A DNA stretch of 64,000 nt from Okamejei kenojei (lineage: Eukaryota). Each line of letters starts with the position of its first letter. The first letter of the stretch is position 1. The notes under the pieces are model-generated. The model saw only the letters and a program-made list of their open reading frames with translations, did not search any database and was not told the origin of the DNA. Where the stretch lies: assembly GCA_035221665.1 (NCBI GenBank), contig CM069157.1, positions 25,358,001 to 25,422,000 on the forward strand, given 5' to 3'. This document shows positions 1 to 64,000 of this stretch, one piece after another. The translations under genes were made by a program, and so were the position numbers.

Positions 1-465
1 GAACGATCGAAGCTCCCGCAATGGGGGCGGTCGAAGCTGCTGCGTCTTGGAGTTCCCGATGTCGGTCTTTAAGCAGAGACTGTGAACTCCATGATGTTAA
101 AGTCCGCAGGCACCCATGTTGGAGTTCAGAGGTCGATCCCTGGCAAAGGGATTATGCGGCGCCTCAATCGTAAGTCTGCAGGCACCCGCGATGGAGGTCT
201 CGAAGTCGGTCTCCAGCAAAGGCCGCCAATTCCTCGATGTTAGGCCGCAGTGCGGACGGAGAAACGATATGGAAATAAATCGCATCTCCGTCGAGGTAAG
301 AGATTAGAAAAAGTTTCTCCCAACGCACTACCCCACCCCCCACATAAAACAAGCTAAAGAACACAAAAAACATACATTTAGCACATGCTAAAAACACAAC
401 AAAGAAGAAAGGGACAGGCAGACAGTTGGCGAGGCAACTATTGCTGGCGCCAGCCGGTGGTGCTG
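1..465 (-). mobile_element. Non-coding GC-rich interspersed repeat (5' part), same family as 49580-50203
   Basis: Reverse complement (GTTTTATGTGGGGGG...GAGAAACTTTT...TCTTACCTCGACGGAGATGCGATT...CGGCCTAACATCGAGG) aligns by eye to 49587-49710. Confidence 0.65.
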
Positions 466-487
466 GAATCACTGATTAAGGTGGAGT

Positions 488-1070
488 TTAGAGTAGGAGT
501 ACATGGCCTCTTGGAAGGGGATGTGAAAGAGATGACTGGTTCAGGAGTCTGATAGCAGTGGGGAATAAGCTGTTCTTAAGTCTGGACATCTGAGCTTTCA
601 AGCTGTACCTTCTTCCAGATAGACAAGTTTTACACATGTACCTGTACCTGACTGTACTTGTGCATATTACAATAAACACCAAGAGAAAGGGGATAGCCAG
701 GGTTGGAGGTATCCTTGAAGATGCGTTCAGCCATCCTGATGCAATGCATTGTGAAGAAGGACTGGATGAAAGGAAGTAACGAGCCTGCGATGGACTAGGC
801 TGAATTCACCGCTTTCTGCAGGTTCAGGTGGTCAAGAGTGAAGCATTTGCCATACCAGGCACAGATACATCCTGTTGAAATAGTTTCTAAACGCACATCT
901 GTTGATGTTTATGAGAATCCTTGTGGACATGCGCATCTTCTCACACACCCAAGGAAATAAATACGATAATGCATTTTCTTGATTACCACATCAGTGTAAA
1001 GGGACCAGCTTAGATTGCTGGTGATATGAATGCCAGGGAATTTGAAACCATTGATGATCTCTGCAGCAGC
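488..1070 (-). mobile_element. Degenerate Rex1/Babar(L2-like) LINE 3' fragment
   Basis: ORF 488..682 contains SGRRY..RLKNSLFPTAIRLLN, matching the C-terminus [22 protein letters not shown] of the LINE at 32072-32353. Confidence 0.7.
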
Positions 1071-1099
1071 TCCCAGACCAAACTCACATGGTCATAGTC

Positions 1100-2711
1100 A
1101 TGTATATCTCGACTGTTTTATCGATGGTGATCAGGGTCAAGATCACTCTTGGGGTCCTAGCCTTGGGCTCATTCCTGTGACTGGGGAGAACCATCCACTA
1201 CATGACCGTATTAATCTGTTGATTTTCAGATTCTGAGGAGACCGTTCCTGGGGCTCGGACTATCAGGTCTTACGGTGGATGTGATTACTGCGGCCTGGAG
1301 GGATAGTACTAAAAAACAGTGCATCTCTCATATCAAGAAATGGGAGGTGTCCAGCTTGCAATCGAACATATCATATCACACGGCAAGCATATCGGATGTG
1401 CTGGAATTTCTGTCCACACTATATTTTGATGAGCGACTGAGTGCCATCAACAGTGCCAGGAGTGCCTTATCGTCCTGCCTGTGGCAGGGATCGGGACAAC
1501 ACTCTGTTGGGTCTCACCCTTTAATATCCCGGTTCATGACGGGTATTTTTAACAGTAATCCCCCCCAGGCCCAGGTACACGGAGATCTGGGGTGTGAGCG
1601 TGGTCCTCACGCTGCTTCGCCAATGGGCTCTAGCAACATCCCTGTCTTTGCCCAGACTCACTCTTAAAGTGGTCATGTTCATGGCACTGGTTTCAACACA
1701 AAGCGTCCAGACATTGCAGAAGCTGCGACTGGACAGGATGGTTTCATCTGTAAATAACACAACATTTTATGTTTAGGATTTACTTAAGCAGAGCAGGCCA
1801 GGGACGTCAGGGCTTAAACTTATTTTTATGGCTACCCCATAGACCTTCGCCTATGTGTAGTTACGCACTTGCAGCAGTATATCAAGGTCACCAAGAGCCT
1901 CAGAGGCTCCGAATTAACATTTTTTCATCAGTCACAAAAAGCCTCATAAGAAGGTATCGGTACAGACCATTTTAAGGTGGCTGAAACAGGTTCTGGCTTG
2001 TGCCGGAGTGGACACTGACGTTTTTAAATCTCACCAGGGCGGCATCAACGTCAGCAGCGAGGGCACTGGACGTCCCTCTCGACCAAATCCTCACGGCCGC
2101 AGGATGGTCCAATGAACTGACGTTTCAAAGGTTCTATAATAAACCTCTGGCCAGGCCGGGGGTATTTGCCCACTCCATTTTAAATTCTGTTTTATAGCTT
2201 CCCCCTGGGAGAGCGGGGTCGCTATTGTTTTCTTTTTTGCTAATTCAAGCATCAAGATGTTTAAGTCTGTATCATGTTTGAATGCATTATTTATTATTAC
2301 TCATCCTGTGTCAACTGAGGCAGTGTGTCGCATGGACTCATATCCACGGCATGAAATCACAGAGCTTTGAAATCTTCACGGAATCACTCACGTGACTCCG
2401 AAGTAAAATTGTAAGATTAAACGAGAACTTACCAGTTTGAAGTTTGATCTTTATTTTATGAGGAGTTACGATGAGCGATTACGAGCCCTCCGCTCCCAAC
2501 CCTCGTATCATAAAGGTCACCTGGTAGTTCTAGTCTTCTCTAATCTTACTATGTCACTTCGACTACTGTTATCTGTGATTTCACACCGTTGCTTTGATGA
2601 TTGATGCACATGCGGACTGGCGGGCTTCTTCACGTAATCGCTCATCGCAACTCCTCATAAAATAAAGATCAAACTTCAAACTGGTAAGTTCTCATTTAAT
2701 CTTACTATTTT
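1100..2711 (+). mobile_element. 5'-truncated DIRS1-type retrotransposon (end of pol ORF, tyrosine recombinase, ICR, right ITR)
   Basis: Frameshifted YR; ICR 2374-2483 is complementary to the right end 2633-2707 and to the left end of the sister element (8416-8450). Confidence 0.9.
1230..2197 (+). pseudogene. DIRS tyrosine recombinase pseudogene (SAM-like N-terminus plus catalytic domain)
   Basis: Motifs WRDSTKKQ, SAINSARSALS, HPLISRFMTGIFN, LTLKVVMFMALVSTQ, TRAASTS..ILTAAGWSNELTFQRFY split across frames. Confidence 0.85.
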
Positions 2712-4914
2712 ACTTTACAGATCAATCTGCCTTTTGGGTCAAACATGCCACAAAAAGCATTTGGTGGTGAATTAAGTACTTATAAAATGGAGTCTGTGCT
2801 GCAGTGTAAGAAATATGGCAGCAAATTTTCAAAATCAAAGATCCTCCAAACACCAATGATAATCAGAACATTTCTCAGGCCTGGAAGCCATTGAGACAAT
2901 CGAGTCTATGCTGGCTCTGGCATACCTTGCTCTTTCCACAGCTCTGCATATTACTCATTCAGACATGCCTCTTGCATTCTCCTCCTCCTTTGAAGTCCCT
3001 CACTCTTGTTTCAGGGAGGTATGTGTTGTGCTGAATGTGGACTTCAGTATTTGAAACCAGCAGAGGTTGGAGTGGCACTAACTGAGGGGCACATGCCGTT
3101 GCTAGCTGACATGTTGCCTTCCAGTCCTTGTTGATAGAATTCCTTGGATGATATTAGTCAGAATTGGACAGAACTAGTAGTTAAAATGTCGGCACAAAAT
3201 CCACATGTCAGGCTATATTTGATGTATAGGTGTCTGAGCCAAAATGGCCAAATTGTGAACCCATGAATTTAAAGAAGGAAGGGAGAAAGTGAGAACTTTA
3301 CTCAGTTAATTGACATATGGATATTGATCAGGATACCGAGTAGAGCTCACCTGATCTTTCCTGAATAAATCCCTCACAATTATTTTAAAGGACAGGTTGC
3401 GCTTGCATTTAATACCTCATTTCAAAGTCAGCATCTCTGGCAGCCAAGGTCTCTGTGTTCCACAGCAAAATGTCAGCCCTGCAGTGGGCTTGGAAAACAC
3501 AACCTCCAGATTAAAAATCCAATTTGCTGAGCCATAAATATTATGAAATTTGAGAAAGTTCAGCTTTTCAAATTGTTCTTGCTCTTTGCATCTGCACGGT
3601 GCAGTCGGAACCAGTGCAGTCAGACATCACCCACACGTACACAGGATACACTCAGCAGATTGTTCTCATGCAGGCTCCTTGCTCTGTGTGGGGGAATATG
3701 CGCCGGGGAGCTTTACTCGCCTTCACTAGCACAATATGGGGGGTAGGGACAGGGGGTTGTGGGAGGGGCTGGGTGGTGTGAACAAGGACCGACAAGTAAA
3801 TCTAGGTGGAGGGATTGAATGGCAGATGGTTTCAGGTGGGAGAGGGAAGGGTGCAGTTAGTATCAGGATGCATGCACTGACACACACCACTACCTTTTCA
3901 GTAGAAGGTCAACTGTACCAGGCGGTTGTTTCCTGAACACATTGCTCTTCAGCAGCCTGTCTGGGTTCTTCTGAACCCGTGAGAGGACTGTGCTCCCATC
4001 ACTCCCACCAATTACACATGCATTAATTCCTTACCAACAATACCCAGTGGCTAAAAGAGTGCTACATGTATAGTGGTCTGATTCTTTAAGAGCTATTTCA
4101 GGAGGTCGCTGCTTTTGAGGATCTGGTGGTGCAAAAAAAAAAAATGGTGACCGTCGCTTTTTCCCACCAGCCAGACAGTAATTTCACAAATTGTTTAGAG
4201 GCTATCAAAACCTTAGAAATATTCCTGATCTCATTTTAACACCAGAAACTTATGCAGATCAATTTCAAAGTTGTGCTTATGATACAATTTCTGTGTCTCC
4301 CATTCCGAAATCCTAGCTTAATTTCTACATCGCAAGCAATGCTGATAGAATGACTACATTTATTCCACAACACCAACCTTGTCCTGAAGCATTGTGCGGA
4401 TTGTACTGTGAAATACTCCATCACCTAAACTGTAACTTCAGATCATGTCTGGGAGGTATCTGTGTGATTAGTTGCACTACGAGAAACATAAATACTATCC
4501 TCAAGGTACTTACAGTATGTTTAAAAAGTCATTATTTTTTATTCTAGCAGTCCTCCTTGAATTATAATTTTCTTTTAATTTACTGGGGAATTTACATTCT
4601 AAAGCGGTAATGCAGAGTCTGCGGCAGTTCCACTGCCAATAATTTTCCAATTCCAAATGGAGAGTACTTCCAAATATGCAGAATGTTATAAACTATCTAT
4701 ATATAATTCTTCTGCAGACATCCAAATATGGATGTTCAGCCTAACAACTCTGTACGAACGTAATTACTAGAATTGAGAGAATCCTTCAGGGGACTTTATA
4801 CAAAACAAGGTGGATTGAGAGTCATAGAGCCATATAATTATGCAGCACAGGAATCTCTTTAAGCTTCTGAGAAAGTGCCTTATTTTTGATTCTATCTATG
4901 TTCTGGGCTCAGGG

Positions 4915-5775
4915 CAGGTCAACTGGGACCCAGGAAATTGAAGCTGCTATCTCTCTACAGCGACCCACCAATGAAAATTGGAGTGTGGTCTCTGGACTTC
5001 ACCTTTCCAACGTCAACGATTAGTTCCTTGGTCTTGTTGTTGTGGCCGGCACCACTCAACTAGGTGTTCTATCTCTCTCCTATACCTGGCTCATCACCAC
5101 TGGTGATTTTACCAAGAACAGTGGTGAAGATGGCATTGGATCTGTGCTGAGCCACAACGGTCATAGGTATGGAGGGTAGAGCAGTGGCTAAACACCCAGC
5201 CTGAGGTGCACCAGTGTGGATGATGAGTGTGGAAGAGATGTTGTTGCTGATCTGCACTGAGGGAGGACTGCTGATGAGAAAGTCAAGGATCCAGTTGCAA
5301 AGGGAGGTACAGAGGCCCAGGCCTTTATAGGTTGGTGAGGAGTTTGGAGGAGCTGTTGAACGCCGAGCTGTAGTATATAGTGTTATTATATTAATATTAT
5401 ATAGTGTCCAGCATAGAGTGGAGACCCAGTGAGATAGCATCTGCTGTTGACCTTTCATGGAGAACGGCAAAGTGAAGCAGATCCAGGGCATTGATTGGGA
5501 ACGATCAGCCATGATCACAATGAATGACGGTGCTGGCTCGAAGGGCAGAATGGCCTCCTCCTGCACCTGTTTTCTATGTTTCTATGTTTCTATTTCTGAG
5601 GCAGCAGCTGATTGGTGCCACAACTAACCTCAAGAGCATTTCATTGTGGTGGATGTAAGTGCTACTGCATGGTAGTCATTGAGGCAGGTTACCATGCTCT
5701 TTGTGGGCATCGGTACTCTAGATAACCTTTTCAAGTAGGTGCGAACCGCAGAAGTGAGTGATTGAAGATGTCTTT
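4915..5775 (-). mobile_element. Degenerate Rex1/Babar-type LINE RT fragment, interrupted by a CR1 tail at ~5503-5595
   Basis: [20 protein letters not shown] and CLNDYHAVALTSTTMKC motifs, homologous to 32011-33240. Confidence 0.75.
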
Positions 5776-5779
5776 GAAC

Positions 5780-6305
5780 AGATTTAAAGGTGACCTGAGG
5801 GGCACCTTTTTCACACAGGTGGTGGGTTATGGTATGAAGTGACAGAGGAGAATACAATGACAATATTTAAATGCCATATGGAAAGGTACCGGAAAGGAAA
5901 GGTTGAGTTATCTGGGCCAAAATCAGACAAATGGGATTATCTTTGATAGGCATCTAGGCTGAATGAATTGGGCCAAAGGGCTTGTTTCTGTGCTGTGTGT
6001 CACCGTGACTCCAAATCGATGCCAACCACTTTGTCTGTTTATACTAATTCCATTTGCCTATAAGACATTTGTATTCTTTTTGCTTTGTCTATTTATGAGC
6101 CTATCTATTAATATTTGAATATACATGAATTGGATGTGGGTGTAGGAGGCACGATCAGCAAGTTCACAGATGACACGAGGATGCCGTTGATAGTGTGGAG
6201 GATAATTAGACATCAGGGTGATATTGATATCTTGGCAAAATGACAGAGGGATGGCAGAAGGTGTTTAATCAGACAAATATAACATGATGCATTTGGGCAT
6301 TATTA
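5780..6305 (+). mobile_element. Old CR1 fragments (3' end, then RT piece)
   Basis: CR1-type 3' sequence GGGCCAAAGGGCTTGTTTCTGTGCTG; ISKFTDDT-like motif at ~6155. Confidence 0.6.
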
Positions 6306-6333
6306 CTGAGGCAAAGCCTGTGTCTCAGGGTCT

Positions 6334-6396
6334 CTGGTGTTCTGAGCTGGTGTCCTAAGCTGGTGCTCTGAGCGGGTGTTCTGAGCTGGTGCTCTG
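6334..6396. repeat. 13-bp tandem repeat (CTGAGCTGGTGYY) x~5
   Basis: Directly visible. Confidence 0.8.
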
Positions 6397-7653
6397 GTAC
6401 ATTTTTTGAAGATGTAACTAGGAAAATGGACAAGGGAGAGCCAGTGGATGTAATGTACCTGGACTTTCAGAAAGCATTTGATAAGGTCCCACATAGGAGA
6501 TTAGTGGGCAAAATTAGGGCACATGGTATTGGGGGTAGAGTGCTGACATGGATAGAAAATTGGTTGGCAGACAGGAAACAAAGAGTAGGGATTAACGGGT
6601 CCCTTTCAAAATGGCATGCAGTGACTGGTGGGGTACCACAAGGCTCGGGGCTAGGACCGCAGCTATTTACAATATACATCAATGATTTGGATGATGGGAT
6701 TCAAAGTAACATTAGCAAATTTGCAGATGACACAAAGCTGGGTGGCAGTGTGAACTGTGAGGAGGATGCTATGAGAATGCAGGGTGACTTGGACAGGTTG
6801 GGGGAGTGGGCAGATGCAAGGCAGATGAAATGTAATATAGATAAATGTGAGGTTATTCACTTTGGTATAAAAACAGACAGGCAGATTACTATCTAAATGG
6901 CATCGTTGGGAAAAGGGGAAGTACAAAGGGATCTGGGTGTCCTTGTTCGTCAGTCTCTGAAAATAAGCATGCTGGTACAGCAGCAGGCAGTGAAGAAAGC
7001 AAATGGCTGGTTGGCGTTTATAACAAGAGGAGTCAAGTATAGGAGCAAAGAAGTCCTTCTGCAGCTGTACAGAGCCCTAGTGAGACCACACCTGGAGTAT
7101 TGTGTGCAGTTTTAGTCCCCTAATTTGAGGGAGGATATTCTTGCTATCAAGCGAGTGCAGCGTAGATTTACAAGGTTAATTCCCGGGATGGCGGGACTGT
7201 CATATGCTGAGAGAATGGAGTGGGTGGGCTTGCACACTCTGGAGTTTTGAAGGATGAGAGGGAATCTTATTGAAACATATAAGATTGTTAAGGGTTTTGA
7301 CACGCTTGAGGCAGGAAACATGTTCCCGATGTTGGGGGACTCCAGAACCAGGGGCCACAGTTTAAGAATAAGGGGTAAGCCATTTAGAATGGAGACAAGG
7401 AAACACTTTTTCTCACAGAGAGTTGTGAGTCTGTGGAATTCTCTGCCTCAAAGGCCGGCGGAGGTAGGTTCTCTGGATGCTTTCAAGAGAGAGCTAGATA
7501 AGGCTCTTAAAGATAGCGGAGTCAGGGGATATGGGGAGAAGGCAGGAATGGGGTACTGATTGGGGATGATCAGCCATGATCACATTGAATGGCGGTGCTG
7601 GCTCGAAGGGCCGAATGGCCTATTCCTGCACCTTATTGTCTATTGTCTGTTGT
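6397..7653 (+). mobile_element. Relatively young 5'-truncated CR1 (HER1-like) LINE with 16-bp flanking direct repeat
   Basis: YLDFQKAFDKVPH, GVPQGS, KFADDTK, RPHLEYCVQF, RTRGH; TATTGTC-type tail; CTGAGCTGGTGCTCTG at 6381-6396 and 7654-7669. Confidence 0.95.
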
Positions 7654-7849
7654 CTGAGCTGGTGCTCTGACTGTACTTATGGTCCTGTTTGAGGAAGATG
7701 TTCTTGCTATGGAGGGAGTCCTGCAAAGATTCATTAGACTGGCACGAATTGTGCATGAGGATACGGTGCATGAGGCATGTGTTCGCTGGTGTTTAGGAAG
7801 GCCTCTCTATACAATGTCAAATCTGTCATGGGACTGAGTGTTGCAGAGT

Positions 7850-7995
7850 GAATAGACAATAGACAATAGGTGCCAGAGCAGGCCATTTGGCCCTTCGAGC
7901 CAGCACCGCCATTCAATGTGATCATGGCTGATCTCCACAATCAGTACCCTGTTCCTTACTTCTCCCCATATCCCCTGACTCCGCTATCTTTAAGA
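7850..7995 (-). mobile_element. CR1 3' tail (antisense) within an older CR1
   Basis: Reverse complement of 7505-7650. Confidence 0.85.
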
Positions 7996-8415
7996 ATGTT
8001 CCTGGTGGATCCTGAATCCTGAAATCCTGAAGCAGAGCCACAGCCTCAGGGCCCCTCTATGTCATTTACAACCGAGATGCAAGGAATGCTAGATGGCAGT
8101 AAACCTGTAGAATTATCTGCCGTAGAAGATAGAGGACATCATTTCAAGGAGAATGTGGTTCCATGAGCACATTATAGATTGGCAGATCCTGTTGGAGTTG
8201 GTATGGCTGATAGCAATGAGAAGAGTTGAAGTACGTGAATTCCCTCAGCAGTAATTGGCAATAGAGGGGAGAAGTGGTAACCAAAAGCTTTGTCAACTTT
8301 AACAGTCGCTGTTTAGCAACTCTGGTCAAGAAATGCCTCTGTGAACACAACATGATGCACATTGGGACTACTCGACAAACCAGCTGGTAGCATTTTTTGT
8401 CAAGGATCACACTGA

Positions 8416-11400
8416 TTTTACTTCGGTGTCACGTGAGTGACTACGTGAAGAAGCCCCGCCAGAGCGCATGCTTGTCATTACGTCAGATGCATTGGCAAGC
8501 ACCGGACTGGTGGGGCAACGCTCCTGCCGGCGGTAAGTTTCAACCTAGAAGGTAAGTGTTTTTATTTACCAGCGTTCTTTGTTCAAGCAGGAGCCTCTCT
8601 TTCCAGAGGCTTCCTGCCGGATTTATCGGAGGTCCGATGCCTCAGCCGGCTATTTGGGGGGGGGGGGGGGGGACCCCGGTCCGACCGCAGAAGCGGATAG
8701 CCGGCAAAAAGATTGGGTTTCCTGATAACAGCCGCTGACAAAGCAGCCAGTGGCTTCCAGCCTGAGGGGTTGCCGTTTAAATAACGCTAGAGTCGCTGAC
8801 AGTCGGTCAGCAACTCACAGACACGGTGCCCCAGGCATGGAGGTAAATTGGAGCGAGAGAGAACTTGTGCAACCCTATTGGAACTTGGGTGAGTCAGGCT
8901 GCAAGGGTTTCTCTTCGATAATAAGGGTATTTCACCCTTTACAAATTCACACTACCAAATTAGTGAGACTCCACTATAATAGCGCATGCCTTTGGGACAG
9001 GCCGCGCCAGCAACGCCTGGAACAGGTCTGCTTCATGGGAAAAAGCGCCGGCCTCTATGAGAGGCGGCACCTGCAACGCCTGGGACAGGGCTGCTTCATG
9101 TGTGAAAATGCCGGCCTACGAGAGAGCCATGCCAGCGGCGCCTAGGAGAGGGCTGCTCAAGGTCACCCTGTGGCAAAGGGCAGGCCAGTTCGGGTCAATG
9201 GGTTGCTGACACCGAACGTTTTCACAGCGCAGGCCTATGGGGGAGCCGCGCCACAAGCACCTGTTGACAGGGCTGTGTGTATGACCTCCCGTGAGCATCA
9301 ACCGGGAGAGCCAGGGCAGTAGGATGCTGACCCTGAAGTTTGGAGACCCATCATACCAGCACCTCGTTTAGGGCTGTGTGTGACCTCCCGTGCGCATCAG
9401 CCGGGAGAGCCAGGGCAATAGAATGCTGACCCTGAAGTTGGTGTCACTGCTTATGTACATACACCAAAGCACAAGAGCCACGCTCCAGGTGTGCCGGATT
9501 TACCATACCGGTGAAGTCGGGGATGATAATTTGGCCAGCAAAGTAATGGTCCTCACCCATTCCAGGACTTCATAATGGGGGAAAAAATTCACATATCAAA
9601 CACCTGTTTACTGTGCATCGCTCTAAAGGAGCGCATCATGAGGGCGCATGAATTAAGGCTGCAAAAGACCTAAAAAATAAATATATAAAAAACTGGTGGA
9701 AGCAGGAATTATACCCATTTGTTAGTTTAATATTTACGAATAAATATCCAGCCTACGCTCAACCTACGGTTCACAGCCTTGCGCAGATCCTCTAATACCT
9801 AGGGGTATACCTGGACGATGAGACTAAAACTGAGGCCAGGATGCCACCTCAAAAACCATATCCTTTCAGATTATGAAACAGTAAGTGAATATTGGACTGT
9901 ATCCGGGGATCTCGAATAGGTATCTTGGAAGCACATCCACTCGTAAAAAATAGACATAGTTTGGTATTGGGGTTCAATACCACTAACCCTATAGGTGGAT
10001 GATGCATATCAGCCTTAACAATTGTGTCCAATTCCCCAGCCAAAAGGACGATGGTGGGCGTCGAGTCATTCTGGGTCGGAACATACTTAACCCTTAAGGT
10101 CCAGTATAAAAGGTTTAAATAAAAATGTCAGTATTGTAACTGGGATAAAAAAGGGTGTTATATTGGCAGCCATAGATCTGAAAGATAATTATTCAGCTAC
10201 CACACATCTGTTGAGAGGTTAGGTCCTCACCCATCTAATTAAACTTAGATTAGTACCATTTAGAATGATTGGCTTTTTGAGGTCATCATTGGTTAATTAA
10301 CATGACAGTACTTTGGCTAGGGCCACAATTGTAACTAATGTCTCGCGATGTACTAACGACATTCTGACTCAATAACCTTAGTTTACAAACTGATGGGAGC
10401 TTCAGGATGAGGAGCCACTGATATCAAGTCTGGCTGGGATGGCAGGAAAAATGTGAAAGAGGCATTAACCCTGCAGAGGCTGGGGTAAACTACGTAGAAT
10501 TGCTGGGTGTATTCTATGGCCTAAAGAATTCTGCTCAACAAAGCATGATTGCATGTGCAGTTTCAGGTTCACAATACCACAGCTGGTACCCATATCAATC
10601 ACATGGGTAGAATGAGGTCATTATTCTGTAACAGTCTGCCTAGCCTTATCTGGCACTGGTGCATTACAATGAACATCTGGGTCTCAGATATTTACCTATC
10701 AGGTAGAGATAATGCGAAAGTTGCAGACACCAGGTCATGTAACTTCCATGACAAACACAAAATGAATTAAGAATCCAAAAGTTTCAAAATCATTGTTAGC
10801 TGGTATGGATTGCCAGACATAGATCTGTTGTATCTGGGTTAAATTATCAGTACCTGTATTCGGCATGGGAGCTAAATCTGGGGGCAGTAACGGAGGATAC
10901 ATTCTCGCTATATTGGGGATGTATGTTCTTACGCTTCTCCATTTCTTCCTCATTCAATCAATGTCTCACCAAAATAGAGTATGACTACACTTAGGTTTTT
11001 AGTGGGTTCTAAACTGGTCCACACAGCATGGTCCCATTGGTTTGAGACGGATGACACAGCATTCATGATCATCCCAATTACAGCAACTCGTTAGTTCACA
11101 CTGGGACAGGAGGAGAGTTCCCCTTTACATGAGCATATTAATTTATTGATTTGTATCTTCTGACCAGACTGCTACAGGGACTCAGACTATTGAATAGAAC
11201 CGTCGATGTGATTACGATGGTCTGGAGAAATAATACTAAAAAACAATATGTATCTCATATTAAGAAATGGGAGATGTCTAAGACTATATGTAATTACGCA
11301 TCTGAGCTAATAATATCAAGGTCATCAAGAGTCTCAGAGGCTCTGAAACAGCGATGCTCATCAGCCACATAAAACCTCATACAAAGGTGTCAGTACAAGC

Positions 11401-12145
11401 TATTGCTAGATAACCGAAACAGGTTTGCATTTTGCTGGAGTAGACACTGATGTGTTTAAATCACTCCACCAGGGTGGCATCAACGTACGCAGCAAAGGCG
11501 CAGGACGTGCCATTAGACCAAATCCTCACCGCAGGATAGTCCAGTTAAGGAACCTTTTAGGGTTTCTGACAAACCTGTCCTCGCAATGCAAAGATTGGGC
11601 AAGCTGTTTTGGGTTCTGTTTGAGTTCTCCTTTGTAATTTCCCCTGCGAAAGAGAGGTTATTACTGTTGTGTACATTTTTTGATTGTTTAAGACATTTAT
11701 TGTATAAATTAAACAATGTTTGATACATTATTTGGTTATCCTGTGTCAACCAAGGCAGTGTGTCATATGGAACTGTATCTGCAGCATGAAATCACAGAAC
11801 TTTGAAATCTTCACATAGTCACTCACGTGACTCCGAAGTAAAATAGTAGGATTAAATGAGAACTTACCAGTTTGAAGTTTGATCCTTATATTATGAGGAG
11901 TTACAATGAGGGATTACGTGCCCTCCGCTCCCACCCTCATAATCTAAAGGATCATCTGGTAGTTCTAGTCTTCTAAAAGCCTTACTATGTTACTTCGGCT
12001 ATTGGGTTTCTGTGTTTTCACGCCGTTGCTTTGAAGTATGTCAAGCATGCGCTCTGGCGGGGCTTCTTCATGTAATCCCTCATCGTAACTCCTCATAAAA
12101 TAAGGATCAAACTTCAAATTGGTAAGTTCTCATTTAATCCTACTA
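8416..12145 (+). mobile_element. End-to-end DIRS1-type retrotransposon, degenerate, with internal YR deletion
   Basis: Starts TTTTACTTCGG; left ITR 8442-8477 is inverted at ~12040-12074; ICR 11809-11920 is complementary to both termini; remnant RT (KDDGGRRVIL, AAIDLKD), RNase H (NYVELL, NTTAGTHINHMG, KVADTRS), MT-like (PDIDL) and YR pieces. Confidence 0.92.
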
Positions 12146-12479
12146 ATTAAAGTACAAACACACCATCCAGAATCACATTCTACTAACGTCAGAATGGAAA
12201 TTAGAAAGATACAGAATCAAATAGAAATTCTAAATAAGTTTGGAGTGCTTCGAATTTGCACAACTTACAAATGTAATAGAATTTTATTGTCAGAACTATC
12301 AAGTTACCGGTGGCAAATATTCTTACCTGTTGTTTTGGGGTAATGTTTTTTTCAGTATCAGTGATGCAGTAGCTATTGATTGCTGGATATTTGACCTCTA
12401 ATCTGGCTTTTCATATTTGTCATTAAGTAAGCACTGCCATATCTGATTGTTTACTTGAGACAGAAAATTCTGAAAAATC

Positions 12480-12850
12480 TCTTGATGGATGGGATGGTTC
12501 TATCAGCGATAGGAAAGTTACTAGAACAAAAGTCCTAGACAGGAGTAATCTACACTTGAAAAGACAGGAATAAATCAAAGAGTCAGCATGGTTTTATGAG
12601 GGAGATATCCAATCTGACTGATTTGTTAGAATTTTTTCAAAAAATAACATTGATGCAGCTGGGATAGTCTGCATGGATTGCAGTCAGGCCTTGGATATGT
12701 CCAACATGGGAAAATAGGTCAAAAGGTTAGTGCCCTTGGGATCCAAGGCAAGTTGATTAATGGAATATAACATTGACTTGATAAAAGGAGAAATGGCAAG
12801 TTATTTTTTGTGATTAGAGGCCAGTGCCCAGTAATGTACACAAGGGTGCA
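12480..12850 (+). mobile_element. Old CR1 RT fragment
   Basis: Degenerate SQHGF..LTDLLEFF..GIQG motifs. Confidence 0.6.
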
Positions 12851-13732
12851 GTGCTGCCAGAGCTCACCGGAGCTCACCGGAGCTCACCGGAGTGCCGCTC
12901 TGGCACCTTTGTCAAAAATAAAGGCAAAAAAACCCCAGCGGGAATTTTAACTAGTGGGTGTGTGGTAGGGGTAATCTGGTTGAAAGAGGGGGAAGGGGAA
13001 GACCCATCACTATTGAGGTTCCCTGTAGGGGGGGGGGGGGCAATAGGACCCTGCAGAGTTAGACCATGTGCTGTCCGCATCATGGAGGTTGTGGGCCTGG
13101 TGCTGAGCCTGAAACTCTGGTGAGGTGATGGCTCCGGCCCATTGGGTGCCGGTGGAGAAGCGAGGGTCGGCGGAGTCACTGGTGGAGGCCCATGGGAAGC
13201 TGGAGTAGAGATACGGATCGGCGGCAGCAGCATCGGTTGCCCCAGGGAGACAGTGAAGGTCAGCGACAGCAGTGGTGGCCCCGGGAGACAGTGAAGGTCA
13301 GCGACCGCAGTGGTGGCCCCAGGGAGGCGGTGAGAGTCGGCGTCCGAGGCAGTTTCAGTGGTCCGTGCCTGGGTTTGGCTGGGAAGGCGGTGAGGGTCAG
13401 GGAGGCGGTGAATTTTGGTGCTGCTCTTCGTGGTGGCCATCCCAGCCTCGTGGTGGCCATCTCGCCTCATGGTGGTCGTGCAGGCAGTGCTGCGGTCCTG
13501 CGGTGGAGCTCCGGGCCTGCGGGCGGGCGGTTGAGTCAAGGAGTGTCGGTGGAAGGACCGATCTGGAGGCGGGCAAGTTTGTAATCCTTGGTAGAGGCCA
13601 GATAGGCAAAGAAGCGTTTGTTGAGCATGTGGATCTGTGTCGAATGAAGTACAGTTGTGGTCCATTGCAGGTGTGAGTGGGTGATTGAGCGAGTGAGTGG
13701 GTTAATGCGTGAGTGAGTGGATGAGTAAGTGG
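12850..13732. mobile_element. Putative non-autonomous DNA element; GC-rich, with CAGTG start, (GAGCTCACCG)x3 and degenerate ~39-bp repeats at 13240-13410
   Basis: Abrupt composition change interrupting the CR1; other end hidden by a nested element and the gap. Confidence 0.4.
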
Positions 13733-14772
13733 TAGATATGTTACAATACTTCTTCAGCGGCGCTGCACGTTTGTCACTGACCGTGTGAGCGACTTCGACG
13801 CCTTGAGGGGGGGGGGGGGGGGGAGGGTTAAAATGCGGTTTTCCCCTGCCTTCCGGAGTTATATTTTCTCGGGGTGCGAGCTTTTGCTGAAGATTCATTC
13901 CGACTGCCAGTATGATTTTTTAAATCACCCAACAATTTCAGAGCTGGAGTAAAATAAAAATTAGCTTCTAATGCTGTGAACGCCGACAACGGGGACGGAT
14001 TTCACGTAGGGGACAGGTAAAGGAAAGCTGTTTATTTTTACATATGAACTTGCTTATTAGGATGACCTTAATCAAAATTTCATGTTGCGAAACGGTGATT
14101 TATTCCCCATGCGAACAGGCAGTATTTTTCCTGCCAATACGAGGTTTAAATTCACTGCAACCGCAACGTTCCAATCCATCACGTTCCATAAAATCCCACT
14201 CGCAAACTGATTTAAATCTCTATTAATTTACGGGCATTAAACACTAAATTCCTTCAATTTGGCCTATAAATTCATGACAATGAGATTTAAAAATCATGTT
14301 ATATTGTGAATTCTTGTGTGAATGTTATTTGGACACAGGCTTTTTAAAAAATGTTAATATTTTCTTAAGAAAGGTACAGATGTTTAGATCTAGTAATTGA
14401 ATTCTGTAATTAGCTACAATTGGGTAACTAACTAATTATATGCTTTAATTTCAGGTCATCCAAGTAAGATTGTTTCATATTTGTTTCAGAATGCTGCAAT
14501 CCATAATAACTGAAAATTTCTTTCAGTTCCCTTAATTTTTAAGAAAGTTATGGGCTTTTAACTGTCCTCGATCACAACTTTTGTGTTAAGTCAATGGAAA
14601 AGCAATAGGGAACAAGATGCTAATTTCTGAGTATGAAAATGGCCATAACTTTTTTAATACTGAAGATATGAAAGTGAATTAGGTGTCAAATTAAACTTCT
14701 TTTTATGCTTTATTTGATGGGATGAATTGCAGACTTGATTTTTTTAAATCTCAACATTTTGTAACATTGCTA
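13733..14772. mobile_element. Non-autonomous TIR DNA transposon (~1.04 kb)
   Basis: TAGATATGTTACAA (13733-13746) versus TTGTAACATTGCTA (14759-14772), 12/14 inverted match; TAAGT on both flanks. Confidence 0.65.
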
Positions 14773-14777
14773 TAAGT

Positions 14778-14930
14778 NNNNNNNNNNNNNNNNNNNNNNN
14801 NNNNNNNNNNNNNNNNNNNNNNNNNNNNNNNNNNNNNNNNNNNNNNNNNNNNNNNNNNNNNNNNNNNNNNNNNNNNNNNNNNNNNNNNNNNNNNNNNNNN
14901 NNNNNNNNNNNNNNNNNNNNNNNNNNNNNN
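14778..14930. other. Assembly gap
   Basis: N run. Confidence 1.
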
Positions 14931-15039
14931 GTTGTAGCGCTATCATGTACCGTCTTGGCGTAATTCAGGACATCACAGATAGATAGGCATACAGAATCAC
15001 AGACATAATAACAAACAAGATGAGGGTTTTAGTAATATA
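14931..15039 (-). mobile_element. Helitron 5' terminal segment (remainder in gap)
   Basis: Ends TTTTAGTAATATA, like the terminus at 17060-17074. Confidence 0.6.
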
Positions 15040-15261
15040 CTAGACTAAGTGGAACCCGTTGGGTCCCATGGTCACACGGGAGGGCTGGTCCTCCGACACA
15101 ATATTCCACCTCTCCACCAATTCCAATATTGGTGGCCAGTGGGGGGGGGGGGGCTATCTGGAGCGCAGGTATGGGTTCTTGGGGTGGCAGCTCAGTCCCT
15201 CAAGCCTGATGTGCTGGCAGCTCACTCATGGCTGGTGGGCTGGCAGTTGGCTATTCCTTGA

Positions 15262-15612
15262 AATTCCATTTCAAGCAGGGTGCAAGGCCACCAAATTCAA
15301 ATCCATTTTCCCACCATTTCAAGCAGGGTGCATGGCCACCAAATTCAGTGCAGTTTCATATCACTTCAAGCTGGATCCAAGGCCACCAAATTCAGTGCAG
15401 TTTCATACCACTTCAAGCAGGGTGCAAGGCCGCTAAATTTAGTGCAGTTTCATACCACATCAAGCAGGGTGCAAGGCCGCCAAATTCAAGTGCAGTTTCA
15501 TTCCATTTCAAGCAGGGTGCCAGGCCACCACATTCAAATGCAGTTTGATACCATTTCATGCAGGGTGCAAGGCCACCACATTCAAACGCAGTTTCATACA
15601 ATTACAAGCAGG
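15262..15612. repeat. 47-bp minisatellite, ~7-8 copies (TTCAAGCAGGGTGCAAGGCCACCAAATTCAGTGCAGTTTCATACCAC)
   Basis: Period measured at 15318/15365/15412. Confidence 0.92.
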
Positions 15613-15895
15613 TGAAACCATCATAAAACCACCATAAAACCACACAAAGCACCAAACTCACAGTTCAGTAGACATTCAGTGAATTCAGTTGATGCACAGC
15701 TCAGACAAAGTCGTGACCTCTCCCTCCCCCATCATGCAGAGACTGAGCCACACCCACACTTCCGGGTTTTAGAACCCCTCCCCCTCCCACCGGAAAAGGT
15801 GTGGCCTTCATGATGTGATTGACAGATTCTCAAATATCACAGCCGTAAGTGGTAGCATTTTATCTAAAATCAATATAGAGTGCAAACAGGAAGTT

Positions 15896-16700
15896 ACCCA
15901 AAGCACCCAAACCACCATTTGTAGTAGTGCCTTTTAACTTCAACCCAAAGCACCCAAACCACCATTTGCAGTAGTGCCTTTTAACTTCAACCAAAGCACC
16001 CAAACCACCATTTGCAATAGTGCCATTTTAACTTCAACCCAAACCACCCAAACCACCATTTGCAGTAGTGTCTTTTAACTTCAACCCAAACCACCCAAAC
16101 CACCATTTGCAGTAGTGCCTGCTTACTTCAACCCAAAGCACCACACCACCATTTGCAGTAGTGCCTTTTTACTTCAACCCAAAGCACCCAAACCACCATT
16201 TGCAGTAGTGCCTTTTAACTTCAACCCAAAGCACCCAAACCACCATTTGCAGTGGTGCCTTTTTATTTCAACACAAAGTACCCAACCCACCATTTGCAGT
16301 AGTGCCTTTTAACTTCAACCCAAACCACCCAAACCACCATTTGCAGTAGTGCCGTTTTACTTCAACCCAAAGCACCCACACCACCATTTGCAGTAGTGCC
16401 TTTTTACTTCAGCCCAAAGCACCCAAACTACCATTTGCAGCAGTGCCGTTTTACTTCAACCCAAAGCACCCAAACCACCATTTGCAGTGGTGCCTTTTTA
16501 TTTCAACACAAAGTACCCAACCCACCATTTGCAGTAGTGCCTTTTAACTTCAACCCACAGCACCCAAACCACCATTTGCAGTAGTGCCTTTTTATGTCAA
16601 CCCAAAGCACCCAAACCACCATTTGCAATGGTGCCTTTTTACTTCAACCCAAAACTCCCAAACAACCATTTGCAGGCAGTGCCTTTTTACTTCCAACCAA
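15896..16700. repeat. 47-bp minisatellite, ~17 copies (CAACCCAAAGCACCCAAACCACCATTTGCAGTAGTGCCTTTTAACTT)
   Basis: Period measured at 15941/15988; no spacers between units. Confidence 0.95.
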
Positions 16701-17079
16701 CCATATGTTCAATTTCAAACCACATTAAGGGCACTCACAGTTGAGGAGACATGTTCAGTGTTATTCAGAGCTCAGAGGGACGTAACCCTCTGGCTTCCTC
16801 CATCTTGCAGAGATTGAGTGAGGCACACCACTTCGGAGTTTTATAGTCCCTCCCCACTCCCACTAGCAGGGGCAGCAGAGAGAATGGCAATGTTTTTAAA
16901 AACATTAATATCTCTCTGATTTTTCATCAATGGGAAATATCTTCTGGTCCAGGAAGGCGGAGGTGGGCTCTGAGCGAGGTGGCCAAAATTGACGGCCATA
17001 GGTGGCAGCGTTCTTTCGGAAATCACAGCACAGCGAGCCAAAAGTGGTCAAGATCAGACTTTTAGTAATATAGATTTTA

Positions 17080-17860
17080 CTGGACCAAATGGGACCCGTT
17101 GGGCCCGACTCCCCCAATGCAATATTCCACCACTCACCCGTTTCCCCAACGCAACCCGTTCCCCCAATGCAATTTTCCACCAATCATCCATAGCCCCCAA
17201 CTGCGCAGGTGCAGCTGACATTTTTAAAGTGCAAAATGGCAATAACTTGTAACATATAAGATCAATGTGAATTCATCTCACTCTCCCTCTTCAGTCCCCT
17301 ATTCCCCTCCTACATTATCCTCCCTCTCCCCACCCACCACCAACCCTTCTCTGCTTCCTTCACTCACCCCCTCCCTCCCATCCTCTCCTTTCTCTTCCCA
17401 CCCTCATTCATTACCTCACCATCCCGCTTCCTACCCCTATCCTCCTCCATTCCCCCTCAGCCCCCAGACCTCGCTCCAGCCTCAGCGCCTTGTTCATTTC
17501 AAATCCCGCGGGCGCAGGGAGACTTTACGTTATCCGCACGTGCGGATTGTAAAATAACTGAAAGTCAGTCAGTTACTTTTTGAGGGTGCGGTCTAGAGTC
17601 GCGGGAGTGGGAGGGAGAGGGATAAGCATCCCCGTGGGCCCGGAGCGGAAGCCCACGAACCCTGCACCGGCTCGAACCCCAGTCCAGGGCCCAGAGCCGC
17701 GCTCAGGGCACAGTCCGTGTTTGTGTCCGTGTCTGTGTCAAACATGCTTTTATTGGGAACAGCAATTTAAACAAAATGTAAATGTGATCCCATTGTGAAG
17801 CCATACGCTGCTAACGGCAAGTGGGGATGCTGTTTTAATTTTTTTTAAGATTAAAATGTG
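17080..17860 (-). mobile_element. Helitron 3' portion (5' end lost at the CR1 junction)
   Basis: CTGGACCAAATGGGACCCGTTGGGCCC is a variant 3' end plus hairpin; 17080-17215 is homologous to 58020-58155. Confidence 0.7.
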
Positions 17861-18173
17861 AGTATATTTACAATATACATCAACAATTTAAATGATTTAA
17901 TTAAAAGTAAGATTAGCAAATTTGCAGATGACACAAAGCTGGGTGGCAGTGTGAACTGTGAGGAGGATGCTATGAGGATGCAGGGTGACTTGGACAGATT
18001 GGGTGAGTGGACACATGCACGGCAGATGCAGTATAATTTGGATAAATGTGAGGTTATCCACTTTGGTGGCATGAACGGGAAGGCAGATTATTATCTGAAT
18101 GGTGTCAGGTTAGGAAAAGGGGAAGTACAATGAGACCTGGTTGTCATAGTACATCAGTCACTGAAAGTAAGCA

Positions 18174-18314
18174 GGGTACACAAAAAGCTGGAGAAGCTCA
18201 GCGGGTGCAGCAGCATCTAAGGAGCGAAGGAGATAGGCGACGTTTCGGGTCGAGACCCTTCTTCAGACTGAAGAAGGGTCTCGACCCGAAACGTCGCCTA
18301 AGCTGCTGCTTAAA
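18174..18314. mobile_element. Penelope pLTR-derived mini-element with 67-bp palindrome and 14-bp TSD
   Basis: ACTGAAAGTAAGCA at 18160-18173 and 18315-18328; body matches the pLTR at 46717-46812. Confidence 0.88.
18268..18295 (+). ncRNA. Minimal hammerhead ribozyme-like core (identical copy on minus strand at 18239-18266)
   Basis: CTGAAGA-A-GGGT(CTCG)ACCC-GAAAC-GTC; minimal HHRs are known from Penelope pLTRs; stem I not evident. Confidence 0.6.
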
Positions 18315-18984
18315 ACTGAAAGTAAGCATACAGGTGTAACAGGCAGTGAAGAAAGCTCATGGCATATTGGCCTTCATAACGAGAGGAGTGAATTTGGGAG
18401 CAAAGAGATCCTTCTGAAACCACACCTGCAGTATTGTGTGCAATTTTGGTCTCCTAATTTGAGGAAGGACATTCTTGCTATTGAGGGAGTGCAGCGTAAG
18501 TTCACAAGGTTAATTCTTGGGAAGGCGGGACTGCATATGATGAAAGAATGTAGCGACTGGATTGTATTAACAGGAATTTAGAAGGATGGGAGGAGATCTT
18601 ATAGAAACATAGAAAATTATTAAGGGATTGGACACGCTAGATGCAGGAAACATGTTCCCAATGTTGGGGGAGTTCAGAACCAGTGGTCGCAGTTTAAGAA
18701 TAAGGGGTAGGCAATTCAGAACTGAGATGAGGAAAAGCTTTCTCACACAGATTGTAGTGAATTTGTGGAATTCTCTGCTTCAGAAGGCAGTGGAAGCCAA
18801 TTCACTGGATGCATTCAAAAGAGAGTGAGATAGAGCTCTTAGGGCTAGCGGAATCAAGGAGTATGGGAACAAGGCAGGAACGGGGTACTGATTGTGGATG
18901 ATCTGCCATAATCACATTGAATGGCTGTTTTGGCTCGAAGGGCCGAATGGCCTACTCCTGCACCTATTGTCTATGTATCTACTT

Positions 18985-19210
18985 AGTGTCATAGTCATAC
19001 AGCAAGGAAACAGGCCCTTCGGCCCAACACTTACCCCAGCCAACATGTCCCAGCTACACTAGTCTCACCTGCCTTAGTTTGTCCCATATCCCTCCAATCC
19101 TGTCCTGTCTAACTGTTTCTTAAATGTTGGGATAGTCCCTGCCTTAAGTACCTCATCTGGCACCTCGTTCCATACAACCACCACCCTTTGTGTGAAATAG
19201 GTACCCCAAA
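18985..19210 (-). mobile_element. CR1-type 3' end (antisense)
   Basis: GGAAACAGGCCCTTCGGCCCA..CCACCACCCTTTGTGTGAAA. Confidence 0.7.
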
Positions 19211-19464
19211 CACATCTGAACATCTGAAACATCTTTGAACTGTAAGTGGCAATTGCTTTGTTATCTCTTAATAATACATGATGTTGCAGTCATGCCATTC
19301 TTAAATGTGATAGATACCACCTCTGCATTAATGGGATTTATTGGATCCAAGTGAAAGACCTCTACTTCTGCTGGTTACATCACCTACACGTTTAAGCTAA
19401 TGTACCAATTGATCCATTGATATATTGAAAATGAAGCCAAAATATCGCCTGGTGTCAGCAGATA

Positions 19465-20980
19465 CTGAATCAACAAACTGGTGGAACTTGGTGTCAGCAC
19501 TTGGATGCTCAACCTCCTGACCCAGAGACCACAATCAGTGAGGATAGGTGACAAATCATCCTCCATGATAATTTTCAACACTGGTGCTGCACAATGGTGC
19601 ATTCTCAGTCCTCTACTATACTCCTAATGGGCCTGTCCAACCTACGCAACGTTTTTGGTGACTGCCGGCACCCGTCATAGGTCGTTGCAGGTCTTCGAAG
19701 ATTTTCAACGTTGAAAATCCAACGGCAACCAGAAAGACGCTACGACTCTTTGGGCGACTGAGAAGACTACTCATGACCATACAGGCGACACCCTGGCGAC
19801 ATGTCGCGGGGTGGAGCCTGTATGGTCGTGAGTACTCGCCCAAAGAGTTGTACCTTGTTCTGGTCGCCGCTGGATTTTCACCATGTTGAAAATCTTCGGC
19901 AACTTGTGACGACTTACGACGGGTGTCGGCAGTCGCCGAAAAAGTCATGTAAGTAGGACAGGCCCATTATACACTCACAACTATGCAAAGTTTGCAGATG
20001 ACACCACTGTAGTTGGCCAGATATCGAATAATGACGTGACGGTGTACAGAATGGAGACTGAGAACTTAGTAACTTAGTGCAAAGACAGCAACCATTCCCT
20101 CAATGTCAATGAGACAAAGGAAATAGTGATTTACTTCAGGATGTGAAGCAATAAGCATACTCTAGTATACATTGATGACACTGAAGCAGAGATGGTCGAA
20201 GAATTCAAGTTCTCAAACTCTTAGATGTTGGGATAGATCCGAGGAATAAATATTATCAACAATTTGTCCAGGACCAGCTACGTCATAGCAATGGCCAAGA
20301 AAGCACCCCAACGTCGCCACTATCTTAGTAGGCACAAGAAGTGCAGCATGTAACCAACAACCCTCATCAACATCTACAGATGCGGCAGTGTCTAGGATTA
20401 TGCTAGTGAATGGTGTGATCGCTGGTTGGCGTGGTCTCCATGGGCCAAAGCGCCTGTTTCTGCACTGTATCTCTAAGGTCTAATGTCTAAAGTAAAAAGA
20501 CCGTAAGAAATTGCAGAGTTGTGGACATAGCCCATACCGTCACACAAACCAGCTTCCCTTCCATCGACTCCATCTACACTGCACACTAACTCGGCAGCAT
20601 GCCAGCATAATTAAGGACCAGTCTCATTCTGGTCACTCCTCCTTCTCCCCTCTCCCATCAGGTAAAAGGTACAGAAATTTGAAAACACGTATCCCCAAAT
20701 TCAGGAACAGCTTCTGCCCAGCTGTTATCAGGCAACTAAATGGTCCTCTCATCAGTTAGAGAGCAGTCTGGACCTCCCATCTACCTCATAGGAGACATTT
20801 GAACTTTCTTTAATTGCACTTTATCGGAGTTCAATGTTACATCTGTGCACTGAATGTTGTACCTTTATCTTTGCACTGTTGGTGGCTTGTTTGTATTCAT
20901 GTATAGTTTTTTTTTGACAGGAAAGCATGCAATCCAGAGCTTTTCACTGAACCTCGGTACACGTGACGATAATAAACAAA
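19465..20980 (+). mobile_element. Degenerate Rex1/Babar-type LINE 3' half with nested MITE and SINE tail (~20387-20492)
   Basis: TGAAQ..LSPLL, KFADDTTVVG, LPSGKRYR..FRNSFCPAVIRQLN. Confidence 0.8.
19628..19966. mobile_element. PIF/Harbinger-type MITE
   Basis: Long imperfect TIRs TGGGCCTGTCC../..GGACAGGCCCA flanked by TAA/TTA; removal restores the LINE sequence CTCCTTATACACTCAC. Confidence 0.85.
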
Positions 20981-21639
20981 CAATCAAAGCCTCACACTGC
21001 AGGGTGGTGGTCTGGTGCAGTGGTCGTGACATGTTTACCACAGTGGAGCAGGACAAGGAGTATTGTAAACTCTTGGTTCTTGGATTCCATCCTGGGCATC
21101 AAGCTGTTTTGTCCATAAAAAGTTAGTCCTCACATCTGCTACCGATTTACTGGTCAATCAGTGTTTACTAAATAATAATTACCTGGGTTTTAGGCTTTGG
21201 CACAGTGGGGGGAAGGTCCTGCAGCAGTAAGGAAGCAAGAACATTTCAGCAGTGTGTTTGTCATGGCTTTCTGATTCAGCCACGTCATTCATTTATTGTT
21301 CCCAGGTCTCAGTTAATTAGTGTAATAGGGCACAGTGATGATGTGCATGGCTCTGCTCTCGGACCCACTTTTTAAGGGGATGGTCCAAACATGACAATTG
21401 ACAGATTACGGAGCAGAACACAAAACCAGGCAAGCACAATATGAACTGGTCCAGTGACTCAGTGCTGAGTGTCATTCTGGCAGCCATCCAGCAATGCAGG
21501 GACATTATACTCCAAGCTGGAGAGGAAAGAAGCTGCCTGAAAATCAGCAGTGCATCCGGAGGTTGCCAGGGTTAGCAGGAGAATGGGTTCTCCTATTTCC
21601 CTATTACAATACTGCATCATCTTGCTGATTAAACCGTTT

Positions 21640-21976
21640 ATAACTGCGAACAGTTAGAGCCTTTCTCTTAGGATGGATATACGGAAGACTAGTGGGCATA
21701 GCTTTAAAGTGAGAGAGACAAAGTTTAAAGGAGATGTGTCGGGCAAGTTTTTTTACACTAAGAGTGGTGGGTGCCTGGAACGTGCTCCCAAGGGACATGG
21801 TTGAGGGTGACACAATAGTGGTGTTTAGGAGGCTGTTGGATAGGCACATGGGTACGCTGAAAGTGCAGGGATAAGGATCATGTGCAGGCAGATGAGAGTT
21901 GGTGCAAACATCATGTTCGGCACAATCATTGTGGACCAAAGGGCCTATTCCTGTGCTATATTGTTTGATGTTCTAT
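21640..21976 (+). mobile_element. CR1 3' end
   Basis: ACTAGTGGGCATAGCTTTAAAGTG..GGACCAAAGGGCCTATTCCTGTGCT, TTCTATG tail. Confidence 0.8.
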
Positions 21977-22789
21977 GTTAACCCACCATCTCAGTCTTTG
22001 CGGTTATATCCACCCCAACACTGTTACAGTATCCCCTTCCCCTGGACCACCCAGCATTCACGTTCAGCATGATCTTTATGCTATGCCATGTTCTCCCTCA
22101 TTGTCATTCTCAACAAACCACCCCTTCCATCTGCTAATCCTCATCATTACTTCACTCATGGATCACATTCCTCGCAGCCAAGTTGGGATCACGGGTGGCA
22201 GGGAACTTCTCCGCAGTACCTGTCATTCTGGACAGTATTTGCATCAGAGAGTTTGACCTCCCATGCCTGCCTTGATACAGAACTCAATCTCATGCATATA
22301 CATTGCGTGCAACACTCACAAATGGACTCAAAGTTAACAGTGGGTTAAAAAATGATTGTGCGCAAAATGACAGCCTTAATAATTATTACTCCGATGGATC
22401 TAATTTATGTATTTAATCTCCCACAGGGCCTCCAGTGTCCCACGGGACATGCAGGGAGGCATTTGGCATAATTGCCATTTGTCATCACCGACAGACTCAC
22501 TGAGGAGTCTGCTAATAAAGAGAGGTTTTATCTGCTCACATAATAACTGCCATGAATAATCATCAAGGGTAGAGATGCTGCTGTGGGGAGTTTTCAGTTC
22601 TCTCGAGCATGAAAACATGACACCACTCTATGCTCTCATATACTGCAGAATCCAAAGGAAATTGTGCAGGATTATTCCAGCCTAGAGAGATGGATCTAAA
22701 CAGTCTCTGTCCACACTGCTGAAGAACCGATCTTGCAGGAAGAAGAGTGAAAAAGTGTAGCCATGTGAAGCTGCTTACATGATCCTAGA

Positions 22790-22890
22790 CAGACACAAAA
22801 TGCTGGATTACTGTAGATCAGCAGATCGGGCAGCATCTCTGGAGAGCATGGATTTGTGACATTTCAGGTCGGGAGCATTTTGCAGACTTT
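22790..22890 (-). mobile_element. Penelope pLTR remnant
   Basis: GACACAAAATGCTGGA..CAGCATCTCTGGAG..GACATTTCAGGTCG. Confidence 0.65.
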
Positions 22891-24020
22891 GAATAAAGTT
22901 CAACTAACTTGTTATTACATGATTTTAGACTATTATTATGATTATGTTTTTTTTAATGTTGACTTTCTCAATATTATTGGTTGACCCATACTCTGCCCCA
23001 GGCACACTTCAGCAATTATCTGGTGAGTGGCACATTGCGAGGCATAATCTGGCACAGGTCAATGGGAGTTGTGATATTTTCACAGGTGGTCTGTCATTGC
23101 AAGGGGACTTGCAGGAATCGGAAGAAATGGCATCTCAGCCAAAGCAACCTGGAACTTGAGGAGCCGCAAGCCACTATCGAACAAGCTTCCCCGGCCAGAA
23201 CACATCTTGCCTGCATTCCTGCATTGCTAATGATGTTTTGATATGATGTATAATCTGGCACAAAACAATGGGAGTTGTGATATTTTCACAGGTGGTCTGT
23301 CACTGCAAGTCAAATGATTCACTTTTAAGGATTCACATCAGCACAGACATGTTCACATGGGCATGCTGTGATGTTCACATTACAGCAATGGTAAGTGTTC
23401 GGTGCAGGTTTATGCTGCAAACGAAACTCGATGAGAGAGTTTTCACTTACACTTGGATGGGTCAGTGGAAGCCAGGCTCTGAGTGATGCTCAGAAGGAAT
23501 GACAGTAATGAAAATGGAAAATTTAAAAAGCTTCTCTCTCTCAAACCTCTTTCCAGTGTTCCAAGGAGGCACAGGAGATTGCAGATGCTGGAATCTGGAG
23601 CAAAAATAAATGTTCCTCTCGCCTCTTTATACTGACTTCTACATGAGATGTAAAAGGGAAAGTGAACTGAAAGATCTCTGCCAATTTGTGAGTCTAGAGT
23701 CTAAAATACTAAACGTAGTTCAATCTCATAGCCAGTACCAGGGACAATGTTGTTGTGTTTTTGAAGTACTAAAGGCATTTTTTTTACAAGCCACAGAAAC
23801 TGTCCAACATTGTTGTAAACAATCTTTAGTGATGCTTGCACCAACTGTGCCCACTTTCACCGATGTGCAAGTGGCCATCTTTCAGATGATGGCAAAATTA
23901 GGTCACACAGCAAGTCCTTGTCATAAGTCATAGCGTCATGAGTGATAGGAGCAGAATTTGGCCATTTGGCCCATCAAGTCCACTTGGACATTCAATCTTG
24001 GCTGATCTATCGCTCCCTCT

Positions 24021-24273
24021 TGTAGATCAACCATATTAATCTCTGTCAATATAACCTTCACCACATATATTATGATTGATACACATTCCACCATGTAATC
24101 CAGTCCGGGATTTGAGTAGGAATGCAGCCACTGACAACAGCCGGCTCGTCCCTTCGTTTGTAGTCTGTGAAATTATGTGATGAGTGTAAAAGTATGTATT
24201 GTTCTCTCTGCATGGATTTTAATAAATGCTTTGTGATTCACCTAATACTTTGTAATGGTTTGATTACAAAACA
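24021..24273 (+). mobile_element. LTR (Gypsy-like), 253 bp
   Basis: TGT...ACA termini, AATAAA at 24221, immediately followed by a tRNA-Leu PBS. Confidence 0.75.
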
Positions 24274-24321
24274 TGTTGTCAGAAGTGGGATTCAAACCCA
24301 CGCCTCCAATTGGAGACCAGA
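24274..24321 (-). pseudogene. tRNA-Leu(CAA-type) 3' half copy (extended PBS)
   Basis: Minus strand reads TCTGGTCTCCAATTGGAGGCGTGGGTTTGAATCCCACTTCTGACA-ACA: variable arm, T arm, acceptor 3' strand and near-CCA of vertebrate tRNA-Leu. Confidence 0.85.
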
Positions 24322-24467
24322 TTGTTCTGGTCATGATTACATAATGGTTTGATTACAAAAACTTCCTAATCCCATTCTCCTGCCTTCTTCCCATAATCTC
24401 TGACACCCGTAATAATCAAGAATTTATTCTTCAAAAAACCTTAGACGAACAATTGTGATCTCATCAG

Positions 24468-25305
24468 ATACAAAACATAAGGTGCTCGAGGAACTCATCA
24501 GGTCAGTTAGTATCTGTGGCGAGAATGGACAGGCGGCGTTTCAGGTTGGGACTCTTCTTCAGACTGATTATGTATTTTGTAAAAAAAGACACAAAGTGCT
24601 GGAGTAACCCAGCAGGTCAGGCAGCTTCTCTGGAGAATATGGAGAGGTGATGTATCTGGTCAAGACTCTTCTTCAGACATTGTGGGGGAGAGCAGGGGTG
24701 GGACAAGGCCTGGAAAGTGATGCAGTACACTTGAGGGGGGTTGGGGTTTGATTTGCAGATGGTTGGACAAAGGCCAGAGTTGAAAAGAGGCGTGAAATGT
24801 GAAGGCAGAGGAAGGAAAATAAGTAGAAGGGGATGGGGAGAAGGCGAAATGAAGAAACAACTGCAAATCCAGGTGGGGCATGGGGATGAGAATGGGGAAC
24901 AAAGGGAAGGGAAAAGTGGTATGTTTGTAGATTAGTTACCTAAAATTGGTGAATTCTATGTTCATACCATTAGGTTGTAAGCTATCCAAGCGGAATATAA
25001 GGTGCTGTTCCTCCAGTTTATGTGTAGCCTCAATCTGGCAAAGGAGTCAGCCCAGGACAGAGATGTCAGTATGGGAATGGGAATTAAAATAGTTAGCAAC
25101 TGGGAGATCTAGCAGGTCTTGTGGCAGGAGGTATGGAGATAAGTGTTTCATTTCCTGTGGTTGCAGGGGAAAGTTCATGCAGAGGGGTTGGTTCGAGTGG
25201 AAAGAGATGTTGTGGAGAAGCGGTCTCTGCAGAAGATTGAAAGGGGTGGGGATAGGAAGATATAACTGGTGGTAGGATTAGGTTGAAGGTGGTGAAAATG
25301 TCCGA
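24468..25305 (-). mobile_element. Degenerate Penelope element with tandem pLTR pieces
   Basis: Colinear with 46717-47480. Confidence 0.8.
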
Positions 25306-25339
25306 ACCATGTTTGTTTCACCGAATGCTTGCACTCAGT

Positions 25340-25645
25340 CCACCAAGTGTTGCTGGATCTCCCAGTTGCTAACCATTTTAATTCCCCTTTCCTTTCCCAT
25401 ATTGACCTCTTCTATCCTTATATCACTTCTTGCCTTTTCACCTCTGGCCTTTGACCAACCATCTATTAATTATCCCTCTCACCTGTATTCACCTATTACT
25501 CACCACATTTGTCCCATTCCCAGCTCTCTTCCAGCCTTCTGCTCCCACTACAATATGGCTGAAGAAGGGTCCCGATCAAAAATGTTGCCTATCCATGTTC
25601 TCCAGAGATGCTGCCGGACCAGCATCTGCAGTTCCTGGTGTCTAT
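25340..25645 (+). mobile_element. Penelope 3'/pLTR fragment, inverted relative to the previous feature
   Basis: GATCTCCCAGTTGCTAACCATTTTAATTCC is the reverse complement of 25081-25109; CTGAAGAAGGGTCCCGA. Confidence 0.75.
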
Positions 25646-26359
25646 ATGTCTTTTGCAATATCCGTAAAAACATGGGACAAATTCATGGTAAGGAGCTTCA
25701 TAATGCACTGTTATGCAAAATCCTGTAGAATCCACACTTTAAGAGTATGGATCGGCTTGAGTTGGCCTTGTATGCGCCTGAGTAGAGTAATGTACAAAGA
25801 TACTTTGTCACATGCCAAATCATAATTGCACCCTGAGTACAATGGAAAGGAATTGTCTTTCTCACAAATTGACAAAAGCAAAATCAATAATCTCCACACT
25901 GAAACAAATGCAACACGGCCCTGAATGGAAATTGGCCAGAGCTCGATTTGTGATACAACAATGCCAAGGTAATGAATGTACTGGTAAACTGCATTTACTT
26001 TCACCTTTGATTAGAATGTGCTCTTTGGAAGTTGGGGAAATGTTTCTCAGGAGATCACAGTAAAACTGCTGCAAAAACCAGACGTGCAAAAGACAAATGA
26101 ATTTACAGTATATTGTGTCAATCTGGCAGCACAGTCGCTGTTGAATACATATTTTCAACAAACAAACTCATCTACTCATCAGAAAAATTACATCTCAGTG
26201 TTTCTACAAAGAAGGGAGGGGGGTGTAGTGGGGGTGGAGTGGTTGATGGAGAGGCGAAAGCCAAAGCAGCAGTCTAATGAATGAGAAAGTTGAAGCAAAT
26301 TCAGTAGGCAAGACAGGCAGGGGCTGGACAGGGAGTCAGCATGGTCTGATGGACCAAAT

Positions 26360-27445
26360 TGTGTTCACTTTAATGCAAGAAGCTTCATAAGTAAGGTAGA
26401 TTAATTCATAACATGGAGCGGCACATGGAATTGAGCTATTATAGTGATCATGGAAACATGGCTGAGGGATGGGGTGGAATGGCAGCTCAATGTCCAGATG
26501 TCTCAATTTCCACATGATCAAAGTGGAGGTAAGAGAAGGGGAATTGCAACATTGACTCAGGATAAGAGTACGGCAGGACTCAAAGAGGACATAACAGGGA
26601 AAACATCCAATGATGCCATATGGGCAGAACTTAGAAAGAATGGAATATCAGTTTGATGGGATAATGGGATTATATTTTAACCGAGGTAGCAGGAAATAGC
26701 GGTGCAGATATGTAGGGAGATCAGAGAGATGTAGCAATAGAAGGGCTAAATAGACCAACACAGGAACAGGCCTTTTGACCCACTACGACAGTGCCGAATA
26801 TGATGCCAAGTCCAAATCTTATCTGCCTGCACATAATCCATATTCCACCATTCCCTGCATACTCGTGTGCTTATCCAAAAGTCTCTTAAATGCCTCTAAC
26901 ATCCTGGAAAAAAAAGGTTTAGATTGTCTACTCAATCTCTGTATCCTGTAATTCTACATACTTCCATCAGGCCTCTCCGTAACATCTGGCATTCCAGAGA
27001 AAACAATGTAAGTCTGTCCAACCTCTTCCTGTACTAATATTCCCTTATCCAGGTAACATAGTGATAAACCTCCTCTGTACCATTTCCAAAGCCTCCACAT
27101 CCTTCCTGCAATGGCATAACCAGAACTGCAGACAATACTGCAAATGCAGTTGAACCGACATCCTATAAAACTGCTTGAAGATTTCCTGACTCTTATGCTC
27201 AATGCCCTGACCAATGAAAGCAAGCATACCATATGTAAAAGTAGGTGATTTTAACCTCCTTAATTTTGACTGAGACCACTTTAGTACTAAACAACTATAT
27301 GAGGCAGAACTTGTTATGGGTGTTCAGGAAAGTCTTTCAAAACTATATGTATATGGCCCAACTCGAGAAGGTGTAAAACACAACTGCTTATCAGGAACTG
27401 AAGTTAGGAAAGTGCTTAATGTGTCAGCGAAGAAGCATTTTACAG
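26360..27445 (+). mobile_element. Old CR1 endonuclease region interrupted by antisense CR1 pieces (26750-27235)
   Basis: FNARS..ETWL..GG..AIWAEL and VGDFN motifs; antisense LAFIGQGIEHKS..LEMVQRRF. Confidence 0.7.
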
Positions 27446-28099
27446 CCAGACGTGCATATCTAAAATATTCTTAAATGCCATTGTCATATCTGGCTCCACC
27501 ACCACCCCCAGCAGCTCATTCTAGGTACCCACCGCTGTCTGTGTCAAAAAGATGCCCCGCACATCTTCTTTAAACATTTCCCCTTTCCCCTTAAAGCTAT
27601 GCCCTCTAGTGTTTGACACTTAAGAAACACCCATTATAACGTTATTATCCCATCATACTTTGATCATTTGAACATTCTCTCAATTTAATTATTATCATTT
27701 AAAAAATTTAAAAAAGTCCATAGAGTGGCTCTAAAATTTCTGAAATTGAAGTGTTTTTATAGAATGATGGAATTATCCTGTTCCAAATAACAATAACCTA
27801 AAAGATAATGTTGCTCATTAAACCACCATTAGATTTTAAGATATAGAATGATTTCAAGAAGTAGAAACTGGGTTTAATCTATGAAGGCAATAAAAGCAGT
27901 AATAATTTATGAAAAGTAGGTTTAAGATAATCCAAAACATATTAGCCTGCAAATTCCGTCAGATTGTATGATCATAATCTCCAAGCAATTGTTTGGAGTT
28001 AAAATTCAACTCTTGCCACCTCCTTACATGCTGCAGTGAACTTTGTCGCAGTCACCTATGCGCATATTGCTTCCATGCAAGGCCGCTGTGTGCACTGCA

Positions 28100-28460
28100 G
28101 TAAGTCCAACAAAGCATTAGCGAGCTGCTGTCGCTGTTGTAGTTGGTGGTCCCTCAGTGTCGAGAAAGCTTGCTTCAGAAATCATCCTGCAGGATTTGAC
28201 AAGGCTGGTAAGGCAGATGGGAGAACTACAGGCGTTGCCACAGATGGGACAGATGTGCTTTGCAGGGCAATTTGGGTGGGTTGTTAGAGCACAACATGGT
28301 GCATTTCTTCTCTCCATCCATACACTGGATGCCTGAGGTTGGGATGGGTGGTGCTGAAGTGGTGCTGGGCAACAAAGTTCCATCGTTTTCATTTGGTTCA
28401 CCGGATAAACCCCACTCCCGTGTGTGGCTTGTTGGAGGTGAGGCACTGTGAGGAAGATTG
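28100..28460 (-). mobile_element. Degenerate RTE-like LINE 3' end
   Basis: HICPICGNACSSPICLTS resembles the C-terminal Zn-finger of RTE ORFs. Confidence 0.5.
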
Positions 28461-28711
28461 GGGTGATGTCATGGCCTGACCTGACTGCAGTAGGCACTGA
28501 GGTTGTGTCTGTGGTGGATCTGTTGGTTGAAATCAAAGCTTGTAGGGCATCATGGGGTAGAGGCAGAATGGAGGCAAGATCTGAGCATAGCCAAGTTTGC
28601 AAAAGATTCTTCAGTCAAAGGTTTGTCAGGTCATAAACATTCAGTATAATGGTTGAACACTGCTCCCAACATTTTCCTGTGATGAGTGTCATTCCCTTTA
28701 AACATTTGACT

Positions 28712-29244
28712 TTTTAAATTATGGGTTAATAACGGCAAAAAAAAACGCATACTTACCTTTTGGAAAAATACATCTATACCAACGCTTAAAATGTGGATTT
28801 CAAACATGTTGGATACCACACATCTTGAGGAAATGCGATTCCTCCTAATAGACAAATCAGACCAATTCTTAACGAGTTGGTCTCCTTTTTTCGATTTTTT
28901 GGAAGCATATGGTGCAACAAAATCATAGAAGCTAACTGTTTCAGGATTGGGTGAGGGATGGTCAAGAATATAGATAACGATCTCCTTAATCTCTTACTTT
29001 CTACTCTTTCTCTTTCTTTCTTCTTTCTTCTTTTCAATTTTCTTCTTTCACACTTTTTTCCGTTTCACACACTATATATCACATGTTTCTCTATCTTTTA
29101 TTATCTATTCTCTCTTTTTCTTTTTGATTATTAAAAAAAAAATAATAAGTTGTGCATAAAATGTAATATGTCAATATATATTAGGCACCTTGGTGCCATA
29201 TTCCTGTACTTACTTCTACTAAAATAAAAAAATAAAAAAAATGA
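28712..29244 (+). mobile_element. 5'-truncated L1 (ORF2 C-terminus, 3'UTR, A-rich tail) with 12-bp TSD
   Basis: KKRILTFWKNTSIPTLKMW..WSPF homologous to the 35198 ORF end; AAACATTTGACT at 28700-28711 and 29245-29256. Confidence 0.9.
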
Positions 29245-29489
29245 AAACATTTGACTGTGTGACAATATTACAGGCAGTAGTTTTTCAAGAGTGTTAGTGC
29301 AGTGCTGGAGTGGTACTTTTTTTTGCTGCTGCTATTTCTTGTACATCTGTCAGGTAAAACTTAGGGATGGATGTTATGAGAAATGGCCAGATGCAATATG
29401 CAATGTCATAGTCCCCACCATTCAATTGCAAAATATTAAATTTGTTGTTGAAGATCCACGGTGCAACTGTTATCTCCCATTGACTATGA

Positions 29490-30120
29490 AGAAGCAAGTC
29501 ATTTGGCCAGCTAATGGAATGCTAGCCTTTAATGCAAGGGATAGAGAGTATAAATGTTCAGTGTTTTTGATGCATCTTTATGGGGAGCTGATGGGACCAC
29601 ACCTTGGTTATGGCTAGATGTAAGGATCTGCCGGCATTGGAGGCAGTACAGAGAGGTATCATGGGGTCATTCCAGGGACGTCGGGTTGAAGTGAGACTAA
29701 GCAAGCTGCACTGACACTACCAAAGTTTAGAAGGAGAGGTTACCTTATTTAGTGATGTAAGATCTAAAGGGAAATGGATTGGGTGGATGCTGAGAGAACC
29801 TCACCCCCATTTTGGGTGTACCAAGAACTGGTGAGTATGATTTCAGAAGAAGGGATCACCCATTTGAGGTAAGAATGAAGAAGAATTTATTCTCTTAAAG
29901 GTTGTAACTCTTTGGAATTCTGTACCCCAGATAGTGGTGGTGGAATCGAGAAAAATATTCCAGGAAAAGCTGCAAAATTGACGCTGCAAGGGAGTCAAGA
30001 TGAATGGAAAAGTGGCACTGAGGCCAAAATTGGATTGGTCATCATGACATAATAGAGTAGTAGGGCAGACCAGAGCGGCCAAATGGCCAATTCCTGCTCC
30101 CGTTGCTTATATTCTTGTGA
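29490..30120 (+). mobile_element. Old CR1 3' fragment
   Basis: ANGMLAF..LMGPHL; tail AAATGGCCAATTCCTGCTCC. Confidence 0.75.
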
Positions 30121-30299
30121 TCCCGAGGGATTGTCCAAGAAGTCTTGGTGGCTGCAACCCATGTGATAAGTTATAAATCTTCCTTGTAAAGGAATTTTTT
30201 GATTATTAATTTCTGTTAATTTATTTTTGATATGTGAAAACTATTTGTTCAAGCTCTGAAATACAGGTAACCGTGAGGGCCAAATGGATAACTTCTGTA

Positions 30300-30430
30300 G
30301 ATCTGAAGAAGGGTCCTGATCTAAAGCATCGTCTGTCCATTCCCTCCATAGATGCTGCCTGACCCGATGTTTGTCTAGTAGTTTGTTTATTGCTTTAACG
30401 CTCCAGAATCTGCAGTTCATTGTGTCTCCG
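30300..30430 (+). mobile_element. Penelope pLTR remnant
   Basis: CTGAAGAAGGGTCC..GATGCTGCCTGACC..ATCTGCAGTT. Confidence 0.7.
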
Positions 30431-31309
30431 GACTATTTCTGTTTCTTTTGCTCACGATAAAATTGGCCAAAATACCTATGGCGTTTCCACCATGACTGTG
30501 TTCCTCGTGTGGCTTTTAAAGTAATGGGCAGTTTCCGTGTTTAATTAAGGGCCTGGGTTTTGCCACACTTACACAGATAACATAATGCAGATCACACTTA
30601 TTATATTAGCCCAGCACAAACAGGCACCAATCAGTATGCATTTAAAAGCATGGAATTCATTCAAAGGTTCACTTTTAATTCTCTCTCATACTGCCTGCTC
30701 CACAGTTACATGTTCTTGATATTTTGAGACCAATGGTTGTAAAGTAACTTATCAGCTCCTGCAATAGAATACAGGACTGTTTACAGCAAGACCTTTGCGA
30801 GTACCTACTCATTTATCAATGTCACTGGACAAACGAGGGATGGCATCAATGGTGTGAAGGAATTTTTTGTTTTTGCTATCCTATTAATACATCACTCAAC
30901 TGGGAATAAAATATAAGTTTCCGCTAATGATTGGACCTTCAATCATTCAGCTTTGATCTCTTCTCTACAGACTTGCTAGCCCGCAATTGCTTACCAATAT
31001 TTCGCACTCAGTCCACATCTCTGACTATCGCCATTAATCTCATTTTACAAAAGGTGCAGGTGGCAACTCATTTTATACCTCTGCCAAATTTTATTTTCAT
31101 GCCGATTTCCTGTCAACTACCTTACTCTTTTGTACAAAATCAAATCTGATGTGTAAGACCAATCACTATATCATATTTGCATGTGGCTATTTCATTTAAG
31201 GTCACATATTATAAGTAGGAAAAACGTTTTACTCGACTGTCATTCTGTATGAGCCCCTCTGTGCTGTAACTGATATTCTGCAACTTATTTTTTTTAAGTA
31301 ATTGACTTG

Positions 31310-31605
31310 AAATTTGTGCAGTGTACGTAGAATTTGCAAATTCTCCTCGTGACTGTGCGAGTATTGGCTGAGTCCTCCAATTTCCTCCCAAATCCCAAAG
31401 ATTTAGCTGGAGAGTTAATTAACCGCAATAAATGATCCTTTGACATTGGTAAGTCGCGAAAGAATCAGGAAGAGTCGATAGGGGTGTGGAAGAGAGTAAG
31501 TTGCAGGATTACGTGGAAAAGGAGAGCCATTATTGGACCGAGAGGATTGCTGAACTGGGAACTGGCATGGAGTCAATGGAACAAATTGACTCCTTCTGTG
31601 GTTAT
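31310..31605 (+). mobile_element. Degenerate SINE body
   Basis: GAATTTGCAAATTCTCC..CTCCAATTTCCTCCCAAATCCCAAAGA, similar to 57755-57830. Confidence 0.55.
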
Positions 31606-31849
31606 CTGATAAATGCTGTCAGCAAGCCTAGGCTTTGGAAGTTTTGCACACACACACACTTCTGACATGATGTAGATGAAGATAACACTGACTTAAAGAA
31701 CACAGGTGATGATGTATCTGGGATGATGGACCTCCAACACCCATGATCATTGTCCTACATAAGAGGAAGCTCTCCAACCATCAGAGTGCTTTCCACTTCT
31801 CATCCATTTATTTCATTTTGTCTAGAGCTCCTTAAAGCCAGACTTTGTG

Positions 31850-31962
31850 TTAATCAATTCAATCAATTCAATCTTTAATTGTCATTGTGCAGTGTACAGT
31901 ACAGAGACAACAAAATGCAGTTAGCATCTCACCCAGAAGAGCAAACATAGAATAATGGACAG

Positions 31963-32003
<41 letters not shown>

Positions 32004-33242
32004 AACAGTATCAGTAGTGCAATTTTACTGGGGGAAGGAGTGTCCGGCGGGGGGGTGGGGGTGACTGGTAATCACAGACGTGCAGAGTTAAGTAGTGTAA
32101 CAGCCGCAGGGAAGAAGCTGTTCCTGAACCTGCTGGTCCGGCAACGGAGAGACCTGTAGTGCCTCCCAGATGGGAGGAGGGTAAACAGTCTGTGGTTGGG
32201 GTGAGAGCAATCCTTGACGATGTTGCGCGCCCTTCGCAGACATCGCTTGCTTTGGACGGAATGGAGGGGAGTGAGGAACCGGCGATGCGTTGGGCGGTTT
32301 TCACCGCCCTCTGCAGTGCTTTCCGGTTGGAGACAGAGCAGTTGCCATACCATACTGTGATATAGTTGGTAAGGATGTTCTCGATGGTGCAGCAGTAGAA
32401 GTTCACCAGAATCTGAGGAGACAGATGGACCTTCTTTAGTCTCCTTAGGAAGAAGAGATGCTGGTGAGTCTTCTTGACCAGTGTTGAGGTATCGTGGGTC
32501 CGAGAGAGGTCATCAGAGATGTTGACCCCCAGAAACCTGAAGCTGGAAACACGCTCCACCTCCGTCCCGTTAATATGGATAGGGGTGTGCGTGCAGCCCC
32601 GAGACCTTCTGTAGTCCACAATGTGCTCCTTGGTCTTCTTGGAGTTAAGGGCCAGGTTGTTGTCAGCGCACCATGCTACTAGGAGCTGAACCTCCTCCCT
32701 ATAGGCTGACTCATCGTTGTCGCTGATGAGGCCAATCACCGTTGTATCATCTGCATACTTGATGATGGTTGTAGAACCTTGTACAGGTGTGCAGTCGCAG
32801 GTGAAAAGGGAGTAGAGGAGGGGGCTCAGTACACAGCCCTGTGGAACGCTGGTGTTCAGGGTGAGGGTTGAAGAGGTGTGGTTGTCCAACCTAACAGACT
32901 GGGGTCTGTTAGTTAGAAAGTCCAGTAACCAGTTGCAGAGGGAGGGGTTGATGCCCAGGTCGCTGAGTTTGGTGATCAGTTTTGAGGGGATAATGGTGTT
33001 AAATGCTGAACTATAGTCGATGAACAGCATTCTTACGTAGGTGACTCTGTTGTCGAGGTTGGAGATGGCGGCGTGGAATGTCGTTGAGATGGCATCCTCC
33101 GTACTCCTGTTCTAACGGTAGGCAAACTGATAGGGGTCCAGTGTGGGAGGTAGGCAGCCTTTGAGGTGTGCCAGGACCAGCCTCTCGAAGCATTTGGTGA
33201 TGATGGGAGTAAGTGCAACTGAGCGGAAGTCGTTGAGGCTCG
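31850..33242 (-). mobile_element. Rex1/Babar-type LINE, 5'-truncated, RT largely intact
   Basis: [35 protein letters not shown]; (ATTGA)-type tail; (TA)n at 31965-31998. Confidence 0.88.
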
Positions 33243-33444
33243 TCAAGAGTGGTCATTCTCACCTCACCTCCAGATTTCCATGCTTGCACCATGATTGTGA
33301 TAAGGTCTGATGCCCAGTGGTCCTGGAGAAATGAGCCCATCATTAGTGAGAGAGTTATTGATGAGTAAGTACCATTCCATCATTTTGCTGATGTGTTTTT
33401 AACACACGCCAGTCCTCGGAATGAAGCTTATAGACCAGGAAAGT

Positions 33445-33670
33445 TTAGTTTAATTGTAGTTTAGAGATACAGCGCAGAAACAGGTCCTTGGGCCCACTGA
33501 GTCGCCGTCCACCAGCGATTCCCGCATATTAACACTATCTAACACACACAAGGGACAATTTACAATTTCTACCAAGCCAATTAACCTACAAACCTGTATG
33601 TCTTTGGAGTGTGGGTGGAACTCGGAGCACCTGGAGAAAACCCATGCAGGGGAGAACATACAAACTCCTG
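33445..33670 (-). mobile_element. SINE (body and CR1-like tail, head missing)
   Basis: Minus strand: TTTGTATGTTCTCC..CACACTCCAAAGAC..CCTGTTTCTGCGCTGTATCTCTAAAC. Confidence 0.8.
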
Positions 33671-34107
33671 TACCCAAATGTTATAAAATGACAGATCTCA
33701 TGCCCACTAGTGCTGTACCCCAGAACTATGCAGAAGCAAACCTCTATTCATCAGTACTATCACTGTTGTATAATGACAGATTGTTATCCCATCTTCACAA
33801 TACAAGTGCGTTTGACGATGGAAATGGTTCTGGATCTGTTTTTGGGTCCAGAAGTGGGATCAGGTCCAAAACAATCTAATGTAGCTGGTTCTTGGACCAT
33901 TAGTCCATGGGTCCTCAGTCTCAGGCTTCGATCCCTATTGCCAAGCCTAGACTCATCATGAATCCAGCCTAGTCCTTGTCACGCCCAAAGTGGTCCCTGG
34001 CTATCTGGTCCTGGTCACTATCAGTTTGGCACTCAGTGTTGGAGTCAGATACTTACCTCCAAGTCTCCACTGGTCACCATGTAATGAAGGCCATCAGGGT
34101 AAACTGG

Positions 34108-34911
34108 GTGTGTAGAAAGGAACTACAGATGCTGTTTTTATTACCCTAAGATAGTCAGGCAGCATCTCTGGAGACTCAGTGGGTCAAGCAGCATCTCTGG
34201 AGAAACAGGATGGGTAACGTTTTGGGTTGGAACCCTTCTTCAATCTTCTTCAGTTTGGGGAATTTGTCCCTTCCCACCCAAACCACCTCCTCCCCTGGTA
34301 CCTTCCCTTGCAACCACAGGAAATGCTACACTTGTTGTTTTACCTCCCCTCTCGACTCCATCCAAGGACCCAAGCAGTCTTTTCAGGCGAGGCAGAGGTT
34401 CGCCTGCACCTCCTCCAACCTCATCTATTGCATCTGCTGCTCTAGGTGTCAACTGCTCTACATCGGTGAGACCAAGCACAGGCTTGGCGATCGCTTCGCC
34501 CAATACCTCCGCACAGTCCACATTAACCAACCCAATCTCCCGGTGGCTCAACACTTCAACTCCCCCTCCCATTCCGTATCCGACCTTTCTGTCCTGGGCC
34601 TCCTCCATGGCCAGAGTGAGGCCCACCGCAAATGGAGGAGCAGCACCTCATATTTCGCTTGGGTACACCCCAGCGGTATGAACATTGACCTCCAATTTCA
34701 GGTAGTCCTTGCTTTCTCCCTTCTTCCCCGCCCCTTCGCAGTTCTCCCATAGCCTACCATCTCCGCCTCTTCCTTTCTTCTTCCTGCCCCACCCCCACAT
34801 CAAAAGAAGGGTCTCGACCCAAAACGGCACCTATTCCTTCGCTCCATTGATGCCGTCTCACTCACTGAGTTTCTCCAGCAATTTTGTCTACCTTCAATTT
34901 TTCCAGCATCT
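34108..34911 (+). mobile_element. Penelope-like element: inverted pLTR piece (34108-34245), GIY-YIG endonuclease remnant, pLTR (continues at 41309-41385)
   Basis: PGTFPCNHRKCYTC..NLIYCICCSRCQLLYIGETKHRLGDRF..PVAQHFN. Confidence 0.9.
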
Positions 34912-35197
34912 TTTTTTGTTAAATATTTTTATTAGAAGTAAGTACATATTAAAAGAAGAATATACATGTCACATACATTCTTAATATTATTAATATTAAC
35001 AATTATATCTTATTTGTACTTCTATGCATTTTTTTATTTTTAATACAGGTAGGAAATAATAGAGAAAAATAAAGTAAAAATAGAAAATTAAAAAGATGAA
35101 TGAAGTGTTAAGCAGGTTATACATCATTGGAGATATATCTATGGTTTATTATATGTGATTCTTTGTCTATTCTTTCATTCAGGCTTCAGTCAGGTTC

Positions 35198-38100
35198 TCA
35201 CACCGAGCCATTTTGACCCTTTAAATATTCAATAAATGGAGACCATATCCCCCTGAAATGATCCAGCTTGTCCAGTAGGACAAGTCTTAATCTTTCCAGG
35301 TGAAGTGTCTCCGACATTCCTGTAATCCACATTTTGATTGTGGGGGATGTAGGACCTTTCCAAAATTTCAATATTAATTTTTTCCCATTTATTAAACTGT
35401 AATCGATAAAAATTCTTTGATTCGTTGTTATTAATTGATCTGTTTCTAATATTCCTAATATTATTAATTTTGAGTCAGGAACCAAATTCGTATTAACATT
35501 CAAAATTATCTTAAATGTTTCTGTCCAAAAGTTAGTCATTTTTATACAGTTTGTGAATGAGTGCATTAAATTAGCTTCTAAGTGCTGACATTTATCACAT
35601 ATGGCAGATACATTTGAAAAAATTCTATGTAATTTGGATTTTGAATAATGCAATCTATGTAATACTTTAAATTGTATCAAAGAGTGTCTAGCATTTAACG
35701 AACAGTGGTGTATATGTTGTAAACTTTCATCCCATACTTCTGGTCTGATTATTTGACCTAATTTGTTTTCCCATAATTGCCTATATATTTCTGTCATTGG
35801 TACATCGTTTTCCAATAAAATGTTATAAATATATGATATCAATTTTTCTGTGTTCGGGTGTTTATTTAGACATTCATCTAAAGTTTCTGTCTTTCTATTT
35901 CTAAATTCCTGTGTATTTGATTTTACATAGTCTTGATTTGTAAATATCTAAAGTAATCTTTTGAATGTAATCCATAAATTTGTTGTAGTTCTTGAAATGA
36001 AAGAAAGGAGTTTTCCCTGTAGCGATCGCCCATCTTATTAATTCCATAGTTTTTCCATTGTAAAAAACCTTTGTCCATCATTGAGGGTTTAAATGTAACA
36101 TTGTTTACAATGGAGAGAGCTAGTGGTATAGATTCCAATTTTAATGTTTTCTTTAGTTGTTTCCAGATACGTATCCCACTTTCTATTATAGGGTTTTCTC
36201 TATAGGTTTTCTTACCTAGTTTAGTATTGGCAAATAAAATAGAGCTAATTTCAAAAGGTGAACAATCTTCTTTTTCCATTTTTAACCAATTTGGTTGTTT
36301 ATCTATTTCTTCCAACCAAAAGTTCATATTTTTAATATTAACTGCCCAGTAATAAAACATAAAATTTGGCAGTGCTAGACCTCCATTTATTTCTGATTTA
36401 CATAAATGTTTTTTATTTATTCTATGGCTCTTATAATCCCAGATAAAGTTGGTGACTATGGAGTCAACATTCTTAAAAAAAGTTTTAGGAAGGAATATCG
36501 GAATCAATTGGAAAAGATATAGTAATTGCGGGGGAAAAATCATTTTCATTGCATTAATTCTACCTAGCATTGAAATAGGTAATGTTTTCCAATATAAGAT
36601 ATTCTTATGTAATTTATTCAGTAAGAGTGGGAAATTAGATTTAAGTAAAGAATCAAATCTTTTTGTTACATAAATTCCAAGATATTTGATTTTTTTTGTT
36701 TGCTATCTTAAAAGGAAATTGTTGTAATATATGTGGGTTATTTAACATTATTGACATAAGTTCACTTTTATTCCAATTAATGCTATATCCTGAGAATGAG
36801 CCAAATTCAGTTATTAAATTTAATAAATTTGAAATACTAATTTCCGGTTTTGTAATATACAGTAATACATCATCTGCATATAAGGAGATCTTATTTTCAG
36901 TTTCTCTAGTTTCATACCCATATATTTCAGGATGTAATCTCACGCTTTGAGCTAATGGCTCAATTGCGAGTGCAAACAATAGTGGGGATAAGGGACAACC
37001 TTGTCTACAGCCTCGAAATAAATTAAATTTAGTTGATAACATTTGATTTGTTAGTATTCTAGCTGTTGGATTAGTGTATAATAATTTAACCCATGTAATA
37101 AACTTCTCTCCCAACTTAAAAGTTTCAATGACCGAAAACAGATAAGACCATTCCACCTGTTCAAAGGCTTTCTCCACATTTAACGAGATGATTATGAGGT
37201 CTTTATTAATACCTCTTTTCGAATATATAATATTGAATAATCGTCTCAAGTTATATGAGGAATATCGTTTTGGTATAAGTCCTGTTTGATCCGGGTGAAT
37301 TAATTTATTGATCACTGTGCTTAGTCTTTGTGCTAGTATTTTGGTTAATATTTTTTGATCAGTATTTAAAAGAGCTATAGCTCTATATGATCCTGGATCA
37401 TCCAGATCCTTGTCTATTTTAGGTATAAGTGTTATAATAGATTCATTTAACGTTTCTGGTAGTTTCTGTTGGGTATAAATGTATTCATAGAGTGTCTTCA
37501 AATGTGGTGCAATCAGATCATAGAATGTTTTATAAAATTCCGAACCAATTCCATCTGCTACTGGAGTTTTACCATTTTTTAATGATCTGATAGATTCTTT
37601 GATTTCTTTTGCTGTTATTTCAGCGTTTAGTGATTCTCTATTTTCTAAATCCAACCCTTTTAGATTACATTTTTTTTTTAATGCTTCTATTCCTATCTGG
37701 TTTTCTGTCGTTTTGACTGAGTATAAATTTTTATAATATTGCAAAAATCTCTCATTAATATCTTTAGGTTGTACTAGTTGTTCACCATTGTGTGATTTAA
37801 TCCTATGGATTATTTTTGCTCCCTCCAATTTCCATAATTGACGAGCCAACAATTTTTGGGGTTTATCTCCGAATTCAAATTGTAATTGTTTAGTATATTG
37901 ATAGAGTTTTACAATTTGATCTGAATATATTTAATTTAATTTATATTTCAATGCAGCGATTTTATTATGTTTTATCATGGTTGGATTTGCAGCGTTCTCT
38001 GTATCTAATTGTTTAATCTCCTTTTGCAATGCCTGTTGTTCCCTCCGATTCTCTTTATTATAAAATGCTTGAGAAGAAATCATAATTCCACGGGCATATG

Positions 38101-38218
38101 CTTTAAATTTTCCCATAATAGGGAAGAAGATATTTCTGGCTTATTATTTATTTCAAAGAAAATCTTGATCTGTTCTGTAATGTATTCCTGAGTTACTTTG
38201 TCCTTTAAAATTTGTGGG

Positions 38219-38294
<76 letters not shown>

Positions 38295-39192
38295 TAATAA
38301 TAACATTATTACAGACTCAAGGTCCAGACAAGGGGCAACATTACATTAAAAAAGGCATTGCATCTCAAATATCATAAATATATATTAGTCTCCATATATA
38401 TATACAATATATATTAAGTCTCCATTGTCCCTGTTTTTCCGTTTTACCATTTATTTTGATCATAAATGTTAAAGGTGCATGATCTGAGATTGTAATATTA
38501 TGGTATTTTGAATTGTAAGTGAGTGAGATAAGTTTAGAGTCTACCAAAAAATAATCTATTCTTGAATACGTTTTGTGTACAGGTGAATAAAATGAGTATT
38601 CTCGTCCAGTTGGGCTTTCTATTCTCCAAACGTCTTTAATATTACTAGTATCCATGTATGCATTTAATAAGTCACTGGAATGCGATTTGATTTTCTGTTG
38701 TCTTGATGATCTGTCTAAATAAGAATCTAGGGTACAATTTAAATCTCCTCCAATTATTAGGTTATGTTGTGCTAATTCCGGGATGGTATTAAATATTTTC
38801 TTAAAGAACAAATGGGCTGTCAAAGTTTGGTCCGTAAACATTAACAAAGATCATTTTTTGTGCGTTTAATTCTCCTATTACAATAATATATCTACCATCA
38901 CTGTCAGTTATAGTTGATTTGTGTTTAAATAAAGTACCTTTACGAAATAATATCGCTACACCTCTGGATTTGTGTGTAAAAAAAGAATGATACGCTTTAT
39001 CTATCCATTTAGCTTTCAATCTATGCTCTGCGTCTTTTTTAAGTGTGTTTCTTGGATAAAAATTACATCTACTTTAAGTGCTTTTAAATGTGCTAATACT
39101 TTACCTCTCTTAATTGGTTCATTAATACCTTTAACGTTCCAGCTACAAAACGTTATTCCTTCATTCCCCATATTCATTTTTAAGTCTTGCAT
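35198..39192 (-). pseudogene. L1 ORF2 (APE endonuclease, RT, CCHC) with frameshifts and an insertion
   Basis: SWNVKG, QETH, GGDLN, SRIDY, SDHAP, YRAIALLNTDQK, RQGCPLSP, YADD, GGLALPN, CDKC..H. Confidence 0.93.
38221..38412. repeat. (AAT)n tract plus ~110-bp foreign segment inserted in ORF2
   Basis: Interrupts WRLN|PQIL. Confidence 0.8.
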
Positions 39193-40029
39193 CTTTAGTT
39201 TAGGGAGGTCTATAATAGAGCAAATGGTTCAGTTCGACAGGCCCAACCTTACACCCGAACTCCGAATAGACAAATTTCAAGACCCTTGGATGTCTCTCAC
39301 ATATATATCTCCTTTGATCTAATTTATAACTCCATTCAAACTTAAAATAATAATGATAGATTATAATATAAGAAAAAAAGGGATAGATTAAGAAGTCAGT
39401 GATGTGCACAAAGAAGGAAAAAACTACATCTAGTATTAGTGTAGTTAGTGATAGCCTTACTAACATGGCTAACCATCTACCGACTTCCGTAGTTGATGTT
39501 ACAAACTTAACCAGCTCCATGGTTTCTTAAAATTATTATTCCATAACTGTATTTTACCGGGGATATTCAATTCTGAAGTATTCGGGTTCCATTAGTCGGG
39601 ATTGTGAGGATACATATATTTAAAACATATTAAATAATATAATGAAGAAAAGGAAGAAAAGGGAGGAAAACATTTTTAAAAAAGGGTTCCAAGGAGGACA
39701 AATGAAATCAAACTTTATATTCAGCGCAATTATAATTACTATTTATCTGATTCTAAATAATTCAGTTATAATTAAGTATTAGTCATTAATGACAATTATT
39801 AACTCTAATTAGTAATGGTACCGCGCTATAGTATTAGTATTTATAGTTATTTGTATTAATAGTGCTATTATTCTAATTATTAGTATCCATGGGAGAGTTT
39901 CTAATCTGCATCTTTCTCCAGCATCTTTCTCCATCTTCCTTAGACAAGTCCTTAGTTCCATCCAATCCTGCAAAATCAGTTTATTCCTTGATGTAGTTCG
40001 ATTTTAAAGATATTATTCAATCTTTCACT

Positions 40030-41185
40030 TGATCCTTAGTCTTCTGGGCAAAGTTCAGTGCTTCCGCAGGGTTGGTGAAAAAATGTTGTTTCTGATTGTA
40101 AGTGACTCTTAAGTGACTCTTAGGGTAGCTGGATACCTCAGACCATACTTCAAATTCTTCACTTCCTTCAAAATTCTTTTGGTCTCGTTAAAGGCGTTTT
40201 TTTTCCTGGAGACCTCTGCTGGATAGTCTCGATAAATACTGATCTTATTTCCTTCATATATAACCATATAACCATATAACCATGTTATGCTTCTGACAAT
40301 TTTTTCCATCATCTCCTCCAGAACATAGTCATACTGGACTTTTATTATCATTTGTCTTGGAGGGGGGTCATGTCTTGTCTGACGTCTCATCACTCTGTGT
40401 GCTCGAGCAAGTAAAGGCTTTTGATCCAGAGATTAAAATTTTTGCAGTAAGTTTGCAGTAAATTCTCGGGGATCTTGATTCGCCTCTCTCCCTTCTTGAA
40501 TACCCACAATTCTTAGGTTCTGTCTTCTCTGGCGTCCTTCCAATTCAGTGCATTTATCAGTTATTTTGCCCAGTAGTTCCGATAGACGTTGATTTTCTCT
40601 GATGAGTTTTTCCGCAGTCCGAGCACTTGTTTCGGCTATCTCCTCAAGGTCCTTTATGGCTGTCATCTGTTGATTCAGTGTTTGCTCCACAGGATCCAGC
40701 TTTTCCTCAAGATCTGTTACCACCTTTTTGATTTTAACATTTGTCTCTTTTGTCATGACTGCAGCTTGTTCAGTCAGTGTTTCTGCAGTTTCCTTCCTCA
40801 CTTTGACCAATAGACCCGTAACCATGGAATTAATTTCAAGATTTAACTTCATCATCTCCTCCTTGATTTTTTGTATTTCTTCTTTGAAATTCATTTTCTT
40901 TAATTCTTCATTCGTTTTTGCAAGTTCAGTCTTTAATTCCAGCTTTATTTCATCCTTTAAATTTGCAATTTCTTGTGCAATAAAAATTCTGAGATCTTCA
41001 CTTTCCGATTTTTTCGTTGTTTTTTTCGATACATCTTCTTGGGATAGTGCCCTACCTGAGCCCGAGGCTTCCATTGGGCCTTTTTCTTGTTCTGCCGGTT
41101 TCTGCCTAGTAACTCGACTTTTCGGTTTTTCAGCGAGGGGGCTGCGCTGCATAGACATTGCAAGTCGCGGGCCTGATGATGTCAC
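40030..41185 (-). pseudogene. L1 ORF1 (coiled coil, RRM, CTD), frameshifted
   Basis: Heptad-rich region, LEGRQRRQNLRIVGIQEG, ARAHR, PRQMII, IYRDYP, YPATLRVT. Confidence 0.92.
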
Positions 41186-41282
41186 TCACGGCAGTTAGTA
41201 CAGAAGCAGCAGGTAGCAGGTAGGACGTTTTCTCCCCGTTTTTTTCAGCGTTTTCTCAAGGAGCTGGCTGGCGTTGCTGCCT

Positions 41283-41308
41283 AGCCCTCCATGGCGCCAC
41301 CGGAAGTT
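41283..41308 (-). promoter_or_regulatory. Putative L1 internal promoter motifs (ETS-like ACTTCCGG, YY1-like CGCCAT)
   Basis: Minus-strand 5' end AACTTCCGGTGGCGCCATGG. Confidence 0.45.
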
Positions 41309-41999
41309 AGCATCTGCAGTTTTTTCTTAAACACTGAGCTACTCCGGCAATTTGTGTCTATCTTCAGGGTAAACTGGATGATGACCTCCTAGAAGGCGTT
41401 GGACTGTTTTGGATCTTGCCAATCCTATTGCCTGAGCCTGTATCAATGTCATGGGAAAACTGGCTTCCCACATCATTGTCCCAGGGGCAGACAATTTTAT
41501 TTTCAATCATGAGGTGCCTTGTACTATACAAGAACCTAATATGTGGGCTATCTCTCTTGTGACATATTTAATTCCCCACAACTTTGGGATTTCTCTCTTC
41601 AAGGGTTCTCCTCAAAGGCAGTCAATGTGTGTGAGGGCTGCCGGGCTGTCCTGTGGGTTATGTGGATTCACAGGCTGATGCCCTCTTCTAACTGCTACAC
41701 AGCATGGTGTCAGAGTCGTCACTAACTAGGTGAGGTGCACGCAAGTCACGATCTGAATTATCCTTCTGGCACTAATTACTGTACAGTCAACTGCGATCAG
41801 CTTGGGATACCTAAATTTGAGGCTGCTGCTGCATGCAAAAAATTTTAAGTGCACTAACATATTATCAAATACATTCAGATAATCTGTGCAAGGGGGAAAG
41901 GAGATATCAGCCATACTGATCAACTGAAAGCATATTGTAAACAACAAATAGCAAAGAGGACATCAAAAAGGGAATCTGAAAGATGAGCAAATAAGTCAA

Positions 42000-42750
42000 A
42001 AACACAATTTGGAGGGCAGTGAGCTTCTACAAAATTCATTTACCAAGGAAAATAAATATAAAGTGAAGAGTATGGAAACACAAATAACAGAGCCACAATG
42101 TGGAGAGGCCTCAGTTAGTTTGCCTTGGATTTTTTCAGTGAGAATTACAAAATAATGTGATATTGGAAGGAAAGATCGAAGAAGATATAAAGAAATTCAA
42201 GACAGAATGGTGGAGATCATTGACAAACTAATTAAATCCTGAAGAAGATTAAAACCTTGGCCTGAACCCTGGACTGAAACCATACATATCAATCACACCT
42301 GGGGCAGAAACAGCAGAGACAAGGCAGGGACATAAAAATTCATTGGGAAAGTGAACGGTGTCAGAGTTCTAGTGAACAGCAAAGGCGAGTACTGCATACC
42401 AACATAATGGTAAAACAGAGTCAGAGCAACATAGATCAATTATTGTCAGAAAGATGAAGGGATCTTTATCCAAAGATGTAACGATAAAACATCTAGAAAC
42501 CATGAATGTGATGAAGAATTTTGAACAAATATTTCACAAGGAAAAGGCCATCCTCAACCAGTCTGTGAATTCCTTAAAGAGGGGTGACGATGGAGGCAGA
42601 TACGATGGTGGCATTTGAGGGTTTTAGATAGATACATGAATGTACAGGGAATGGAGTGATATGGATCACGTGCAGAGGAGATTAATTGAACTTGGCATCA
42701 CATTTGCCACAGACATGTAGGGCCGTTGGGCCTGTTCCTATGCTGTACTG
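42000..42750 (+). mobile_element. Old CR1 fragments
   Basis: Highly decayed ORF2 pieces; 3' tail at 42585-42750. Confidence 0.5.
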
Positions 42751-43549
42751 CACCATTGTAAGTAATAGGTGTTGACAGCTAACACAATAGATAATAAGAA
42801 CTGCTAAATTGAAAAATGGGCATTGGGATCATGATGTGGCATTGGGATCATGATGTGGCATTAATCCAAAGCCATAAATGTCATTGCAAGCACATCTCTG
42901 TCCGCTGCTAATTGTGATGATTGCAGCAGCCCAGTGAAGAAGAGGAGATGGTCAAGTCTCCATGCCAATGCATCCCTTGGACACCTTTGGTCTTTACTCT
43001 CCAAACACAGCATAGTCCAGAGGATTTGATGGCGGCCATGGTACAGATTGCAGGGATACAGATGGCACCAATGCTAAAGGCTGCCCACTCCATTCAAACC
43101 TCGCATCACCCAAATGTGATTTTATATACCTAACACTTTAACGGAGAAGTGAAATTGTGTCATTAAGTAGAGTGTGAACTTAATGTTGGTTTCTGTGTTC
43201 ACCCGCACTGATTCATAGTAGAGGACCAGGATCATGGATTCAGCTGTGATCCTATTGCCAATGTCTATCTGCACTCTGGATGCCTGCGTACATAAGCATA
43301 CCCACTAATTATTGTTAGGCCAAAATGTGCTGACAGAGAGTCAGCAGTTCCACAGAAAATCACTGGCTAGCTGCAGAGTGTGCAGTAGTCACTTGTGGAC
43401 ATCTACACCCATGCACATCAGTACAAGAGTTGGTAACATGGTGGAGGTTAGAGACCTATGCATCCAACCTCTCATACATAGGTTGCTGAGTCAAGGGAGT
43501 TTCTATCTGCCTCCTCAGCTTTATGCTGCACATTCAGCATTACATTGAT

Positions 43550-43820
43550 AACTACCTTATTGCCCCATCTTTTTCTCCCTCTACTTCAGCATTCCGAGAG
43601 ACCATTTGCTTCCTGGTTTGCTCTTCCAGGTGTCTTCCCACCCCTTCCCCTCAACTCTTTCTACCAGTTTTCTCTCCTTTACACCGTCGGTCTGAAGAAG
43701 AGTCCCAAACCAAAATGCTGTCTGTCCATTCCCTCCACAGATGCTGCCTGACCCCCTACGTTCCTCCGGTGGTTTGTTTTATGCCCAGACTTCCAGTATC
43801 TGCAGTCTCTTGTGTTTCTC
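43550..43820 (+). mobile_element. Penelope remnant and pLTR
   Basis: GTCTGAAGAAGAGTCCC..GATGCTGCCTGAC..TATCTGCAGT. Confidence 0.65.
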
Positions 43821-46716
43821 TTGATCTGATTTAATGGCGGTGTTTTCCCTGAACCTTGCTGACAACAAAACATGACTTCTTTGCATTCCTTTGGCCTGTA
43901 TTCATGACGTATCTGTACTGGGTTCAAGTGGTGCCAGAATATAAATACTTTATTAGTAATGCTTTGCACATCAGGCTGACTCGAATACAGTTCCGTCAGT
44001 AACTATATCCGGCAGGAGCTGAAGTTCCTCAAGAAGCAGTACAAAGAGGCCAGCGGAGAGCAACATCCCCTCTTGGCTGAGCTGCGAACCATCCTGAGGA
44101 AGAAGCTGCTGACCCTCCATAGAGCTGAGTGGCACTGAAGAAGCTGGAAGGAAAGAGCCAGGAAGCGAGCATCCTTCATAGCCAACCACTACTAAACAAC
44201 TGCTAGGGCAGAAGTGCAGTGGGAGTTTGGCTTGCTCTAAGGAGGAGATCGACTGGCACATCCAGACAACCTACAGCGACCCCGTCATGCAGCAGGAGCT
44301 GGGATAGTGCAACATCCTGATAAAACCACCACCTCCCATCGTGGAGTTTCATAGTAGAGAGCCACTCATGAAAGAGGTCCAGAACGTTGTGAAGAGAGCA
44401 AGATCTGGCTCAGCCCCTGGCGCATGCAGAGTCTACAAGAACTGCCCCTTGTTACTGAAACGTCTGTGGAAGATCCTGAAAGTCATGTGGAGGAGAGGGA
44501 AAGTGGCACAGCAGTGGCGATTCGCTGAAGGAGTCTGGATCCCAAAGGAAGAAGATTCCAAGAAGATCGATCAGTTCAGTTCACTCCTTGTTAAGCTTTG
44601 AAGGCAAGATCTTCTTCAGCATTGTAGCGAGGCGGCTAACCAACTTCCTCTCCACCAATGGCTACATCGACAGCTCAGTGCTTATCTGGAGTGCCGGCGT
44701 GTCTAGAGCACAAGGAAGTGGTGAACCAGCTCATCAGAGAAGCCAGGGAGAACAAGGGAGACCTGACAGTGCTCTGGCTTGACCTGGCCAATGCCTATAG
44801 CTCCATCTCGCATAAGCTGATCTAGACAGCCATGGCCAAGCATCATGTGCCAAGCCAAGTGACAGATCTCATCCTGGACTATTACAACCAATTCAGCATG
44901 AGAGTCTCATCAGGGTCAGTAACATCAGAGTGGCACAGACTGGAGGTTGGGATTATCACAGGCTGTACCATCTCTGTGATCCTTTTTGCCTTGGCGATGA
45001 ACATGATCGTCAAGTCTGCTGAGCCAGAGTCGGGGCCCTCGGACCAAGCCAGGAGTGCACCAACCACCAATCAGAGCCTTCATGGACGACCTGACTGTCA
45101 CCACTGAGTCATTGCCAGGAGGCAGGTGGGTCCTGCAGGGGTTGGAGAAACTGATTGGATGGGCAAGGATGAGGTTTGAGCCAGGAAAATCAACGTGACT
45201 GGAGCTGAAGAAGGGCAAAGTCATGGACAGGTTCCGCTTCAGCATCGAAGGGACACCAATCCCAACGGTCTCTGAAAGGCCAGTGAAGAGTCCTGGCAAG
45301 GTGTTTAACAGCAGCCTGAAGGATACAGCATCTGTCCAGGCAACCAGTCAGGAGCTGGAGAGCTGTTTGAGAGCAGTGGACCAGTCGGGGCTTTGAGGCA
45401 AGTTCAAGGCATGGATATATCAGCATTGTATCTGGCCACTGCTTGTTTATGAAGTCCTACTGAGCAGCTTCCTCAGGAAATGGCTGGGACTGCCCAGGAG
45501 CCTTAGCAGCATTGCCCTTTACAGAAATAACACCAAGCTCCAGCTTCCCTTGAAGTCCCTGGAGGAGGATTGTAAGGTGACTCGGGCCAGAGAGGTGATG
45601 CTGTAGGACTCCAGCGACCCCAAGGTGGCTCAGGCAGGGGTGGAGGTGAAAACTGGGAGGAAGTGGAGAGCCGGCAAAGCCGTGCTGCAAGCGGAGTATC
45701 GGATATGCCACAGAGACCTGGTGGAAGCAGTGACTCGGGGAAGAGCTGGTCTGGGAATCTTCCCAACTCCACAGTTTGACAAGGCCAAGGGGAAGGAATG
45801 GCGCAGGCTGGTCAGGAGGAAGTGAGGGCAGCGGTGGAAGAGGAGAGGTCTGCCTGAGAGGTTGGCTTGAGGAAGCAAGGGGCCTGGACAAGGTGGGAGC
45901 AGGCCATATACCGAAAAGTCACATGGACTGAGCTCTGGCAGGCTGAACCATAGCGTAGCAAGTTCCTGGTCCAGGCAGTGTATGATGTCCTGCCTAGCCC
46001 ATCGAACCTCTTCATCTGGGGCAAAGCGGAATCTCTGGATTGCCCGCAATGCTCAGGCAAGGGGACGTTGGAACACATGCTGAGCTGCTGCCCTAAGGCT
46101 CTTGGGCAGGGCCGGTGCACCTGGTGTCACGACCAGGTTCTTAAACCCTTTGCAGAAGCCATCAGCATGGGAATCAGCAGCTGCAGACGAGCACGCCCCA
46201 CCACCCAGATGATCACCTTCGTGAAGGCCGGAGTGCAGCTGCCAAGAACCACAGCCAGCAAGAATCCGTCAAGAATCCTGGCGACTGTGCAGGACTGGCA
46301 GATTTCTGTAGACCTGGTGAAACAGCTGAAGTTCCCACAGCACATTGCCGTGACCACCCTGAGGCCAGGCATTCTCCTGGTCTCAGAGGCAACCAAAAAC
46401 ATTGTCATGTTGGAATTGACAGTGCCGTGGGAGGACCGTCTGGAGGCGGCCCTCAAGAGGAAGAAGATCAAGTACAAAGAGCAGGTCATAGACTGCCATA
46501 AGTAGGGCTGGAAGGCAAGGTGTATGCCCATCGAGGTTTGCTGCAGAGGTTTTGCAGGGCAATCGCTCGACAAAGCCTTGAGTGCACTGGGCATCAACAG
46601 AATGGAAAGGAGAAGATCAATCAAGAACACCACAGAAGCAGTCGAGAAAGCCTCGAGATGGCTCTGGATTAGGAGAGGAGGTCCATGAGGAGGAGCAAAT
46701 GCCACCTGAATACGTC

Positions 46717-47579
46717 GTAGACAAAAATGCTGGAGAAACTCAGCGGGTGAGGCAGCATTTATGGAGCAAAGGAAATAGGCGACGTTTCGGGTCGAGACCC
46801 TTCTTCAGACTGATGTGGGGGTGGGGGTGGGGGCGGGAAGAAGAATGGAAGAGGCAGAGACAGTGGGCTGTGATGGAGCTGGGAAGGGGAGGGGAAAGAA
46901 GGAGAAAGCAGGGCCTACCTGAAATTGGAGAAGTCAATGTTCATACCGCTGGGGTGTAAACTACCCAAGAGAAATATGAGGTGCTGCTCCTCCAATTTAC
47001 GGTGGGCCTCACTCTGGCATTGGAGGAGGCCCAGGACAGAAAGGTTGGATTCGTAATGGGAGGGGCAGTTGACGTGCTGAGCCATCGGGAGAACAGGTTG
47101 GTTATTGCGAACCGAGAGTAGGTGTTGGGCGAAGCGATCGCCAAGCCTACGCTTGGTCTCACCGATGTCGAGGCGCTGACACCTAGAGCAGCGGATATAA
47201 TAGATGAGGTTGGAGGCGGTGCAGGTGAACCTCTGCCACACCTGGAAAGACGGCTTGGGTCCTTGGATGGAGTCAAGGTGGGAGGTAAAGCGACAAGTGT
47301 AGCATTTCCTGCGGTTGCAAGGGAAAGTGCCAGGAGAGGGGGTGGTTTTGGTGGGAAGGGACAAATTGACCAGGGAGTTACAGGAAGGAGTGGTCTCTGC
47401 GGAAAGCTGAAAGGGGAGGAGATGGGAAGATGTGGCCAGTGGTGAGATCACGTTGCAGGTGGTGAAAATGTCGGAGGATTATTTGTTGTATCTGACGGCT
47501 GGTATTGTGAAAGGTGACGACAAGGGGGACTCTGCCCTTGTTATGAGCGGGGGGGATGGGGAGTGAGAGCAGAGTTACG
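46717..47579 (-). mobile_element. Penelope-like element (GIY-YIG region plus pLTR)
   Basis: RVPLVVTFH, NLIYYIRCSRC..IGETKRRLGDRF, HRKLEEQHLIF..PSGMN. Confidence 0.92.
46781..46808 (-). ncRNA. Minimal hammerhead-like core in Penelope pLTR
   Basis: CTGAAGAAGGGTCTCGACCCGAAACGTC on the minus strand. Confidence 0.6.
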
Positions 47580-48099
47580 CGTGAACACAAGTCATGGTCT
47601 GATCAACCACAGCTGGGTCGCCTGGATGAGGGTGTCTGATGTTGAAAGACATGAAATACCCAATGGCCCCAGGTTACATCACTGATGATGTGTTCAGGAG
47701 CATCAATAGATATATTTTTATCAATGTGGCCACTGTTTTAAATGACCAATTAGATGGCCAGTTGACCATTTCGGTGATAGCTGCCTGTGATTAAAGCAAT
47801 AACTTCAAGAATTCTCATAACACATCTCGTCGCCAAGTGCAGTCTATGGAAATTGCAAATTGTACCCTTGCAGCTGCCTCCAATAGTCTCTGATGAATAT
47901 ATTTGATTGAACTCATAAAGGATCATTAATGGAACCATTTATTGAAATGAAATGATGTTCTTTGTTTGGCAATTACAAAAGCAAAGAAAGTGCCTGAAAA
48001 ATACTGATGAGGAAAATCCAGTCAGGTTATTTATGTAGATTAAGAACAAGGGAACTAAGGAAATAATATCCTACTTGAAATGAAAAATGTAACCTGTGG

Positions 48100-48800
48100 A
48101 GGTGCAGGATGTCTCGAGTCCTAGCTTTGTGGCTGTCTTCAGAAGAGGGAGGGAGGGTGGCATCGGTGATGAGTGTGAAATATTTGATAAAGTGTAAAAG
48201 AGGAATTATTAAAGAGCTTAACATAGAGGTGGATAAATTGCTAAGTATGGATGAATTTTTCATTTTCAATCCTCTTTGCTACAACATGAGGAAGGGATAA
48301 AAAAGGCTAATTAGTTTAACTTAGTCCCATGCAAATTATTGGAACCTATAATAAGAGAAAGTAAAGCCTGCATGTGGAAATGGGCCGATTCAGGAAGGAT
48401 TTGTTTAAGGAAGTATGGAGCTGCCTCCTTCTCTGTTCAGCATGTTGTAGGAAGGCACAAGAGAGGATACAAAGGAATTATGAGAATGTTGCCATAATGG
48501 GAAGATCTCAGCCAGAATGAAGGACGGAATAGGGTGGGCGTTTTTGAATTAGTGGAGCTGGGAGAGGCTTAGAATTAGGAAAGACTCAATTGGGTAGGTT
48601 ATCTGGAACTTGCTGCCTGAAGGAAGTTGAGGGCCAGAGTCCTCATCATATTAGACAGAAATGGATGTGTACTGGAGAAGCCATCTTGTGCAGGGCTACT
48701 GATCCAATGTGGGAAGTTGGGAATAGGCTGAGGATGTTTAATTGATCTATGTAGACATGCGGCTGAATGGCCCGCTTATGCACTGTAAAGATTGATTGAT
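48100..48800 (+). mobile_element. Old CR1 fragments
   Basis: Decayed ORF2 pieces; tail GGCTGAATGGCCCGCTTATGCACTGTAA. Confidence 0.5.
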
Positions 48801-49579
48801 TCTACAACTAATGTCATTGAAACTAACTTTTTGCTTCCTCTATATTTTGGGGGTGGTATGATGCCCCCGCACTAAACCACAAAGTTACTTGATCTCCCAC
48901 ACAAGCAGATACACACATACATTCATGGTCGACAGACTCTAGATGTTGGGCAGCTTTAAAGTCGCTTCCTCTGCTTTTTGCTGCAGATGTATTTCAGACC
49001 TTGCTAATTCCATCTACTGTCCATTCCAAAGTTATTATTCTACAAGATTACATATCTGGGCAAAGGCAATGTGCAAGATGGAAAATTCCCCAAGGAAATG
49101 TCAGCAGAGCTGCTTGTGGCTATAACAGGAGCAGATAATAACGAGTCCTGAAATCAATATTAAATGGACTAAATTCCAAGTTACTTTATAAAAAGGGAGA
49201 TCTCCGGCCTCATTGACCATGGCTTTAATGCCATTTCTGGAGAAGCAAATCTCTGATCACCTCCAGCTCCCTGTCCATGTTGGGTGACTGAGGATGGGAA
49301 CATACTCTGAGAGCTGCCCCTCTGACCTCGAGTCTGGCCACAGACATCAGACACACTCGACTTCCAATGAATTTCAAATACATTTACAAACTACTCTCAC
49401 AGACTGTGATTTTGTCCGCTTCATAAATCATCTGGACCTGATGTACAACACTCCGAAATACCATCTCGAGCCTTCTTCACTGCTATTGATTTTTTAATGT
49501 CGGCTACCTCAGAATTGTCTCCCTAACACAGAATGTCCTTAGCAATTCTAACCCCGGGGCAGAGAATGATGACAATTTT

Positions 49580-50203
49580 CCGGTTTGTTTTATGGAGGGG
49601 GATGGGGTCGGGGGAAACTTTTTTTCAGTTTCTTACCTTGCCAGAGATGAGATTAATTTTCAGGCCGCATCTCCGGTCGCTCTACGGCCTACCATCGATG
49701 GAGCTGGAGGCCTCCTCGGACTAACTTGAGCCCCACCGTGGGGGCGTGGACTTAACATTGGAGCTGATCCCTTGCATGTGATTGCTCCAACCGCGGCCTG
49801 CGGACTTACCTTCAAGTGCTCGCAGTCTTGGGGGAGAGCGTCGGGAAGCTCCAATGACGCAGAGGCTCGACCAGCCCCAAGCTGGCGTGGTGGAGCTGAC
49901 ATCCCCCCGATGCAGGAGCTGATCGCCCCGTTGCCGAGGGCCCAAACGGCACCGGCTGTGGGAGTCAAGATCGTCAGTCAATGGAGGGCTCCAGGCCCCC
50001 GACCGCGGGAGAGCATAGAAGGGAAGGACTTTTTTTCGCCTTTCACCACAGTAAGGAATGTGGAGAAGTCACTGTGGTGGATGCTTATGTTAAAATGTAT
50101 TTTGCGTGTTCTGTTGCTTTTTATTTGCATGACTGACTTGGCAAATGAAATTCCTCGTATGTTGCAAAATATATTTGGCTAATAAAGTATTATTGTGATT
50201 GTG
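49580..50203 (+). mobile_element. Non-coding GC-rich retroposon-like repeat
   Basis: Homologous to 1-465 (minus); ends AATAAAGTATTATTGTGATTGTG. Confidence 0.65.
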
Positions 50204-50383
50204 GTTCTGGATACTTTCAAGAGAGAGCTAGATAGGGCTCTTAAAGATAGCGGAGTCAGGGGATATGGGGAGTAGGCAGGAACGGGGTACTGATTGGGGA
50301 TGATCAGCCATGATCACATTGAATGGTGGTGCTGGCTCGAAGGGCCGAATGGCCTACTCCTGCACCCATTGTCTATTGTCTAT
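50203..50383 (+). mobile_element. CR1 3' tail
   Basis: Near-identical to 7468-7650. Confidence 0.9.
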
Positions 50384-51187
50384 AACAAGTATGAAAACTG
50401 AGAACATTTATTTACTGGGGATTGTAAGGATGTGAAGCAGTTGTGCGTATAAATAATAGAACCTGCACATAGGTCTCCCATAGACAGTGGACCTCAGCAT
50501 TCAGCTTTGAAGATCTTTTTCTACTTGATTGGATTGACTTTCCTCAAAGCATTTTATTCTACTGATTCAGTAGCTGGAGATATAACCCCTCTACCCACCC
50601 CTCACCAAGGCAGCTGACTCAAGCCAACATTACCATTGGTCAACCAACAGACAATCACTCCAGCTCCAGCACATATCTTGCATGATGATACATGGAGAAA
50701 ATAATTTTCACTTGCACTCAAACCTCACCTTGCGTTCTTCTTGTCAGTCCATGCACCCTTCATAACAGAAGATGAGTGCTGCATGTAAGTATTACAGACT
50801 GGGATACTAAGTATGGATGAAACTAACTCAATTTCTGGAAGATTGGCATTCTGTCCTTTCCTATTGAGCCCAGAGTCACCCGTGGTCCATCACTATTTCC
50901 ATAATATGATGATTTCCCACCCAGTACATTGCAGAGCTCATCCCAGTACATAGCACGTGTGCTCACCTAGCCCTAACCCCAAACCTGCTACCTTAGATCA
51001 ATAGCCAACTCTCTTGCCTTTCTGATGAAAGAGCATGGATGGAGAACTGGCTAACTGGCAGTAGGGATGAAGCAGCCATTTTAAGTTCGATAATCTATGG
51101 CCAGTAATGTATCGCACACATTAGCAGGGCATGAAAGACTGAAAGCTATCAGTCTAGTCCAACAGGAAACAGACAAGTATAATGGGA

Positions 51188-51690
51188 TGTGTAGGATGGA
51201 ACTGCAGATGCTGGTTTATACCAAAGATTGACACAGAATGCTGAAGAAACTCAGGGGGTCAAGCAGCATTTCCAGAGTAAAGAAATTGGTAATGTTTAGG
51301 TTCAGAACCCTTCTTCAGACTGATCAGCCTTTTCTCCAAAGAAGGCTAATAGAATGTTGGCCTTTATTTCAAGATGGTTGGAGTACAAAAGTAGGGAAGT
51401 CTTCCTGTAAATGGAAATGGCATTAACTGGTAAAACCGCACCAGAGTGTTGTGAATAATGTTGATGAAACTATAAAAGGGAAATTTCATGAGGGATGGTT
51501 TCAGAGAAGGTTCACTTGGACTGTCCTGGAGAAGAAAAGTTTAAACAGCTTGGAAGTCTACTCTTTGGAGTTAGGAGAATGAATGGCAGGGAAGTTGATT
51601 TGTGGAGTTTCAGAAAATCTGTAATCCCATTGAATGGTGGGTCAGGCTGAAGGGATGAATGGCCTACTCTTGCTCCAAATGCATATGGCA
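51188..51690. mobile_element. Penelope pLTR (minus, 51188-51325) followed by old CR1 (plus)
   Basis: GAACTGCAGATGCTGG..CCCTTCTTCAGACTGA; CR1 tail GGCTGAAGGGATGAATGGCCTACT. Confidence 0.65.
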
Positions 51691-52284
51691 TATAAAGCTG
51701 AATCACCTGGAATTGTCCAATTGCTTCCAGTCAGGTCTGATCCTGCAGTGATCACAAACTGGCTGCTAACCCAGTTAAGTTTATTGCCCACATATATTGT
51801 AAGAGGTGGTAAATGTTCAATAATTTTAAATTGTATTTCAGCCAGTTTGTTAAAAGTTTGGTAGGAAGCGAGCCAACCAGCGGGACCTTCCATCTATGGT
51901 GCATACGTGGCCGGGTTGGTGGAGAGGATGGGAGAACGTGGCCAAGCACCTACTCAGAACTGGGGATACAAAGAACTACAGATGCTGGTTTACAAGAACT
52001 GTTCAAAACGGAGATCTGGGAATCATAAGAAAGTTGGCAGCACTGTAAGTGAGTCTAATGGTAGATCAACATCCACTTGACACAGTGACATTAAGTTTGA
52101 CACACGATCACTGTCCCTATGGCAAGAACAGGTGAATAAGTGTCCCAAAATAAATCCCAATGTAAAAACCTAACCCAAGGATGGGCCCTGAGAGGGAGAA
52201 ACGGCAGTGAGGCAGAATGAATTGAGCCTCAGATGCCTGTTCATAGCATATATGATGGCTTCCATCCGATGTTTCCGCAGACAA

Positions 52285-52836
52285 TGATAACCCCCACTAG
52301 TCAGCATGAACCCCACCCTCCATATTCAGTAAGAACCTCCCCCCCCCCCCCCCCCACATTCAGTGTTTACTCCCCCGCACCCCCTACAGTTAGCCCCACC
52401 CTCCACAGTCAGTAATAATTCCCCACAGGCCGTAATAACCCCCCACAGACAGTAATAACACTCCCCCCCATGGTCAGTATTAACACCCCACAATCAATAA
52501 TAATCCCCCACAGTTAGTAATTATACCCCCCATGGTCAGTAATAATCCCCCCAATCAGTGATACCCCCCCCCATGGTCAGTAATAATCCCCCCCGTGATA
52601 ACCCCACACTCCACAGACAGTGGTAACCCCCCCACCCCCTCCACATACAGTGTAAATTCCCCCCAACCCCACGATCAATGATGACTCCAAACCTCCTCCA
52701 CTGTGTGTCTCTGTATGTTTGACTGTGGTGTGTGTCTGTGTGTGTATCTGTGGGTATGTATCTGTGTGTGGGAGAATGTGTCTGTGTGTGTCTGTGGGTG
52801 TGTGTGTATGTCTGTGTGAGTGTGCGCGTGCGTGCA
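52285..52836. repeat. Degenerate C-rich minisatellite (CAGTAATAATCCCCCCA-like) followed by a TG-rich microsatellite
   Basis: Directly visible. Confidence 0.8.
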
Positions 52837-53039
52837 TAAAGCTGTGGTGGCTCCAGAATATGACTTTTTTCCTTTTGCTCTCCTTGAATGTTTAAAGCAC
52901 ATGGATAAAACACATTCCAAGGGAATTTGGTCTAAGTGCTTGGTCTTGGTCCAAAATCAAAGGAGCATAACAAAGATCTCATGAATTAGAAGTGCACATT
53001 TTGCTGTAATGTAATTATGTAGAATGAGGACTAAACACA

Positions 53040-56000
53040 GTACTCCAGCAGTGGGCATTTTGTTCATAGTTTGTGATCTCACTGCCTCAGCTAAGACTCT
53101 GGGTATCCTTTAGGCTTCTCTGTGTGCCATCCTGGTCACTTAGAAATCAACAGGCAAGCTTCCAACATCCTGCTAGTCCTCAGCAACATGTCATTTATTA
53201 TGAGTTATCTTGTCTTGTTTGCCCTTCCCATTAACAAAACCTCACACTTACCCAAAGTGAAATCCATCTGCCACATGTTTGCCCATCCACTGTCAGTCCA
53301 CCAGTCGATCCTGCAGCCCATCGTTTTCTTATTCACTTCAACCACATTGCCAATTTGTAATAATTTGCAACATTCTTTGGCATGCCTCCTGCTTTTAACT
53401 CTAAATTAATCACATATACTACAAATAAATGGACCTGGAACTGGTCCTTGCCGAAGACCATCCACATCCACTTAGGAAGACTATTTGCCTTGATTTTCTG
53501 CGGTGTGACTTTCAATGGGCTTTTATTTTTATGATTAATCTGTCATATAGAATTTACTTAAGCAACTTATTAAAATCCATGGAGACTATATCAAATGTAC
53601 CATCCGCATTGACCTCCTTGTTATCTTTCCAAAAAATTCAATCAATTTAATCAGAAACAGACCCTCCATTAAAAATGCATGCAGATTGTCCTTGATTAAG
53701 CTTTGACTTTCTAAATAGTGATTTATACTGTCTCTTAGAGGTTTTTATTCTATATTTCCTCTGCCCGTAGACAGAAATGCTGGAGAAACTCAGCGGGTGA
53801 GGTAGCATCTATGGAGCGAAGGAATGGGTGACGTTTCGGGTCGAGACCCTTCTATCTGCCACCTTTCCTCTGCCCATGGTAGGTTTGTTGTTCTGTAATT
53901 AGGCTGTGCCTGTCTCTCTTTACAACCAACAGTTCCATATTTTATTGGATTTCTGTTCTGAAGCTTTATTTTTACCCTGATTTGCTGCTGGTGTGCACAC
54001 AACATAACAATATAAATACATCAGAAAAAGGAGCAGCAGTGGTCTTACACATTCCACCTAGCTTTCTGAAATCTGAAAAAGGGTCCCGACCTGAAACGTC
54101 ACCTATCTATGTTCTCCAGAGATGCTGCCTGAACTGCTGAGTTACTCCAGCATTTGTATCCTATCCTGAAATTATTCCGCCTGGGATACATTCAGAGAGT
54201 TATAGAGCCACAGAATTGTACAACACATACACTATTAGTACAAATCCCACTTGCCTGCAATAATTCCACTTTCCTTTGTGCCCTGACCATTCTGGTGCCT
54301 CTCAAATGTTGCCACTGTTCCAGCCGCCAAGACTTCTCTGTCAACTCATTCACATCCTTTTTTGTGAGAAAATTACCCCTCAGATGCCTGTTGAACTTCC
54401 TCCCTCTTGCCTTGGTCAGTCTCACCTGAAGTACGGCATGCATGTTCTGCTCACCACACTGCTGGAAGGGTGTGATAACACTGGACTGGGTACAGAAGAG
54501 ATTCACCATGGTGTTGCCTGTTAGGAGTGGTTCAGTGATGTGGTGACACAGGTGAGGCTGGGTCTATTCTCCTTGGAGCAGAAGAGGTTGGGGGGTACAT
54601 GACTAGAGCATATAAGATAGATTGCAGGAAACTGGGGGAACCTTTTTCATACAGAGAGTGTGAGTACCTGGAAAACACTGCTGGGGAGAGTGGAAGTAGC
54701 AGTGTCACTGACAGGATTGAAGAAGATTTTCAATAAGACCTTGAACCACTAGGAATGGAAGACCAAGTGCTGGAAGATGGGATTAATACACACGGATCTC
54801 TGCTGGATGGCATTGATGTGATGGGGCCCAATGGCCCATTTCCATGCTGTGTCATTCCATGATGCTTCTTGCATCTCATTCCAAACAACGACCACCCTCT
54901 GTGTAAAGCACATGCCCTCATATCTGCATTAAATGTATCTCCTTAAACTTATTTCCACTAGTTTGACTCTATCCTGGGAGAAAACATCAACTATCTACCC
55001 TATGTTTGTCCTGCTTCTGTTTATAAACCTCCTTCGGATCACCCCTCAGCCTTTTGCACACCAGTGAGAACATTCTTGCTAATCTATACAATCTCTCCTT
55101 GCAAACATAGCATAGAGCAGCACAGGAACAGGCCCTTCATCCATAATGTCTGCGCCATATATAACATATAACCATATAACAATTACAGCATGGAAACAAT
55201 GTCTGATACCAAATAAAACTAATCTTCTCTGCCTGCATATGCATGTGTCTATCTAAAATCCTCTTAAATGTCACTATCGTATCTGCCTCTACTACCAGCC
55301 CTGGTTGCATATGATCTACATCTCTCCATTCCCTGCATATACATGTGTCTTGCATAAATTTATATAATTCTAACGGTCTTTCCTGAACCTCTGAAACTTT
55401 AAAATAAACAATCCAAGATTGTCTCACATCCCGTTATAGCCAATATCCATTAATCCAGGCAGCATTCTGGTAAACCTCTTCTGCTACCTCACCAAAGCCA
55501 CCATATTGTTATTTTAATGGGGAAACCAGAACTGAACGTAGTATTCCAAATCCAGTGGAAGTTTTACAAAGCTGCAACATGACTTCCTAATTTTATAAAC
55601 AATGTCCCGACTGATAAAGGCAAACATAGCGTGTGTTTTTTTACCACTGCATTTACCTGTTTTGCCACTTTTGGGGACCTATGAAGAACTATAAGAGCAC
55701 TCAATTCCTGGAAACATTCTGGTGAATGTCTTCAACACTCTTTCTAGTGTTACTACATCCTTCTTGTACTGTGGTGACCAGAACTGTGCACAATGCTGAA
55801 CATATAGCAGAAGCATGAATGGAGAGACGGATGAGCCATGTTTTTGAAAGTGACAGTGCATCTTGAGAAGTGCCCTTAAAAATAAAAATCATCTGACTCT
55901 CCAAATTAAATGTTATTCAAAAGCAAGGACATTATACCAAACTTTTATTAAAATAGCAGCATTGTCACTAATTCGAGGCACCAGAATTCATTATGATAAA

Positions 56001-56310
56001 GAGCTTTAAAAGTCTGCTGAAGTCAAATGGTACTAAAGATGAAAGAAGTCAGCTGAATAGAAAGGTTAGATGAAATTGATATTCTCTCCTTGGAGCAGAA
56101 AAGGTTAAGGGAAGACTTGAAAATTGTGAAGATTTTGATAGAACAAATAAGCTGAAACAGATTCCAGTGACAGATGGGTCAATAAACAGAGAAACGAGAT
56201 TTAAAATAGCTGGCAAAAGAGAGCTTAGGCAATACGGATAAGAAACGGTTTAAGCCACGAGTTATCTGAAATGCCTTTCCTGAATCGGTGGAAAAAGCAG
56301 ACTGAATGCT
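53040..56310. mobile_element. Cluster of old CR1 fragments in both orientations, with Penelope pLTR pieces (53767-53852 minus, 54070-54165 plus)
   Basis: QHCAQFWSPQYKKDV..LERV, RGNFLT, CR1 tails; CTGAAAAAGGGTCCCGACCTGAAACGTC. Confidence 0.65.
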
Positions 56311-57163
56311 GAACATTATTCCATCCAGGGCCCCTACTAGAAATCACCATGGGCCATCCATATCCTCACTTCTCCAGGGCCCTCAGATTGGCCTGAACTG
56401 CCCATGTTTGAATGGTGACAGCCATCAAGGCTGGTTTAGGTCATGCCCGTCCATGTTCTCCAGCGATGCTGCCTGACTCGCTGAGTTACTCCAGCACTTT
56501 GTGTTCTCAGCAAGATTCCAGTGCCTGCACAATTCTGTGTGTCTACTGGATCAGGTCTAAGCTGTGCAAGTACCAGGCTCTGCTTCTTACTGCAAAGGTG
56601 GGACATCCCCACAGGACTGAACCCTACCATTGGATTCCATGGGTCTTCACAATCGGTATGTCCTGGACCTCACCAGTTTATAGAATGTCCTTAGAAATCC
56701 TCAACTTCAATCCCAATGGTTGAACACTGGTGTTTTCAATTGGAACTGGATGAAAAAGATGGCACGATCGGGCCTTATAAATTTCAAAAGGGTGTGGTAA
56801 ATATTTGAAAGAATACGTTTCCTGGGCAACAGTGGGGGAGATGGTCAACAGGAAGCTTCCTTTGAGGAATTCGCAGAGCTGACAGATGAAACAACAAGGA
56901 CAAACGCATGTTGGAATGCCGCATTGTTAGCTGTAATCTAATAAGGCCGCCTCCAAGAAACGTCAATTAGATATACATCAAACTGTACATTATTTTGTTA
57001 AAATAGCCCTCATGACATACTAATGTTTTAATTGTGGCCGTCAGTCGGGGAGGATTATTTTGTTGAATCTTCTTTTACTCTTTGGTATTTTAAATACGTT
57101 CTTTTTAAGATTAAAATAAAAAGAATGAAAGAGGAACAAAAACATATTAATAAAAATAAAAGG

Positions 57164-57274
57164 TAGACAATAATTCTGGAGAAACCCAGCAGGTTCGGGT
57201 CGAGACCCTTCTTCAGACCTTTCTCCAGCATTTTTGTCTACCTTCGATTTTCCAGCATCTGCAGTTCCTTCTTA
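57164..57274. mobile_element. Penelope pLTR mini-element (inverted halves) with 15-bp TSD
   Basis: AATAAAAATAAAAGG at 57149-57163 and 57275-57289. Confidence 0.8.
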
Positions 57275-57289
57275 AATAAAAATAAAAGG

Positions 57290-57383
57290 ATTTGTTCTAC
57301 AAAATTTGGATTCATTCAAAAGGCCACACTTAATGGCCTAGAAGGCCGCATGCGGCCTTAAGGCCACAGGTTCCCCACCCTTG
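57290..57383. mobile_element. hAT-like MITE end
   Basis: Reverse complement CAAGGGTGGGGAACCTGTGGCC resembles Charlie-type TIRs; other end not found. Confidence 0.5.
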
Positions 57384-57673
57384 GACTAATATATCCAAAC
57401 ATTTGCTGATAATGTAAGGCTAGGGGGAAAGTCTGCCGTGAGAGGGATACCAGAATCAGCAAGTACATATAAATAAGTTGCACGGGCCAAAAAAGAAGGT
57501 AATAACTGGATGTACCACTGGAAAATGTAAGGTAATGGTCCAAAGATCAGAAAAGAAAACACTTTTTAAATGATTTGAAGCTATTGATATTGGTTTTCGA
57601 TTTGAGGTCCATTCGAAAACAGTACGCTTCATGAGCTCCACAATGTTATTATGCAAGGACAGCAAACAAATAT

Positions 57674-57985
57674 GGGCGGCACAGTGTTGCAGAGAGTAGA
57701 ACTGCTGTATCACGGCACGAAAAACCCGGGTTCGATCCTGGTCTCAGATGCTGTCTGTGAGGAGTTTGCACATTCTCCTTGTATCCACATGGTGTTCTCC
57801 GGGCGCTCCGGTTTCTACCCAAGGATGTACGGAATTTCAGGGTAATTGGCCTTTGTAAATTGCCGCCAACGTGTCGGGAATGGATGAGAAAATGGGATAG
57901 AATTATTGTGAACGGGTGATGTATGTTCAATGTGGACTCAGTGTGTTGAAGGGCCTGATTACAAGCTGTATCATTCAATCAAATA
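57674..57985 (+). mobile_element. Full tRNA-derived SINE (HE1-like) with CR1-like tail
   Basis: GGGCGGCACAGTG head, B-box GGTTCGATCC, body GAGTTTGCACATTCTCC, tail GAAGGGCCTG..GCTGTATC. Confidence 0.85.
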
Positions 57986-58019
57986 GAAAGATAAACAGGG
58001 ATTTGGTCTTTATTGTAAA

Positions 58020-59329
58020 CTAGACCAAATGCAGACCCGTTGGGTCTGCTTCCCAATGCAAGATTCCACCACTCACCAGTTCCAACGCAAGCCGTTCTCC
58101 TAATGCAATATTGCACCACTCACGCATAGCCCCCAACTGGGCAGATGTGGCTCATTTCTTCACATCCCCCAGCACTCCCTCCCCTTCACCCTCCCTCTTC
58201 TATCCCTAGAGAGGGAGGGGTACAGAGGGAGGGGTGGTAAAGAGGGGGGGTAGAGAGGGAGGGGTGGTAGAGAGGGAGGGGGGAGGTAGAGAGGGAGAGA
58301 GGGACGGGATAGAGAGAGAGGTGGATAGAGAGGGATGGAGGTAGAGAGGGAGGGGGAAGAGAGGGAGCGGAGTAGAGAGGGAGGGGGTGGAGAATAAGGG
58401 GGAAGAGAGGGAGGGGAGTAGAGAAGGAAAGGGAGGGGGAGGGAGGTAGAGAGGGAGGGGAGGGGTAGAGGGGGAGGGGAGTAGAGAGGGAGTGTAGAGA
58501 GGGGGGAGGGGTAGAGAAAGAGAGGGGCAGAGAGGGAAAGGGGAAGAGAGAGAGGGAGGGGTAGAGAGAGAGGGAGGGGGGTAGATTGGGGGGGAGGGTA
58601 GAGGGAGAGGAAAGGGGAGGGAGAGGGAGGGGGTTGGGAGGGTAGAAAGGAAGGGGACATATCCCTCCTCCACCTCTCCCCATCTCCCTCCTCCACACCC
58701 CCCCCCCCCCAATTTATCTCTACCACCCCACTCCCCACCCCATTTCCTTCCTCCTTATTTCCCTCATCCTCCTCCCCTCATTCCCATTCCCTGCCCCAGG
58801 ACCTACCCAGGTCGTAGAGCAGCGCCAGGGCCTGGAACACAGTCTGGTTCTCGTACTCAGGCCGGCCTTGTCTGTAGACTCCAGCCGTCAGCTCGGTCGC
58901 CGCCTGGGCTCCAGTGCACGTCCCCGACTCCATCTCTGGGCTCGTCCCTGACCCCGGACCCAGGCTCATCCTTGGTTCCAGCGGCGGCTTCCTTCTCGGC
59001 CACAGTCAAGGCCCCATCCCAAGCCCCAGGCTCGGCCCTCACTCCAGCACCACCCTCCCCACCAGGTGTCGGGCATCGGCAGCCGCCGCCACTCCTCGTT
59101 CACCGCGAGCGCTGGGGTGCCCCTCCTTCCCAGATTGTCCCGTCCTGCCTTGCGATTGCATAGTGACATCATTTGTTTTTGTTTTCCGAAATGGGTGAGT
59201 TTTCAGGCTTATTAAAAAACTTGAAAATGATTAATAACTTCGGAAATATAGGTGGGAATGCGACGGGGAGAAAAATGTGAGTAGGATGTGTGAAAATGGG
59301 AAGGCTGTGGCATAGCATTTGGAAGAAAA
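58020..59329 (-). mobile_element. Non-autonomous Helitron (3' end intact, runs into gap)
   Basis: A|CTAG followed by perfect hairpin GCAGACCC-GTT-GGGTCTGC (58031-58049). Confidence 0.8.
58207..58657 (+). repeat. Polypurine G/A-rich low-complexity tract (GGGGTAGAGAGGGA-like)
   Basis: Directly visible. Confidence 0.9.
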
Positions 59330-59468
59330 NNNNNNNNNNNNNNNNNNNNNNNNNNNNNNNNNNNNNNNNNNNNNNNNNNNNNNNNNNNNNNNNNNNNNNN
59401 NNNNNNNNNNNNNNNNNNNNNNNNNNNNNNNNNNNNNNNNNNNNNNNNNNNNNNNNNNNNNNNNNNNN
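59330..59468. other. Assembly gap
   Basis: N run. Confidence 1.
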
Positions 59469-59862
59469 TGATGAATTCGAGTGTAGAAATAAAAATGTCT
59501 TGCACATATTTCACATGGCTTTGATAACAACTAATTTGGAGAAGTGTATGTCGCATTGGTCTCTTTGTTTGCAGAAGGATGTACATGGGCAACTGAAAGT
59601 CAGCACAGCGGAGGTTCTCTAATTGGTTTCAGCGATGAGTGCGAAGTGCTATGATTAAGGGGTCAGTTGAAAAGATGGAACTAAGGAGAGATTTCTTAAC
59701 CCATCTTCGGAATCATTAAATCCTTGGGATCTTTGTAGGGCTATGAAGTTAATTCAAATTATGCTTTAATTTGCTTTATCTGCCTTAATCTAGGTCCTAT
59801 TTTTGGAGCTACAAATGTTCACCCGACCAGGCTCTAATGATGAGCTCGTGTTTCAGGGAGGC

Positions 59863-60527
59863 ACACTAAGGTCCCACACATGGTCCCCAAGGCATGTAAA
59901 ATGTCCTGAGTTTCCACATGGAGCAAGAATTGCTTGTCCGTGATTTATGAAACCCTATATACTGCATTCAGCTTTGAAGTGTGCTCAATGAATTCTCTGC
60001 CTCGGAAGGTGGTGGAGGCCGGTTCTCTGGATGCTTTCAAGAGAGAGTTAGATAGAGCTCTTAAAGATATCAGGGTCAGGGGATAAGGGGAGAAAGCAGG
60101 AACGGGGTACTGATTATGGATGATCAGCCATGATCACATTGAAAGGCGGAGCTGGCGCGAAGGGCCGAATGGCCTACTCCCTCGCTAAATTGTCTGTTGT
60201 CTATTGTCTTCCTGAAGATCCTCACATTCTCGTTCTGGTGTTGTAAATGACCACTCATTTACATCTCTGAACATCATCTGGTTACAGGATGTCAATGATC
60301 AGCAACATTCAATCCTGGAAAAACTGAAAGTATCCCAATATACTTCACACTGTTTCCCGCTGCCTTGCAAGCTTGGTGACCCTGGACAAACTCAAACAGC
60401 TGGAGACACTAAGGTCCCACACATGGTCCCTAAGGCATGTAAAGTATCCTGAGTTTCCACATGGAGCAAGAATTGCTTGACCGTGATTTATGAAACCCTA
60501 TATACTGCATTCAGCTTTGATGTGTGC
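59863..60527. repeat. 122-bp direct duplication (59863-59984, 60406-60527) enclosing a CR1 tail (59988-60209)
   Basis: Copies differ at only a few positions. Confidence 0.9.
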
Positions 60528-61479
60528 ACAAATTGTTACTCTGATTAAAATTACCCCTATTTAACATTACTGTTCCTTGTTACAGTATGTTATGTTTACA
60601 TTAGTTTAAACTTTCAATTTTACAGTTAACACAATACCACAGCACACAGATCCTGAGTAAAGATTTTCCAACTGGTGACAGAAATAAAATGCCCCCTTTC
60701 ACTTGCCTGATAATTAGTCAATGGACAGGAAGAACAATTACAAAGAACTGAAGTGCCATCAGCCCAAGAGACAGTTCTTTTGCAATTGATATGTTTCCAT
60801 TTCTTTATGTTCAATGTACCCTCCTGTGAAGGAAACAGGAAGGCTTGGGTGTCTCAGAACTCTTTTTACTGCTTTTTTAATCAGTCTCGAGGTAGTGCGA
60901 GCTGGATCTCTTATCAATTGTGTTCTCTCAGGGGACATTCCTCCTTGTCATTCCTCACCTTGATGGACTGCAATTGGGAACAGCAGAATTGAGTGTCATC
61001 TTTCAGCATGATGGCATAGCTACACATTCTGCCATAAGGCAGTGCTTTACAGAATAGATTTATGGGAATATTTCCACTACAATAGAGGAAAGCTATTTCC
61101 CAACACAAAAACACTTATGAGATGGGTTGTTCACTTTGCCAGAGGGCCAAGGTTTTCAGTAAAGCCACAAGAGCTGAGCAAATAAACATAACAGACAACA
61201 ACCTGCATTCGACACAAATACAGAGAAAAATTATTGTACTGATATCATTCTTTGAAGAAGATGGATTGACAAAAAAAAATTGGAAGCATATGGCAGGTAT
61301 GGAGAACTGAAAATGGGATTGGGCCAGTGACAGCATGGAAAATGTAGGAACATATTTAAAATAATTAAGTGAGAGTGTAAAGAGAGGGCATGAAATATTG
61401 GTGTCTGAGACAATGAAGGAAAATCACAAAGCATTACAAATATTAAGGACACGTGGCTAAAATCAGGGAGAAAGTAGCA

Positions 61480-62480
61480 TCTCTTCAGAGAGGCAAGTGA
61501 TGCATGGAGCCAGAGAACATTGGTGAGGTCTTGAATTAAGGGGGGGGGGGGTACTGAAATTCTCAAACATATTATAATTAAAAAGGAAGAGTTATTAGAT
61601 ATCCTTGTAGGTTTAAAGACTTATCCTAACCTGCTATGACAGGCAAGGGAAGAGAAGGCAGGGACTCTGACAGAGATTTTTAAAGATCATGGGGAACACC
61701 TATCCATGTTTTCCAAAGATGCTGCCTGATCTGCTGAGTTACTCCAGCACATTTTCCTTTTTTTTTGCAAACCAGCATCTGTAGTTCCTTGCTTAAATCT
61801 GTGCTGGCCACAGATGAGATAGAGGATGACAACAGGATAGCATATGTGGAGCCTTTTTATTCCAGAAGGTAATTGTGGGCCTGTGAGTCTAATATCAGTG
61901 CTTGGGGAGTTACTAGAAAAAAATGAGGGACAAGATAAATGTATATTTGTAAAGACAGGTATTAATCAAAGATGGTCAGTAACATTTTATTAATTGAAGA
62001 TCCTATGAACCATTTGCTTGAATCTTTTAAAGAGCTAACAATGCATAGATGAGGGCAATCTGCTTCCATGTCGACCAGTAAGGCCATTGACTTGATCCCA
62101 TAGAGAGACAGGTACAAAAAGATAGTTCCCATGATATCAATGGCACATTGATAATTGGATCCAAAATTGACTTGGTAATAAGAGTCAGAGGGTGCTGGTG
62201 GAGGGTTCTTTTTGTGATGAGAAATCAGTGACCAGTGGTGTGTGACAAGGAGTGTTGATGGGACCTTTACTTTTTGTCATATACATCAAATATTTGGAGG
62301 TGAATGTCACAGGTATGACCAATCAGCTTCGTAGATGACAGAAAATGTCATGGCCCTGCGGATTGTGAGAAGGGTAGACTTGAATCGCAACATCATATTG
62401 ATAATTTTTTAAGACAGAAAGAGCAATGGCAGTCAGCTGCCAGACAGATCCTAAAACTTTTGTGATGGATTATTTTTTTG
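61480..62480 (+). mobile_element. Old CR1 ORF2 fragment with Penelope pLTR insert (~61697-61795)
   Basis: PVSLISV.G.LLE, WIQN, GPLLFVIYI, VDD remnants. Confidence 0.7.
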
Positions 62481-62514
62481 AGGACTTACACAATGGATGT
62501 TATGTCCAAGAGAG

Positions 62515-63950
62515 TTTAGTTTAGTTTAGTTTAGTTTAGTTTAGTGATACAGCGTGGAAACATGCTGTTTGGCCCAATAAGTCCACAAAAGCCAATTAAT
62601 GTACAAACCTGCACATATTTCAAATGTATGGTTCGCCACATCATGGAGCTGATATTAAACCGCAGCTTTGTGCTTAAGACCAGTGATGGACAGCAGTGTA
62701 GGCTAGATAGACTGAAGAATGGCATCCCACACGGTTCTGTCTGGGCTCCGCTGCTTTTTAACGTGTATACCCATGACCTCCCAGAGACCATTGCTGGAAA
62801 ATATGGGTATGCAGGCGATCTAGCCATCCTGATGAGACACAAAGAGTGGAGGACAATCGAAAGCTCCTTGAGTCAAGACATGGGGACTTTGGCAGTATAC
62901 CTACGACATTGGTGTCTGAAGCTGAACGAAGGCAAAACAATGTCAACTGCATTTCATCTAAACAACAAGGAAGCTAAGCGAGAGCTAGCTGTCTTCTTTA
63001 ACAATAGGCACTTGGACTCCAACAAACACCCACTTACCTCGGCGTAAAGCTGGACAGGTCGCTTACATTTCGTCAACACCTGGCTGGACTCGCGACAAGG
63101 TCATGGCACAAAATGGCCTCATCCGACAGGAACAAGTTGGGAAGCCAGTCCATCAACTCTTCGCACCTCTACCTTAGCTCTTGTGTATGCTCCAGCTAAG
63201 TAGAAGCAGACATACTAGCGTGGTACACATGAGCCTTGCGAACAATCACTGGGTGCCTTTCAACCTACTCAGGTCCAGCAGCTCCCTATACTTGCAGGCA
63301 TTCCGCCTGCAGGAATCCGAAGGCAAGCAGCAACTCTGGCACTATCTTATCATGCCATGGACCCAGATCACCACCTACATCAGGCTATCAGCAGAGGTCA
63401 CCCCGACTGAAGTCCTGTCACCCCTTTACTCCACATAGAAAACAACTCCTAGCATTATTCCAGCCAACTGAGATAAAAAGCACACTGGATAGTTCACAGA
63501 AGTGGAAGGCAAACTCATCTCCATTACACAGCTACATCTCTTCACCAGATAAAAGCTGTCCCGGGTCTGCCCTCCTCAGGGGAGCATGGGTGAAGCTCAA
63601 GGCTTCGTACTGGAGTTGGGCGTTTCAATGCCAGCATGTGGAGATGGGTGCTCTGCCAGAGCCCAGCCTGTGAATGCGGAGCAGAACAACAGACAGCCAA
63701 CCATGTCATCTCTGAGTGTCCGCTCTACCACCCACTGAATGGAGCTCAGGGCCTGGCAGACATTGACGCAGAGACCAACAACCTGGCTGCTCAACATCCG
63801 GCTTGACATCTAACTATTCCTTTGGTTTATTTATGTTTCATTCGCAAGAAGAAGAAGAAGAAGATTTCAAATGTGGGAGGAAACCGGAGCACCCGAAATA
63901 AACCCACACGGTCACAGAGAGAGCGTACAAACTCTGTACAGACAGCACCG
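62515..63950 (-). mobile_element. SINE split by the LINE below (parts 62515-62627 and 63864-63950), (TTTAG)n tail
   Basis: Halves join into a sequence like 33445-33670. Confidence 0.75.
62628..63863 (+). mobile_element. Ingi/Vingi-like (I-group) LINE, 5'-truncated, (GAA)n tail, 11-bp TSD
   Basis: LKNGIPHGSVWAPLLFNVY, YAGDLA, YLGVKLDRSLTF, TLRTSTLALVY, RTGVGRF, CECGAEQQTANHVISECP; ATTTCAAATGT at 62617-62627 and 63864-63874. Confidence 0.8.
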
Positions 63951-64000
63951 ATAGAGTATTAAGAAGTAAGAGGAGTCATGGTGTACAATAATCACTAAAG

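Follow-up and report, generated by a model that had tools for sequence, protein, structure and literature searches.

LTRs fused to antisense tRNA-Leu in the skate Okamejei kenojei as probable integrated products of a Gypsy plus strand that overran its primer

The stretch of the Okamejei kenojei genome analyzed here (the window, 64,000 nucleotides, G000:C27:25358001-25422000) carries at 24021-24361 a 253-bp LTR followed by 48 nt of antisense tRNA-Leu(CAA) beginning at the CCA, then by a patch of 20 nt and 19 nt of LTR end. Very probably, a Gypsy reverse transcriptase (RT) copied too far into its tRNA primer while making the plus strand, and the element integrase then likely inserted the product. 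The initial annotation had read the composite in this way, as read-through of A58 followed by a template switch and integration. Its reading is now backed by hundreds of independent parallels in the 2.76 Gb of genome searched, with errors and stops at modification sites, microhomology at the junctions, and target site duplications (TSDs). The search for the same composite elsewhere found no second copy of the exact junction. It revealed instead a genome-wide class of LTR-tRNA fusions which the initial annotation had missed.

All features of the window copy (24016-24366) are given on the forward strand. The LTR (24021-24273) is complete, with TG..CA ends and AATAAA at 24221-24226. The tRNA part (24274-24321) corresponds to positions 76 to 39 of the mature tRNA and confirms the annotated complementarity from the CCA to the anticodon stem: 44/48 bases match the antisense of the host mature tRNA-Leu(CAA) with the gene L066, and 45/48 match once a second isodecoder is allowed. 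The mismatches are at position 74, at a CpG at 56, at 47d, and at 47b, where the base agrees with the second loop variant. The base opposite A58 is correct, the base opposite C47d is wrong, and the tRNA ends at 39, not 38. The CCA complement, which is not encoded by the host gene, heads the tRNA part. The 48-nt match extends far beyond the primer binding site (PBS) of normal family members, which is 12-13 nt (L008, L019, and L030) or 18-19 nt (L016). ARAGORN called no tRNA gene in the window, and Rfam gave no tRNA match at the half tRNA. Elsewhere in the window, self-comparison shows tandem arrays with a period of roughly 47 bp at 15263-15612 and 15896-16700.

The junction patch (24322-24341) is followed by the second copy of the LTR 3' end (24342-24361), whose terminal CA is one base short. 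As annotated, this copy is an exact repeat (19/19 bases) of the 19-nt LTR end, with the two copies at 24253 and 24342. The second LTR end is not preceded by a purine tract. The initial annotation had called for a TSD check against the consensus of the putative CR1 host repeat; an alignment of the flanks with about 25 copies of this repeat that lack the insertion set the element limits at 24021-24361. The left TSD copy (24016-24020) is cctct and the right copy (24362-24366) is cttcc, whereas most empty sites have cctcc. Five bases were duplicated, and each copy has decayed by one transition, leaving left and right alike at only 3/5 bases. The window copy is a dead insertion, an inert fossil without a function of its own.

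A fold-back had also been annotated around the patch. Its arms are present, but the inner five bases of each arm (24317-24321 and 24326-24330) are the two arms of the tRNA anticodon stem itself. Within the patch, 24326-24330 is either the second anticodon-stem arm or a copy of the first arm made by snap-back, and 8 nt from the LTR end follow. In one reading, which is slightly ahead, RT stopped at 39-38, hopped to the 8-nt LTR match, snapped back, and then reached the LTR end. In the other, RT dropped three bases while crossing the loop, stalled at 27, and made a two-base snap-back; six other copies stall at 27, and L124 snaps back by seven bases. Neither reading is strongly favored, and the route through the 20 nt is ambiguous. 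Base-skipping by RT at G37 as the cause of the short loop has no parallel, with a loop of less than 7 nt only in the window copy (1/11 matches). Snap-back was likewise rejected as a common exit: it was scored in 1/128 junctions versus 3/128 in the control, and it is clear only in L124, after position 27.

The LTR is repeated in the genome, as the initial annotation supposed: 40 scored of 931 candidates gave 41 matches with 83-92% identity. Among 22 full LTR copies without a PBS, the flanking 5-mers are alike at 5/5 bases in 6 and at 4/5 or more in 12, and several of the remaining copies are 3' LTRs with a purine tract upstream. A purine run precedes the LTR in L002, L014, L022, L025, and L029. 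The family thus shows the Ty3/Gypsy traits of a TG..CA LTR, a 5-bp TSD, a tRNA PBS after the 5' LTR, and a purine tract before the 3' LTR. The two-LTR member L321 has a perfect 5-bp TSD and an integrase homologous to the Gypsy pol of L088 (E 2e-19), and its RT matches fall in nested LINE-type pieces. Sister families with the same PBS (L088 and L074) have RNase H and then integrase, in keeping with the pol order RT-RNase H-integrase, and the best PDB match of sister-family pol is Ty3 Gag-Pol (E 1.6e-38). For stop-free stretches of the window's own LTR family, Pfam gave no relevant match in two proteins and none in six further stretches. No RT domain of this family was seen in Pfam and homology searches of family stretches.

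The fusions form a large class. A pattern of an LTR end plus extended tRNA gave 32 matches, and the control gave none. The 31-mer of the tRNA 3' end with T opposite A58 has 147 exact genome matches, host genes included. The same 31-mer with a base other than T opposite A58 has 210, versus a single match with a wrong base opposite the control position 54. Near-perfect LTR-tRNA joins number at least 350 in the genome. From 70 of the 147 T-type and 70 of the 210 non-T matches, we kept 138 junction copies, which fall in about 30 LTR clusters (the largest with 48, 23, and 22 copies). Among them, 128 junctions are distinct and 10 are recurrent. The 14-nt LTR-PBS join has 2418 exact matches, compared with 6 in the control. 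Of the first 54 PBS-bearing places listed, all on contig C1, 21 have a tRNA extension of at least 25 nt (interval 26-53%). This figure combines 10/30, 8/21 (one borderline), and 3 places already known, and it refers to the PBS-bearing copies that have survived; it is not a fraction of insertion events, since a PBS is absent from solo LTRs.

Several copies (L103, L004, L121, L276, and L291) have a short layout like the window copy, and in L103 this layout goes with a perfect TSD and an LTR end of 19 nt. Other arrangements were also observed. L075 and L195 are tandems of LTR end, tRNA, LTR end, tRNA, and LTR end, as if after two rounds of read-through and return or a unit duplication. In L125 and L231, the strand is back at the LTR end or the PBS after the tRNA copy and the normal leader follows; an element of this type may have kept its coding region plus the tRNA insert. 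In L177, L187, L190, and L159, the tRNA copy ends at 18-20 nt (the m1A58 stop), yet appears to jump to internal sequence rather than to the leader.

The search for host tRNA-Leu(CAA) genes gave 15 matches, among which are broken genes, one copy without an intron, and a second group of isodecoders. Genes of the primer type lack the CCA, are interrupted after position 37 by an intron of 30-31 nt, and have one of two variable-loop versions with C47d in both; all the readable ones have C at 47d. No intron-bearing gene with another base at 47d was found among 30 matches: nine on C13 read C as listed, and the remaining 21, examined for a variant 47d, are the gene L066 and 20 element copies. An unassembled tRNA gene with another base at 47d is possible. 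The C13 genes form a tandem cluster of intron-bearing tRNA-Leu(CAA) genes (L132-L139 and L141, G000:C13:63172614-63196636); some are broken by repeats, and ARAGORN misreads the cluster as Thr. Other tRNA-Leu genes among L142, L144, and L250 are a CAA isodecoder that differs in its acceptor stem and variable arm, and a gene of CAG type sharing the 3' 36 nt. L250, the second Leu gene with the same 3' end, was rejected as the primer: its variable arm is matched by 0/138 copies, compared with 64/138 for the CAA arm. A generic but narrow pattern without the Leu acceptor, used for other primer tRNAs, gave 12 matches versus 3 in the control, of which 7 are mutated Leu and none is clearly another tRNA.

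The copied tRNA carries errors at specific positions. A hand count of the bases opposite A58 in the 100 listed of the 210 non-T matches gave 70 A, 15 C, and 15 G; m1A is read mostly as T by RT. About 60% of the near-perfect copies are wrong at A58 alone. All three of the largest LTR clusters hold a mixture of bases opposite A58, and position 58 or 47d varies among copies that share a junction, indicating that the A58 error is not a trait of an LTR family. Opposite C47d (n=94), there are 53 A, 7 T, 1 C, and 33 correct bases, so that 61/94 are wrong, compared with a background error of 7/600 that is biased low because the extension score counts 58, 47d, 37, and 26 as neutral. The C47d errors occur with both variable-loop versions. 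In the largest LTR clusters, the C47d error was found in 14/25, 6/19, and 19/22 copies; these differences may be RT-specific signatures or modification levels at different times.

The end points of the tRNA copies are spread over positions 47f-38. Of the 128 distinct junctions, 23 reach position 38, 11 of them ending exactly there, and 1 passes position 34; only one lies clearly beyond G37. No sharp stop was seen at 47d, where the hazard is 0.12 versus 0.03-0.11 nearby. Thirteen copies cross the loop, and all are LTR-joined and spliced (intron absent in 13/13). Opposite G37 they have 7 A, 1 T, and 5 C. Six end at 27, one at 28, and six pass G26, with 3 A, 1 T, and 2 C opposite that base. At L143:1500-1587 (G000:C7:5539731), a complete tRNA-Leu(CAA) with CCA and without an intron lies between an LTR and integrase sequence. 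ARAGORN calls this copy a tRNA gene, and it would be mis-annotated as such.

These features strongly suggest that the fusions record a mature, modified tRNA, with the putative methylations assigned to sites by position from human and zebrafish data. As given in the accessible part of PMC5066629, DM-tRNA-seq of human tRNA-Leu finds errors at m1A58, m3C47d, m1G37, and m2,2G26 and stops at 37 and 26. The same part reports human m3C47d for the CAG isodecoders of tRNA-Leu only, and the available portion of a zebrafish study reports it for Leu-CAG and Ser (bioRxiv 2024.01.30.575011). The calling of modifications from misincorporation is supported by mim-tRNAseq, according to the excerpted text (PMC8062790). 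The skate errors fall at the same four sites (PMC5066629, PMC8062790). The differences are that here a natural RT made the library and the genome keeps it, and that m3C47d in the known data, as far as these excerpts extend, belongs to Leu-CAG and Ser and not to Leu-CAA.

A donor was found among the sampled loci for 90/128 junctions, and a few donors are themselves read-through copies. The mean junction microhomology is 2.1 nt versus 0.44 nt in shuffles (maximum 0.96 in 2000 shuffles), and 50 junctions have at least 2 nt, where 8.5 were expected. The donors lie in the element sense in 67 cases and inverted in 21, and 2 have no assigned sense. Simple transfer to minus-strand DNA does not account for the inverted donors (21/88 oriented). 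In the TSD test, 132/176 copies had a defined LTR start, and the next LTR end lay within the sampled DNA in 20. In these 20 closed elements, the TSD is alike at 5/5 bases in 15 and at 4/5 in 3; the L044 and L089 rows are the same place, and the window row is one base off, with 3/5 by hand. In 4/14 two-LTR elements (L068, L071, L096, and L122), the two LTRs are 10-15% apart and one of them is 94-98% like copies elsewhere. These divergent pairs, from a set of fusion copies alone, may reflect transfer between co-packaged molecules.

From the anatomy, counts, errors, end points, microhomology, and TSDs, we infer the modifications, the polymerase, and the order of steps. The tRNA is antisense and CCA-first, it abuts the LTR end, and the intron is absent in the longer copies. 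RT would pass m1A58 readily, and the methylated C47d as well, often with misinsertion, and would be stopped mostly by m1G37 and rarely by m2,2G26; the errors and end points argue strongly for this step. Because the PBS is only 12-13 nt, any plus strand extended into the tRNA has an unpaired tail, and the overhang would find no partner in the PBS. The tail would be rescued by pairing of 1-5 bases on element DNA, in pol, in gag, or at the LTR end. This rescue is visible as the microhomology statistic and is likely as a mechanism; in the window copy, it would have used the last LTR bases. The 5-bp TSDs suggest that both LTR ends were already present on the linear product when it inserted.

It is very unlikely that the same anatomy arose with a host polymerase copying the tRNA, or with host end repair joining a cDNA on which the primer had been left. 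Microhomology-mediated end joining leaves templated scars. The 20-nt patch resembles such scars, and the inverted donors and the LTR pairs from different subfamilies could reflect repair between cDNAs. However, the perfect 5-bp TSD in 15/20 closed elements places the joining before integration, and the tRNA is always 3' of the 5' LTR in plus-strand order. The stops and errors also fit the behavior of RT in tRNA-seq, as described in the accessible part of PMC5066629.

The initial annotation had offered a tiny TRIM-like family as its alternative. A small non-autonomous family that inherits and spreads half a tRNA is highly improbable for the class, and it is refuted for the window copy, whose junction has one genome match at up to 3 mismatches. 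The second repeat in the window copy is only 19-20 nt and has no purine tract, though the PBS is present. Recurrence at 10/138 sampled junctions speaks for such a family, and read-through products with a PBS, a purine tract, and two LTRs could be re-mobilized; against it, 128/138 junctions are distinct. One junction occurs six times (L106, L119, L120, L197, L266, and L269). It lies on a 10-nt microhomology to inverted pol, and the base opposite A58 varies among its copies, as repeated formation would give. L078 and L248 likewise share a junction, on a 5-nt microhomology to inverted pol sequence, and have different bases opposite A58. The recurrent inverted-pol junction is a hotspot. Two recurrences are segmental duplicates, as their shared flanks show.

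An independent tRNA pseudogene or tRNA-derived SINE beside a solo LTR is scarcely conceivable, with nothing beyond the tRNA match itself in its favor: only 2 of 70 sampled exact matches to the tRNA 3' end are tRNA genes and all the others follow an LTR end, 133/139 sampled tRNA copies begin with the CCA complement and 123 are preceded by CA, and the window composite has no tRNA 5' half, no A-rich tail, and no tRNA-specific TSD, a single duplication enclosing the whole. Neither of the two findings that the initial annotation had named as fatal to its reading was made; the LTR is repeated, and the tRNA match is no independent pseudogene or SINE.

Products of this kind have been met before. Lauermann and Boeke (1994, 1997) reportedly described the tRNA-extended first plus strand of Ty1/Ty3, and Pulsinelli and Temin (1991) are said to have described a primer tRNA captured beside an LTR, with deletion via faulty strand transfer over short homology. 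In the Colicelli-Goff and Pulsinelli-Temin clones, the tRNA was likewise copied beside the LTR, but these are isolated laboratory clones with no population or modification signature. The clone of Colicelli and Goff (1986), with the primer tRNA captured beside the LTR, was a single one as described in the available part of PMC12220202. According to the accessible text of PMC5371799, the tRNA-extended first plus strand of Ty1/Ty3 is a dead end, with no inheritance of the primer sequence. The skate element resembles Ty1/Ty3 as a Gypsy-group element with a short PBS and a first plus strand that enters the tRNA (PMC5371799). In yeast, by the same partial source, this dead-end strand stops after 12 nt and builds up, whereas here it extends 18-87 nt, with rescue by microhomology.

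In the accessible parts of PMC13191261 and PMC8599865, the retroviral plus strand stops before m1A58, and minor products end at 55, 54, 37, or the tRNA 5' end. Only short read-through products are said there to transfer, and DNA extended beyond m1A58 as far as the anticodon loop is described as unable to complete the plus strand or integrate. The skate copies are like the HIV-1/MLV products P1 and P5, in which RT continues beyond m1A58 as far as position 37 or through the entire tRNA (PMC13191261, PMC8599865). In these excerpts, P1 and P5 are minor products, seen in vitro and in cells, that do not integrate, whereas hundreds of skate copies are integrated in the germ line with their misincorporations kept. 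A genomic record of integrated read-through products at scale with a four-site signature was not found in the literature, of which subscription papers were mostly beyond reach. The chemistry is known; in that literature we found neither this scale nor integrated 'dead ends' nor a modification record at four sites.

The hundreds of copies integrated with intact TSDs indicate that, in vivo, these Gypsy RTs leak through the strong stop and that a rescue route exists. Read-through rescue accounts for a large class of internally deleted elements. The fusion copies outnumber the real tRNA-Leu(CAA) genes more than 20-fold and can confound tRNA and tRF read mapping. On balance, we favor a broader view, in which the overextended plus strand of these tRNA-Leu-primed Gypsy families is a routine integration substrate that produced about 40% of the surviving PBS-bearing copies (some 900 insertions). 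The genome would then be a datable germ-line tRNA-seq library that records four methylation sites, the primer isodecoder, and m3C47d on tRNA-Leu(CAA), which is absent from the human and zebrafish data as far as these were accessible. The presence of m3C47d on Leu-CAA is a prediction of this view. Each insertion would be a single-molecule read of a germ-line tRNA, fixed in the genome. Because the insertions can be dated by LTR decay, the history of tRNA modification becomes testable from genome sequence. If this is true, the same mining should allow tRNA modifications to be mapped in species and in past lineages with nothing but DNA.
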